Of a stretch of 64,000 nucleotides of DNA, positions 1-64,000 are shown in pieces (position 1 is the stretch's first letter; the number at the start of each line of letters is the position of its first letter). The DNA lies in the NCBI RefSeq assembly GCF_016432865.1, contig NC_067404.1, forward strand, positions 54,002,001-54,066,000, written 5' to 3'. A program made the translations under genes and the position numbers. This DNA comes from Antechinus flavipes (lineage: Eukaryota). Below the pieces are notes generated by a model. That model ran no database searches, was not told the DNA's origin, and saw only the letters and a list, made by a program, of their open reading frames with translations.

Positions 1-121
1 AGACATTTTCACCTTTACATTCCTCTCCATTTTTTGTTCTGTCTTATTGTACCAACAGTCCCAAGAAACTCAGAATGTTGACAGCATTGGCTGATGTATT
101 GAATTTGGATTCTTTTTATTC

Positions 122-127
122 AAATAA
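122..127 (+). terminator. Candidate poly(A) signal of an upstream plus-strand gene (NKAP expected by synteny)
   Basis: AATAAA in AT-rich UTR-like sequence followed by a GT-rich element (tcatgcttctggttgtttg). NKAP converges on AKAP14 in human, but no NKAP coding sequence is in the window. Confidence 0.3.
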
Positions 128-999
128 AGTAAATGTCATGCTTCTGGTTGTTTGAGAAGTTTTTGAGAGCAGCAAGGAAGCACCACTTCCTACCATCCTG
201 AATTAGTTAACCATCTGTTTTTTCAAAGCCTTGTTTTGTGTCCATCAAACATCTGTCTTCTGCTCCAAGACGGTCACTGAGCTTAATCCACGGCTAACCT
301 AGGCCAGACAACCAGGTAGATAGTACACACAGAATAGTCTCTGTGCTATCTGGTGGGACTTGGGAAAATCCATCAATTCAAGAAATGAAATGATATCTCT
401 GCTTCAGAAATAAGACCGAAAAAAGCCTCCCTAATGATCCTAGATTAGGTGAGCCTAACACATCAGAGTCTGACTTGTTGATTTACCTCTCATTTAGTAT
501 TAGCTACTGTGTGTCCTCAAGTCCACTGAATGCTTTAATTCCTCATTAAGTGTCCTGATCTCAGTTCCTCAAAATAGTAGCTAACATTTCTATAACACTA
601 CGTGCAGGGTACTGATGAACATTTCTATGACACCACGTGCAGGGTATTGATGAACTTTCTTATCAGATGAGTAAGTAGATGAGATGAATTAATGTTGATT
701 TAACAACTGCATTGGTCAGCTGTTTGGGGGAGTGAGAAAGGGATTGAGAAGTTGAAGATAAATCAGGATGAAGAGAAGATTCAAAACCATAGGAAAGGTG
801 GTTTTAACAGCAAGGATGGTTTTTTTTTGGTGGTTGAGTCAGGGTTTTTTGGTTTGTTTTGCCTCAGAGGGGAAAAGAGAGAACCAAGTAGTTAAAGTTA
901 TAGGGAGGGAGGCAGAAGAATTTGATGGCAATGTCGGCTATTTATTTGGGATTTTAAGGATTACAAAGCACTTTACACATGGTATTTTTGTTTTTCCTC

Positions 1000-1640
1000 T
1001 GTCATCCCATTCCATTTTCTTCAGCAGATGGCCCTTTCTCATTAATCTTTCATCTCTCCCTGTTTCTCCACTACTTACAAACATAACCCCATGTGTTCCC
1101 CGCCTCCCAAAAAACCCTTATGATCCATCTAGCTCTACTACTTCTTGTCCTATATCTCCTTTTTCTGGCCAAACACCTTGAGAAAGAAAATGGTCTACAA
1201 CAAGTGACATCCACTTCTTTTCCTCCCTTAATTTTATAGTCTGTCTTCTGACATTTAACCAAAACAACTCCCTCCAGTTATTAGCGATTTTGATCGCCAA
1301 ATCCAATGACTTTGTCTCGTCGTTGATCTCACTGTAGTCTTCGATGCTGTTGATGACTCTCTTCTCTCCAGATTTCTGTGACACTATTTATTCTCGTTCT
1401 CTTACTCACCTGATGGCTCCTGTCTCCTCTCCTGGATCCTCATATCCTGTCTGCTAATCATCGCTGTTCCACAAGGTTCTGTCCTGGGCCCTTTTTTTAT
1501 TTTACTTGGGGTTTTCATCAACTATCATTATATAAATTATCTTCTTTAAGCTGATGACTCTCAAGTCAGCTTGTTCAGTCCTAATCTCTCTCCTGGCCTC
1601 GAGTTTTGCATCTCTAGCTGCCTACTAGGTATCTCAAACT
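1000..1640 (+). mobile_element. Degenerate L2 LINE fragment (RT region)
   Basis: gccaaatccaatgac...ttctgtgacact...ggttctgtcctgggccc...catcaactatcatt resembles decayed L2 ORF2. Boundaries approximate. Confidence 0.6.
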
Positions 1641-1669
1641 AGATGCAATAACTTCCTTATTACTGTCTA

Positions 1670-1808
1670 ATGCTTTTTACAGATTAGGAAACAGGGTTAA
1701 GTGACTTGTCCAGGGTGACTTGATTGGATTAGAGGCAGGATTGGACCTGAACTCGGGTCTTCCCGATTCTGTGCCCCAAACTCTATCTACTGTACCACCT
1801 AGATGACT
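1670..1808 (-). mobile_element. CORE/MIR-type tRNA-derived SINE
   Basis: Reverse complement of SINE head and core (gttaagtgacttgtccagggt...gaactcgggtcttcc...ctctatctactgtaccacctag). Confidence 0.7.
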
Positions 1809-1937
1809 ATGAATGGGGGTATACTAATAGAAAAGATGGAGAAATAGAAAACAACTGTCTGGTAAATTTATTTGTGTGTTATAACAAACAGAATGGAAAA
1901 CAATTCCAGGCAGCTAGATTCTAAGTGTCCTGACAAC

Positions 1938-1943
1938 TTTATT
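1938..1943 (-). terminator. AKAP14: AKAP14 poly(A) signal
   Basis: tttatt = AATAAA on the minus strand, ~100 nt after the stop codon. Confidence 0.7.
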
Positions 1944-2044
1944 TCCCAAAACATACTGTATGACTGAATTTATAATGTTGTATTTAGTGCACATATACCA
2001 GAAATCCAGTCCCCCAAACCCCAAATCAACAGTGGATCATTGAA

Positions 2045-2129
2045 TTAGAAGTTAATGCTGTTCATTAGGATGATCTTGCTTTCAATGATGTCCTTCAGCC
2101 ACTTTTCTCGGAAGCGAGATTTTCCTGGT
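2045..2129 (-). CDS. AKAP14: A-kinase anchoring protein 14 (AKAP28), last coding exon
   Basis: cag|A CCA GGA..., (R)PGKSRFREKWLKDIIESKIILMNSINF*; matches the AKAP14 C-terminal RPG..RFRE.W motif; phase agrees with the previous exon. Confidence 0.92.
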
Positions 2130-2144
2130 CTGCAGTGGGGTTGG

Positions 2145-2500
2145 GGAGAGAGAAGAGAGAGAAAAAGGAAGAAGAGAGGGAAGGAGGAAGAATGAAGGAA
2201 AGAGGAAGGGAGAAGAGGGAAAAGGAGAAGGAAGGAGACAGAAGGAAAGAAAGATTGAGAGACAAAGGAAGGGAGGGAGAAGAGGAGAGACAGGAAAGAG
2301 AAGGAACAAATACGGCAGAGCGATGGAGAGGAAGTGGAAGGGAGGGAGAGGAGAGACAGAAAGAGAGAAGGAAAGAGATTGAGAAAGGGAGGGAAAGAGA
2401 AAAAGAAGAAGGGAGGGGAAAGAAGAAAGAGAAAAAGAAAGATTGAAAAACAACGAGGGAGGGAGAGGAGACAGGGAGAGAGAAAGGGGGAGGGAAAAAT
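2145..2500. repeat. Polypurine (GA-rich) low-complexity tract; a giant polypyrimidine tract on the AKAP14 sense strand
   Basis: ~350 nt almost entirely G/A on plus, adjacent to the acceptor at 2130-2131. Confidence 0.9.
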
Positions 2501-2559
2501 AGAAAGTTCTTAAAATCACAGAAGCTAGGCAGCAATAATCAATGTCGGAGGAGTATGGA

Positions 2560-3150
2560 AAGATAGATGCACTTTGGATAGACCTGAAGAGTAGTCTATT
2601 CAGGATCTCAATTTGGAATCATGCAAGAAAAATGACTAAACTTTCCATACCCTTCCATCTAGCAATCCCAGTACTGGGACTGCCCTAAGGAAACCAAATA
2701 GAGAAATAAGGGATCAATATAGTCCCAAATCGTCATAATATCATTTTTTTGTAGTAACGAAGAATCCAATTCAGCGCCCAAGTGGGAAATAAACCAAAAA
2801 GAGAACTCTGATAAATGAGTGAGATGCACTATTACATGTATGACAGGTAGAGGGAATTCAGGGAAATGTGGGGACATCTGTGTGATTTGAAGCAGAAGGA
2901 AACTAGGAAAACAACAATGGAAATGAAAAGATCACCAAAAGTACATAATGGGCAAACTCATGAAGGTCTCTGGAATAAAACCAAGAGGTGGGAGACTGCT
3001 GGCACAGACTACTATCTACGTTATCGGACAAGGTTTCTGTATTTTGCTGAGTGTTTTCTTTTGCCACAAGGGAGGGTTCAAGGTAGGGGATGGGTGGGTG
3101 GGTGGGAAATGACGGAAATCAAGACAAAAGACATCAATAAGATATATTTT
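2560..3150 (+). mobile_element. Old L1 fragment (ORF2 end and 3' UTR)
   Basis: atttggaat...ccatctagcaatcccagtactggg...attacatgtatga resembles the L1 ORF2 C-terminal region; heavily decayed. Confidence 0.6.
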
Positions 3151-3711
3151 TCTTAAAGAAATGATGAAAAAATTAATCAAGATATAATATAGAGAGATAG
3201 AGATCTGGAACAGCCATTTTAGAGGCCATTAATTCCAATTTCCTCATTTTTTCACAAGTGAGGAAACAGGCCCAGAGTCACAAGGTATTAAGTATCTAAG
3301 ACAGGATTTAAATTTAGGACTTTGCTAACTCCATGACCCACGCTCTATCCGCTGTACTACCTAGCTGCTTCATTTCAGAGAAGCTACTAAACCTGAAAAG
3401 GATTTCAAGTTAATTCTACACATTTCTATTTTAAAAAAATAGTCTTTCAAGACTGGGAGTCATTCATACCCTTCCTTGTGCCTTCTCATGCTGCAAGGAT
3501 CAATGAGCTAGCCTATTAGGTCCTTGGAGGATGGGAGTATTTCATCCAAAGGCATGATTAAACCTGTGAGCAAGCCCTCAGAGCTGGGATTTTTGACTGC
3601 ACCTCATTGGGGACTAGTAAGCCTTTCCTTCTTCCCTTCCCCCTTCCTATTCACTGGTCTTCTCCCCCTCCCACTCCTCTTTTTAATGTAGCCCCCAAAC
3701 ACATATATTAC

Positions 3712-3764
3712 CTGTGAACATATCTGTTGGACTCCAGAACAAAAAATACTTCAACTGGCAAACT
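3712..3764 (-). CDS. AKAP14: AKAP14 coding exon 4 (53 nt)
   Basis: tcacag|AGT TTG CCA...CAC AG|gtaata, SLPVEVFFVLESNRYVH(R). Confidence 0.92.
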
Positions 3765-3864
3765 CTGTGACAGAAAGAAGAAATTAGCCACGCTAGCTTT
3801 CATTTCTAGGGAGCCTTGAAGTTTAGAGACCCCATTTCCCCAAAACAAAGCAAGTTAGCCCACT

Positions 3865-3990
3865 GGGCAGAGTGCCAGGCCTGGAGTCAGGGAGACTCCA
3901 CTTCCTGAATTCAAATCTGACCTCAGACACTGCCTAGTCTTAGTGTGACCCTGGGCAAGTCACTTCACTGCCTCACTTTCCTCATCCGTA
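3865..3990 (+). mobile_element. CORE SINE (MIR/WSINE-like)
   Basis: ggcctggagtcagg...ctgaattcaaatctgacctcagacact...gtgaccctgggcaagtcactt...tttcctcatccgtaaaatg. Confidence 0.75.
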
Positions 3991-4583
3991 AAATGCTTTC
4001 CTCTCAAGAACCCCTCGGAGGTAACGATGTGAAAATAATTATCTTCATTTTAAAGATGAGGAACCTGAGAGTATAAAGTATCAGGTGTCATGAAGCTAGT
4101 CAGGATCTGAACAGGAAATTTAACTCAGACCTCCTGTTTCCATTTCCTGGGCTCTTGGAGTGTAGGATCATGGGACCATAGATTCAGAAGGAACCCTGGA
4201 GGTCATTGTGTTTAAATCCACCCACCCACCAATCTCTGCCTTTTACCAAAATGCAAACGGAAGCATAAAGGTCACATGGAGTTTTAGGTCTACAGCTGGA
4301 AGGGACCTCAGAGGTCATCCGGTGTGACCCCCTCATGTAACCGAGGCTATAAAGGCTCAGATCAGAGAACTGGCTGGCCAGGGTCACCCAGCTAGTTAAG
4401 GTTTGAGCAGGAGCTGCACCACGACCCAAGAAGTCATACAGACTGAACCATAGAGTCAAACTGAACTATAACCAATCTAGGGATTTGCCCCAATACGGCA
4501 ATCTCATTGTGTGTGTGTGGGAGGGGTAGCTTTCCCTAGTTCTATTCCAGGAAGGGGCCAGCGGCCAAAGGGGGAGCGCTCAC

Positions 4584-4763
4584 TTTAGGTTTGATCTTGG
4601 AGATCTCAATGAGAAAGTAGACACAGGCAGTGGCCCGAGGGATGGGCTTTCGGGATGTGGGGATGCTCCAGCGCACCCGGTAATGGTAGCGGACACTGAA
4701 CTCCAAGTCTTCCTTCTCCAAGTAGTCAGACCAATGGAGCCAGCTCTCATGAAATTCCCAAGT
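4584..4763 (-). CDS. AKAP14: AKAP14 coding exon 3 (180 nt, core of the AKAP28 domain)
   Basis: gagcag|ACT TGG...CCT AAA|gtgagc, TWEFHESWLHWSDYLEKEDLEFSVRYHYRVRWSIPTSRKPIPRATACVYFLIEISKIKPK; lies inside ORF 4542..5477. Confidence 0.95.
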
Positions 4764-4777
4764 CTGCTCAACACAAA

Positions 4778-5030
4778 ATGAGGAGAGAAGGGAAAGGAAG
4801 GGAGAGAAGGAGGAGAAAGAGACACGGAAGGGAGACAGAGACAGAGAGAAGGGAGGGAGAGAGAAAGACAGAGACAGAAAGGAGGGAGAGAGAAAGAAAC
4901 AGGAGGAGAAAGGATCAGGAGAAAAAGAGACAAAGAGAGAAAGACAAACAAAGATAGAAGGGGGAGAGAGAGAAATTAAGAAGCGGTTAAGAGAAAGGCA
5001 GATGAAGAAAGAGATAGGGAAGGGGAGTGG
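4778..5030. repeat. Polypurine (GA-rich) tract adjacent to the AKAP14 exon 3 acceptor
   Basis: ~250 nt of GA/GACA low-complexity sequence. Confidence 0.9.
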
Positions 5031-5924
5031 AGTGCCATGCATTGATGGCAGCTCTGCCACCAGAGGCAGGATGGGATCAGCACAGCCCTGAGCCTGAGAG
5101 CAATGCTCCTGGAAAAAACGACATCCATTGAATCCCGGTTTCCTTTTACCAAGGGAACTTGGGACTTCGGAGAGAAAGTGAATTTGGTGAAAGTGAACCG
5201 AACTTAAAGTCTTAGGATATGAATTCAAATGCCGGCTCCCTTCTGTGTCTGTGACCTCAGACAAATGTCTCATCTCCCTGGGCCTTGGTTTCCCCTCCTT
5301 TAAAATGAGAGGTTTTAGACTAACTAGCCTATAAGGTCCTTCTAGTTCAAGATCTGTGATCTTTTGTGGGCAAATCAGTTCACATATCTGGGTCTCATTC
5401 CCCTCCCCCCCTCCCCCCGCTGTAAAATGAAGGGGCTGAACTAGATGGCTTCTAGGCTCCTTTCCAGATCTAGACATAGGATCCTCTGTGTGACCTTGAA
5501 CAAGTTCCTTTGCCTTTCTGCACCTCAGTTTCCTTCTTTGTAAAATGAAGGGGTTTGACTAGATGACCTCTGGGGTCCCTTCCAACTCTATGGACCTACT
5601 CTTTGAAGATTAAACTAGGATGAATACTTTTGTAAAGCAGAGACTTTTACATGGCTTGCCCCTACTTGACTGACTTTATAACTAGGGGTTTTCCTGCTTC
5701 AAGTTTCCCTGAAGCAAAGCATCCCAGTAAAGAGATTATTGGCCATCGTTCATTTACCAGATGGATGCTGTTCTGGTACTGGAAAAAGCAGTTCACTTGA
5801 CGGTAGGAGATGTGCCCTTGACACTTTTTAATCATATGGCCCTGGCAGGCCACCTCCTCTCTCTGAGACTCTGTTCCCTTCTCTGCTGAAAGGGAGATAG
5901 TAATATCAGGGAAGAAAGCATCAT

Positions 5925-6420
5925 AGAAATAGGAAGTATTATTCAGGAATAATACTTCAGATTATTAGGCTGTGTTTAATTAGATTAGATTATATAGATA
6001 TAATTCAGGAATAATACTTCGGATTATTAGAGGAAACTTTGTACATTGATTAGAGTCTTTGGAATCAGGAAACACCATGGAAATCGGAACTATTATTCAG
6101 GAATAATATTTCACATTATTGAACCGTGTTGAATTAGATTAAATTATATAGATATTATTCAGGAATAATACTTCAGATTATTAGGCTGTGTTTAATTAGA
6201 TTATATCATATAGATATTCAGGAATAATACTTCAGATTATTAAAGGCAACTTGGTATATTGATTAGAGGCTTTGGAATCAGGAAACACCATAGAAATAGG
6301 AAGTATTATTCAGGAATAATACTTCAGATTATTAAACTGTGTTTAATTAGATTATATTATATAGATATTATTCAGGAATAATACTTCACATTATTAGAGG
6401 CAACTTGGTACATTGGAATC
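5925..6420. repeat. AT-rich minisatellite with alternating ~62- and 92-bp units and a palindromic core
   Basis: Core ttcaggaataata at 5942, 6004, 6096, 6158, 6217, 6309 and 6371 (spacings 62, 92, 62, 59, 92, 62). Confidence 0.9.
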
Positions 6421-7018
6421 AGGAAACTCTGGCTTCAAGTAGCACCTATAGCATATGTGGGTTGTGTGATCCTGAGCACTTCTCAAAGACTATTAAATTG
6501 TCAAGTAATTATCTCCTTGCTGTGGTCCCGCAACTTCCCTAGATCAGCGAAGTCATGGCGTGTAGTCTACAAAAAGTATTTGTAGCCTACTGACTCCAAG
6601 TCTAGCGCTTTTTCCACTGTGCTAGTCCCAGAGAATAGATCACAACCTCCTTGAAGGCAGGAATACAATCGTTGTTCATCATTACATCCCTAAGACCAGG
6701 AGCGGGGCCCATCGCATAGTGGTCATTAGTAACCCTTTACTAAATTGAACTGAGTGTCAGAGGAAGTGTAGACGCCATCTAGTTCAACCCTTAAATCTTA
6801 GAGAGAAACCAGGTTCAGAAGCAGGGAAAGCCTTGTCCAACAATGCCCAGGTCACTGGTCACCCTGAGGCTTGAAACCCAGCTCCATTTGCTCCAATGCT
6901 CCATTTGAAGCAAACCAAGTGCAAACTTGGACTATGACTCTGTATCAGCCATATCTCCTCTTTTTCAATGGGCAGAGACTATGGACACAACGTCATTATT
7001 TAGTACTTGGGAATCTCA

Positions 7019-7150
7019 TCCCCACTTTACAACTCCTCTATCCCCACTTTACAGTTTCTCTATTCTATTTTACAGTTTCTGTATCCCCACTTTACAGTTC
7101 TTCTCTCCCACTTTACAGTTCCTGTATCCCCACTTTACAGTTTCTATATC
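7019..7150. repeat. ~22-bp minisatellite (ccccactttacagtttctgtat), ~6 degenerate copies
   Basis: Repeated cccactttacagtt motif. Confidence 0.85.
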
Positions 7151-7781
7151 AATTGGTCAGTTGAGCTGCCAGCATGAAGAATAACAGAATGAGCAGGCAT
7201 CAGGAAGCAGAAGACCTGGATTCTGGTTTCCGCTCTGCCGCTCACTGGCGACATGACCTTCTCCATGCCTTAGTTTTCTCATCTGTAATACAGAAGGACT
7301 GGACCACATCACCTCTAAGGTTTCTTCCCCTTTAAAAACTCTGGACTCTATGCTAAAGACACCAAAGGAAGAGGCCATTTGCAGCCAAGCTTCCTATCTC
7401 TCCTTTCAGCGGTCAACTTTCTTAGCTGGGGGATTAGGACCATTTCCTTAGCCGTCTTCTTCCCATGACTAGCCATAAGTGAGGACCCTAGAACTTCATG
7501 CTGTTCCTTTCACCTGGACAGGCTCCTGTCTTCCCTGGCCCCCTTTGGATCTGAGCTTCTGCAAGAGTTCCTAATTTCCCTTTTCCCTCCACCCCTGCAT
7601 CGCTAACGCCTTCTCTTGGAGATTACTATTCCCTTCATTCTAAATATCCCTTGATGCACTTTGGCTTGGGAGCTCCTTGAGGGCAGGGTCCGTGTTTTTG
7701 CACTTCTTTCTGTCTGTAGCACAGTGCTGGGCACACAGTAGGCACATAAAAAGTACTAACTGATTGACTGACAGAACTTAC

Positions 7782-7873
7782 CGAGATGTATTCTTCTATC
7801 TGCTGTCGGCCCAGGTCCACTGTGAAGTCCTTACATGTTGTCCATTGTATGTTTTTCACTGGATTTTCTAAAT
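7782..7873 (-). CDS. AKAP14: AKAP14 coding exon 2 (92 nt)
   Basis: tttcag|AT TTA GAA...ATC TCG|gtaagt, (D)LENPVKNIQWTTCKDFTVDLGRQQIEEYIS; homologous to human NPLKNIKWMTHGEFTVEKG. Confidence 0.93.
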
Positions 7874-7996
7874 CTGAAATTATTAGTTAATTAGCATGTT
7901 GCAGCCAAAAAAGGGGGTAGGTGAGAGGTCCCTACCTAGGCGTTTTACCCACTCAATAAATATTTATTGCATAGCCTGCCCCTCCAGGCTCACTAC

Positions 7997-8087
7997 CTTC
8001 CAGTGTCTTAACTGCAGCGTAAATGGCATCTTCTGTTATCTGCATAGATTTTTCCACTGTATTTGAGGAAAAGGAGCCTTTATCCAT
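7997..8087 (-). CDS. AKAP14: AKAP14 first coding exon with the PKA-RII-binding amphipathic helix
   Basis: Acceptor at 8098-8099, 10 nt, then ATG at 8087: MDKGSFSSNTVEKSMQITEDAIYAAVKTLE(G|gtagtg). The helix aligns with human ALALVEDVINYAVKIVE. Five exons sum to 501 nt = 166 aa + stop. Confidence 0.85.
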
Positions 8088-8987
8088 TATCTTCAACCTG
8101 AAAGAAATTTAAGAAGTTGCCTTTTGCCTCTTACTTACCCTCATCGTTCACCTTTGCTGAGGACCAAGGACGGATGTGGACACGTTGACTTCCATCAGTT
8201 AGGAGGGTCATACCGTGCTGTGGTTCTAAAACTCAGGGGCATCCTGACCCCCTGTGACTCTCAACACACACCACCCTTCCAAGTGTCCTATGGAGTGAAT
8301 TCAGATCTGTCTGGGTTTGAAAATCTTGCAGTTTCCCTTGAGATACCTGAAGACTCCTGAGGGTGACATCAAGGGCATTAGGAACCCAAGATTAAAGTAG
8401 AAAAATCTGGAACACAAAATCTTGCAAAAATGAACATTGACTTTCCTAGCTGTGGGACTCTGGGCAAGTCACTAAACCTCAATCGCCTCAGCAAAAAATA
8501 AATAAATAAATAAATGTTGAAATCTATCATGTATAGTTGGAAAAATAAAATACTATTGAGGAAAAAAATACATAGGATACAGAATAATTCCCATCCACCA
8601 GCTCACTTCTTCAGAGAGGCCTAGGAATTGTCCCATTTGATAGCTAGAGAAACTGAAAACATAAACTCCTTATTTATTTATTTTTTAAATTTTATATATA
8701 ATTTATATATATAATTTTTACAATTTAAATAATTATTAATTAGGAGAGCATCTGTATTATTTTTGCTCTTTCTTTTTCCATTGCCAGACACAAAATAAGC
8801 AACTTCCCTCTCCAATTTACCAGTGCCCTCTTGATTTACAGATTGAATGGCCTTTTCTCAACCCTCATTCTTCTTGACATCTCTGAAGCCTCGACTTGTG
8901 GAAACCCTCTCTTTCTCCAGAGAGAGACCTCCCTCTAGGTTTTCGTGCTGCTGTTCTCTCCTGCTCGGCACATAGTAGATGCTTTAT

Positions 8988-9336
8988 TGTAGAGGCTTGA
9001 AACTCTTGACTCGATGCACTGAGGTCGGTTCGAGCACTTAAGGCTAATTACCGATTGGCCAATACTCTATGGGCATATGCTTGGGGAATGGCCCTTCCCA
9101 CTATCCTGTGCTGGCTCGATGATTGGTGTATACAGAGAATTGTAGGAGGGACTGGGGGTGGAGTAAGATGAGCCAGAGTCACTTTGGCGGTAGATGTGGA
9201 AGAAGGAGGTCACAGAAATTCTTCTTCCATCTAATTCACTCCTACCCCTAAAGACCAAGAATAAAGACTAAGGACTTTTCCTTATCCTGACTCTGGCTGA
9301 TTCTAAGGTATCCAGGGTGCTAACACGGTCATCACA
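8988..9336 (+). mobile_element. Solo ERV LTR (349 bp) with 6-bp target-site duplication
   Basis: Starts TG (tgtagagg), ends CA (catcaca); CTTTAT on both sides (8982-8987, 9337-9342); internal ccgattggccaat and AATAAA at 9260-9265. Confidence 0.85.
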
Positions 9337-9843
9337 CTTTATAGTATTTTTATTCATTGATTGCTATTACTCCTTCTCACAGTATCTTTTGATAGGGCAT
9401 AGTCATGCCCACTAATCACGGGAATCCCCCCAAACTCTGTCCTAGACCCTCTTCTGTCTTTTTTTCAGCATCTCACTTGTTGAGTTCTTTTGAAAATGAA
9501 TTTATTAATTCATGCCATCGATAAGCAGATTAATTACAAGACAGCAGAATCTGTCCTATTTTCACTTGAAATATTTCTTTGTTTCTCAATGCAATTTTAT
9601 TTTTCCAAACACACAAAGTGAAGTTTTCAACATTCATTTTTTGTAAGATTTTGGGTTGCGGATTTTTCTCCCTTCCTCCCTTGCCTTCCCCCTACCCAAG
9701 GCAGAATCCCTTGTTGATTTCATCAACTTCCTTGGATTTAATCGTCATTTCTAAGATGATTCCCAGAGCTACTCAGCTAGCACCAACTTCTCTCTTGAGT
9801 TAGTGTCCCATCATCCAATGCCTCTCAGATGTCTAAAAGCCCC

Positions 9844-9980
9844 GGGGCAGCTAGGTGGCCCAGTGGATAGAGCACTGGCCCTGAATTCAATTCCAGCCTC
9901 TGATGCTTAACACTTCCTAGCTGTGTGACTTTGGGCAAGTCAATTAACCCCAGTTGCCTCAAGAAGACGAAAAAAAGTGG
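9844..9980 (+). mobile_element. WSINE1-type marsupial SINE
   Basis: ggggcagctaggtggcccagtggatagagcact...gctgtgtgactttgggcaagtc...gcctc plus A-rich tail; probable TSD aagcccc (9837-9843, 9981-9987). Confidence 0.85.
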
Positions 9981-10863
9981 AAGCCCCTCAAGCATAACAC
10001 GCCCAAAACAGAATTTTCTATCTTAATGGGTGTCAAACTCCTCCTCTCTACCAAGTTTTCTCTTACTAGCAAGGGTATCACTTCCTGCCCATTCTCCATG
10101 TTTTTCAAACTTGTTGTCATCCTCGGCCCCTTTCTCACACTCATCCCATATGTTCAATTTGTTGTCAAGTCTGTTGTTCTCCCTTTCCACACCTGTCACG
10201 TATGTCTCCTTCTCTTTGGTTCTACATCTCCCACCCCAGTTCATTCCCTCATTGCCTCTCACCTGGCCCTGTGCAATAGGCCTCTGATTGTGTTTTCCTG
10301 CCTCCAGTTTTGTCTGACTTTGAATCAACTTCCATCAGCTGCCAAAGCCATTTTCCTAAAGTGTCGGTCTAACGGTGCTACCCTTGTACTCAATAAACCT
10401 AAGTGGCTCCCTATTACCCCCACCCAGGACCAAATGGCAAGCACCAGACTCTGGCATTTGAAGCTCTTCACCACCTGACCCCATCCTGCTTCTTTAAGTT
10501 TCTGTCATATTACTCCCCTTTGGGCACTGGACAGTTTAAGCTAAACCAGTGGGCGGTTTCTGGAGCTAAACACTACGTCTCTCACCTTCATGCCTTTGCA
10601 TTGTCTGGCCTACAGTTTCCCTCTCATCCTCTTTATTTCCGAGACTTCCTTCCAGATCCAGAGCCTCCTGAGGCTCCCCTCTGTGATTCCCTAATATCTA
10701 CTCCATATGTATCTTGTCTTTGCCTAGTTATTTTCATGTCATCTCCTCTACTGGACTAAAAGCTTCTAGAGAGCAATAGTTTTTGCCTTTCTTTGTAGCC
10801 CTAGTGTCTTCGAACACAGCAGGTTCCTCATTAATGCCTGCTGATTGACTGACTTAATAAATT

Positions 10864-10993
10864 GTTTTGTAGGGTTTTTTTGCTGAGGCGATTGGGATTA
10901 AGTGACTTGCCCAGGGTCACACAGCTAGGAAGTGTGAAGTGTCCGAGGCCAGGTTTGAACTCAGGTTCTCCTGACTTCAGGGCTGGTGCTCTA
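10864..10993 (-). mobile_element. 5'-truncated WSINE1-type SINE inserted into an L2 tail
   Basis: 13-bp TSD gacttaataaatt at 10851-10863 and 10994-11006. Confidence 0.88.
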
Positions 10994-13900
10994 GACTTAA
11001 TAAATTATTGTTGAATGAACAGAAGAGAAATTACTTTCTCAAAGTAACTTGTTCAAAAGACTGTTTCTTAACCATTTTGAGCCCCTGATGCTCATCTAAG
11101 AACAAATGACCTATCCACATTGGTGAGGAATGAAAGGAGGAAACTGGGGTTCACATAGGGTAAATGATTCCTCCAAAGCCAAACAGCTAAGAAAAGATAG
11201 AGGCTGGATTCAAATCCTAGGTCTCAAAAGCAGAGCCCTTTCCTACACTGTATCTCTGCTTTTGAAGAGGTACGGTATGCTACAGAGAGGATTACATTCG
11301 GAATCAGAGAGACATGGGCTCAAGTCCTGCCCGGTCACATGCTTGTTTGATCTAGAGCAAAATTACTTCAGGCTGAGCCTCAGTTTCCTCCTCTGTCAAA
11401 TAAGCGGGTTAGAGTAGCTGGCTTCTGACATCCTTCTAATTCTATGATACTGTATGTGACCTTAGGGAAACCACCTCCTTTTCCTGGGCCTCAGTTTCCC
11501 CCTCTGTCAAATAAGGAGGTTAGAGTAGCTGGCCTCTGACTCTAATTCGAAGATCCTATATGTGACCTTAAGCTGGGCCTCAGTTTCCCCTTCTGTCGAA
11601 TAAAGGGGTTGGATTAGATGGCCGCTAGGGTCCTTTCTACCTCTAAACCAAGGGGCCCGTATTCTTCAACCCACATATACACCAGAGTAAGATATCAACT
11701 ATGTTACTAAGTTACTATATTTTATATTAATATATTATAATGTCTCTAACAAATGCTTGGGGATTCAAGGCGTCCATTCGTTTAACTATGGGAACAACCC
11801 CAAAACCGAAAGAAGGCAGGGAAAGGAGTGTCAAGTTATCCCACCTTCTCTTCCTTCTCCTTGGACATCCGTCCATCCACCTGAGGATGCTAATTGCTGA
11901 GGAGGGCAATCTCTCTTTCTCTACCTTCGTGGAGCCAAACCATTGAGACGGGTGAAAAGGATGCTACATTTGACCTCACAAGACCCAGATTGAAATCGAG
12001 CCAGTGACTACGGACTCTCTGAACCTCGGTTTTCTTCTCTCTAGAAGGAGAATAATAATGCGAGCCACCTACCTGGAAGGGGAGGGGGAGATTGGTGAGG
12101 AAGAAAGTCCTTTGGTAAATGGAACTTGTGGTGATTATTAACACGTCTTTAGCATTGAGTTCTAAGAAGAGTGTTTGGAGTCCAGTAGTCTAGAAGATCA
12201 AGGGCCTCAGTGTTGGTCTGCCAGGGCTCCACCCCTTGGGAGGAGAACAGAAAGTCCAGTCAGCCCTTCTGCCTCTCCCCATCGCGGTTTCAATACAGCA
12301 CGATATGGAATCAGCATAAGAAATTAAATGGGAGCTTGGGGGAGTTTTCCGGAAGCGTCACACCACCACATAGAGCCTTATGTCCAAATACTTCACTCAG
12401 ATTTTACCACAAGACACCACAAACACCCCATAAAGCAAAAGAAAATATTCCGATTTCTTCCCTGATACAAAGGGAGAGCCAAAACATTTGGGGCAAATTG
12501 CCCAGATGGAGGCGGCGTCCCTCTGACCAGCCTGTGCCCTCCTCCCCACCTCCCACCTTGTGGAAGGGATAACTGTATTCCTTAGATCAAGGCAAGATGA
12601 AAGGATGAGGTCGATTCTGCGTCTTTTCGAATTGATCCTGTTTCTAATTGATTTTTTGTCCTATCACGGGCCTGAGTCTGGCTTTTTGTCTCTGAACTTA
12701 GTATAAAACTCAGCTGAACTGTCATGAGGTAAGTTCAGAGATCCAGTTTTCCCATTAATCAGTCCCCAAAACTATAAAAGGGAGCTGCCCCCCTCATTTG
12801 GGGTCTTAGTTTTGCTGAGATCTTTTATTGGTAAGTTAATACTTTACTAATAAATTGACCTGAGTTCAAATCTGGTCTCGGACACTTAATGCTTCCTAGC
12901 TGTGTGACCCTGGGCAAGTCACTTAACCCCAAGCACCTCAGCAAAAAAGAAAAAGAAAAGTTCAGTGGGCCCCCAATTTCTTTCAGTTTCACAGAGATAA
13001 CTCATATCATTTTTTGGACTGGAGGAGGGACCAGACCTGAGATTTCATTGATGTAGGGAACAATTTCCAGTGTGGAAATTACCTTCACGAATGCTAGTAG
13101 GCAGTTTTTCTGTAAGCAACGGTCCTAAAAGCTATCTCAGGCGCTGGAAGGTTAATTGACTTGCCTACTGCCAGAGTTTCACACGAAGACATTATGGGCC
13201 CGACCTGTGACGCGAGGGGGCCTTCTTTACTTTGTTTGGAAGCATGAGCGAAAACAAACGTCAGCAGGTTCTGCTGCGAACCCAAATTGGAGACAGAAAG
13301 GATGGGGGGCAGCTCCCTTGATTTTCCATCTGGTTTCAAAATTCCCATTTCTCCCATCATGGCTGGAAATAACTTGGTCTAATGGTAAAAGCACAGGCCT
13401 GGAAGTCGGTCATCTTAAGTTCCAAATTGGGGTCTGCCACTGGACCACCCAGAAACCCCTTTCTGTTGCCTCGCTTTGTCTGTAATTTGAATGGGGGCAA
13501 CGGGGAATCTCTGTGCCCATAGGCCATATTGAATAGCTCTCTCAAATAGCAAATCCTACAGAAAGCCCAGAGATCTTGTCGTAGGTTTATCACGCTATAT
13601 CAACATTAAATTTTGGGAAACGAGAAAAATTGCACAAGGAAACATGTCACGAAAAGGGCGTGGAACTTGGGACGGAGAAAACTCAGTGCTATCCCTCCCT
13701 ATATGACTTCAGACAAGTCCCCTTTACTCTCTGTGACCCAGTGGACCTACTTCCCAGGAGGTACAGAGGCAGTGTGGTATCACGGAATGAGCACTGAATT
13801 TAAGAGGCGAAAGACCCGAGTTTGAATCCTGACTTTACTACTTCCTAGTTGTGTGACCTTGTGAGCATATCCATTCCTCACCGTGGGCCTCAGTTTCCCT

Positions 13901-14072
13901 CTCTGTAAAATAAGGGGATTCGACGACAAGTTCTTAACCTTTTTTGTGTCCTGGACGGGCAACAGAGCCCTTCTCATAACTATGTTTCCAAAGGTATAAA
14001 TTACAGAGAATAAAAAAAGCCAATTAAGCCTGAAATCTAGCCAGCAAAAACATTTTAAAAAGCAGTTCCTGT

Positions 14073-14272
14073 ATGGACATGTATACATATATTGGATTTA
14101 ACTTCTACTTTAACATATTTAACATGTATTGGACTACCTGCCATCTGGGGGGAGGAGTGGGGGGAAGGAGGGGAAAAGTTGGAACAAAAGGTTTGGCAAT
14201 TTTCAATGCTGAAAAATTACCCATGCATATGTTCTGTCAATAAAAAGCTATAATATAAAAAACTTGAATAAA
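14073..14272 (+). mobile_element. Marsupial L1 3' terminal fragment
   Basis: atggacatgtatacatatatt...caatgctgaaaaattacccatgcatat...aataaaaagctataat plus A-rich tail. Confidence 0.8.
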
Positions 14273-15984
14273 AATAAATTTTAAAAAACCGTTCCTGGAC
14301 CCTAGTTTCAGAACTCTGGGACTAGCAAATGTCTCTGGTTCCCTCAGGCCCTGCTAGTCTGAGTCTTCGAAAGAGTGGTTGAGAGGTAATCAAAGGCAAA
14401 GGGCCCCGAGTGCCAAGTACACTCCAGGCTCTTTGTTGCATTCTGGCCTGCTCTGGCCACGCTAGAGGGAATCCAGGAGGGACGCTTTTGAAAAACTTAG
14501 GGATAATGTTGTAAAGAAATTTTTTTCTAAATTAAAAAAAATAAATTTAAAATACATTTAAAAATATATTAAATATATCAAAAAAAAAAGAAAAGAAAAA
14601 TAAAGTGGAAAAGTTTGCTTCCAAAACAAAAAAAAAACTTACAATCCAGTCCAAGACCTCTTTGAGTGCCCTAGGGAGTGATGGGCCAACGGCATCTTTC
14701 AGTCCCTTCAAAACTGACTTCAGCTCTTTGATGGCAGGTTTCTTGCTGATCTTTTATCACATACTTAGGAAATTTCTCCCTGGAACACTAAGAAGAGGTG
14801 AGAAGTAGTCCCTGAGCTTATGAGCACTGGAGATTTTTAACCGTAAACGGTCACTGTCAACCACCAAAAACTCAGTCATGCCATCTCTTCTGAAGAAGGG
14901 ATGAGAAAAGGCACCTCCTTCCCTTCTTTGAAGAGATGTTGTATGGGTAGGTAGGTGGGGGTGGGGTCTACTGGTGTGGAATGGCGCATACACCATCACA
15001 GGTAGCCGGTCATAGATGAGTTGTATGGAACAGTTTTATTTTTCTCTTTCTTTTTCATTTGTTGTCGCAAGGGATGCTCTCTAGGGGAAGGACAGAAAAA
15101 GGGACAGGCTCAAAAATTACAAGGCTAGGGACTGGACCTGAGATTTCATGATTATAGGGGACTCCTAGGTGAGGAAAGTCCTTCTATCAATGCAGGTAGG
15201 CACCTTCTCTGCAACTTCCTGTTCTAGCTGCTTAGAATATTGAGAGATAAGGTGACTCAACCAGAGTCACAGAGCCAGGAGAGGTGAGTCGGAACTCGAA
15301 CCCAGGACTTCCTGACTTCTAGGCTATACCACTATACCACACTGCCTCTCACATTCAGGGACGAATTTGGTGACAAACTGAGGAAAGGAAACCTTTTTTC
15401 AGATACATATACACAGATAAAAAAATAACAAAATGATTATTAAAAACAAATAAATGAGAATCAAATAGGAATCCGTTGGTGGTTAGTTGTGTGGGACTCT
15501 TCATAATCCCATTCAGGGTTTTCCTGGCAGAGATTCTGGAGCGGTTTGCCATTTTCTTCTCTGCTCATTTTCCAGAGGAGGAAACTGAGGCAGAGTGAAA
15601 TGACTTGCCAGGGTCACACAACTTGTAAGTGCCTGAGGCTGGATTGTAACTCAGGTCCTCCTGACTCCAGGCTTGGCACTCTATCTATTGAGCCAACTGG
15701 CTGCCCTCACAACGCCTATTATGTTTTATGATCCATAAGCTCCCACTTGTGTGCAGATACGGAGGGATCCAAGGGCCAAGCACCCTCTGGGCAATTTCCT
15801 ACACTGTGGCCTGCTCTGGCCGTGCTGGAGCCATACTGGGTAAAAGTATCGGGGAGGGATACTTTTCTGTATCCCTCTTAGGTACAATTAAAAAAAAGTT
15901 CCCACCCTACCGGGAGGCTCTTTGTAAGCCTTTTTACCACGGAGGAGAGATCCAGAAACAAGAGTAACAAGGAAGAAAGCTTGC

Positions 15985-16262
15985 AATATAAGTAATAGAT
16001 GAGTATAAATATTTATATATAGAATTCATATAATTATTATATGTTAATTAAATTATATAAATAGAATATAATGATAAATATAATAAAAGTATAAAGTAAT
16101 AAATATAAATAAATCAATATAATATATAATAATATACTATATTAGTGTATTGTAATTGATATTATAATATAATATTTATACTATAATTATAGTATATATT
16201 GTGATAATATAGTATAATAATTCATAGATATTTATATATATATATATATACATATATATATT
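15985..16262. repeat. AT-rich low-complexity / (TA)n tract
   Basis: Almost entirely A/T, ending in a (TA)n run. Confidence 0.9.
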
Positions 16263-18986
16263 ACTCCGATGAATATATGAGTAATGGAAAAATAGGTTGG
16301 CTGCACTATCCAGATGCCTCAAGCTGTCTTTGTATCAAATTGTATATTAATAAAGTTTTTAAAATAAGTAAAATGAATAAAGATTTTGAACCAGAGTATC
16401 CCTGGGATGGACTTGCATGACTGGAAAGTGAATGGTGGTCCAAAAGAAGCACAGCTGCTAGAGAGAACCTGAGTAGGGACTGGGCTGACACGGAAGACTT
16501 TTTGTTCTGGGGTACTGAGGTAGGAGGGGCCACTTCCTCTTCACAAAATAGGGAAGGGTGACTTGATGCTATTGACGGGTCAGTGCCAGAAAAGGGAGCA
16601 AGGAAGGATGGGAACAGCTAGAGATGTAGAACGCTTGAAGAGCAAGGATAGCTCCCAGCATGCCCCAGCATCCAAGGGATGGGGATTGGAAGGGGATGCT
16701 GCCAGCCTTGGACTACTTTTCACCCTGGAGAACCCTTTGGGGGCCTCTTGTTATGGTGTGGCACAGGAACGGAGGGACCCATTTCTCCTCCTGTTCAAAT
16801 ATAGGGAGAGGAGGAGTTTAGCTCCCAGGAAACCATGGGGCAAGTGGCAAGCTGCTTCCCCAGGCTGTGACGCGACCATCTCCCCTCCGGGAATTTGTCC
16901 CAAACACGAGAATTCTGTCTCTGGGAGAGGGAGCAAAACGATCCCAAAAGTAGAGGAGGGAGGCACACGTGTAAGCAGCCCGAAAAAGTGTCTCACTATG
17001 GCCACATGGGGATCCCCCAGGGTGATAGGTGCCTGATTTCCTGACCTCCATCCTTTAAAGTATGTTTTCAGGACTAAGCATCATGTCTAACCTTTTAAGG
17101 CAGTGTGGTACAATGGGTGGCTCTAAACTAGGACTAACAGCTCGGATCGATAGAGTGTTTTCAGGTTTACAAAGCATTTTACAAATATTATCTAATTCGC
17201 TCATTCAGTAATCCTGGGAGATAAGAAGTATTGTTCGGGGTTTTCTTGGCTAAGATAATAGTGTGGATGGCCATTTCCTTTTCCGGTGGATTAAGGCAAA
17301 CAGAGGTTAAATGATGTGCCCAGGCTCACGCATCTAGGAAGTAGCTAAAGTTGGATTTTGACTAAAGTCTTCCTTCCCCAAGTCCAGTGAGCTCTCCATT
17401 GCCCGCCTCTGTCACTGCCCCAACACCCCCTTTCTGCTGGGAATCCCCTGAGTTCAAGTCCTATCTCTGATATCTACTGGCTGTGAGATCTTAGGTAAGT
17501 CACTTAACCTTTTGGCCGTAGGCAGATGTCGCAGAGAAGGAACGTTGGTCCAAGGATTTTCCTCACCTGACGTTTCCTTTACAAGGAAATGTTTCCCCAT
17601 CCCTATCCCCATATCTGTGCACATTTGTGTCGTGTGCACTCCCAAGGCACAGGGGCCGTTAGTGCTGAGCACGTAGTGGGTGCTTAACTGCTTATCCAAT
17701 GGGTGATTTGTTGAACAACGGAATGGACGGCACAGATCACAAACTGGTGCAGAAATAAGCCAAGTCTGTGAGGGGGAAGCTGGAGAGCTTTCCATGAAGA
17801 ACAACTGAACCAACTGGAGAAGTGCCAACAACTTCATTTTTCAAAAGGAGGAAGGAGTGAAAGAATTCTGACCCAGGAGTCCCAGAACTCGAGTTAAAAT
17901 CCCAGCTCCTCCGGTTACTATCTCGCTGACAAATCCCTTCTCTTCCCCATACCTCGGTTTCCCCATTTGTAAAATGAAGGGGTTGGACTAAGTGGCCTCT
18001 GAGGTCCCTTCCAGTTCTAGTTCTAGGGATCTTGATCAAGTCCCTTTCCTTTTCTGAGCCTCAGTTTCTTCATCTGTAAAGTGAACAAAGTCTGACTGTA
18101 TGGTTTCCATCATCCTTCCCAATTCTAGATCTAGGGTCAGTGTGACCCTGATCAAGTCCTTCTTCTCCCTGGGCCTATTTCTTCTGCAAAATGAGGGATG
18201 TTGGACCAGATGCTCTTGGAGTCCCTCTGAGACTCCTGCGCTACACCTAATGCTGACCAATGAGGGGGAGCTAGATGGTGAGCAAGAGTGTCAGGAACCT
18301 TGGGAGAACGTCACCTCAGAGCTGGGAGGAATCGTGGCAGCAAATGTTGGGCCCAATCGGACATGAATCCTAACTGTGAGACCAGTGGATGTCAGAGTTC
18401 CAAAAAGGACCCGATCCTTTGTCCTGAGTCTCGAAAAGGGAAATTGGCTCCAAAAAATTTGAAATTCTGATAATATAATTGCAAGTAAGGGACACAGCAA
18501 GCTATAAGGGCAAGAGAACTAATTTTTGGAGTCAGAGAATCGGGGTTTAAATCCCAGCTCCATCCGGGACCACCCATGTCACCCAGAGCAAGTCATTTGG
18601 CCGCCTGGGGCCTCAGTTTCCTCATCTGTAAAATGGAGTCAGATGACCCTTAGAGTCCCATATAGTTCTGTGGTTCTTTGGGGGAAAAGAGGAGAATTGC
18701 GTTTTTAAAAAAACCCAATATGTCTGCCTAGATAAGTCAGATAAGCTCAGAAGATTGAAGGAGGGGCTTAATACTAGGATCAATAGTAAAGCAGAGCATG
18801 GACCCATTTTTAAGAATAGTTGGGCTGTCGGTCCCAAATGAACTAAGGCTTGGGAAAGGGACCGAGAGCCACACAAAAGTGGGCCAGGAGTCGGGCTAAC
18901 AGATGATGAATGGAACAGGACCAAGTTGCTTCTCTGTCAAAGGCCAGGATGGGTGGGACCTTGGAACAAGGCTGGGGGAGCGGAAA

Positions 18987-19538
18987 CCTGAGCCACAGTT
19001 GGGGGGGGGAAGATCTCTGAGATCACTCCAGAGTAATCCACTCAAGCCCCATTGGAAGCCTGAGCCACAGTGGGGGGGGGAGATCTCTGAGATCACACCA
19101 GAGTGATCCACTCAAGCCCCATTGGAAGCCTGAGCCACAGTGGGGGGGGGGAGATCTCTGAGATCACTCCAGAGTGATCCACTCAAGCCCCATTGGAAGC
19201 CTGAGGCACAGTGGGGGGGGAGATCTCTGAGATCACTCCAGAGTAATCCACTCAAGCCCCATTGGAAGCCTGAGGCACAGTGGGGGGGGGAGATCTCTGA
19301 GATCACTCCAGAGTAATCCACTCAAGCCCCATTGGAAGCCTGAGCCACAGTGGGGGGGGGGGATCTCTGAGATCACTCCAGAGTGATCCACTCAAGCCCC
19401 ATTGGAAGCCTGAGGCACAGTGGGGGGGGGAGATCTCTGAGATCACTCCAGAGTGATCCACTTAAGCCCCGTTGGAAGCCTGAGGCACAGTGGGGGGGAG
19501 ATCTCTGAGATCACTCCAGAATGATCCACTCAAGCCCC
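18987..19538. repeat. ~70-bp VNTR, 8 copies
   Basis: Unit cctgag(c/g)cacagt-G-run-agatctctgagatcactccagagt(a/g)atccactcaagccccattggaag; starts at 18987, 19059, 19129, 19200, 19269, 19339, 19409 and 19479. Confidence 0.95.
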
Positions 19539-21829
19539 AGCTCCCCAGCCAAACCCTCCCCAAACGGGAGCCAGGTTGTGGAGTGTGTGGCTAATAATGA
19601 ATGATTTTGATCATGGGGAACTGTGTGTACATAGGATCTGCAGTGTTCAGAGATGGAGCTGGGAGGAGGGGGGGAGCGGGGGGGGCAGGGGGCCTAAGGA
19701 CAGACGACGTCACCTTTTTGTTTAACACCCATGTTGTTTAACAAATAAAATGTTAGTGATCTTGTTTATACACTATGGCCGTTACCCAATGGATCCTTCC
19801 CCTTCGGAAATGTCCGTCCCTTATGACAAAGAACAAACAAAATTCAATACATTTAAAAAGGTCCGCCATTTACATTAGTTTTACAATCCATAGTCTCCCC
19901 ACTTTCTCCAAGGAACAGGGGAAGGCATTTTCTCCTATCTCTCCTGGGGGAGTTAGCCATTTTTCAATTCCCCCCCTCCAGTCGAACTCCCCCCATCCAA
20001 ATGATTCCTGAACCCTCTTTTCCTCCCCTTCCTCTTCATCCCCCACCACCTCCTCTCCATCCACACCCTTCCTAAACCTCTTTCCCCCCTCCCCTCCTCT
20101 TCACTTCCCAACAGAGCCCAAGGAGGTCAATAAAAGAGGGAACGGTTAGAAAGGCAGGCCGCCAGAGGCCACCCCGCGTGGTGAGAAAGTTCAGGCCAGG
20201 CCCTGCCTACCTGGCTAAGTAGTTCCTTGGCTGGAAACCCTTTTCTGCTGGACAGCTACAGCTGTTGGGGCTCCTTCAAGTTAATTCCCCAGCTGTTACA
20301 CTGGGCTCCTAGATGGAATGTTTGCAAGCAATGGTCGTCCCGGCAACGTCACTGCCAGCCAATGGGGGAAGACCTCAACATTCTTTCTGGTTTCTCTTCT
20401 GTACAGAAACAAGGGGGCCCAGTCAGAACATATCTTGTGGCTGTTTTTTAATTTTTTAAACTTGCCTGGGATACGTGGAGCCTACTTCTGCCCCCCCGAG
20501 CGGGGGGCATGGGGGACGGCCTGGACAAGGCAGTGGAATGGAGGGCAAGAGAAAGCCAGTTGGGGGTCTGGGTTCTCCCTTTGTCACCTGCGTTGCTTGG
20601 ATAGCTCTCTTGCATCCTAGGGCCTCAGTTTCCCATCTGTGTTAGATTAGATGATCTCTAACTCACTCATCACCACTTACCGAGTAGTTATAAAGTTCAT
20701 TAGCTAATCACAAGAATCCTGATGTCCAAACCCAGGGGGACAAGATGTCTTGACATGATTTGGAGTCCCCCACCTAATGTTTGTAACTCTGGACCATCTT
20801 CTTTTGCCCAAAACTGGGAAAGGCCCATCTTATTACCACTTAGTCAGCGGAGATGACCCTTGCCTTGCCCATCCTGTGACTCCCCCCCCCCCCACTCTGA
20901 TGTGTCATTTCTTGCCCTCCTGGGGAGTCAAAAGCAAGGTCCATCATCCAATGAGACTCTATTTTACTTTGGCTCTTCTGAGCGTCTGGGTAGCGAGCCC
21001 AATAAAAGTAAGGCCCTGGAGAAAGGGGACATTTCCAATTATAAGGAAGATCTGAGGTCCTGTTCATTGAAGGGGTCCGGTCCCTTTTGGAAATTGTTAA
21101 TGGCTTGGACGCCTGCCTCAGTGGTTGGTTTTCTTGCAGATTGGCTAATTTTGGACCCCACATAGAGAAGGGCAGAATAGAGTGGGATAAGAACACAGCA
21201 AAAATCGTGGAGTTGACGTTGAGAGCAGGAGCGGGGCCACGGAAGGGAGCTCTGGCCCAGTCAGTGGGCCTCTAAATCCCAGGGACCCTCAGTGGAGCCA
21301 TGCCTTAGTAGCATTGGCAATGTTGATTTGATTATCGATCTTTGAGACAGAAACGGAGAGAAAAGAGGAAAGAGATGAGCAGCTGATGAGTTCTGGGTCT
21401 GCCTGATGTCAAGGTGGGTATTGGAGGTGTGATCTGTCCAAAGTTAAGGAAGGGATTATTAGAATCCTATGGCCTGCCTGTTAAAGAGATATCACATTGG
21501 AGGTGCTTAGCCTTTTATCCTCAACTTGGTCAGCTAGCTCTGACCCAGAGTTCACTCAAATGTTGACAAAATCCTTCTGGGAAAACAGGAGAAGCTGGAA
21601 AGGCCCTACGTCCTGCCCGATGTGGGAGGCAGCACTCCAGGGGGCAACTGGTCCAAAGTCACTTATTCCATAGGAAATGTGTCAGAGGAAGGATTTAGAC
21701 GCAGAGCCTCTTTCTCCACAATCAGTGTTCCACTTACCCTGCTATAGTGGCTAACTCGAGAGAAATTACAGCCGAAGCCAGAAAGGGGACCATGGGGATT
21801 GGATTCTGGATCTTCGTTGTTGTTGTTGT

Positions 21830-22075
21830 TCACTTACCTTTTTTTTCTTTCTCATTTTTATTTTGTTTGTTTGCTCTGATTTTTCTTGTGCAACATGATG
21901 TGAAAATATGTTTAGAAGAATTGCACATGTTTAACCTATATCGGACTGCTTGCTGACTTGGCGGGGTGGAAGAGGGAGAAAATTTTGGATCACAATTTGC
22001 AGAGGTGAATGTTGAAAACTATTTTTGCATGTATTGGGAAAAACAAAATATTTTTTAAAATTTTAAATGCGGTTA
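21830..22075 (+). mobile_element. L1 3' UTR fragment
   Basis: tctgatttttcttgtgcaacatga...aatatgtttagaagaattgcacatgtttaacctatat...aatgttgaaaacta. Confidence 0.75.
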
Positions 22076-22814
22076 TCAAGAAAGACAATGTCCATAAAGT
22101 ACTTTGTAAATAAAAATGGCAGTTATTATAACTAGTCAGCTTCTCCTCATCCACCTTCAGGGCTTTACACATAATAGGACCACAAGATTTGGAACTAAGA
22201 CTTTCACATACAACTCTTTGGATGAAGAAACTGAGACGCACAGTTTTTTGGTCTTCCATCCATAAAATGAGGATGGATTTGGATAGGACAATTTTATTAC
22301 TACATGGTTAAATGTTTTAGGTAAGGTGGGCTGATCTATAGAGAACAGGCCTAGATATCATGAGCAAGCCTTGTTCATATGGCTTTGGGCTCAAGTTCTG
22401 TAAAATGGAAAATTGCCCCATATATTTGACAAGGACATCTGTCTAGAAGCAATATGGCCAAATGGATTTGACCCTTGGCCCTGACCCTTACTGCCAGGCC
22501 CTGTGTCATTTCCCCTCTATGTGGTTTGGCTTTCTCCTCTATAAAACTGCATTAACACATGAGAGTTGTTGCGAAAAGTGTCTTAAGTTTACCACGCTTT
22601 TGAGAAAATGATTGCACTTGCTGGATCAGTTTCACCTACAGTCCCCCTTTTTCTGCTCTTCTTTGTATATTGAAATGGTCATGTTTGTAGATGTTTTTAT
22701 CATAATCGTCTGAATTTAATGCTATGATAGCATCATTTTCTTTTTTTTCCAGTATCAAATCTATATTTAATAGAAAGCACCCAAAGTATTTCCTATTACA
22801 TATTTCTTTATAGT

Positions 22815-23002
22815 TTTTTACTTACAAGATATATGCATGGGTAATTTTTCAGCATTGACAATTGCAAAACCTTTTGTTCCCATTTTTCCCCTCCTTCCCC
22901 CCCACCCCCTCCCCCAGATGGCAGGTTGACCAATACATGTGAAATATGTTAAGGTATAAGTTAAATACAATATATGTATACATGTCCAAACGATTATTTT
23001 GG
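22815..23002 (-). mobile_element. Marsupial L1 3' terminal fragment (antisense)
   Basis: Reverse-complement counterpart of the element at 14073 (gcatgggtaatttttcagcattgacaattgc...tatgtatacatgtcc). Confidence 0.8.
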
Positions 23003-24707
23003 ACAGCACATTTTCAAAGGCTGAAATCATTCTTCTCCTCCAGATAGCAGGCTTCTCTGCTCTTCTAACTCTGGGCCCTGTCAAAATACCAGAAGGGAAA
23101 TCTAGGGCTCTAAGGCTCCACAACAAACGTTTTCATTGAGCTTTTCTTGTTAGGTCAAGGGCTCTCTAAGAACTCTCCTTGGCATTTCTTAAGCTGGTAA
23201 AAACATTCTTCTCATTGGTTCTTGGCTGTAGTAATGAAATCTCAGGAAACAAAGTTTGGCCATGCCCTACCTTCTACTGGTCCCGCTCTATGGGGACAAA
23301 GATTTAGGTCTGAAGTAATTTGGGTATTTTGATTTTTCTGGGATTTAAAATCAGGCCAAATTTTCAACTGAATTTTTAAGGGTTTAGGAATAAAGCCTGG
23401 CCTCAGACATGAGACCTGGGTTCAAGCCCCATCTTTGATACATCCTTGGTGTGAGGCTCTAGGTGAATCACCTAACCTTTCAGTTTCCCTAAAATCATAA
23501 CCTATAGAGCTAATGTTGGACTCCCCTGGTCGAAGGAGTTTCCCTACCCAGAATTCCCTATCCCAATACCAGAATTCATGGGTCTGGCTCAACAAAAGAG
23601 GTAAGAAATGGGATTTTGCTTTTTAATTTACCATGCCACCTGTGGTGCTGACATACGGCTTTGAAGCACTTACTTGCTTGTTTTTTCTGGATATTTTCAA
23701 TAATAAACCCAACACTAACTTTCACATCTTTCCTCACCCTACACTATTTTCAATCAACAGAACTGGTAGCCATTGATGTTTATCTTACTGAAAAGTTACC
23801 TTTTAAAAGTCTAAAGTGTCTTGTAAATGGGAGCTATAAAAAATTTACAAAATGAAAGACTACTGGCGGGAAGGAACTTAATACTTAATTTTAAAAAAAG
23901 TCTTTTGCCTTCAGGAAGGCATTAATCTTTCACAGAAATATAGAAAACTTAAGCCATAATTTCTGGCAAAATTCAAGCCCTATTCCTTAATCACTGTTCA
24001 CTGTGGAATCTATAATTCATTAGGCCTCTTGGTTCTTGAACAAGACTAAATACCCACCTACAAAAGCTGACTAACACTTTATGTTGGGTGGTCTGACACA
24101 ATTGGACTGACCCCTCTAATTTACTCTTGGATGAATCTCTGAAACCTGCAGTCTTTTTATTGACTTCCAGAGTACCTGAAGCTGTCTGGTGCTGGCTGTT
24201 GGACTTTAATAACTTAAAAAATCTCTTTGATTTTTTTGGAACTTTCTGGAATTATTTCCAGATTATGTAAATCCCAAATTATTATTATGATTTTTTAGTA
24301 ACCTAGACAGGCCATTTGGTTGAGAGGGACCTCTATGTGAGATAATTGCCCTCCAAAGTGGTATTTGAAATAATACAAAAGTTTCTAATAATAGATCTGA
24401 CCATTGAATATAATGCTGAATGACTCAGTTTACTTTTCTGACAAAAAGAACAGAAGAATTCCTTCAGAAAAGAAAACCACAGCAATTACATTTCTTTCCA
24501 CTGGCTTTCCTAGCCCCCTCTGAAGAAATCTTGATTTGGCAGCATTTAAATACTTCTAAAGTTAGAAGCCTAATTTTGATTGCCTAAAGCTTCACACTGA
24601 ACCCAGTGTTCAAGTACTAGCATATGTCTATATAAGAGAAACAGAGGAAAGGGTGTAGGGTTTGAATGCAAAAAAAGAGATCTGCTCTTTGGGTAATTGT
24701 TTTTGTC

Positions 24708-24713
24708 TTTAAT
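24708..24713 (-). terminator. NDUFA1: NDUFA1 poly(A) signal (ATTAAA)
   Basis: tttaat = ATTAAA on the minus strand, 65 nt after the stop. Confidence 0.6.
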
Positions 24714-24778
24714 TGCACCAGATAATATATTGTATAAGCATTCAGCAATCACGAAGATAGTAGGTCTCAAACGTCCAC

Positions 24779-24808
24779 TTATGCATCATCCTTTATGTTC
24801 TCCAATCC
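24779..24808 (-). CDS. NDUFA1: NADH:ubiquinone oxidoreductase subunit A1 (MWFE), exon 3
   Basis: ctttttag|GGA TTG GAG AAC ATA AAG GAT GAT GCA TAA = GLENIKDDA*. Confidence 0.9.
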   Translation of the reverse strand, partial: GLENIKDDA

Positions 24809-25434
24809 CTAAAAAGTTTAAAGGAGAAAGAAATGTGAATCCCATTGTCTCTGAGGAAAGGTCAGCATTACTCACTTCTAACTCTTTCTACAAAGCAACT
24901 ATCACTCTCTGCTTACATTTATGTTGAAGCAAAAACCAGTCAGTTATAATTTAAACATATATCATTACACATGATAATATAACACGTAATTTTGGCAATC
25001 AAAGATCCTGTTTCCAAAAGGGCTCATAGAAACTTTCAAATGGACACATGCTAAGTGATGAAACAAGTGGATAAAGCCCAGTGAGCAGAGCGCTGGCCTC
25101 CAGGAAAATCTGGACTTGAGAGTCCCCTTAGCTGTTTAGTGCCTATGGGAGCCTGCACAAGTTGCTTAACCTCTCAATGCTCCAGGACTATGAACTGCAG
25201 AGAAGTGTAGATCTTACACTTAGATCTATATAGATAAAGGGGGGGGGGGGGGGGAGAGGATTTCCTTACCTGGAAGGTATATAAGGTATATATTAGAGTG
25301 AATTCCCAGGTACAGTCCCTAGTACTATAGAAATACTTAAGTTATGAAACAAAATAAGCTCTTTCTAAAAGGAATCAGGGCCTTCATATATCATTATATC
25401 TGGGACAATAAATCTAGCTGTTAAAATAAAGACA

Positions 25435-25980
25435 TGATCCAGCAGTGTTACTACTGGACTTATATCCCAAAGAGATCTTAAAGGAGAGAAAGGGACCCAC
25501 ATGTGCAAAAATGTTTGTAGCAGCCTTTTTTTGTAGTGGCTAGAAATTGGAAATTGGATGGATGCCCACCAGTTGGAGAATGGCTGGGTAAATTGTAGTA
25601 TATGAATGTTATGAAATATTATTGCTGTATAAGAAATGATCAGTAGGATGATTTCAGAAAGGCTTGGAGAGACTTGTATGAACTGATACTGAGTGAAATG
25701 AACAGAACCAGGATCTCATTATACACGGCAACAAGAAGATTATATGATGATCAATTCTGATGGATGTGGTTCTCTTCAACAATGAGATGATTCAAACCAG
25801 TTCTAATTGTTCAGTGATGAAGAGAGCCATCTACACTCAGAGAGAGGACCATGGGAACTGAGTGTGGACCACAATATAGCATTTTCACTCTTTTTGTTGT
25901 TGGGTTGGTTTTTTATTTTTTTGCTTTTTATTTTTTGCATTTTATTTTGCTTTTCTCTCTTTTTTTAAAAACTGGTTTGA
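25435..25980 (+). mobile_element. L1 ORF2 C-terminal fragment plus 3' UTR in NDUFA1 intron 2 (antisense to the gene)
   Basis: Translates with disablements to DPAVLLLDLYPKEILKERKGPTCAKMFVAA..NWKLDGCPPVGEWLGKL.YMNVMKYYC, typical of the L1 ORF2p end. Confidence 0.9.
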
Positions 25981-27539
25981 CAATGTGTCCCTTAGAATTT
26001 TTTCCTCAAGTGGTGGCCACATAGATGCTGGACCTCATTGGAGTGTATACTCCAATCCTCCAATCCAATCGAGAAATTCTATGTTGTGGATTAAAATTAA
26101 ACTAAATCTCTAGTTTCTTAAATGGTATTTGACATGACTGAAATGGTTCTTCCAGGAGAAAAGTGATTCAGATTATTCCCTTTGGCAGATTTGTTCAATT
26201 AGTTGAATTAGAATATTATTTCCAAGTCATGAGGAGCAGCTTTAGGCTTGACAATGTTGAAAAAAAAATAAAAAGTGATGTGATCAAAAAAATCAGCCAC
26301 TGGGGGGCAGAAATCCTACCTTAAAAAAAAAAATTAAATTTAAAATTAAAAAAGAAAAGAAAAGAAAAAAAAAAGCTTTACCTAATAACAATTTACTATT
26401 TATAACATTCCTCCTAGTCTCTCCTCTCTATGGCAAGGCTCCGTGATTTGTCCAGAATTAAAAAAAAATATGAATTGGAAGGGACCTGAGCCACGTAGCC
26501 TAAAGCATACTCCAAAGGAATCTCCGCAATAATACAATGGACAAGTAGTCTGAAGACCACCAAGGAAAGGACAGTCCATTCTACCTTGGGACAGCTCAAA
26601 TGTCAGAAAAGAGTTCCTATCACCTCACCTAAACTGGCTTATTTGCATCCTCCTGCCACTGCTGCTAGTTCTGTCTTCTGAAGCCCCACAGGACAAGGCC
26701 AATTCTGCCTCCATGTGACAAATGGCCCTTCCAAACTTAAAGAATCATGTCCTCTAATCACGTCCCCCACGCTTTGTCTTCTCTGGGTCAAACACAGCTT
26801 ATGGTTGCCGTGGCCTTCTACAGTTAGAGATCCAAGCTGCTACCTCAGAGTCACTGACTAATAGACTAAAGATTCCTCTGAAGATTACCACTGTTAATAA
26901 CCAAACAAACAAAAACCATATGAAGATTACCACTGTTAAGATTAGATGATTGTGAACAATGATTTCAACTGTACACCATGACTTAGTTTAGGCAGCAACC
27001 TCCCAGAAAAAGAATCAAGATATGTTTATGTAGCATTCTATATATATTCTTTTCATGTGATTCCTAAAACAACTCTGTGAGACAGACAGTGCATGTATTA
27101 TTAGTCTCCTGTGGTGAGAACTGAAATTCAAAGAGAAGAAAAAACTTGTATTTCAGTCATTAAATGGGCAAACTGGACTTTGAGCCTAGCTCTCTGAAAT
27201 TCAAGGCCAGGACTCTTCCAAATGCACCCTGGATTGCCTTTCTCCAAACAGAAGGTGACCCTACTTGCTTAGGTTACTTAAAAAATCAAAACCAAAACCC
27301 CATCAGTTTCCTTCAGATTTGGGCCTACATCTTCCTTAGGTTTCATTCTTCATTCACTGTTCCTAGAGTGCTTATAAAGTTATCAAAGCTAGACTGAAGG
27401 TGGAGGAATTCTGCCTTCTAAATGGTGGTAAGGGTCCCCAGATTCGTCTGAGTTGTCATATTTTCCAGAAACACTGGACCTAGAGCATGCAGAAGGCCTT
27501 AAATGACTCAGGAATAAAAGGGTCTCCCCCCAGTTAACA

Positions 27540-28206
27540 TAATGTGATGTTTGCATCCCAAAGTGGACTCCCTGTGTGTCCTTGGGAGTTAAGAGAGGTG
27601 CCCAGTCTCCATTAGACTAGAAAATTGCTTTTGCAGGTGGGACCCTTAAAGAGAAGCAGAATGTCCTATCTTCAGAGTCTAACAGGTCCTAAGGGAAAAG
27701 AATGAGGCTTTAGGGGCAGCTAGTTGGTGTAGTAGACAGACCACCAGCCCTGAAGTCAGGAGGACCTGAGTTCAAATCTGCCCTCAGACACTTAACACTT
27801 CCTGGCTGTGTGACCCTGAGCAAGTCAGTTAACCCCAAATGCCTCAGCAAAAAAAATGAATAAATAAATAAAAAGAATGAGGCTTTTGCTGTAACCTTGT
27901 TCTTTGCCCTAAGGAAGGATTTAGTCCTTTTCCCATCTTTACTTCACCTTTCCCCCCACATCCTTTTAAGTAGAGTTTTCTGGTATCCCTTCCTTCCTTT
28001 CTTCTGCTGTCATAAAAACACAAACTTCTGCATGGATAGTGAACTCTTTAGGTTCCACACTCATGTTCATTTCTTTTGTAATAAACCTAATTTTCACCAA
28101 AGTTTCATGCACTTGTGATTGCCTATTGACAACGGTCAGTCTGGAACCGGGTAACGATCCCAGGCTGGTGAGACACTGGACCCTTAGTGTGTTGTGAGGA
28201 ATTTCA
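27540..28206 (+). mobile_element. Possible LTR-like element hosting a nested SINE
   Basis: LTR-like composition with tgtaataaacc and a ...tttca end. No TSD found, so class and boundaries are uncertain. Confidence 0.35.
27712..27870 (+). mobile_element. Full-length young WSINE1-type SINE
   Basis: Intact head with A/B-box-like motifs (gagttcaaatc), A/(TAAA)n tail and a perfect 16-bp TSD aaaagaatgaggcttt (27696-27711, 27871-27886). Confidence 0.92.
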
Positions 28207-28378
28207 GTGTGTCCTGGTCAGAACTGGAAGCTGCAAACTACCTTACCTAGAGACCCTGAAATCACAAGTTATGGTCTCTCACACCACTCAATCAACCCAA
28301 AGATCCCTCCAGGGTAAGACACTTTCAAAATGAATCCAACCACCAACCGGGACATGTGGACAGCAGGACAAATTTTAC

Positions 28379-28468
28379 CTTAGATTCATAATAACGATGG
28401 AATCCAGAGATCCTCCTGTCCCTTTCCAGTAGACTCCACTGGTATCGATTACGGGCAATTCTCTTTTC
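28379..28468 (-). CDS. NDUFA1: NDUFA1 exon 2 (90 nt)
   Basis: cttcatag|GAA AAG AGA...TCT AAG|gtaaaa, [30 protein letters not shown]. Confidence 0.95.
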
Positions 28469-29376
28469 CTATGAAGAGAGCAATATCATTACACTGCAGT
28501 TCAAATGGCCCAGTGATGAGAAATTAGAAAGTGGAAGAGAAACATTCAAAAACTATCACAGAGATCAAACAAAAGAAGGAAGAGCATGAAGTCTAGAAAG
28601 AAAAACCAGACGACTAGACTTCAAAATTAAGAAAAGATGAGGGGTATGTTACGAGGGGATGAATATTAGGAGTCAAAAAAGCTAATGATTTAATTCACAG
28701 AACTTCTCAGTTCTTAGTCTTGATGGGGGGAGGGAAGGGAGAGAAACATCTTTTTATAGAGTAGCATTTATAATGTAGATATATTAACAATAGTATATAC
28801 ATAATAGAGATATAGCAATAATAATAGCTAATATTTAACTGTGCCCAGGCACTGTGCTAAACACTTGACAAATATTATCCTGTTTGATCCTCAAAATAAC
28901 CCTGATGACTTGCCCAGGGTCACACAGCTACTAAGTACCTGAGACCGAATTTAAACACAGATCTTCTTGATTTCAGGTCTATCCATTGTGCCACCTCCAT
29001 CTATCTTGTCTGTTTATAGTACTCACATTTCCCAAAAGCTATTCATGGAAAGCGCACTGGACTTGGAATCAGAGGGCTTAGATTGAATACCTGTATGCCC
29101 TCGGATATCACGTCTTCCTCGGTAAAAGGAAGGGGAGAGGGGGATCGAATTAGATAGACCCCGGTCCTTTCCAGCTCTAATTTTAAGGATCCTGTGGGTG
29201 ACCAGAAACAAGCCCTTTCCCTTCACTGCGTCTGTTTCCTCCTCGGTCCCTTCCAGCTCGAGAGCACGAAGCTCGTCAACTCCCTTCCCTTCCCCTCCGG
29301 GGCCAAGAACTAGCTCTGGATCTCCCCGGGTCCCAGCTCGGGCTTGCCGGGCCGTTGACGGGTAGCAGAGACCTAC

Positions 29377-29478
29377 CTTGCCCCCATTGGTGTACTTCTG
29401 GATGAGAGTGGTGCTAATTCCCGGAACCGTCAGACATACGGCCATGACCGCCAGACCCGGAAGAATTTCAAACCACAT
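29377..29478 (-). CDS. NDUFA1: NDUFA1 exon 1 coding part (102 nt)
   Basis: [34 protein letters not shown]|gtaggt; diagnostic MWFE N-terminus. Confidence 0.97.
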
Positions 29479-30779
<1,301 letters not shown>

Positions 30780-30797
30780 ACCTAGTGAAACTAGAAG

Positions 30798-30803
30798 AAT
30801 AAA
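30798..30803 (+). terminator. RNF113A: RNF113A poly(A) signal
   Basis: AATAAA 18 nt after the stop, followed by gttgctcttttc. Confidence 0.75.
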
Positions 30804-30904
30804 GTTGCTCTTTTCAAAGTTCGACCTGAGTGGAAATTGTTGATTGCAGGGGCGCCTGGGGGGGAGGGGGGAGGGGGAAAGAGGAAGGAGTGGAGGGAAA
30901 ACAA

Positions 30905-33900
30905 TAGGGAAGCTTGGATTGTCTGGTGTCCCTTTTGGCTAAACGGTGGGGAATGGGGGGAGGGGGATAGTTTGCATTGTCTGGTATCCATCCTGGCTAA
31001 ACTTGGCTGGGGGGGAGGGGCCCTTAGATTAGCCTTGTATTCACTCTAGCTAAATTGAGCTACATTTGGGGGGCCCTTGGATTTGCCTGTTATCCCTTCT
31101 GGCTAAATTGAGCTCCAGTTGGGGGCCCCATGGATTTGCCTGGTACCCATGATTTCTGGTGAAACTGGGGTGGAGGTGGACCTGTTTACCCTTCTGGCTA
31201 AATTGAGCTAGAATTGGGGGGAGCTTGGATTTTCCTGGTATCAAAAAAAAAAAAAAAAGATTTACCTGGTATCCCTTCTGGCTAAATTGAACTGGGGTGG
31301 GGGGCCCTTGGATTTGCCTCTTATTCATTCTGGCTAAATTGGGCTAGAGTTGGGGGGGGACTAGAGTATTTACCTGGTACCCATGATTTCTGGTGAAACT
31401 GGGGTGGAGGTGGACCTGTTTTCCCTTCTGGATAAATTAAGTTAGAATTGGGGGCCCCTTGGGTTTGCCTTGTATTCATTCTGGCTAAATTGAGCTAGAG
31501 TTGGGGGGCCCTTGAACTTGCCTGTTATCCCTTCTGGCTAAATTGAGCTAGAGTTGGGGGGAGCTTGGATTTGCCTGGTACCCATGATTTCTGGTGAAAC
31601 TGGGGTGGAGGTGGACCTGTTTTCCCTTCTGGATAAATTGAGCTAGAATTGGGGGCCCCTTGGATTTGCCTTGTATTCATTTTGGCTAAATTGAGCTAGA
31701 GTTGGGGGGCCCTTGGACTTGCCTGTTATCCCTTCTGGCTAAATTGAGCTAGAATTGGGGAGAGCTTGGATTTGCCTGCTATCCCTTTTGGCTAAATTGA
31801 GCTGGGGTTGGGGGGAGCTTAGATTTGCCTGGTATTCACTCTGGCTAAATTGAACTAGATTTGGGGGGCCCTTGGATTTGTTTAGTATCCCTTCTGGCTA
31901 AATTGAACTAGAATTGGGGGGAGCTAAGATTTACCTGATATGAAAAAAAAAAGAGATTTACCTGGTATCCCTTCTGGCTAAATTAAGCTGGAGTTGGGGG
32001 GAGCTTGGATTTGCCTGGTATTCATTCTGGCTAAATTGAACTAGAGTTGGGGGGCCCTTGGATTTGCCTGGTATCAAAAAAAAAAGATTTACCTGGTATC
32101 CCTTCTGGCTAAATTGAGCTAGGGTGGGGGGGCCCTTGGATTTGCTTAGTATCCCTTCTGGCTAAATTGAACTAGAATTGGGGGGAGCTAAGATTTACCT
32201 GGTATCCAAAAAAAAAAAAGATTTACCTGGTATCCCTTCTGGCTAAATTGAACTAGAATTGGGGGGAGCTAAGATTTACCTGGTATGAAAAAAAAAAAGA
32301 CTTACCTGGTATCCCTTCTGGCTAAATTGAACTGGGGTGGGGGGGCCCTTGGATTTGCCTCTTATTCATTCTGGCTAAATTGGGCTAGAGTTGGGGGGGG
32401 GCTAGAGTATTTACCTGGTACCCATGATTTCTAGTGAAACTGGGGTGGATGTGGACCTGGTATCCCTTCTGGATAAATTGAGCTAGAATTGGGGGCCCCT
32501 TGGATTTGCCTTGTATTCATTCTGGCTAAATTGAGCTACAGTTGGGGGGCCCTTGGACTTGCCTGTTATCCCTTCTGGCTAAATTGAGCTAGAGTTGGGG
32601 GGAGCTTGGATTTGCCTGGTACCCATGATTTCTGGTGAAACTGGGGTGGAGATGGACCTGTTTTCCCTTCTGGCTAAATTGAGCTAGAATTGGGGAGAGC
32701 TTAGATTTTGCCTGTTATCCCTTCTGGGTAAGTTGAGCTGGGGTTGGGGGGAGCTTGGATTTGCCTGGTATTCATTCTGGCTAAATTGAACTAGATTTGG
32801 GGGGCCCTTGGATTTGTCTGGTACCCATGATTTCTTGTGAAACTGGGGAAGAGGTGGACCTGGTATCCCTTCTGGCTAAATTGAGCTAGAGTTGGGGGGC
32901 CCTTTGATTTTCCTGGTATCCCTTCTGGCTAAATTGAACTAGAATTGTGGGGAGCTAAGATTTACCTGGTATCCCCCCCAAAAAAAATATTTACCTGGTA
33001 TCCCTTCTGGCTAAATTGAGCTAGAGTTGGGGGGCCCTTGGATTTGCCTGGTATCCTTTCTGGCTAAATTGAATTAGAATTGGGGAGAGCTAAGATTTAC
33101 CTGGTATCCAAAAAAAAAAAGATTTACCTGGTATCCCTTCTGGCTAAATTGAACTGGGGTGGGGGGTCCTTGGATTTGCCTCTTATTCATTCTGGCTAAA
33201 TTGGGCTAGAGTTGGGGGGGCTAGAGTATTTACCTGGTACCCATGATTTCTGGTGAAATTGGGGTGGAGGTGGACCTGTTTTCCCTTCTGGATAAATTGA
33301 GCTAGAATTGGGGGCCCCTTGGATTTGCCTTGTATTCATTCTGGCTAAATTGAGCTACAGTTGGGGGGCCCTTGGACTTGCCTGTTATCCCTTCTGGCTA
33401 AATTGAGCTAGAATTGGGGAGAGCTTGGACTTGCCTGCTATCCCTTTTGGCTAAATTGAGCTGGGGTTGGGGGGAGCTTAGATTTGCCTGGTATTCACTC
33501 TGGCTAAATTGAACTAGATTTGGGGGGCCCTTGGATTTGCTTAGTATCCCTTCTGGCTAAATTGAACTAGAATTGGGGGGAGCTAAGATTTACCTGGTAT
33601 GAAAAAAAAAAAAAAGATTTACCTGGTATCCCTTCTGGCTAAATTAAGCTAGAGTTGGGGGGAGCTTGGATTTGCCTGGTACCCATGATTTCTGGTGAAA
33701 CTGGGGTGGAGATGGACCTGTTTTCCCTTCTGGATAAATTGAGCTAGAATTGGGGGCCCCTTGGATTTGCCTTGTATCCCTTCTGGCTAAATTGAGCTTG
33801 AATTGGGGGGAGCTTGGATTTGCCTTGTATCCCTTCTGGCTAAATTGAGCTAGAATTGGGGAGAGCTTGGATTTGCCTGCTATCCCTTCTGGCTAAATTG

Positions 33901-36900
33901 AGCTAGAATTGGGGGGAGCTTAGATTTTGCCTGTTATCCCTTCTGGCTAAATTGAGCTAGAATTGGGGGAAGCTTAGATTTACCTAGTACCCATGATTTC
34001 TAGTGAAAGTGAGGTGGAGGTGGACCTGCTATCCCTTCTGGCTAAATTAGAGTTGGGGGGCCCTTGAATTTGCCTGATATCCTTTCTGGCTAAATTGAGC
34101 TAGAGTTGGGGGGCCCTTTGATTTTCCTGGTATCCCTTCTGGTTAAATTGAGCTAGAGCTGGGGGGCCCTTGGACTTGCCTGTTATCCCTTCTGGCTAAA
34201 TTGAGCTAGAATTGGGGGGAGCTTAGATTTTGCCTGTTATCCCTTCTGGCTAAATTGAGCTGGGGTTGGGGGGAGCTTGGATTTGCCTGGTATTCACTCT
34301 GGCTAAATTGAACTAGATTTGGGGGGCCCTTATATTTGCCTGGTACCCATGATTTCTGGTGAAACTGGGGTAGAGGTGGACCTGGTATCCCTTCTGGCTA
34401 AATTGAACTGGGGTGGGGGGGGGGCGGCCCTTGGATTTGCCTCTTATTCATTCTGGCTAAATTGGGCTAGAGTTGGGGGGGCTAGAGTAATTTACCTGGT
34501 ACCCATGATTTCTGGTGAAACTGGGGTGGAGGTGGACCTGTTTTCCCTTCTGGATAAATTGAGCTGGAATTGGGGGCCCCTTGGATTTGCCTTGTATTCA
34601 TTCTGGCTAAATTGAGCTAGAGTTGGGGGGCCCTTGGATTTGCCTGCTATCCCTTCTGGCTAAATTGAGCTAGAATTGGGGGGAGCTTAGATTTTGCCTG
34701 TTATCCCTTCTGGGTAAATTGAGCTGGGGTTGGGGGGAGCTTAGATTTGCCTGGTATTCACTCTGGCTAAATTGAACTAGAATTGGGGGGAGCTTGGATT
34801 TGCCTGGTATCAAAAAAAAAAAAGATTTACCTGGTATCCCTTCTGGCTAAATTGAACTGGGGCGGGGGGGCCCCTTGGATTTGCCTCTTATTCATTCTGG
34901 CTAAATTGGGCTAGAGTTGGGGGGGGACTAGAGTATTTACCTGGTACCCATGATTTCTGGTGAAACTGGGGTGGAGGTGGACCTGTTTTCCCTTCTGGAT
35001 AAATTAAGTTAGAATTGGGGGCCCCTTGGGTTTGCCTTGTATTCATTCTGGCTAAATTGAGCTAGAGTTGGGGGGCCCTTGAACTTGCCTGTTATCCCTT
35101 CTGGCTAAATTGAGCTAGAGTTGGGGGGAGCTTGGATTTGCCTGCTATCCCTTTTGGCTAAATTGAGCTGGGGTTGGGGGGAGCTTAGATTTGCCTGGTA
35201 TTCACTCTGGCTAAATTGAACTAGAGTTGGGGGGGCCCTTGGATTTGTTTAGTATCCCTTCTGGCTAAATTGAACTAGAATTGGGGGGAGCTAAGATTTA
35301 CCTGATATGAAAAAAAAAAGAGATTTACCTGGTATCCCTTCTGGCTAAATTAAGCTGGAGTTGGGGGGAGCTTGGATTTGCCTGGTATTCATTCTGGCTA
35401 AATTGAACTAGATTTGGGGGGCCCTTGGATTTGTCTGGTACCCATGATTTCTTGTGAAACTGGGGAAGAGGTGTACCTGGTATCCCTTCTGGCTAAATTG
35501 AGCTAGAGTTGGGGGGCCCTTTGATTTTCCTGGTATCCCTTCTGGCTAAATTGAACTAGAATTGTGGGGAGCTAAGATTTACCTGGTATCCCCCCCAAAA
35601 AAATATTTACCTGGTATCCCTTCTGGCTAAATTGAGCTAGAGTTGGGGGGCCCTTGGATTTGCCTGGTATCCTTTCTGGCTAAATTGAATTAGAATTGGG
35701 GGGAGCTTATCCCTTTTGGCTAAATTGAGCTGGGGTTGGGGAGAGCTAAGATTTACCTGGTATCCAAAAAAAAAAAAAGATTTTCCTGGTATCCCTTCTG
35801 GCTAAATTGAACTGGGGTGGGGGGGCCCTTGGATTTGCCTCTTATTCATTCTGGCTAAATTGGGCTAGAGTTGGGGGGGCTAGAGTATTTACCTGGTACC
35901 CATGATTTCTGGTGAAACTGGGGTGGAGGTGGACCTGTTTTCCCTTCTGGATAAATTAAGTTAGAATTGGGGGCCCCTTGGGTTTGCCTTGTATTCATTC
36001 TGGCTAAATTGAGCTAGAGTTGGGGGGCCCTTGAACTTGCCTGTTATCCCTTCTGGCTAAATTGAGCTAGAGTTGGGGGGAGCTTGGATTTGCCTGGTAC
36101 CCATGATTTCTGGTGAAACTGGGGTGGAGGTGGACCTGTTTTCCCTTCTGGATAAATTGAGCTAGAATTGGGGGCCCTTGGATTTGCCTTGTATTCATTC
36201 TGGCTAAATTGAGCTAGAGTTGGGGGGCCCTTGGACTTGCCTGTTATCCCTTCTGGCTAAATTGAGCTAGAATTGGGGAGAGCTTGGATTTGCCTGCTAT
36301 CCCTTTTGGCTAAATTGAGCTGGGGTTGGGGGGAGCTTAGATTTGCCTGGTATTCACTCTGGCTAAATTGAACTAGATTTGGGGGGCCCTTGGATTTGCT
36401 TAGTATCCCTTCTGGCTAAATTGAACTAGAATTGGGGGGAGCTAAGATTTACCTACTGTGAAAAAAAAAAGAGATTTACCTGGTATCCCTTCTGGCTAAA
36501 TTAAGCTGGAGTTGGGGGGAGCTTGGATTTGCCTGGTATTCATTCTGGCTAAATTGAGGTAGAGTTGGGGGGCCCTTGGATTTGCCTGGTACCCATGATT
36601 TCTTGTGAAACTGGGGTAGAGGTGGACCTGGTATCCCTTCTGGCTAAATTGATCTAGAGTTGGGGGGCCCTTTGATTTTCCTGGTATCCCTTCTGTCTAA
36701 ATTGAACTAGAATTGGAGGGAGCTAAGATTTACCTGGTATCCCCCCCAAAAAAAATATTTACCTGGTATCCCTTCTGGCTAAATTGAGCTAGAGTTGGGG
36801 GGGCCTTGGATTTGCCTGGTATCCTTTCTGGCTAAATTGAATTAGAATTGGGGGGAGCTAAGATTTACCTAGTATGAAAAAAAAAAGACTTACCTGGCAT

Positions 36901-39900
36901 CCCTTCTGGCTAAATTGAACTGGGGTGGGGGGGCCCTTGCATTTGCCTCTTATTCATTCTGGCTAAATTGGGCTAGAGTTGGGGGGGGCTAGAGTATTTA
37001 CCTGGTACCCATGATTTCTGGTGAAACTGGGGTGGAGGTGGACATGGTATCCCTTCTGGATAAATTGAGCTAGAATTGGGGGCCCCTTGGATTTGCCTTG
37101 TGTCCCTTCTGGCTAAATTGAGCTTGAATTGGGGGGAGCTTGGATTTTGCCTGTTATCCCTTCTGGCTAAATTGAGCTAGAATTGGGGGAAGCTTAGATT
37201 TACCTAGTACCCATGATTTCTAGTGAAAGTGAGGTGGAGGTGGACCTGCTATCCCTTCTGGCTAAATTAGAGTTGGGGGGCCCTTGAATTTGCCTGATAT
37301 CCTTTCTGGCTAAATTGAGCTAGAGTTGGGGGGCCCTTTGATTTTCCTGGTATCCCTTCTGGTTAAATTGAGCTAGAGTTGGGGGACCCTTGGACTTGCC
37401 TGTTATCCCTTCTGGCTAAATTGAGCTAGAATTGGGGGGAGCTTAGATTTTGCCTGTTATCCCTTCTGGGTAAGTTGAGCTGGGGTTGGGGGGAGCTTGG
37501 ATTTGCCTGGTATTCATTCTGGCTAAATTGAACTAGATTTGGGGGGCCCTTGGATTTGTCTGGTACCCATGATTTCTTGTGAAACTGGGGTAGAGGTGGA
37601 CCTGGTATCCCTTCTGGCTAAATTGAGCTACAGTTGGGGGGCCCTTGGATTTGCCTGGTATCCTTTCTGGCTAAATTGAATTAGAATTGGGGGGAGCTAA
37701 GATTTACCTGGTATGAAAAAAAAAAAGACTTACCTGGCATCCCTTCTGGCTAAATTGAACTGGGGTGGGGGGCCCTTGGATTTGCCTCTTATTCATTCTG
37801 GCTAAATTGGGCTAGAGTTGGGGGGGCTAGAGTATTTACCTGGTACCCATGATTTCTGGTGAAACTGGGGTGGAGGTGGACCTGGTATCCCTTCTGGATA
37901 AATTGAGCTAGAATTGGGGGCCCTTGGATTTGCCTTGTATTCATTCTGGCTAAATTGAGCTACAGTTGGGGGGCCCTTGGACTTGCCTGTTATCCCTTCT
38001 GGCTAAATTGAGCTAGAGTTGGGGGAAGCTTAGATTTACCTAGTACCCATGATTTCTAGTGAAACTGGGGTGGAGGTGGACCTGCTATCCCTTTTGGCTA
38101 AATTAAACTAGAATTGGGGGGCCCTTGGATTTGCCTGATATCCCTTCTGGCTAAATTGAGCTAGAATTGGGGGCCCTTGGATTTGCCTGGTACCCATGAT
38201 TTCTGGTGAAACTGGGGTGGAGGTGGACCTGGTATCCCTTCTGGATAAACTGAGCTAGATTTGGGGGGCCTTGGATTTGCCTGGTATCCTTTCTGGCTAA
38301 ATTGAACTAGAATTGGGGGGAGCTAAGATGTACCTGGTATCAAAAAAAAAAAAAAAGATTTACCTGGTATCCCTTCTGGCTAAATTAAGCTAGAGTTGGG
38401 GGGAGCTTGGATTTGCCTAGTATTCATTCTGGCTAAATTGAACTAGAGTTGGGGGGCCCTTGGATTTGCCTGGTATCAAAAAAAAAAAAGATTTACCTGG
38501 TATCCCTTCTGGCTAAATTCAGCTAGGGTGGGGGGCCCTTGGATTTGCTTAGTATCCCTTCTGGCTAAATTGAACTAGAATTGGGGGGAGCTAAGATTTA
38601 CCTGGTATGAAAAAAAAAAGACCTGGCATCCCTTCTGGCTAAATTGAACTGGGGTGGGGGGCCCTTTGATTTGCCTCTTATTCATTCTGGCTAAATTGGG
38701 CTAGAGTTGGGGGGGCTAGAGTATTTACCTGGTACCCATGATTTCTGGTGAAACTGGGGTGGAGGTGGACCTGTTTTCCCTTCTGGATAAATTGAGCTAG
38801 AATTGGGGCCCCCTTGGATTTGCCTTGTGTCCCTTCTGGCTAAATTGAGCTAGAATTGGGGAGAGCTTGGATTTGCCTGCTATCCCTTCTGGCTAAATTG
38901 AGCTAGAATTGGGGGGAGCTTAGATTTACCTAGTACCCATGATTTCTAGTGAAACTGAGATGGAGGTGGACCTGCTATCCCTTCTGGCTAAATTAGAGTT
39001 GGGGGGCCCTTGAATTTGCCTGATATCCTTTCTGGCTAAATTGAGCTAGAGTTGGGGGGCCCTTTGATTTTCCTGGTATCCCTTCTGGTTATATTGAGCT
39101 AGAGTTGGGGGGCCCTTGGACTTGCCTGTTATCCCTTCTGGCTAAATTGAGCTAGAATTGGGGGGAGCTTAGATTTTGCCTGTTATCCCTTCTGGCTAAA
39201 TTGAGCTGGGGTTGGGGGGAGCTTGGATTTGCCTGGTATTCACTCTGGCTAAATTGAACTAGATTTGGGGGGCCCTTATATTTGCCTGGTACCCATGATT
39301 TCTGGTGAAACTGGGGTAGAGATGGACCTGGTATCCCTTCTGGTTAAATTGAGCTAGAGTTGGGGGACCCTTGGACTTGCCTGTTATCCCTTCTGGCTAA
39401 ATTGAGCTAGAATTGGGGGGAGCTTAGATTTTGCCTGTTATCCCTTCTGGGTAAGTTGAGCTGGGGTTGGGGGGAGCTTGGATTTGCCTGGTATTCATTC
39501 TGGCTAAATTGAACTAGATTTGGGGGGCCCTTGGATTTGTCTGGTACCCATGATTTCTTGTGAAACTGGGGTAGAGGTGGACCTGGTATCCCTTCTGGCT
39601 AAATTGAGCTACAGTTGGGGGGCCCTTGGATTTGCCTGGTATCCTTTCTGGCTAAATTGAATTAGAATTGGGGGGAGCTAAGATTTACCTGGTATGAAAA
39701 AAAAAGACTTACCTGGCATCCCTTCTGGCTAAATTGAACTGGGGTGGGGGGGCCCTTGGATTTGCCTCTTATTCATTCTGGCTAAATTGGGCTAGAGTTG
39801 GGGGGGCTAGAGTATTTACCTGGTACCCATGATTTCTGGTGAAACTGGGGTGGATGTGGACCTGGTATCCCTTCTGGATAAATTGAGCTAGAATTGGGGG

Positions 39901-42900
39901 CCCCTTGGATTTGCCTTGTATTCATTCTGGCTAAATTGAGCTACAGTTGGGGGGCCCTTGGACTTGCCTGTTATCCCTTCTGGCTAAATTGAGCTAGAGT
40001 TGGGGGAAGCTTAGATTTACCTAGTACCCATGATTTCTAGTGAAACTGGGGTGGAGGTGGACCTGCTATCCCTTTTGGCTAAATTAAACTAGAATTGGGG
40101 GGCCCTTGGATTTGCCTGATATCCCTTCTGGCTAAATTGAGCTAGAATTGGGGGCCCCTTGGATTTGCCTGGTACCCATGATTTCTGGTGAAACTGGGGT
40201 GGAGGTGGACCTGGTATCCCTTCTGGATAAACTGAGCTAGATTTGGGGGGCCTTGGATTTGCCTGGTATCCTTTCTGGCTAAATTGAACTAGAATTGGGG
40301 GGAGCTAAGATGTACCTGGTATCAAAAAAAAAAAAAAAAGATTTACCTGGTATCCCTTCTGGCTAAATTAAGCTAGAGTTGGGGGGAGCTTGGATTTGCC
40401 TAGTATTCATTCTGGCTAAATTGAACTAGAGTTGGGGGGCCTTGGATTTGCCTGGTATCAAAAAAAAAAAAAAGATTTACCTGGTATCCCTTCTGGCTAA
40501 ATTCAGCTAGGGTGGGGGGCCCTTGGATTTGCTTAGTATCCCTTCTGGCTAAATTGAACTAGAATTGGGGGGAGCTAAGATTTACCTGGTATGAAAAAAA
40601 AAAGACCTGGCATCCCTTCTGGCTAAATTGAACTGGGGTGGGGGGCCCTTTGATTTGCCTCTTATTCATTCTGGCTAAATTGGGCTAGAGTTGGGGGGGC
40701 TAGAGTATTTACCTGGTACCCATGATTTCTGGTGAAACTGGGGTGGAGGTGGACCTGTTTTCCCTTCTGGATAAATTGAGCTAGAATTGGGGCCCCCTTG
40801 GATTTGCCTTGTGTCCCTTCTGGCTAAATTGAGCTAGAATTGGGGAGAGCTTGGATTTGCCTGCTATCCCTTCTGGCTAAATTGAGCTAGAATTGGGGGC
40901 CCCTTGGATTTGCCTTGTGTCCCTTCTGGCTAAATTGAGCTAGAATTGGGGAGAGCTTGGATTTGCCTGCTATCCCTTCTGGCTAAATTGAGCTAGAATT
41001 GGGGGGAGCTTAGATTTACCTAGTACCCATGATTTCTAGTGAAACTGAGATGGAGGTGGACCTGCTATCCCTTCTGGCTAAATTAGAGTTGGGGGGCCCT
41101 TGAATTTGCCTGATATCCTTTCTGGCTAAATTGAGCTAGAGTTGGGGGGCCCTTTGATTTTCCTGGTATCCCTTCTGGTTATATTGAGCTAGAGTTGGGG
41201 GGCCCTTGGACTTGCCTGTTATCCCTTCTGGCTAAATTGAGCTAGAATTGGGGGGAGCTTAGATTTTGCCTGTTATCCCTTCTGGCTAAATTGAGCTGGG
41301 GTTGGGGGGAGCTTGGATTTGCCTGGTATTCACTCTGGCTAAATTGAACTAGATTTGGGGGGCCCTTATATTTGCCTGGTACCCATGATTTCTGGTGAAA
41401 CTGGGGTAGAGATGGACCTGGTATCCCTTCTGGCTAAATTGAGCTAGAATTGGGGGGAGCTTGGACTTGCCTGTTTTCCCTTCTGGCTAAATTGAACTAG
41501 AGTTGGGGGGCCCTTGGATTTGCCTGGTACCCATGATTTCTTGTGAAACTGGGGTAGAGGTGGACCTGGTATCCCTTCTGGCTAAATTGATCTAGAATTG
41601 GGGGGCCCTTTGATTTTCCTGGTATCCCTTCTGTCTAAATTGAACTAGAATTGGGGGGAGCTAAGGTTTACCTGGTATCCCCCCAAAAAATATTTACCTG
41701 GTATCCCTTCTGGCTAAATTGAGCTAGAGTTGGGGGGCCCTTGGATTTGCCTGGTATTCTTTCTGGCTAAATTGAATTAGAATTGGGGGGAGCTAAGATT
41801 TACCTAGTATAAAAAAAAAAAGACTTACCTGGCATCCCTTCTGGCTAAATTGAACTGGGGCGGGGGGGCCCTTGGATTTGCCTCTTATTCATTCTGGCTA
41901 AATTGGGCTAGAGTTGGGGGGGCTAGAGTATTTACCTGGTACCCATGATTTCTGGTGAAACTGGGGTGGAGGTGGACCTGGTATCCCTTCTGGATAAATT
42001 GAGCTAGAATTGGGGGCCCCTTGGATTTGCCTTGTATTCATTCTGGCTAAATTGAGCTAGAGTTGGGGGGGAGCTTGGATTTGCCTGATATCAAAAAAAA
42101 AAAAAATGATTTACCTGGTATCCCTTCTGGATAAACTGAGCTGGGGGGGGGGGGGGCCTTGGATTTGCTTCTTATTCATTCTGGCTAAATTGAACTAGAA
42201 TTAGGGGGAGCTTAGATTTGCCTGGTATCCCTTCTAGCTAAATTGAGCTAGAGTTGGGGGAAGCTTAGATTTACCTAGTACCCATGATTTCTAGTGAAAC
42301 TGGGGTGGAGGTGGACCTGCTATCCCTTCTGGCTAAATTAAACTAGAATTGGGGGGCCCTTGGATTTGCCTGATATCCCTTCTGGCTAAATTGAACTGTA
42401 GTTGGGGGGAGCTTGGACTTGCCTGTTATCCCTTCTGGCTAAATTGAGCTAGAGTTGGGGGGCTCTTGGACTTGCCTGTTATCCATTCTGGCTAAATTGA
42501 GCTAGAGTTGGGGGGCCCTTGGACTTGCCTGTTATCCCTTCTGGATAAATTGAGCTAGGGTGAGGGGGAGCTTTGATTTGCCTCTTATTCATTCTGACTA
42601 AATTAAACTAGAGTTGGGGTGCCCTTGGATTTGCCTGGTATCCCTTCTGGCTAAATTGAGCTAGAATTGGGGAGAGCTTGGATTTGCCTGCTATCCCTTT
42701 TGGCTAAATTGAGCTGGGGTTGGGGGGAGCTTAGATTTGCCTGGTATTCACTCTGGCTAAATTGAACTAGATTTGGGGGGCCCTTGGATTTGCTTAGTAT
42801 CCCTTCTGGCTAAATTGAACGAGAATTGGGGGGAGCTAAGATTTACCTGGTATGAAAAAAAAAAAAAAAGATTTACCTGGTATCCCTTCTGGATAAATTG

Positions 42901-42990
42901 AGCTAGTGGGGGGGGCGGAGCTTGGATTTGCCAGTTACCCATGATCTCTGGTGAAAGTGGGGTGGAGGTGGAGGTGGAGAATGTAGATGC
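30905..42990. repeat. ~12-kb complex tandem array: 53-bp A units, 42-bp B units and A-tract C cassettes, with higher-order structure
   Basis: A = ctggtatcccttctggctaaattgagctagagttggggggcccttggatttgc (~180 copies, estimated); B = ctggtacccatgatttctggtgaaactggggtggaggtggac (~35); C = ctggtat(c/g)A(n)gatttac (27 counted). Degenerate monomers at both edges. Confidence 0.97.
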
Positions 42991-44250
42991 TTAAATACCT
43001 GGTATCTGTGGGGTACCTAGGTACCAAGTCACACAATTGGGCTGGGGTAGGCTTGTTTTTGCTTGTTACCCAGCGTTCAAAGTAATCTGCCTGACTAATG
43101 TGCCAGCTTTAAAGATCTGGGGTACACTTTGAAAAAACTCCCAAAGGTGCAATGTATAAAACATTTATTTAAGAACTTACTATACACAATGCCCAAAGAT
43201 ACAGTCCATGGAGGAGAGAACACATGAAAGGTTTCAGTGGGAAAGTCCCATGAGCCTTAGGCTGCATCAGCAAAGCAGATGATGATATAATAAAAGTTTT
43301 TGTTGTGTTTCATAATATTGGGACATTTCTTTACCATCCTAGATTTAGCATTGAAAGGGACCTCAGAGGCCACTTACTCCAAACCTCTCTTTATAAAGAG
43401 GAAGAAAACTTCTGTCCATTTGCTATACTCATTCTTTCGAAGTAGAATGATTCTGGAAGAGTGCTGCATTTATTAATGAAGGAAGGAAGGAATATTTGAA
43501 TGAATAAGTGTTAAGCACCTGCTAAATTCTAGAGGTAAAATACTAAACCTAGATCATTTTGTCTAAGGAGTGGTCCATTAAACTATTCATTTGGCCTCTG
43601 ACCCCTTTGCTTCCAATATTTATTTGACATTCTCCATTTGCTATCAGCAGTAAACATTAAGCTTACCTTTATTGTCCCAGTGTGAGGTCCTACTCCAGAA
43701 AGGCCTGACCAGTTCAATCAGGGGGACAGACCTTAAGGTTTTTTGAATTGATCTGGTGAATATCCTTTTGAATTGTGAACTTGACTGAAGGACTGAACTC
43801 CATTGCCTGATTGACTAGCTTTTGATCTGGTTGTATTAGATTACAGCGACTGCTATTCATTTCCATGGCTGAATCGGTGCAGATTCCTATAATGCACAGA
43901 ACTATTGGACTTTTCTGTAATATACTTGTGTGGCCAGCCATTTACAGTGACTTCTTCTGGAAGTGACATTGTAGGGATTGTGAAAGATTGTCAGCCTATA
44001 AATTCATCTGAGTATAATTAATAGGCTAGAATCAACTGCTTTTTTTCGACATAAATGTCAAATCTATTTCTCTGGCCCTAACCTTTTAGCCCAGTGCCAA
44101 TTAGATACCCTCTCCCTCTTGCCTACTAAATATTTTTGCTTAAATTTATCCTTCAAAAACTTTCCCCCAAATTAATCTTTTGATCTACTGTGCAGGGTGA
44201 TTGCATGAAATGAGTCAGTAACTAAAATACCAACACATATCTTTGCAGCT

Positions 44251-44472
44251 TGAAGGTCACACATTTATACTTTTTACTTAGAACATATCTTTTTGGAGTC
44301 TCACTATCATACATTTGTACTTTTTACGTGAAGATTTGGCGCCTGAAGGTCATACATTCGCACTTTTTACTTACAAAATATCTTTTTGGAGTCTCAAGAT
44401 CATAAATTTATACTTTTTACTTCAAGAGTTGGGGCCTGAAGGTCATAAATTTATACTTTTTATTTCAAGATG
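44251..44472. repeat. 93-bp tandem repeat (~2.4 copies, 51+42 substructure)
   Basis: tgaaggtca at 44251, 44344 and 44437; a ttt(a/g)tacttttta-like motif recurs every 42-51 bp. Confidence 0.8.
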
Positions 44473-45604
44473 AATTTTAAAATAGGGATGGGGGTCAGGT
44501 CCATAGGCTGAAGTTGACCTGGAACTTGGGTATTTCAATAGATTGGTGAGCTCATCAATCTAGACCCCTGCAACTCCATAAATCAAAAGCTATAACTTAT
44601 AATTCTGAAAACAAACAAACCCACCCCCCCAAAAAACATTGGTTTATAAGTTTTAGGCTTCAAAGGAAAGTGTTGGTTGTTTTAAATATGTTGCTGGATT
44701 TGTGTAGCACTTTATACTGTCTGAGTTGTCTCTGAACGATTTTTGTCTTGCCACCTGTGTACTGTCCCCAGGTATATCTCATTGTCCCCAGCTGTATCTC
44801 ATTTCCTTAGTTTCAGGTTCTGCCGCTCACTGACTTTTTTTCTAGATTTAAACCCTCCGTCCCTCTCTCAGGCTGTAGTTAGTCTCCCCCCCCCCTTTTT
44901 TCCCTCCCTCCCTTTCATTTAAAACAGCCATGATACTAAAGTGACATACATTTACTCTTAAGGAGGACGTTCCCTTCCCTTAACTCCAAAAAGTAACTGA
45001 AATTCAGCAACCCAGTGACCCAAGTTTGAGAAATTTCACTTTTTTCTTGATTCTTCTCTTCCCTCTTCTTTACAGCCCATGGTCCACCATGCACAATGAG
45101 GTGCCATATCCTGCTGATTCAATCTATACAACATATCAAGACTAAAAAACCCTTTAAGATTTAGAGGAGGAAGGCACTTTAAGATTATCTAATCCCAAAA
45201 TATGCAGTGACCAGAGCATTGGACTTAGTGCTGAGTTCAGATTTGAACTCGGACACTTCCTACCTGTATGACTCTGAACAAATCACTATCTACCTCAGTT
45301 TCCTCATGTCTAAAATAGGGATAATATCTATCTCTCAGACGTGAAGATAAATGAGATATTAAGACACTTTGGTAGGTATTTTTACAGGTGAGGAACCATA
45401 CTCAGGGCAAACGTCTCTAGCAGTTTTGAAAACAAAATTAAAATCCAGTTCCTCTATCCCCATATGTATTTAGTGCTGCAACTAAGTCAACAACTTGGGA
45501 ATTTATAGTATTATTCAAACAATAATTTAAGATTATCCGTCATTTAGGTTAGGACCAGCAAGCTTTGCAAGCCTGGTAGAAGTGACTGAAGTCAACCCAG
45601 GAGT

Positions 45605-45850
45605 GATTGTTTATTAAGTGCCCAGATGCAGGACCCCGAGTCAGGAAGGCTCATTTTCCCCGAGTTCCAACCTTGCCTCAGGCACTTATTAGCTGTGTGA
45701 CCCTGAGTAAATCACTTTACCCTGCTTGCCTCCGTTTCCTTATCTGTAAAATGAGCTGGAGAAGGAAACGGCGCACCATTCCGGTTTCTTTGCCAAGAAT
45801 GGGCCAAATGGTGTTCCGAAGAGGGGGAAACGACGGAACATTCAGGCGCT
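45605..45850 (+). mobile_element. MAR1-like CORE SINE with RTE-derived tail
   Basis: gagtcaggaag...gctgtgtgaccctgagtaaatcacttt...ctgtaaaatgagctggagaaggaaacggc...tttgccaagaa. Confidence 0.75.
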
Positions 45851-46189
45851 GGATACCAGGGTGCAGGATTACAATATAGAAGACAAGCGAAGGGTTCAAA
45901 GTTTCCAACCTTTTTCTTACTTTTTTTTATTTGGGAGAAACGAGTATTTGTAAAAAGAAAATAAATATTAATTGAAAGGGGGTGAAGTGAGGGTGGGATG
46001 TAATAAAGGATCGGGAGGTCCATGCAAAGGTGGGAAATCAGGGTGTAACGTGGGTAACTCCAAGGATGCAGGGCAAGCTACTAAGCCATCTCTACAGCCC
46101 AACCCCTTCCGTGCAGTCGGAGTCCCGGGGCCCCGAGTGCATCTTGGCATGCTGGATCTTGTAGTTCTCAAGGCAGTAGACTAAACTTG

Positions 46190-46482
46190 ATTCGGGGAAA
46201 CGGGGTAGCGCTAGCCATTGGATAGCAAGAACTGCTCCGGACCGCGCCCTGGGCGGGGCCCGGGCCGGAAGGAGATCACCAGCGGCTTCTGCTGGAAATG
46301 CTCGGGTGTTAGCGAGCAATACGGCCCCGGAGCCTGGCCGAGCGAGCAGTCTCGCGCGATCGCAGTCACTGCACCACAATTGCGGGCGGGGTCTAAAGGA
46401 TTTAAAGGGCGGGTCCCAAGCTGGGGATGGGCCGGGCTTGTGGTGATGACATCCTGACGCTGCCTTGGGTAGAGGCTGGGCC
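46190..46482 (+). promoter_or_regulatory. UPF3B: UPF3B CpG-island promoter and 5' UTR
   Basis: GC boxes GGGCGGGG at 46251-46258 and 46384-46391, ETS site CCGGAAG at 46265-46271; CpG-rich through exon 1. Confidence 0.75.
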
Positions 46483-46854
46483 ATGAAAGAAGATAAGGAG
46501 AAAGCGAGGCCCAAGGAGAAGCGGCCGCCCTCGTTGGCAGTCTCGTCTGCAGCAGCGACAGCAGCAGCAGCAGCAGAGACAGCGGCGGCGGCGGTCACCA
46601 AAGCAGCGGTTACCGCAGCTGCGGCGGCGGTAACTGCAGCCTCAGCCCCAGCCCCGGCCCCTGCCCCAGCTCCAACCCCGGCCCCGGCCCCAGCCCCAGC
46701 CCCAGCTCCAGCTCCAACCCCGGCCCCGGCCCCACCCCCAGCTCCAGTTCCAGCTCCCCCTGCAGCGAGCTTCGGCGGCGGCGCGGCAGCGGACTACGCT
46801 AAGACCCAGGACAGAAAGCCCGAGCGATTCAAAGACAAGGAGATGCTGAGCAAG
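46483..46854 (+). CDS. UPF3B: Regulator of nonsense transcripts 3B, exon 1 (124 codons, Ala/Pro-Ala expanded)
   Basis: gccATG AAA GAA GAT AAG (MKEDKEKARPKEKR, cf. human MKEEKEHRPKEKR)...EMLSK|gtgcga. Confidence 0.92.
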
Positions 46855-46994
46855 GTGCGAGGGGCGCGTGCAGGTTCCTTCGCCCAAGGAGCCGCCCGAC
46901 CTGGGGCCACGCCTGCCCCTTCCTCCCGCCCTCTCCCCCGACCCCCGAAAAGCTCCGTGCCAGCGGTCGAACGCTGGACACGAATTGTTTTGGG

Positions 46995-47435
46995 GGAGAA
47001 GGCAGTTGGGGGGAGGGTAAAATGGGACGGCAGAGGCGAGGAAGGGGGGAAGGAGGAAGAAGGGAGGGTGCGACTGCGGGAAAGGCGAACTTGGGGTGGT
47101 GCCCATTTGGGTGGAGAGAACAGAGGCTCAAGAGCAATAGAAAGGGGGGGCAGAAGGTCGGAGAGGGGAGCAGTGGGAGAATGGGGGGGCAGGTCGGGTG
47201 GGGGAAGGGGTCAGAGAGGAGCAGGGAGGTGGAGGGGGCGGGGACGGGGAGAGGGGGAGAAGGGTTAGAAAAAGCGGAGAGGGGAAGAAGCTCGATGAAG
47301 GCGGGTAAAGCTGAAAGGGGCGCAGGTAGGGTTGGGGGAGGGTAGAGGGGGAAGCTGAAGATTCAGAGGGCGGGGTGGAGAGGGGAAGGGTAATCGAGTG
47401 AGGAATGGAGGAGGGGGAAAGAGAGAAGGGAGATG
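46995..47435. repeat. G/purine-rich low-complexity tract at the start of UPF3B intron 1 (G4-prone)
   Basis: Dense runs of three or more G on the plus strand. Confidence 0.7.
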
Positions 47436-48581
47436 GAGAGCGAGGACCATTCCTTTCTCCCTCCCGGGAAATACTCTTATTTCATCCACTGGGGATGGGC
47501 CCCCACCTTAGCCTGATGACTCTCTCCCCTTCAGAAAGCTGGTGTTCACATGCGCAGAGCTGGCTTTGGCTAGCTGGGTGGGGATAGTGGAGAGAGCAGG
47601 AGTAGTTTTACAAATCTCTCTGGTCTCCTTTGAGCTGCAGAGGACTTGGGGTTGAGGAATGGAGTCTTAAAAGCTTTACTGCATCCACCCAAAAGCCCCG
47701 GGTGGCGGCAAAAATATCGCGTGATATTTTTAGAGGGGAAAAATGGTGGACCTCGTGCTGGGCTTGGGCAGACCCCCTCGGCCGAAATATCTTGAAGCCT
47801 GTGTTTCTCTTCTGTAGATTGTAACCTCTGAGATCCTCAGAAGTCATTGAGTCCAGTCTCCTGGGAGGGAAGAGATGTGGCCAAGGTCACACCAGTTGAA
47901 AGTGACAGAATTGGGCCAGATCAGTGGTCTTTGTAGTTCATCCACCATAAAGCCTTATACTGCACACTGGACTAGGAATTAGGAGAACTGGATTTAATCC
48001 TTAATTAGTTGTGTCCTTAGGCCGATCACTTTTTTCTCGGAGCCTCAATCTGTTCCATTATAACACAAGGGAGTTGGATCCATGTTAATAATCCCCTTTC
48101 CAGCTCTAATGATGTATGTCTGAGTGACCTCGCCTGTAAAATAGGCATAATGGTGTTCTAATTCCCCTTCCTCACAAGCTTGTTTTGAAAAACGAGTGAC
48201 AGGCATATAAAAACTTTTTGTAATCCTAAAATGCTAGCAAAAATATAAGCAGTTGACTTTCAAAATAAGGCTAACCAATAAGCAATTCTGTTCCCATGAA
48301 TGCGTGATAAAAATAAAGCATCTGTACTGAGAGAAGAGATACAAAGTAGTGCAGGGGGAGGAGGAACCTTTGCTGGTATGTAATCTTAGACCTTGGTTCT
48401 CATTGTCTTAACTGTTAAAGCTACACAGAGGGAAACAAGTTAACATTTTGTAGCAGTAAGGAACCTGGTGGAGATATGCCCCCACCAAGTGAACTGGCAA
48501 GACAGAACCAGTACTGACCCTGACCATTATGGGATGGCAAACTAATGCTGTTGTTTATTCTCTTTAATTCTTGTGTCAAAG

Positions 48582-48688
48582 GTGATCATTCGGAGGTTGC
48601 CTCCTACTTTGACCAAGGAACAGCTTGAAGAACACCTTCAACCTCTGCCTGAACATGATTATTTTGAGTTCTTTGCAAATGACTCTAG
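48582..48688 (+). CDS. UPF3B: UPF3B exon 2 (107 nt; RRM-like UPF2-binding domain)
   Basis: aaag|VIIRRLPPTLTKEQLEEHLQPLPEHDYFEFFANDS(S)|gtaaaa. Confidence 0.97.
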
Positions 48689-48869
48689 GTAAAAATAAAT
48701 CAATCAATAAAAATATTTTTGCTTGTTTTTTTAAAGCTTCATTAGCGCTTGTCTCGCTAATGCTTCTCATTATGCTTTGGGGCCTATCTCCAAACAGAAT
48801 TAATATGCATGTTTGCCACTCAGCCAGGCACCTATAAGCACATTGACATTTTGTTCTTTCTCTCTGCAG

Positions 48870-48976
48870 TCTGTATCCTCATATGTTTTCTAGAGCATAC
48901 ATCAACTTTAAAAACCAAGAGGACATTGTTTTGTTCAGGGATCGATTTGATGGTTATGTTTTCGTCGACCATAAAG
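48870..48976 (+). CDS. UPF3B: UPF3B exon 3 (107 nt)
   Basis: tgcag|LYPHMFSRAYINFKNQEDIVLFRDRFDGYVFVDHK(G)|gtgagt. Confidence 0.97.
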
Positions 48977-51900
48977 GTGAGTCCTGGTAACTGATGCAAA
49001 GAGGGCCTTTGTTTGATACGCCTGCTTGCTTAGAAACCTGGTGTATCCTGTGTCAGTGCTATCCCAGGCTTTTAAAGCACTTGTATGTGGTACAGTACCA
49101 ATGACATTTTTACTTGGGCACTAACTTTAACACTCTTGCAAATATAAATCATGCCTTGATAGCGGAGACAGCACAGTAGGTGAAATACTAGATTTGGGTT
49201 TCAATTTTGCATCTCATACTAACTCTGTGGCCCCATTCAAGTTGTTTGAGCTCTCAAAACCAGAGACAGCTCTCTTAACACTTAACTCTAAGTTACATAC
49301 AAGTTTGGCTTGTAGAATTCCTTCTAGCTAGACAGACTAAGTCACAAGTCTTGGACTTCTTTAAAACAAACAAAAAACAACTTGACATTTTTAATCATAC
49401 CTAGAATTAGAACACTTTAATAGTCTTCCAGATTTCTTATTATTAGCCTCTTAGAAATCTGCCAATTCTTAACTGTTTATAAAGAACCTACTATATACTA
49501 AGTACTCTGCTAGGAAAGAGCCTGATACTTTAGAGTCAAGAAGATCTTAGCTTGATTCTAGCACTAACTCATTTTATCCCTTGGGGAAGTTATATCTCTT
49601 CTCCTGGCTCCCAAATCCTTCTAGATCTAGAACTGGAAGGAACCTCAGAGACCATTGAGCTTAGTCCCTTTATTTTTATAATCCAGCATATTATGGGGCA
49701 GTCACTAAAGATACCAGGTATCCAAGATAGGATGTCAACCCTAGGTTCTCTCATCCGTGATCCATCGCCCCTTCCATTGTGCCATGTTGTTTGTCCCTTC
49801 AGGCCCTGACAATCTAGGGTTCCCTGCTTTTTTCACAGGTTAGTAAAATGAAAGAATTTCCCATTGTTCACTGCCCATCTGATAAGAATTGTTGCCAGCT
49901 CTGGCCTGAATGATGCTTTGTTCTGAATGTTTGAATGATGTTGGCAGCTGTGTGGCTTTGTGTTCATGTAAAGGTATATAATGAATTTCGAATATTCTCT
50001 CCCAGTCCCAAGGATTCTTTGTTATTGACTCAATTGAGATCAAACTTTTTAAGCCATGGTATTCTAAGATGTTGTAAATGTCTTCCCTGATGGGACCATT
50101 TTTCCTGAAACTGGAAGAGTTCTAAGCCTAACCCCCCACCAATATACTCTAAAACACGGTAATCCACAGGTAATGCACCAATTATCACTCCGATTTTGTC
50201 TGTACAACTCTAGGTTAAAAATGAGCTGGGGGGGAGGGGGCTTTCAGGTTATCAGCAATCCTCCAACTTTAATGAGATGAAAGTCTTAAAAAAATGTTGT
50301 TTTGCTTTTTGTTTTATATCATGACATTAACATTTTAAATTGTCTTTATAAACTTAACATGAACAATATGAACGGTTCAGTTTGGGGAAAAAAAAAAAAA
50401 AACAGCAAAGAAGGGTGTATATGTCCCACTTTCATGTTCCTTAACCAACTCCCTTCCATGTGTTTTAAAGTTTTTGTTGACAACTGTTTTTCTTTTATCC
50501 TTTTTTCACCACTTTCACTGCCACTTTCCTTTTATAACAAGTGTATGGCCATATCTGAAACTGTATGCTTGCATACTCCGTCAGCTCTTTAAGAGTCTTC
50601 TGGAGACAGGACTCCGATTTTGAAAAGCGCTCTCTCCTGAATCAGTTCACTGTGCTTTGCATCAATTCATTCTATTCCTTCTGGGTTTCTTGAATCCCTT
50701 ATATTCATTGTTTTGTTCCAAGAAATTCTATTACATTACATTCATAGGCTTGAATTTATCCAGCCATTCTCCTCATTCAGTTGTTACCCACCTTGTTCTT
50801 TGCTACCACAAAAAGAAGTGCTATAAATATTTTTGTGCACATGAGTCCTTTTCTTCCAATTTTGGCCCCTTTGGGTGGGTATAGGCCAAGTAGTGTTATC
50901 ACTGGGTCCAAGGGCACACACAGTTTAATAACTTATCAGTAGATCCTTTTCAGAGAATGTACCAATAGCAGTTGAACCAACATTAGAGTTTCAAAGTTAA
51001 TTTTTAGTTTTAATTATCATTTTTATACACGTATATAATAATGATAATTAAAATTAGATTTTAACATGAGAAAGAGCTCATCTTTTTTAATATATATTTT
51101 TTAAAAATCCAACTGGCTAATGTGGTAAGTGGTATGTTTGTCTCAGCGGAGGTGTCTGAGCAAATATGGAATGGCTCAAGAAAGGCCGTGGAAGAAGTTC
51201 CTGTAGTAAATGGAAAAAAGTCAGAAAGTCTTAGCCTTCCTCTGTCATAAGGAAAATGAATTAGAATCAGGATAGCTTTTTATCAGTTGGCTAATTTCAG
51301 TATTCTTAGAAATAATTTTGAATTTTGTTTTTGCAGAAAAAATAAAAAATGAATTGTCTCTGAATTTTTAATGATGCTGATTCAGAATCTGTCTTATTAC
51401 AGTATGCAGCTAAATACAGTTGTTAGCCATTAGATAACAGGAAAAAAAAATGAATTTAAGGTCCCTCACCAAGGTTTTTGGAGGATTTCTCTTTGCTCTC
51501 TTTCTTTAATAGTTCACCATTCTGAAAAGACTACTTCCTCTTGCTGTCTCTGTTTCTTCTCCCCACAAATCATTATTAACCTCTTTATAGCCTGATAATA
51601 TCTGTAGTAACCTTCTAATGGGCTTATTGTGAGGCTAATGAAATTCATGTCAAGTCATTTCAGAGGGAGAAAGCAATGTTCATATTTCAAGGTGAATCTA
51701 TACAGAACATCAAGAGCTCTGGGAGAATGATTTAATCTTCTGTAAAAACCACAATTTAAAAACACACAAAAAGAACAAATCACTGATCGTTTTGAGATAG
51801 AAATTTTTGTAAACTGTTTGTTACTTTCTGTAACAGCTTACAACCTTTTAGCAGATACCTTAGGTCATGATGATGATTCATGGTCCTTTAATTTATTCTG

Positions 51901-52719
51901 TGCCTTTCATGGGCTCAGGGCTTTTGTTGAATAGAACTGTTGGGCACTTATCATAAATGGTCCAGAAACTGTGGTTCCATCTATGCTTGTCTCCTTCCTT
52001 CTTATCACCTGCTACTTTCTGCTCCTGCTTGTATTTTTTCCTTCTACAGAGGGTGGGTTTGGAAATCAGATAATAAAAATGGTTGGATTTGTGTGATCTT
52101 TGTGATCATATGGAAGCCATTTCTCTTAGGTTTATAGATGTAGAGCCAAGGGGAGAGGGGTCATGTGATTTAGTTTAACCCCTTCGTTTTTTCAGATGTG
52201 CAAACTGAACTCCAGGACATAATTTGTCCAAGGTCACACAGGTTGCAGAGCTGGGTGTTTGAACGCTGGTCTTAGTCCACTCTAGTGCGTTTCCCATAAC
52301 AGGATGTTGTTTTTCCTTCCTCTGAAGTTTCTTGACATTTGCCTATGGTGGCAGTGATCCCATTCTATGTTGTATTATGTTAGGTGTTTACAGGTTGTAT
52401 CTAATTTTATACTTTTGCCTGTAAAGTTCAGGTTTTTTTTTTAACTTCCTGCTTTTAATTTTCTGCTTTATTTCAAGTAGATGAGGAATTGTGTTTCTTT
52501 TCAATAAATCTGTGAATAGAGAACTTCCAATGAGGAAACTGCTTCTTTTTTGGCACTTATTTTGCAAGTTGTACTTTGGGGAAACTGAGACGCATGTGAC
52601 TTGCCTAGGGTTATATAGCCAGTATATGTTAGAGGTAGGACTTAAGTCTGTTATTTTTATTCTTTCTTTTTCTCTCTTTTCTTCCTTCTTTCCCTCCTTC
52701 CTTCCCTCCCTTCCTCTCT

Positions 52720-52980
52720 GCTCAGCTGAATAGTAAAGTAGATAAAGAGTGCTGGGCCTGGAATCAGGAAGATGCATCTTCCTGAGTTCAAATTTGTCTT
52801 CAGATACCTATTAGCTGTGTGACCCTGGACAAGTCACTTCACCCTGATTATTTCAGTTTCCTCTTCTGTAAAATGAACTGGAGAAAGAAATGGCAAACCA
52901 TCTAGTACCATTGCCAAGAAAACGCTAGGTGGGGCTCACAAAATTGGGACACAACTGAAACTATTGGATGACAACAACCT
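52720..52980 (+). mobile_element. MAR1-like CORE SINE with RTE-derived tail
   Basis: gggcctggaatcaggaag...gagttcaaat...ctggagaaagaaatggcaaacca...gacacaactgaa...gacaacaac. Confidence 0.8.
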
Positions 52981-53592
52981 CCAGCCTCACATACATGGAT
53001 TCCTTACATGTCATCCCCTCTAAGACTGAAGGACCCTTTTATAAGGTTTTTTTTAAGGTGATGAACTCAACCTGTAAAAGTATTTTCGTTCCTTTCTAAG
53101 TTGTCTTTTTTCCTGTTAGCTGAGCTTTCTGGGTTACAGAAAACCCAGTAACCTAGTTCATAGTATTTCTCTTGATGGTAAGAGGTGAGAACCTTCTTGG
53201 GGAAAGTAACCTAGTAGACTACAAAGAGCCTTGGATTTGTTGTCAGAAGTCTTGGTTGGTCCTTTAGACCCTTATGAGTCTGGACAAGTCACTTCCCTTC
53301 CTTGGGTCTGGGGACATGGGGGTGGGTGGGCAGAGTAAGTGGGTGGACACCTTTCAGGTGTGAGCCCAAGATCATCTGGCATGATTTTAAATTATTGCCT
53401 TTATAAAAGCATGTGTTCTTGCCAAGTGACCATCTTTTAGCCTGTTTGTTCATGTGTAAAACCCAGGCTGAAACCTGGGTAAAACCACCTACCTCTTGTT
53501 TTTGTAGCAGCACGTGGAGAACCCACGAGAACCATAAAAATATATATGAACAATTTTTTTGGGGGGGGTTATTGTGTTATTTTTCCAAACAG

Positions 53593-53691
53593 GTCAGGAG
53601 TATCCTGCCATAGTGGAATTCGCTCCTTTCCAAAAATCAGCAAAAAAGAAGAACAAGAAGAAAGATGCCAAAAGTGGGACTATTGAGGATG
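53593..53691 (+). CDS. UPF3B: UPF3B exon 4 (99 nt)
   Basis: aacag|(G)QEYPAIVEFAPFQKSAKKKNKKKDAKSGTIED(D)|gtacga. Confidence 0.97.
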
Positions 53692-55709
53692 GTACGATAC
53701 CACTGTGGTGGTATATGGGGCCAGAGTTGAGGGGGGGAGGGAAGGGAGAACTTGCTTTTTAAAAAAAAATTTATTTTTGCAAGAGGTGAAGTTGATCAGA
53801 TATAATTCCACAGTGGGGACTAGAATGTTAAGTTGTTAATCTTTAGAAGGAAGTTGGAAATCCGATAAACAATGCTGCTTTTCTCTAGCTAACTGAATTT
53901 TATTTATAGTTTCAGGGAAACAGTGTAGTCAGTAAAAACAGTATTTCTGTTGCTACTTTTGACGGTAGTGATGAGGACCTTTGTTTACCAGATGAAGATA
54001 CCCTCAAATACACCAAAAGAGATGCTACTGTTTGACCTAGAGCCTCAGTTTCCTCTTCTCTAAAATGAGGGGCTTGGACTGGTTGGCCTCTGAGGTTGCT
54101 ACAGACCATGTTAACAGAAATGGCTTTGGTTTCCATTTCTGCCATCTTCGCAAATACAAAATCTAGACAAGGTTGGTCACTCCGGTCTGGAGGATGAGCA
54201 CCTCATCAAGTTGTAGTCTTTCTTTTGATTTTTTTTTAGCATGACTTGGGATTAATGTTTAATTGGTCACTATATTCTAAATTTAGAACATTCATTTACA
54301 CGTATGTCGATAGTGGTCTGACCCCATCAGCTCAAATCCATAGACAGGCAATAGTTGGTGACCGTAGCTCCTGATCTTCGGCCAAACTCTGAAATGAAAA
54401 GATGCCCCCGACAGCAGCTCCTCCCCAAGCTTTTCAAAATCGAGGGACTTGTTTTGCTCCCCAGTAGTAGACCTAGCTCTTGTGTTCACCTGAGCTTTTT
54501 ACAAAGGCACCCAAAGCAAGCATAGCTTGTATTTTATAAGAAAGTGCAGTGTAAACCTGATAACACATTGCTTATTATATTATGAATTGAGATCATCAGC
54601 CTTTGGATCAGGTCACATCAATTCTACCTTGCATTCCAAATGGTTTTTTTATTTGAAAAACAAGGGTTGTAATAATGACTAGCATTTTTATGATGCTTTA
54701 AGATTGCAGAGTACCATGATGTTCTTTCCTTTGTCCCTTACAATAGCCTGGGGGGAAGGGGCTGTTATTACTACTCATTTTACTGAGAGCTGAGAGCTTG
54801 GGTCATTTGCTCAGGATCACACAACTGAGATGTTGGAGTCTGGATTTGAACTCTGATCTTCCTGATACCAAGTCCTGCACTCTTAACTACTTTGTCAGCT
54901 GACTTTGAGCAAGCCACTCAACCTTTGTGGACCTCAGTTTCCTCCTCTGTTAAATGGGGATAAAATGGGGAGAGGTGTGTGTTAGATAATTCTCTCCAGC
55001 TCAGAGTCTTGTGAAACACATGCCCTTTGTCACCAAAAATGCCATGTTCCAGAACTGACCTTAGATCTCCTTGAGGTGGTATGAGCTGCATCTTCACAGT
55101 TCCAATATAAGTGTATTTCATGTTTTCCTGAAGAATTCTACAAAAACAAATGTAGAGTAAAATCTAGGTACCTTAGAGAAGCTTCCTATTTAATGGACTC
55201 ATGTTTGGAGAGAGCAGTTATTGACCCAAATTTTATTTGTGTAAATTCTGATTTTCATATTGAATTTATTTCAATCAACAGACATTTATTAAATGTCTAC
55301 TGTGGACCAAGACTTAGGACAAGTCCTAGGAATGTGAAAAGAGACCTAGAATAGTCCCTCCCCTTCAGGAGCTTAAATCTAATATTTAAAGAGAGGTTTG
55401 CAGGAAAAAGTATCCTATTAATTCTGTTGTCTGCAGATACTATCACAGTGAAGCCTCTTGTCAGTGTGAGGTTGACTAGTGTTGCAGCTTTTAAAAAGGG
55501 GGGGTGTTGGGATGGAGCAAGTTCTCCCCACACATGTTTTCGTATCAAAGAGCCAAAGCAATAAAATCTCAAGTACTCTTTTCTTTGTCCTCTTTTGGGA
55601 AACCCAAAGTGGAGTTTGCAAAAAAGTAGTGAGGGAATCCTTCTGACAGACTTGTATGCAGTCTGACACCAAAAGGCTGCCATATTTACTTCCTCAATTC
55701 CATATTTAG

Positions 55710-55820
55710 ACCCTGAGTACAAGAAGTTTTTGGAGAGTTATTGTGCAGAGGAAGAGAAACTGACGTCTACCCCGGAGACTCTGTTAGAAGAAATAGAAGC
55801 AAGAAATAAAGAGCTGATAG
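55710..55820 (+). CDS. UPF3B: UPF3B exon 5 (111 nt)
   Basis: tttag|(D)PEYKKFLESYCAEEEKLTSTPETLLEEIEARNKELI(A)|gtaagg. Confidence 0.97.
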
Positions 55821-56169
55821 GTAAGGGAGAAGGGAGGGCAGAGAGAACACCTTTCAGGTAATGTGTGCTCCCTTAAAGGGTCGTGAGTTTTATTAAATTT
55901 TACGATATCGTTTATTATGAACACGTTGCTATTCTGTAAATAATTGGTAAGTGCCAATCTTGGGAGTGTATTAATGGGGAGTGTTATTGATGTTTTGGGT
56001 TTTTCAGTCAGTAACTTTTGGATAAGAGTTAAATAAAGCACATTTGATAGCATACATGGCATTATATGCCTATAATCATCCACCTTCCTGCCTAAAGTCT
56101 CTTCTCTTGGGACTAAGGTTCAGTCTCCCAGTCACCCAAAGTCTGTTCACATGATTGGGGTCATTGTCT

Positions 56170-56490
56170 TACCTTGTTCTCTCTTCGCTCTTCCTTGGTT
56201 CATACAAGCCTTCCCATGTTTCTCTGTATTCCTATGTTTGTTATTTCTTTTAGTGGAATAACATTCCATTGTATTCATAGATCCCACTTTGTTCAGCCGG
56301 TTCTCAGCTGTTCTCCAATCAATGGGCACCTACTTTGTTTCCAGTTTTTTGCTGTGGCAAAAAGAGCTGCTATGAAAACCTTTGTATATTGTGGGGCCTT
56401 TCTATTTTTTTTTAAATCTTCTGGGGGGTATAGAGGTTTAAGGATTGTAAATTTTAGGACCTTTGAAAAACTTCTGGTAAGTTTTTGAAG
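56170..56490 (-). mobile_element. Old L1 ORF2-end fragment (antisense)
   Basis: ttccattgtattcata...cagctgttctccaatcaatgggcacc...aaaagagctgcta is the reverse complement of an L1 ORF2 terminus. Confidence 0.75.
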
Positions 56491-56599
56491 ATGTTTTGGT
56501 GTTTTCTTCTACTTAGAAATGAGTAATTCTAGCTAAAATATTATCCATAAGCCTCCGTGCCAGATCCTGTTCTCTTCTCCCTATATACTGTTGACCTTG

Positions 56600-57660
56600 G
56601 CGAGCCTGTGTGCTTCCACGACGAGTTCAGTGATAATCTGTGCAGATGGTTCCTGGTTCCCTTTGTCCAGACCTGTCTTCTCCCCTAGAGGCCAATCCGG
56701 CATTACCAACTTACCCACTGAACATTTCAAACTGGAGGGTTCCATGGTATCTCATATTCAACATAAATAAATCTAATGCTGTTGTAGGACTGACGTTCTT
56801 CTGGTTACCCAGGTTCACAGTGTGTCATCCGGGATGTCGCCCTTCCTTACCTCCCATCCAATCAGTTGCCAAATTTTATTTGTTTGTTTTTTCCTACCTC
56901 CCTCACATATCTCTAATCTGTCCTTCTCACCACTCCCATAGCCACCGGCCTAGTTGAGGGCCTCATCCCTTCTCACCTAGGCTTATTGCAGTAGCTTCCT
57001 ATTTGACTTGCTTTTAAGTCTCCTTCAAGTCCAATCCCCTTCTCAGCTTCCAGAATGATTTTCCTTAAAGCCAGGTCTGAGCATACCATTTCCCAACTCG
57101 GTGAACTCCAGTGGCTCCCTTTGATCTTTAAGCCAGAATCCAAACTCATCTGCTTGGCTTCTAAAGCCTATTGAAATCAGGTTCCTACCCTTCTTTTCCA
57201 GCCTAGTACGCTTGACTCTTGAACTTTGCATTATGGCCATGCTAGCCTTTTCTCTGTTCCTCACATATGGCACTTCATCTCCCATCTCCACACCTTTGCA
57301 TTAGCTCTGCCCTATTCCTGAAATGAAATCCTTCACGTTGTTTGGCCTGTCTACTTTTCTAATAAACTCAACACAAGGCTTCTCTACACAGCCTTCTCTG
57401 GTTCTTCATCCCTGTCTTTTCTCTCCCCCCCCCCACCAAAAAAAAAATGATCACCTTGTATTTATTCTGGATCTGCTTATACCTGCTGGTTTTCCCTCTC
57501 CTTTTGTTCTCCGCGCCCCCCCCCCCCCCGCCCATGCCCCCCATTCCCTTCCACAATCAGCATTGAGTTGTTGAGAACAAAGGCTGTCTTTTGCTTTTCT
57601 TTGTATGTCTGCCATTTAACACAAGGCCTGGCACTTAAGCATTTGATAAACGTTTGCTAG
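56600..57660 (+). mobile_element. L2 LINE 3' fragment
   Basis: actgaacatttcaaactgg...caatcagttgccaaa...ttgcagtagcttcct...ttccttaaag...cctggcacttaagcatttgataaacgtttg. Confidence 0.7.
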
Positions 57661-58109
57661 TTGGTTGATGGGGGAAATAAAAGCCTTATAATGAATTGTT
57701 TCTTTTTCTTTGGCCTTGTCATAAAACCAAAAAAAAAAAATGTTTTCCTTAAAAGTCCAGGTATAACTGAATTCTTTCTTAAAGGTCGACTAGCTTCATT
57801 CATGTTATATAGTTGTTGCTGAAAAGGGGGAATTCGCTCCAGGATGATGTCCCTGACCTTAAATAAATAGCGCATCCCCTTTTGAAAGCCCAGAACCAAG
57901 ATCCTCTGTAAGAGCTCTCAATGAGCTACAAGGCATTGGACAAACGTAGGGATGATTTTTGCTACTATCGGTTTGAAACACAAAACTTTCTTCTGATGTG
58001 TTAGACATTTTCCTTTAAAGTCCATAATTTTCCTGGCCCTGGAGGTCAGAAGAAAGTTCTTTCTAGGTGTGTAATTGACACTGGATTTTCCCCCCTTATA
58101 TTTATGTAG

Positions 58110-58153
58110 CCAAGAAGACAACTCCCCTTTTGAACTTCTTGAAAAATAAACAG
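58110..58153 (+). CDS. UPF3B: UPF3B exon 6 (44 nt)
   Basis: atgtag|(A)KKTTPLLNFLKNKQ|gtaaga. Confidence 0.96.
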
Positions 58154-58664
58154 GTAAGAAATAATGTAGGTTCTCTTAATAAAACTGATCAGTTTTTTAC
58201 ACCGGACCAGAAAGTGGCTGGCGGGGAGGAAGGGGGAGGGTGGCCTTCCAAGCATGTGTGTGTGGTTGTTCCCAGCCACTTGGGCCCTTGAATAGGGAGT
58301 CTAATCTCACTGTTTTTTAGACTTGGCCCTTCTGCCTGACTGTGATAGTGAAGATACCAGGGAGCTCAAATGGACATAAAGTGCTTTGTAAACTTTAAAG
58401 CACCATTTAAATGTAAACTGCTTTTTTTGCATGGTGGTAATTAACTATCTTGTTGACTGGATGCCCTTTGTTTTTTTTGGAAGCCACCGGTAAGGCATTT
58501 AAGTGTCAAATTTTGCCTAGCTGGGCATCTCTCCTTCCTGGAGGAACGCAGGGTTGGATTCTGTGGACAGGACAGAGAAGGGAGGTTGTCTTTGCTAGAT
58601 GCAGGGGTACCCGGTATGCTTCGTGGCCATCTTCTTTAAAAAGCTTTGACTCCTCTGTTTGTAG

Positions 58665-58853
58665 AGGATGAGAGAAGAGAAGAGAGAAGAGAGGCGACGG
58701 AGAGAGATCGAGAGAAAAAGGCAAAGAGAAGAAGAAAGGAGAAAATGGAAGGAAGAAGAGAGAAGAAAAAGAAAGGATACAGAGAAAATCAAGAAGATTG
58801 AGAGAGGTCCCGAAAAAGAGAGGGATAGATCAAAGGATGAACCAAAGATTAAG
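58665..58853 (+). CDS. UPF3B: UPF3B exon 7 (189 nt, charged coiled-coil)
   Basis: ttgtag|RMREEKREERRRREIERKRQREEERRKWKEEE...KDEPKIK|gtatga. Confidence 0.97.
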
Positions 58854-59955
58854 GTATGAAATCCATGTTGCAGAAAAGTCGCATGGAACACCTTCCCGAA
58901 ACATGTATGGAGTGTCCGTGTATTGAGTGTCGGTGTAGCTGAAATAAAGTTTCTTGTGGCAAACCAATAAAGCAACCTTTTTTCCTCCAACACTATCATT
59001 TTATTCTGAGAAGTGGGAAGCCCTTGAGATCATTAAGCAGCACCTCTTATACCATTTAATTTGTCATTACAAATTTTGTCCTTTCTTTGATCCATTTTTG
59101 CCAGTTAACATGCTCCATTATTAGATTTCTACTTGTTTCATTTTCCTAGGAAATAAGTCCTTTGGGTGGCTGGGGGTGGGGTGAGGTGGGGTGCGGTGCG
59201 GTAGAACTTAATCCACATTTTCCTTCACACTGACACTCAATCAGGTTGGCTTGTCTGTGTGTTTTCCCACTGTCTTAGGGTACACAGGTTAGAAACTGCA
59301 AATCACCAGAATGCCAGTGCCCTGCACAGTGGAATCCAGTTTAGTACTTTGTCATAAGACCAGATCTTACAAAGTGATTGGGGTGCTAGGGTTAGCAGTG
59401 AAAACACCTAGTAGTCCTGCGAGCAGGGCTCAGTGCCAAACCACAGGCCCACTGACTTCTCTTTGCTGCATTTCCATAGCTCATGGAGGAAGAAGAGCTG
59501 ATTTGAGTCCCTCTCCCTCTCCCTCTTCCCTCTGCCTCCACTGTCTGCAGGTTAGGGCCTAGGGGTGTTTGGGCCTGCATGGCATTCTGCTCCCTCTTGT
59601 CAATGTTTCCCCATTGTGCACAGGACTCGACAGCCAGTGAGCAGCTCCCAGTCACATAGACTTCAAATGTCTCTTCAAGGAAAGAACTAGAGCTAGGCCC
59701 TGCTAGCTGCCCCTCCGGATTAGGGTTTGGGGAAGCTTTTGCTCTGCCACGTTTCATGGAATATTTGTTCCCTGACACTGGGGGAAAGGGGGGAAATTCA
59801 CCCCAAAGTGGGAATTGATCCTTCCTCTTCTACTCACAATGGGAGATCTGGTATTAATGTTATTCCCGTTACCCCCACACATTTGCTTCTCTTGGTGCTT
59901 AAGTCTCCTTAGTAAGCCCCCAGTTTGTTCACAAAGGATGAGAGATATCCTTGGG

Positions 59956-59997
59956 CTCTCTCTCTGTCTCTCTCTCTCTCTGTGTCTCTGTCTCTCT
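59956..59997. repeat. (CT)n/(GT) compound microsatellite
   Basis: ctctctctctgtctctctctctctctgtgtctctgtctctct. Confidence 0.9.
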
Positions 59998-61168
59998 GCC
60001 TGCCACCTTAGCTGTGACTTGTCCTTTCCCCACCTCTTTCCAACGAGGCAGCTACCCATAAGCAGGAGACCCATTTATTTGCATTTCTATTAGAATACTG
60101 AGTATTCTGGCTTCTAATGTGCAGTCAACTCCTCTCCACAGAAGATGCCTATTGGAGAGCGAAGAAGAACATACGCTATGGACCAGCAGTGTGATACCCA
60201 CCTAGGATGATGCTTTGCCTGTCATGCTGTTCAGATTGGACTTGAGCCCTTTGCAAGGGACTCGTTTGTTTCTGCTTAATTAGCTCCTGCTTCAGTGTGT
60301 GCTGTGCTATTATGCCCTTCGCTCAGTGACGTAGCGCTGCATGAAGCCTTTGTCCTAAGACTTGGAATTATGTTTTCGATAAGAATATATCTTGATACTA
60401 TCCATCATTTAGGGTTCTTTAGTGACAATTGGGGGCAGAGAAGGGGTTTTGTTTGAACACTAAGAGTCTTAGAGCTCACACCTGCCTGTGTGTTAGTCAG
60501 TTCTCTTTTAATAAGTCAACATTAAGTATCCCACTCCACCTCAGCAGAGATGGAACGGCAGTCTGTCCCCCTTGTACCATATGAGGCGTTTGGCTTTATT
60601 AACCAGCTGCTGGGTGGTTCTTAACCATTCAACCGGGTACCATCACAACAAAAAGCCTCAAATGAGGTAGATCTGTCCTTCGGTGACAGAGGTATTTGTC
60701 ACTCGGAGCATTAACCTGAACCAAACCCCGGCAGCACCCACTCACTGTGTGCTGTGTTTAGTTCATGCTGTGTTCTGCCAAAAGCATCACCAACCACAAT
60801 GGCCACGCTCCTTTGCTATGGACGACGTGCTAGGAATTGTGCGTTGGTCTTTCTAAAACTGAAGAGTGGGATCCTCTCACTACACAGTGAGCGAGCTGCC
60901 CAATTTCAGTGAGTGGGTGATGTGGACGCTGGTCTCGCCTCTTTAATAAGTCACCTTTCCCTGTACAGTATCTGTTAACCCGAGAACTGGAGTGCACCTT
61001 GCTCCATTTTCAGAGTGGGGAGCCAAATGAGAGTCACTGTGAGTGGCTTAAGGCTTAGATGGGCCAGAGTGTATTTTTCTTTAGGTATTTAAAATTTAAA
61101 GGGGGAAAAAAAGGGAACACTCTCCTTCTTTACCCCTCAAAATGAAAATAAACTTGTTCTTTTTCAAG

Positions 61169-61329
61169 CTGCTCAAGAAGCCAGAAAGAGGAGATGAAAA
61201 AGAATTGGAAAAAAGGGAAAAATCCAAGAGATTGGACAAAGAGAATCTGAATGAGGAAAAAACCAATGGGCAGAGTAGTGCGGCCGCCAAGCGTTCTGAT
61301 GGGGAGTCGAAAGAAGAGAAAGCCAAGAA
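61169..61329 (+). CDS. UPF3B: UPF3B exon (161 nt; equivalent to human exon 9)
   Basis: ttcaag|LLKKPERGDEKELEKREKSKRLDKENLNEEK...KEEKAK(K)|gttagt. Confidence 0.95.
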
Positions 61330-61727
61330 GTTAGTATTCTAGGGCTCACCAGCATGTCTCCTTTAGGCTTGTCTCTGCAGCGTTGAACTGAATTCTCCAA
61401 ACAGTTAAGTGGCTCCTATATGCAGGGGTGCTATTGGCATTGGTTGCTCTGTCCTGGCTTTGCCGCTGAATGAAGATCAGCTACTGTTTCTGATCAGATG
61501 GTGGGGAGGAGGGTCCAAAATGCTCCTTGTCGTGCGTCTCTGGGCAGCTTTCCAGAGGAGCTTGAACAAACGGAGGGTTACACGATGTGACCGGTTACAG
61601 CACGCTCTTAGGGCCTTTTTTTTTCTAGGTAGCTTCATTTCGATAGCCACGTCGAAAGCACAGTCTGTCTTTCCCTTGTGGTGCCTAGAACACTGAGGGT
61701 TCATTCTCAGATTTGTTTTCCATGCAG

Positions 61728-62037
61728 ATCTGAAGATGAGGGTGGCAAAGACCACAGGGAGAGGGACAAGGACTATGAAAGAGACAAGGAGCGAGAGAGG
61801 CAGCAGCGAGAGAAGGAGAAACTGAGGCGGCAGGAAGAAGACAAAAGGAGACAAAAGGAACGCTTTGAGAAGGAGAAGACCTTTAGAAGAAAAGAAGAAG
61901 AAATGAAAAAGGAAAGAGATCTACTTAGGGACAAAGGAAAGAGGAGTGATGGTACAGATTTAATAGGCAACTCAGACAGGATGACCAAAGAGGACAGAAA
62001 AGAAGATGCAGCGAAAAGAGATCGCATAAGAAACAAG
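61728..62037 (+). CDS. UPF3B: UPF3B exon (310 nt; equivalent to human exon 10)
   Basis: atgcag|(K)SEDEGGKDHRERDKDYERDK...KRDRIRNK|gtgcta. Confidence 0.95.
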
Positions 62038-63157
62038 GTGCTATTTTTCTTTAAATTTCTTTATTTTCATAAGGTGGTTTGGTGGTTTTAAAAAAAAACA
62101 TACACTAGACATTAGAAAATTAGCTTGTCACTTGTTCTCTTGAGACCCGAGTTTCTCCATGGTCACTTTGTAAACAGCTTATCCACAGCCTGCATTGACA
62201 AGGAAAGCTAAGTTAGGTTGGTGAAATCTAAAATGGGAAGAGCCTTCTTGGGATTGAAATTTCCCTAGAAATTAAACAAAGCTACTAAAAAACCTTGGAT
62301 ACTGAGATTTCAGGTGGATGGTTTTTAGAGCAAAATTTTATCTTCTAGCACAAACTCCTTGAAACATTAACAGGGCGCTCATCTGGCCACCTCCTTTTGA
62401 AGTACTGCTGGAATGTGCCAAAGGAGTGATGCTGCCTGTGCTAACTTTGATTCTATCACTCAGAGAGGGGTTACAAGAACTGGCTTTTGGAGCTGTCCAG
62501 TGGAAAAGGGTTCCTGGAGGGGGACTTAGTATGAGAGCTGTTGTCAGGTATTTGAAGGGTTGCTGTATGGCCTCAGAGAACTGGAGGAGGAGTGTTAGTG
62601 GGGGTGGAGCCAGGTCAATTTTGCCTCGGTGTCAGGGGAAAAAAATCCTAATGGTGAGAGCTGTGGAAGGGGCTACTTTGGAAAGTAGTGAGTGTCTTGT
62701 CACTGGTGATTTTAAAGTAGAGATAGATTGCTTTCTTGTTAAAGATAGTGTAGGAGTTCTTTCTCAGGTAAGATTAAGCTAGATGGCCTCGGCGGGGCCC
62801 CCTAGCAACTCTCAGATTATATACTTGAATTAAATTTCTGATGATCAAATTAAGTCACGAAGCAAACATATTGTACCAAATGGCTTTATCGAATCTTGAG
62901 TTCCAACATGCGGCGGGCACAGAGCCTCTCATCTAGTTGTTACTTTGTTGACCTCTGGTCTTGCGAGTTGTGTTTTAACAGGGTTATTTACAGGAAAATG
63001 AGATCTTGACGTCAGGCTAGGTCAGTGCTAGGCAGAGTTCCCCTGTTTGGTTTTTCTAATTCTTAAAAATGAGCTCTTGGAAGGGTCATATGCATTGAAA
63101 GAAATTTTTGATTTTGTCTTTTCCTCTTCTAAAACTGCCTGCTAAAAGATTGTGGAT

Positions 63158-63187
63158 TGTTTTGTTTTTGTTTTTGTTTTTGTTTTT
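63158..63187. repeat. (TTTTTG)n microsatellite
   Basis: About five copies. Confidence 0.85.
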
Positions 63188-63579
63188 AATTCTAGCTGGA
63201 ATGAGGTAGGTGATGGGGGTAGTTCCCAAACTGAATATTTTAGATTGGTTGACTTCATTTTCAAATGGTCCTGAAATTTGGACAGATGATCTGGAACTTG
63301 TACGTGTGTGCATGTGTCTTGGGTAGCTAGGGATGCACTGTAGTGCTTGGGGAAATGATCTCTCATTTTGAATTTTGCAAACAGAATCCTAGTCGAGGTT
63401 GACTATTGGACCATGCACTCCAATTTGGGCTTCTGGGAAGTCTGCAGTCCGGCGCCACTGAAGTTTTACTACCACTGACAACTATATGGTGCTTAGGACG
63501 TTCAAAATGCTACGACAAGGGCCAGAAGCAACTTGCAGGTCAAGTGCAGCCCACTAATGCGTCTCACACTTCTCTTTAG

Positions 63580-63720
63580 GACCGCCCAGCAATGCAACTC
63601 TACCAGCCAGGTGCCCGGAGCCGGAACCGCCTGGGACCCTATGAAGACAGCCCTTTGAAATCTGCAGAGCCAGCTCCAGATAAAAAGCAAGAGAATGAGA
63701 GTAGGAAAGAAGAGGAATGA
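63580..63720 (+). CDS. UPF3B: UPF3B last coding exon with the EJC-binding motif
   Basis: ctttag|DRPAMQLYQPGARSRNRLGPYEDSPLKSAEPAPDKKQENESRKEEE*. Ten exons sum to 1641 nt = 546 aa + stop. Confidence 0.96.
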   Translation, partial: DRPAMQLYQPGARSRNRLGPYEDSPLKSAEPAPDKKQENESRKEEE

Positions 63721-64000
63721 TGGGCCCAGATAGTTCACTGTTCTGACTGTGCCAAAGAGCAGGAATCAAGCAGTCTAGCAGTGCCTTCAAAAAAGAAGGA
63801 ATAGAGAGAGTATCTCAGAGGGTCCAGGTGCTGGTGGGCTACCTTTCAGATGAGCATTGGGGGGGGGGGCAAACGCGGAAATCTTTGTTCAAGAGGCTAA
63901 ATTTGAGGCGATTCTTATCTATGCAGCTATTGGAATTTTTTTTTTTAGGGTTTTCAGATAACAGTGAGGAAAATGATTTGAGGTTTACTTGATTTGAGGT

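What the first reader, a model, noticed from the sequence alone, without database searches (positions are those of the whole stretch)
30905..42990. ~12-kb three-cassette tandem array between RNF113A and UPF3B in an X-linked gene block
Seen: a non-coding array (TAA in almost every monomer) fills most of the RNF113A-UPF3B interval. All cassettes begin at a shared CTGGTA-type junction, but the payload switches among a 53-bp unit (~180), a 42-bp unit (~35) and an A-tract unit (27), in a non-random order. Edge monomers are degenerate and the interior is homogeneous, as expected under concerted evolution. It sits among essential housekeeping genes, with no sign of centromeric or telomeric context. 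Established: these genes lie in the conserved therian X region, and X-linked tandem arrays (eutherian DXZ4/FIRRE, marsupial RSX) have chromatin-architecture or silencing roles. Inference: a lineage-specific X macrosatellite-like element. I do not recognise this monomer from known repeat families, but I cannot search databases.
Basis: partly seen in the sequence, partly recalled or inferred. Interest (0 to 1): 0.8.

Follow-up and report, generated by a model that had tools for sequence, protein, structure and literature searches.

The report
Dasyurid X-linked minisatellite behind RNF113A
The 12-kb repeat between RNF113A and UPF3B is real, but it is an ordinary though unusually large and well-traceable minisatellite, which grew in carnivorous marsupials from a few G-rich repeat units that all marsupials carry just behind the RNF113A gene, and it has none of the sequence hallmarks of the X-chromosome architecture repeats it was compared with.

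Summary
Observation confirmed. Window 30920-42973 is a head-to-tail array of 249 units: 186 of 53 bp (A), 36 of 42 bp (B) and 27 poly(A) units (C). B and C never touch each other. AAC, AAB and AAAB are the commonest compound units.

The genome is Antechinus flavipes, X chromosome, assembled from a male with PacBio reads.

The array starts about 115 bp after the RNF113A poly(A) signal and ends 3.5 kb before the UPF3B start codon. Both edges align to orthologous sequence in other marsupials.

- Opossum, koala, bilby, Dromiciops and brushtail possum carry only 3-6 degenerate ~50-70-bp proto-units at this spot.
- Platypus has none.
- Tasmanian devil has a ~2.5-kb array and the dunnart at least 9.4 kb.
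- Tammar has an independent 129-bp x 10 expansion.

So this is an in-situ minisatellite (VNTR) expansion, neither a transposon nor a dispersed satellite.

It fails the tests for a DXZ4/FIRRE-type macrosatellite. The unit is 53 bp rather than about 3 kb, there are 6 CpGs in 12 kb, and no unit carries a CTCF consensus.

The only conserved property is a strong G-richness on the sense strand just downstream of the poly(A) site. That fits a Pol II pause/termination zone, but this role is untested. RNA, chromatin and copy-number variation could not be tested.

Verdict: new member of a known kind, modest interest.

The parts
29724..30779 (+). RNF113A coding sequence (single exon, 351 aa), stop TAA at 30777-30779
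   Evidence: ORF. It is 100% identical to the collection's own entry and 95% to Sminthopsis RNF113A. Coordinates checked.
30798..30803 (+). RNF113A poly(A) signal AATAAA
   Evidence: The signal is conserved in the alignment of six marsupials.
30858..30877 (+). G7-A-G6-A-G5 run about 55 bp after the poly(A) signal. It resembles the G-rich MAZ-type pause element (the resemblance is from my own knowledge). G-rich blocks stand at this position in all marsupials aligned.
30907..31138 (+). Degenerate left-edge units, orthologous to the first ancestral proto-units of other marsupials
   Evidence: Alignment A1. Unit scores are low at the edge.
30920..42973 (+). The compound minisatellite: 186 A (53 bp), 36 B (42 bp) and 27 C (poly-A) units
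37346..38915 (+). First copy of a recent ~1.98-kb internal duplication (99.4% identical to 39327-40899)
   Evidence: Self-BLAST.
39327..40899 (+). Second copy of the recent internal duplication
42931..42990 (+). Terminal B-like unit that keeps the ancestral tail (GAGAATG..GCTTAAAT). It is the orthologue of the second proto-unit of koala, bilby and Dromiciops.
   Evidence: Alignment A2 and unit alignment.
42991..43140 (+). Unamplified last proto-units and the conserved right-flank anchor (TTCAAAGTAATCTGC ... GATCTGGGGTACACTTTGAA)
   Evidence: Alignment A2. The flank is collinear with opossum, koala, bilby and Dromiciops.
46483..46840 (+). UPF3B exon 1 (MKEDKEK..., the end is approximate) inside a CpG island

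Best explanation
This is a compound minisatellite (VNTR-type array). It was born in place by repeated unequal exchange or replication slippage of a short, G-rich proto-repeat that lies directly behind the RNF113A poly(A) site in all marsupials examined.

The ancestral state was 3-6 degenerate units of about 50-70 bp, of the form GCTTGGATTGCCTGGTAYCC..TTCTGGCTAAACTGGGGTGGAG. In the ancestor of dasyurids a 53-bp derivative (A) began to amplify. A 42-bp derivative of the second proto-unit (B) is found amplified in Antechinus and the devil, but not in the dunnart stretch read. In Antechinus a third, poly(A)-centred deletion derivative (C) arose. Blocks such as AAC, AAB and AAAB, and kilobase-sized blocks, were then re-duplicated.

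Shown: the structure, the in-situ origin, the orthologous anchoring of both edges, the lineage distribution, and the absence of CTCF, CpG and macrosatellite features.

Inferred: the expansion itself is neutral or nearly so. Its most likely cis effect, if any, is the one the seed sequence probably already had. The seed is a G-rich region on the non-template strand downstream of the RNF113A poly(A) signal, the kind of region that slows RNA polymerase II and helps termination before the co-oriented UPF3B promoter. The expansion also adds a 12-kb spacer between the two genes.
For: Structure.

Orthologous arrays downstream of RNF113A:
- Sminthopsis crassicaudata, 53-bp period, at least 177 copies, running off the fetched locus.
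- Sarcophilus harrisii, ~2.5 kb, with 44 A-profile and 7 B-profile matches.

Only 3-6 proto-units at the same place in Monodelphis, Phascolarctos, Macrotis, Dromiciops and Trichosurus. No match at all in platypus.

Both edges of the array align to the outgroup sequence, and the rest of the interval is collinear.

A and B units align to the ancestral units, and the terminal B keeps the ancestral tail.

The A consensus is 51/53 identical between Antechinus and the devil, and about 41/53 to the dunnart. Poly(A) units occur only in Antechinus.

There is an independent 129-bp x 10 expansion of the same seed in the tammar.

No copy lies elsewhere in the 64-kb window or in the flanks of the other loci.

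In whole-genome contigs of independent runs, words of the array stand at only about 2-20 times the depth of the unique flank. The left junction is recovered in at least two organism labels.

The G skew is +0.24 to +0.54 in every marsupial cluster or array, against about 0 in the flanks. There are 142 G6 runs on the + strand of the array and 4 C6 runs.

G-rich pause elements downstream of poly(A) signals promote termination through R-loops (PMC3145960).
Against: - No RNA, R-loop, Pol II or chromatin data could be laid on the array. All runs found were DNA contigs.
- The core motif GCTTGGATTGCCTGGTA has been kept in several copies for about 72-80 million years (split dates from PMC9290055). This may mean a sequence-specific factor binds it, which I could not identify.
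- The state in eutherians is unknown. Both bovid loci fetched lack the NDUFA1 neighbour.
- The copy number in the assembly rests on one PacBio CLR assembly. The 99.4% duplication could be an assembly error.
Confidence: 0.75

Rival explanations
1. Selected cis element. The amplified G-rich array works as an extended Pol II pause/R-loop terminator or insulating spacer. It would protect the UPF3B promoter from read-through out of RNF113A, and the expansion was favoured for that reason.
For: - The array begins about 115 bp after AATAAA and is co-oriented with both genes.
- The G skew and G-run density on the sense strand are conserved in all nine marsupial loci.
- A G7AG6AG5 block stands 55 bp after the poly(A) signal.
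- G-rich pause sites downstream of poly(A) signals drive R-loop-dependent termination (PMC3145960).
Against: - Five marsupial lineages manage with about 250-400 bp of the same sequence, and the intergenic distance there is 4.5-10 kb.
- Array length varies about five-fold among dasyurids.
- No canonical G4 motif (four G3+ runs with loops of 1-7) occurs in the array.
- Dunnart units have lost much of the G content (GC 0.37).
- There are no expression data.
Confidence: 0.15
2. One reading: an X-chromosome architecture or silencing element comparable to DXZ4, FIRRE or RSX.
For: - It is X-linked (Chr7 of A. flavipes is the X, PMC9290055).
- It is tandem.
- It has stood at this locus in all three dasyurid genomes sampled.
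Against: - The unit is 53 bp, not about 3 kb.
- CpG observed/expected is 0.01.
- There is no CTCF consensus in the units. DXZ4 is defined by a 3-kb CpG-rich unit and FIRRE/ICCE by paired CTCF-YY1 sites (PMC6985041).
- The array is only ~2.5 kb in the devil.
- A related expansion exists in the tammar and none in koala, bilby or opossum.
- The window holds no Rfam RNA.
Confidence: 0.05
3. A copy of a dispersed satellite or a transposon-derived tandem repeat that happened to land here.
For: - The poly(A) units look superficially like retroposon tails.
- I could not search Dfam or Repbase.
Against: - Outgroups carry homologous proto-units at exactly this position, and both edges grade into them.
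- There is no other copy in the window or in about 150 kb of fetched flanks.
- Word depth in whole-genome contigs is only 2-20 times that of the unique flank.
- Poly(A) units are missing from the devil and dunnart arrays, so they are a late internal derivative.
Confidence: 0.03
4. An assembly artefact: a much shorter repeat inflated by the assembler.
For: - One 1.98-kb block is duplicated at 99.4%.
- The assembly is from noisy CLR reads (PMC9290055).
Against: - Independent assemblies of two other dasyurids have arrays at the same place.
- The units are diverged enough (mean identity 0.85) for unique placement.
- The animal is male, so the X is a single haplotype (PMC9290055).
- Array words and the left junction appear in independent DNA runs.
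Confidence: 0.02

Closest known systems
Minisatellites / VNTR loci, including documented 'births' such as human MsH42 (cited in PMC7767330) and the large unstable 16q24.1 minisatellite near FOXF1 (PMC4411736; title and abstract only seen)
   Same: - The unit is 10-100 bp, arranged head to tail, in a kilobase-scale array.
- There are internal variant units and higher-order blocks.
- It grew in place from a short proto-repeat.
- Copy number differs widely between related species.
   Different: - It is larger than most (12 kb, 249 units) and made of three unit types in a regular grammar.
- The seed is traceable across about 72-80 million years of marsupial evolution.
- A second lineage (tammar) expanded the same seed independently.
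- Polymorphism within the species has not been measured.
DXZ4 / FIRRE / ICCE X-linked tandem repeats (PMC6985041)
   Same: X-linked, tandem, and not centromeric.
   Different: - DXZ4 has a 3-kb CpG-rich unit, and these repeats bind CTCF (FIRRE and ICCE with paired YY1 sites).
- Here the unit is 53 bp, the array is nearly CpG-free, and the units hold no CTCF consensus.
- No chromatin data are available.
G-rich Pol II pause/termination elements downstream of poly(A) signals (MAZ4, beta-actin pause element; PMC3145960)
   Same: - Position: it starts about 55-115 bp after the poly(A) signal of a gene whose neighbour is co-oriented.
- It has G runs on the non-template strand.
- This property is conserved across marsupials.
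   Different: - Known elements are tens to a few hundred bp, not 12 kb.
- Pausing, R-loops and termination have not been shown here.
RSX, the marsupial X-inactivation RNA with 5' tandem repeats (my own knowledge, not checked here)
   Same: A marsupial X-linked locus that contains tandem repeats.
   Different: - RSX is a different locus and a transcribed long RNA with GC-rich repeats.
- This array lies between two protein-coding genes, is CpG-free, and its transcription is unknown.

Membership tests
Minisatellite / VNTR | Repeat unit of about 10-100 bp (PMC7767330) | tested here: met
   Units of 53, 42 and about 27 bp.
Minisatellite / VNTR | Head-to-tail tandem array at a single locus | tested here: met
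   249 co-oriented units. There is no other copy in the window or the fetched flanks. Word depth in DNA runs is 2-20 times the unique flank. A whole-genome scan was not possible.
Minisatellite / VNTR | Variable copy number | tested here: inconclusive
   Between species the answer is yes: ~2.5 kb in the devil, 12 kb in Antechinus, at least 9.4 kb in the dunnart. Within the species it was not testable, because only collapsed short-read contigs were available.
Macrosatellite of the DXZ4 type | Kilobase-sized (about 3 kb) repeat unit | tested here: not met
   The basic period is 53 bp. The larger blocks are irregular duplications (lags of 839-8259 bp), not a fixed higher-order unit.
Macrosatellite of the DXZ4 type | CpG-rich unit subject to differential methylation | tested here: not met
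   6 CpGs in 12054 bp, observed/expected 0.01.
Macrosatellite of the DXZ4/FIRRE type | CTCF motif in the repeat units | tested here: not met
   The consensus CCASYAGRKGGCRSY (from my own knowledge), with up to 2 mismatches, gives one hit in a degenerate edge unit. The whole window has 8 hits against 5.9 expected.
Macrosatellite of the DXZ4/FIRRE type | Inactive-X-specific chromatin, CTCF binding and looping | not testable with these tools
   No ChIP or Hi-C data are reachable.
Dispersed satellite or transposon-derived repeat | Copies at many loci, or transposon hallmarks around the array | tested here: not met
   Homologous proto-units stand at the same site in six non-dasyurid marsupials, and both edges are anchored. 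Word depth is low. Dfam and Repbase are not available.
G-rich pause/termination element | Lies shortly downstream of a functional poly(A) signal and is G-rich on the non-template strand | tested here: met
   AATAAA at 30798. The G-rich block starts at 30858 and the array at 30920. GC skew is +0.25, with 20 G4+ runs per kb against 1.7 C4+ runs.
G-rich pause/termination element | Causes Pol II pausing, R-loop formation and termination | not testable with these tools

The most novel reading that the evidence does not exclude
The short G-rich proto-repeat behind RNF113A is a conserved marsupial terminator or factor-binding cluster that shields the UPF3B promoter. Dasyurids (and, separately, the tammar) have amplified it 10- to 80-fold. 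That would give a natural 'super-terminator', or an R-loop-prone and possibly fragile copy-number-variable element, on the X. Its length could then modulate two dosage-sensitive housekeeping genes, a spliceosome-associated E3 ligase and a nonsense-mediated decay factor.
Probability: 0.12. Interest if true: 0.55.

Novelty: new member of a known kind. Interest (0 to 1): 0.3.

Why it matters
As it stands, this is a clean and well-dated example of how a large minisatellite is born. A 3-6-unit seed has been kept for about 72-80 million years. It expanded in place in one family (Dasyuridae) to 2.5-12 kb, with new unit types arising stepwise, and it expanded independently in a kangaroo relative.

This makes it a useful marker locus for dasyurid population work, because it is X-linked and probably hypervariable. 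It is also a caution for assemblies and for read mapping around RNF113A and UPF3B.

It would matter more if the conserved G-rich seed proves to be the RNF113A terminator. Array length would then be a natural dial on read-through into UPF3B.

It does not give marsupials a DXZ4-like element.

Tried and rejected
- CTCF consensus scan: chance level, with one hit in an edge unit.
- Rfam over 28-48 kb: nothing.
- RNA folding of AA dimers on both strands and of an AAC block: not better than shuffles (z +0.5 to +0.7). One ABA block folds well (z -3.4) because the A core is an imperfect 22-bp palindrome. By eye, that palindrome is not kept in the dunnart consensus or in the ancestral units (sequences), so I did not build on it.
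- Canonical G-quadruplex motifs: none in the array, only two-tetrad candidates in B units.
- Coding potential: none.
- Full-text search of papers for three monomer strings, and for RNF113A/UPF3B/tandem repeat/marsupial: nothing relevant.
- Earlier scan notes: nothing at or near this place, and the gene names stand in no note of this genome.
- Sequencing runs: 9 holders, all whole-genome DNA contigs by their size (~3.1 Gb of contigs), none on record as RNA. Contigs are 60-140-bp collapsed pieces, so they give no copy number, no strand and no expression.
- Eutherian orthologue: the two bovid loci fetched lack NDUFA1 upstream, and one has an A-tail after the 3' UTR. They look like retrocopies and say nothing about the orthologous site.
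- Full length of the dunnart array: not obtained, because the locus ends inside the array.
- YY1 and NFI motifs were compared by eye only, from memory, and did not fit. I make no claim from this.
Full report
**1. What is there**

Tandem Repeats Finder finds a continuous set of 53-bp and compound-period arrays from 31017 to 42853. The stretch stands out in composition, with GC skew about +0.24 and AT skew about -0.2, against about 0 in the flanks.

I cut the stretch unit by unit against three consensus units. There are 249 units between 30920 and 42973:
- 186 A units of 53 bp;
- 36 B units of 42 bp;
- 27 C units, each CCTGGTATC, then 10-15 A, then GATTTA.

All three types open with CCTGGTA-like letters, and B is the most uniform type.

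The order is far from random. B and C never touch each other or themselves (0 of 20000 shuffles reach this). 34 of 36 B and 25 of 27 C follow AA. The commonest words are AAC (18), AAB (17) and AAAB (9). A units that precede a C carry their own diagnostic letters.

A units are 0.86-0.90 identical to the consensus in the interior and 0.80-0.86 at the two ends. Mean pairwise identity is 0.85. So the array is not young as a whole.

One 1.98-kb block is duplicated at 99.4% (37346-38915 and 39327-40899). Many older kilobase blocks match at 81-94% at irregular lags.

There is no coding potential: the longest stop-free stretch is 102 aa. No Rfam family matches.

**2. Where it is**

- RNF113A is the single-exon ORF 29724-30779. 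Its AATAAA is at 30798-30803.
- A G7AG6AG5 block follows at 30858-30877.
- NDUFA1 starts head-to-head at 29478 on the minus strand.
- UPF3B starts at 46483 in a CpG island.

The array begins about 115 bp after the poly(A) signal. It fills 12.05 kb of the 15.7-kb interval, and both neighbours are on the + strand.

The exact RNF113A protein is encoded on GCA_016432865.2, record CM028223.1, and that locus is letter-for-letter the window. This accession is Antechinus flavipes (PMC11965985). The genome was assembled from a male with 100x PacBio reads, and its Chr7 is the X (PMC9290055).

**3. Related sequences**

I fetched the orthologous locus, with NDUFA1 upstream in every case, through the RNF113A proteins of other species.

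| Species | Locus | What stands behind RNF113A |
|---|---|---|
| Sminthopsis crassicaudata (dunnart) | L001 | 53-bp array from 11657 to the end of the locus; at least 177 copies, at least 9.4 kb |
| Sarcophilus harrisii (devil) | L002 | ~2.5-kb array; 44 matches to the A profile and 7 to the B profile |
| Monodelphis (opossum) | L003 | no array; 3-6 degenerate proto-units |
| Phascolarctos (koala) | L004 | no array; 3-6 degenerate proto-units |
| Macrotis (bilby) | L005 | no array; 3-6 degenerate proto-units |
| Dromiciops | L006 | no array; 3-6 degenerate proto-units |
| Trichosurus (brushtail possum) | L009 | no array; 3-6 degenerate proto-units |
| Notamacropus eugenii (tammar) | L008 | 129-130-bp unit (two ancestral-type sub-units) x 10.2, about 1.3 kb; a separate expansion of the same seed |
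| Platypus | L010 | orthologous by its neighbours; no match to any of the three unit profiles |
| Two bovids | L011, L013 | no NDUFA1 neighbour; they look like retrocopies, so the eutherian state is untested |

The proto-units are about 50-70 bp. They run GCTTGGATTGCCTGGTAYCC, then TTCTGGCTAAACTGGGGTGGAG, then a G-rich spacer.

**4. Origin**

The left edge of the Antechinus, devil and dunnart arrays aligns column by column with the first proto-units of the outgroups (alignment A1).

The right edge does the same (alignment A2). This covers the terminal B-like unit with its ancestral tail, the next two unamplified units, and the anchor TTCAAAGTAATCTGC...GATCTGGGGTACACTTTGAA. The rest of the interval up to UPF3B is collinear in all species.

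In a joint alignment, A and B both align with the ancestral unit. B keeps its first 42 bp, including CCATGA..TTTCTGG..AAACTGGGGTGGAGGTGGA. A keeps the head and the GCTTGGATTTG tail and has a new middle, AAATTGAGCTAGAG.

The 53-bp A form is shared by all three dasyurids. I therefore infer that it arose before they split, about 25-30 million years ago by my own recollection, which I did not check.

The A consensus is 51/53 identical between Antechinus and the devil, and about 41/53 to the dunnart. Antechinus and devil units are about as similar to each other (0.81) as devil units are among themselves (0.79). Species-specific homogenisation is therefore visible only for the dunnart (0.70 between species, 0.80 within).

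B units occur in Antechinus and the devil but not in the dunnart stretch read.

Poly(A) units occur only in Antechinus: 25 runs of A8 or more, against none in the other two. Contigs of another organism label cover two of them (records 9 and 11). The C unit is therefore a late internal deletion derivative, not a retroposon tail.

This is the classical picture of a minisatellite born in place and reshaped by unequal exchange. A comparable primate case, MsH42, is summarised in PMC7767330.

**5. Is it dispersed or an artefact?**

Profiles of A and B find nothing else in the 64-kb window or in the upstream halves of the loci, apart from two hits at chance level.

The runs that hold words of the array are whole-genome DNA data sets, about 3.1 Gb of contigs each. 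They come from three studies and four organism labels.

Laid on 30780-36700, they give a contig across the RNF113A 3' UTR into the first units:
- in X1, 0 differences;
- in X8, 33 differences and a different unit order.

They also give many 60-140-bp collapsed pieces at 2-20 times the depth of the unique flank. In X1, for example, depth is 9.9 on the flank and 24-71 on the listed pieces, with up to 186 over a B unit.

That is what a few hundred copies at one locus would give, not a genome-wide satellite. It is no proof of copy number, and no RNA run was found.

**6.

DXZ4 has a 3-kb, CpG-rich unit, and FIRRE and ICCE have paired CTCF-YY1 sites (PMC6985041). Here:
- the unit is 53 bp;
- the array holds 6 CpGs (observed/expected 0.01);
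- the CTCF consensus, with up to two mismatches, hits a single degenerate edge unit, while the window as a whole is at chance (8 found, 5.9 expected).

The array is five times shorter in the devil, and a sister expansion exists in a macropod. By unit size it is a minisatellite (10-100 bp, PMC7767330). I therefore do not file it with the macrosatellites. Whether its chromatin differs between the sexes cannot be tested here.

**7. What it may do**

One property is kept in every marsupial cluster or array. The sense strand is G-rich, with GC skew +0.24 to +0.54 and 12-31 runs of G4 or more per kb against 0-4 C runs. The flanks are at about 0.

In the window, 142 of the 173 G6 runs lie in the array, all read on the + strand. 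The G-rich zone starts about 55 bp after the poly(A) signal.

G-rich pause elements at that position slow Pol II and promote R-loop-dependent and Xrn2-dependent termination (PMC3145960). The resemblance of G7AG6AG5 to the MAZ element is from my own knowledge.

I think the seed is probably part of the RNF113A termination zone ahead of the co-oriented UPF3B promoter. I think the dasyurid expansion is most likely a neutral overgrowth of it.

The 17-bp core GCTTGGATTGCCTGGTA has survived in several copies since the split of American and Australasian marsupials, about 72-80 million years ago (PMC9290055). This hints at a binding factor that I could not name.

**8. Verdict**

It is an undescribed member of a known kind.

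The scan's earlier notes hold nothing at this place. Two notes on other pieces of the same genome describe CTCF-bearing minisatellites. That shows the contrast: this array has no such motif.

Noticed in passing
L002:13756-21056 (Sarcophilus), equivalent to window 42963-44949: In the devil, the unique right flank of the array is tandemly triplicated. The copies start at 13756, 15421 and 17922. Copies 2 and 3 carry an extra 0.8-1.2-kb insert after the first ~440 bp. This is a kilobase-unit tandem repeat next to the minisatellite that Antechinus lacks.
   Followed up: partly
L008:11162-12463 (Notamacropus eugenii): An independent expansion of the same proto-repeat: a 129-130-bp dimer unit x 10.2, 81% matches.
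   Followed up: partly
window 46540-46780 (UPF3B exon 1): A long Ala/Thr-rich and then Ala-Pro low-complexity run (AAAT...APAPAPAPTPAP...) in the N-terminal part of UPF3B. Hexamer repeats stand at the matching place in opossum (L003:17792-17893) and brushtail possum (about L009:16488-16611).
   Followed up: no
window 44251-44471: A 93-bp tandem repeat (50 + 43 bp sub-units, 2.3 copies). It is conserved in the devil, where it recurs three times because of the flank triplication.
   Followed up: no
window 33290-33311 and every A unit: The A core TTCTGGCTAAATTGAGCTAGAA is an imperfect 22-bp palindrome (9 Watson-Crick pairs and 1 G-T of 11). An A-B-A block (32562-32709) folds with z = -3.4. By eye, the palindrome is not kept in the dunnart consensus or in the ancestral units.
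   Followed up: partly
L005:11050-11200 (Macrotis lagotis): The bilby has a SINE-like insert with an A-tail inside the RNF113A 3' UTR, ahead of its poly(A) signal.
   Followed up: no
L011:6001-7120 and L013:6001-7110 (Bubalus, Bison): The bovid 'RNF113A' / 'RNF113A-like' genes fetched have no NDUFA1 neighbour and share a 3' flank. In the buffalo an A-run follows it. They are probably a conserved intact retrocopy rather than the X-linked parent gene.
   Followed up: partly
window 45607-45879: A short ORF (MSWRRKRRTIPVSLP...) matches the start of the automatic UPF3B gene call in opossum (L003:17007) and a stretch in Dromiciops (L006:14776). It is a conserved element 600-900 bp upstream of the UPF3B start codon, either promoter-proximal sequence or an old repeat.
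   Followed up: no
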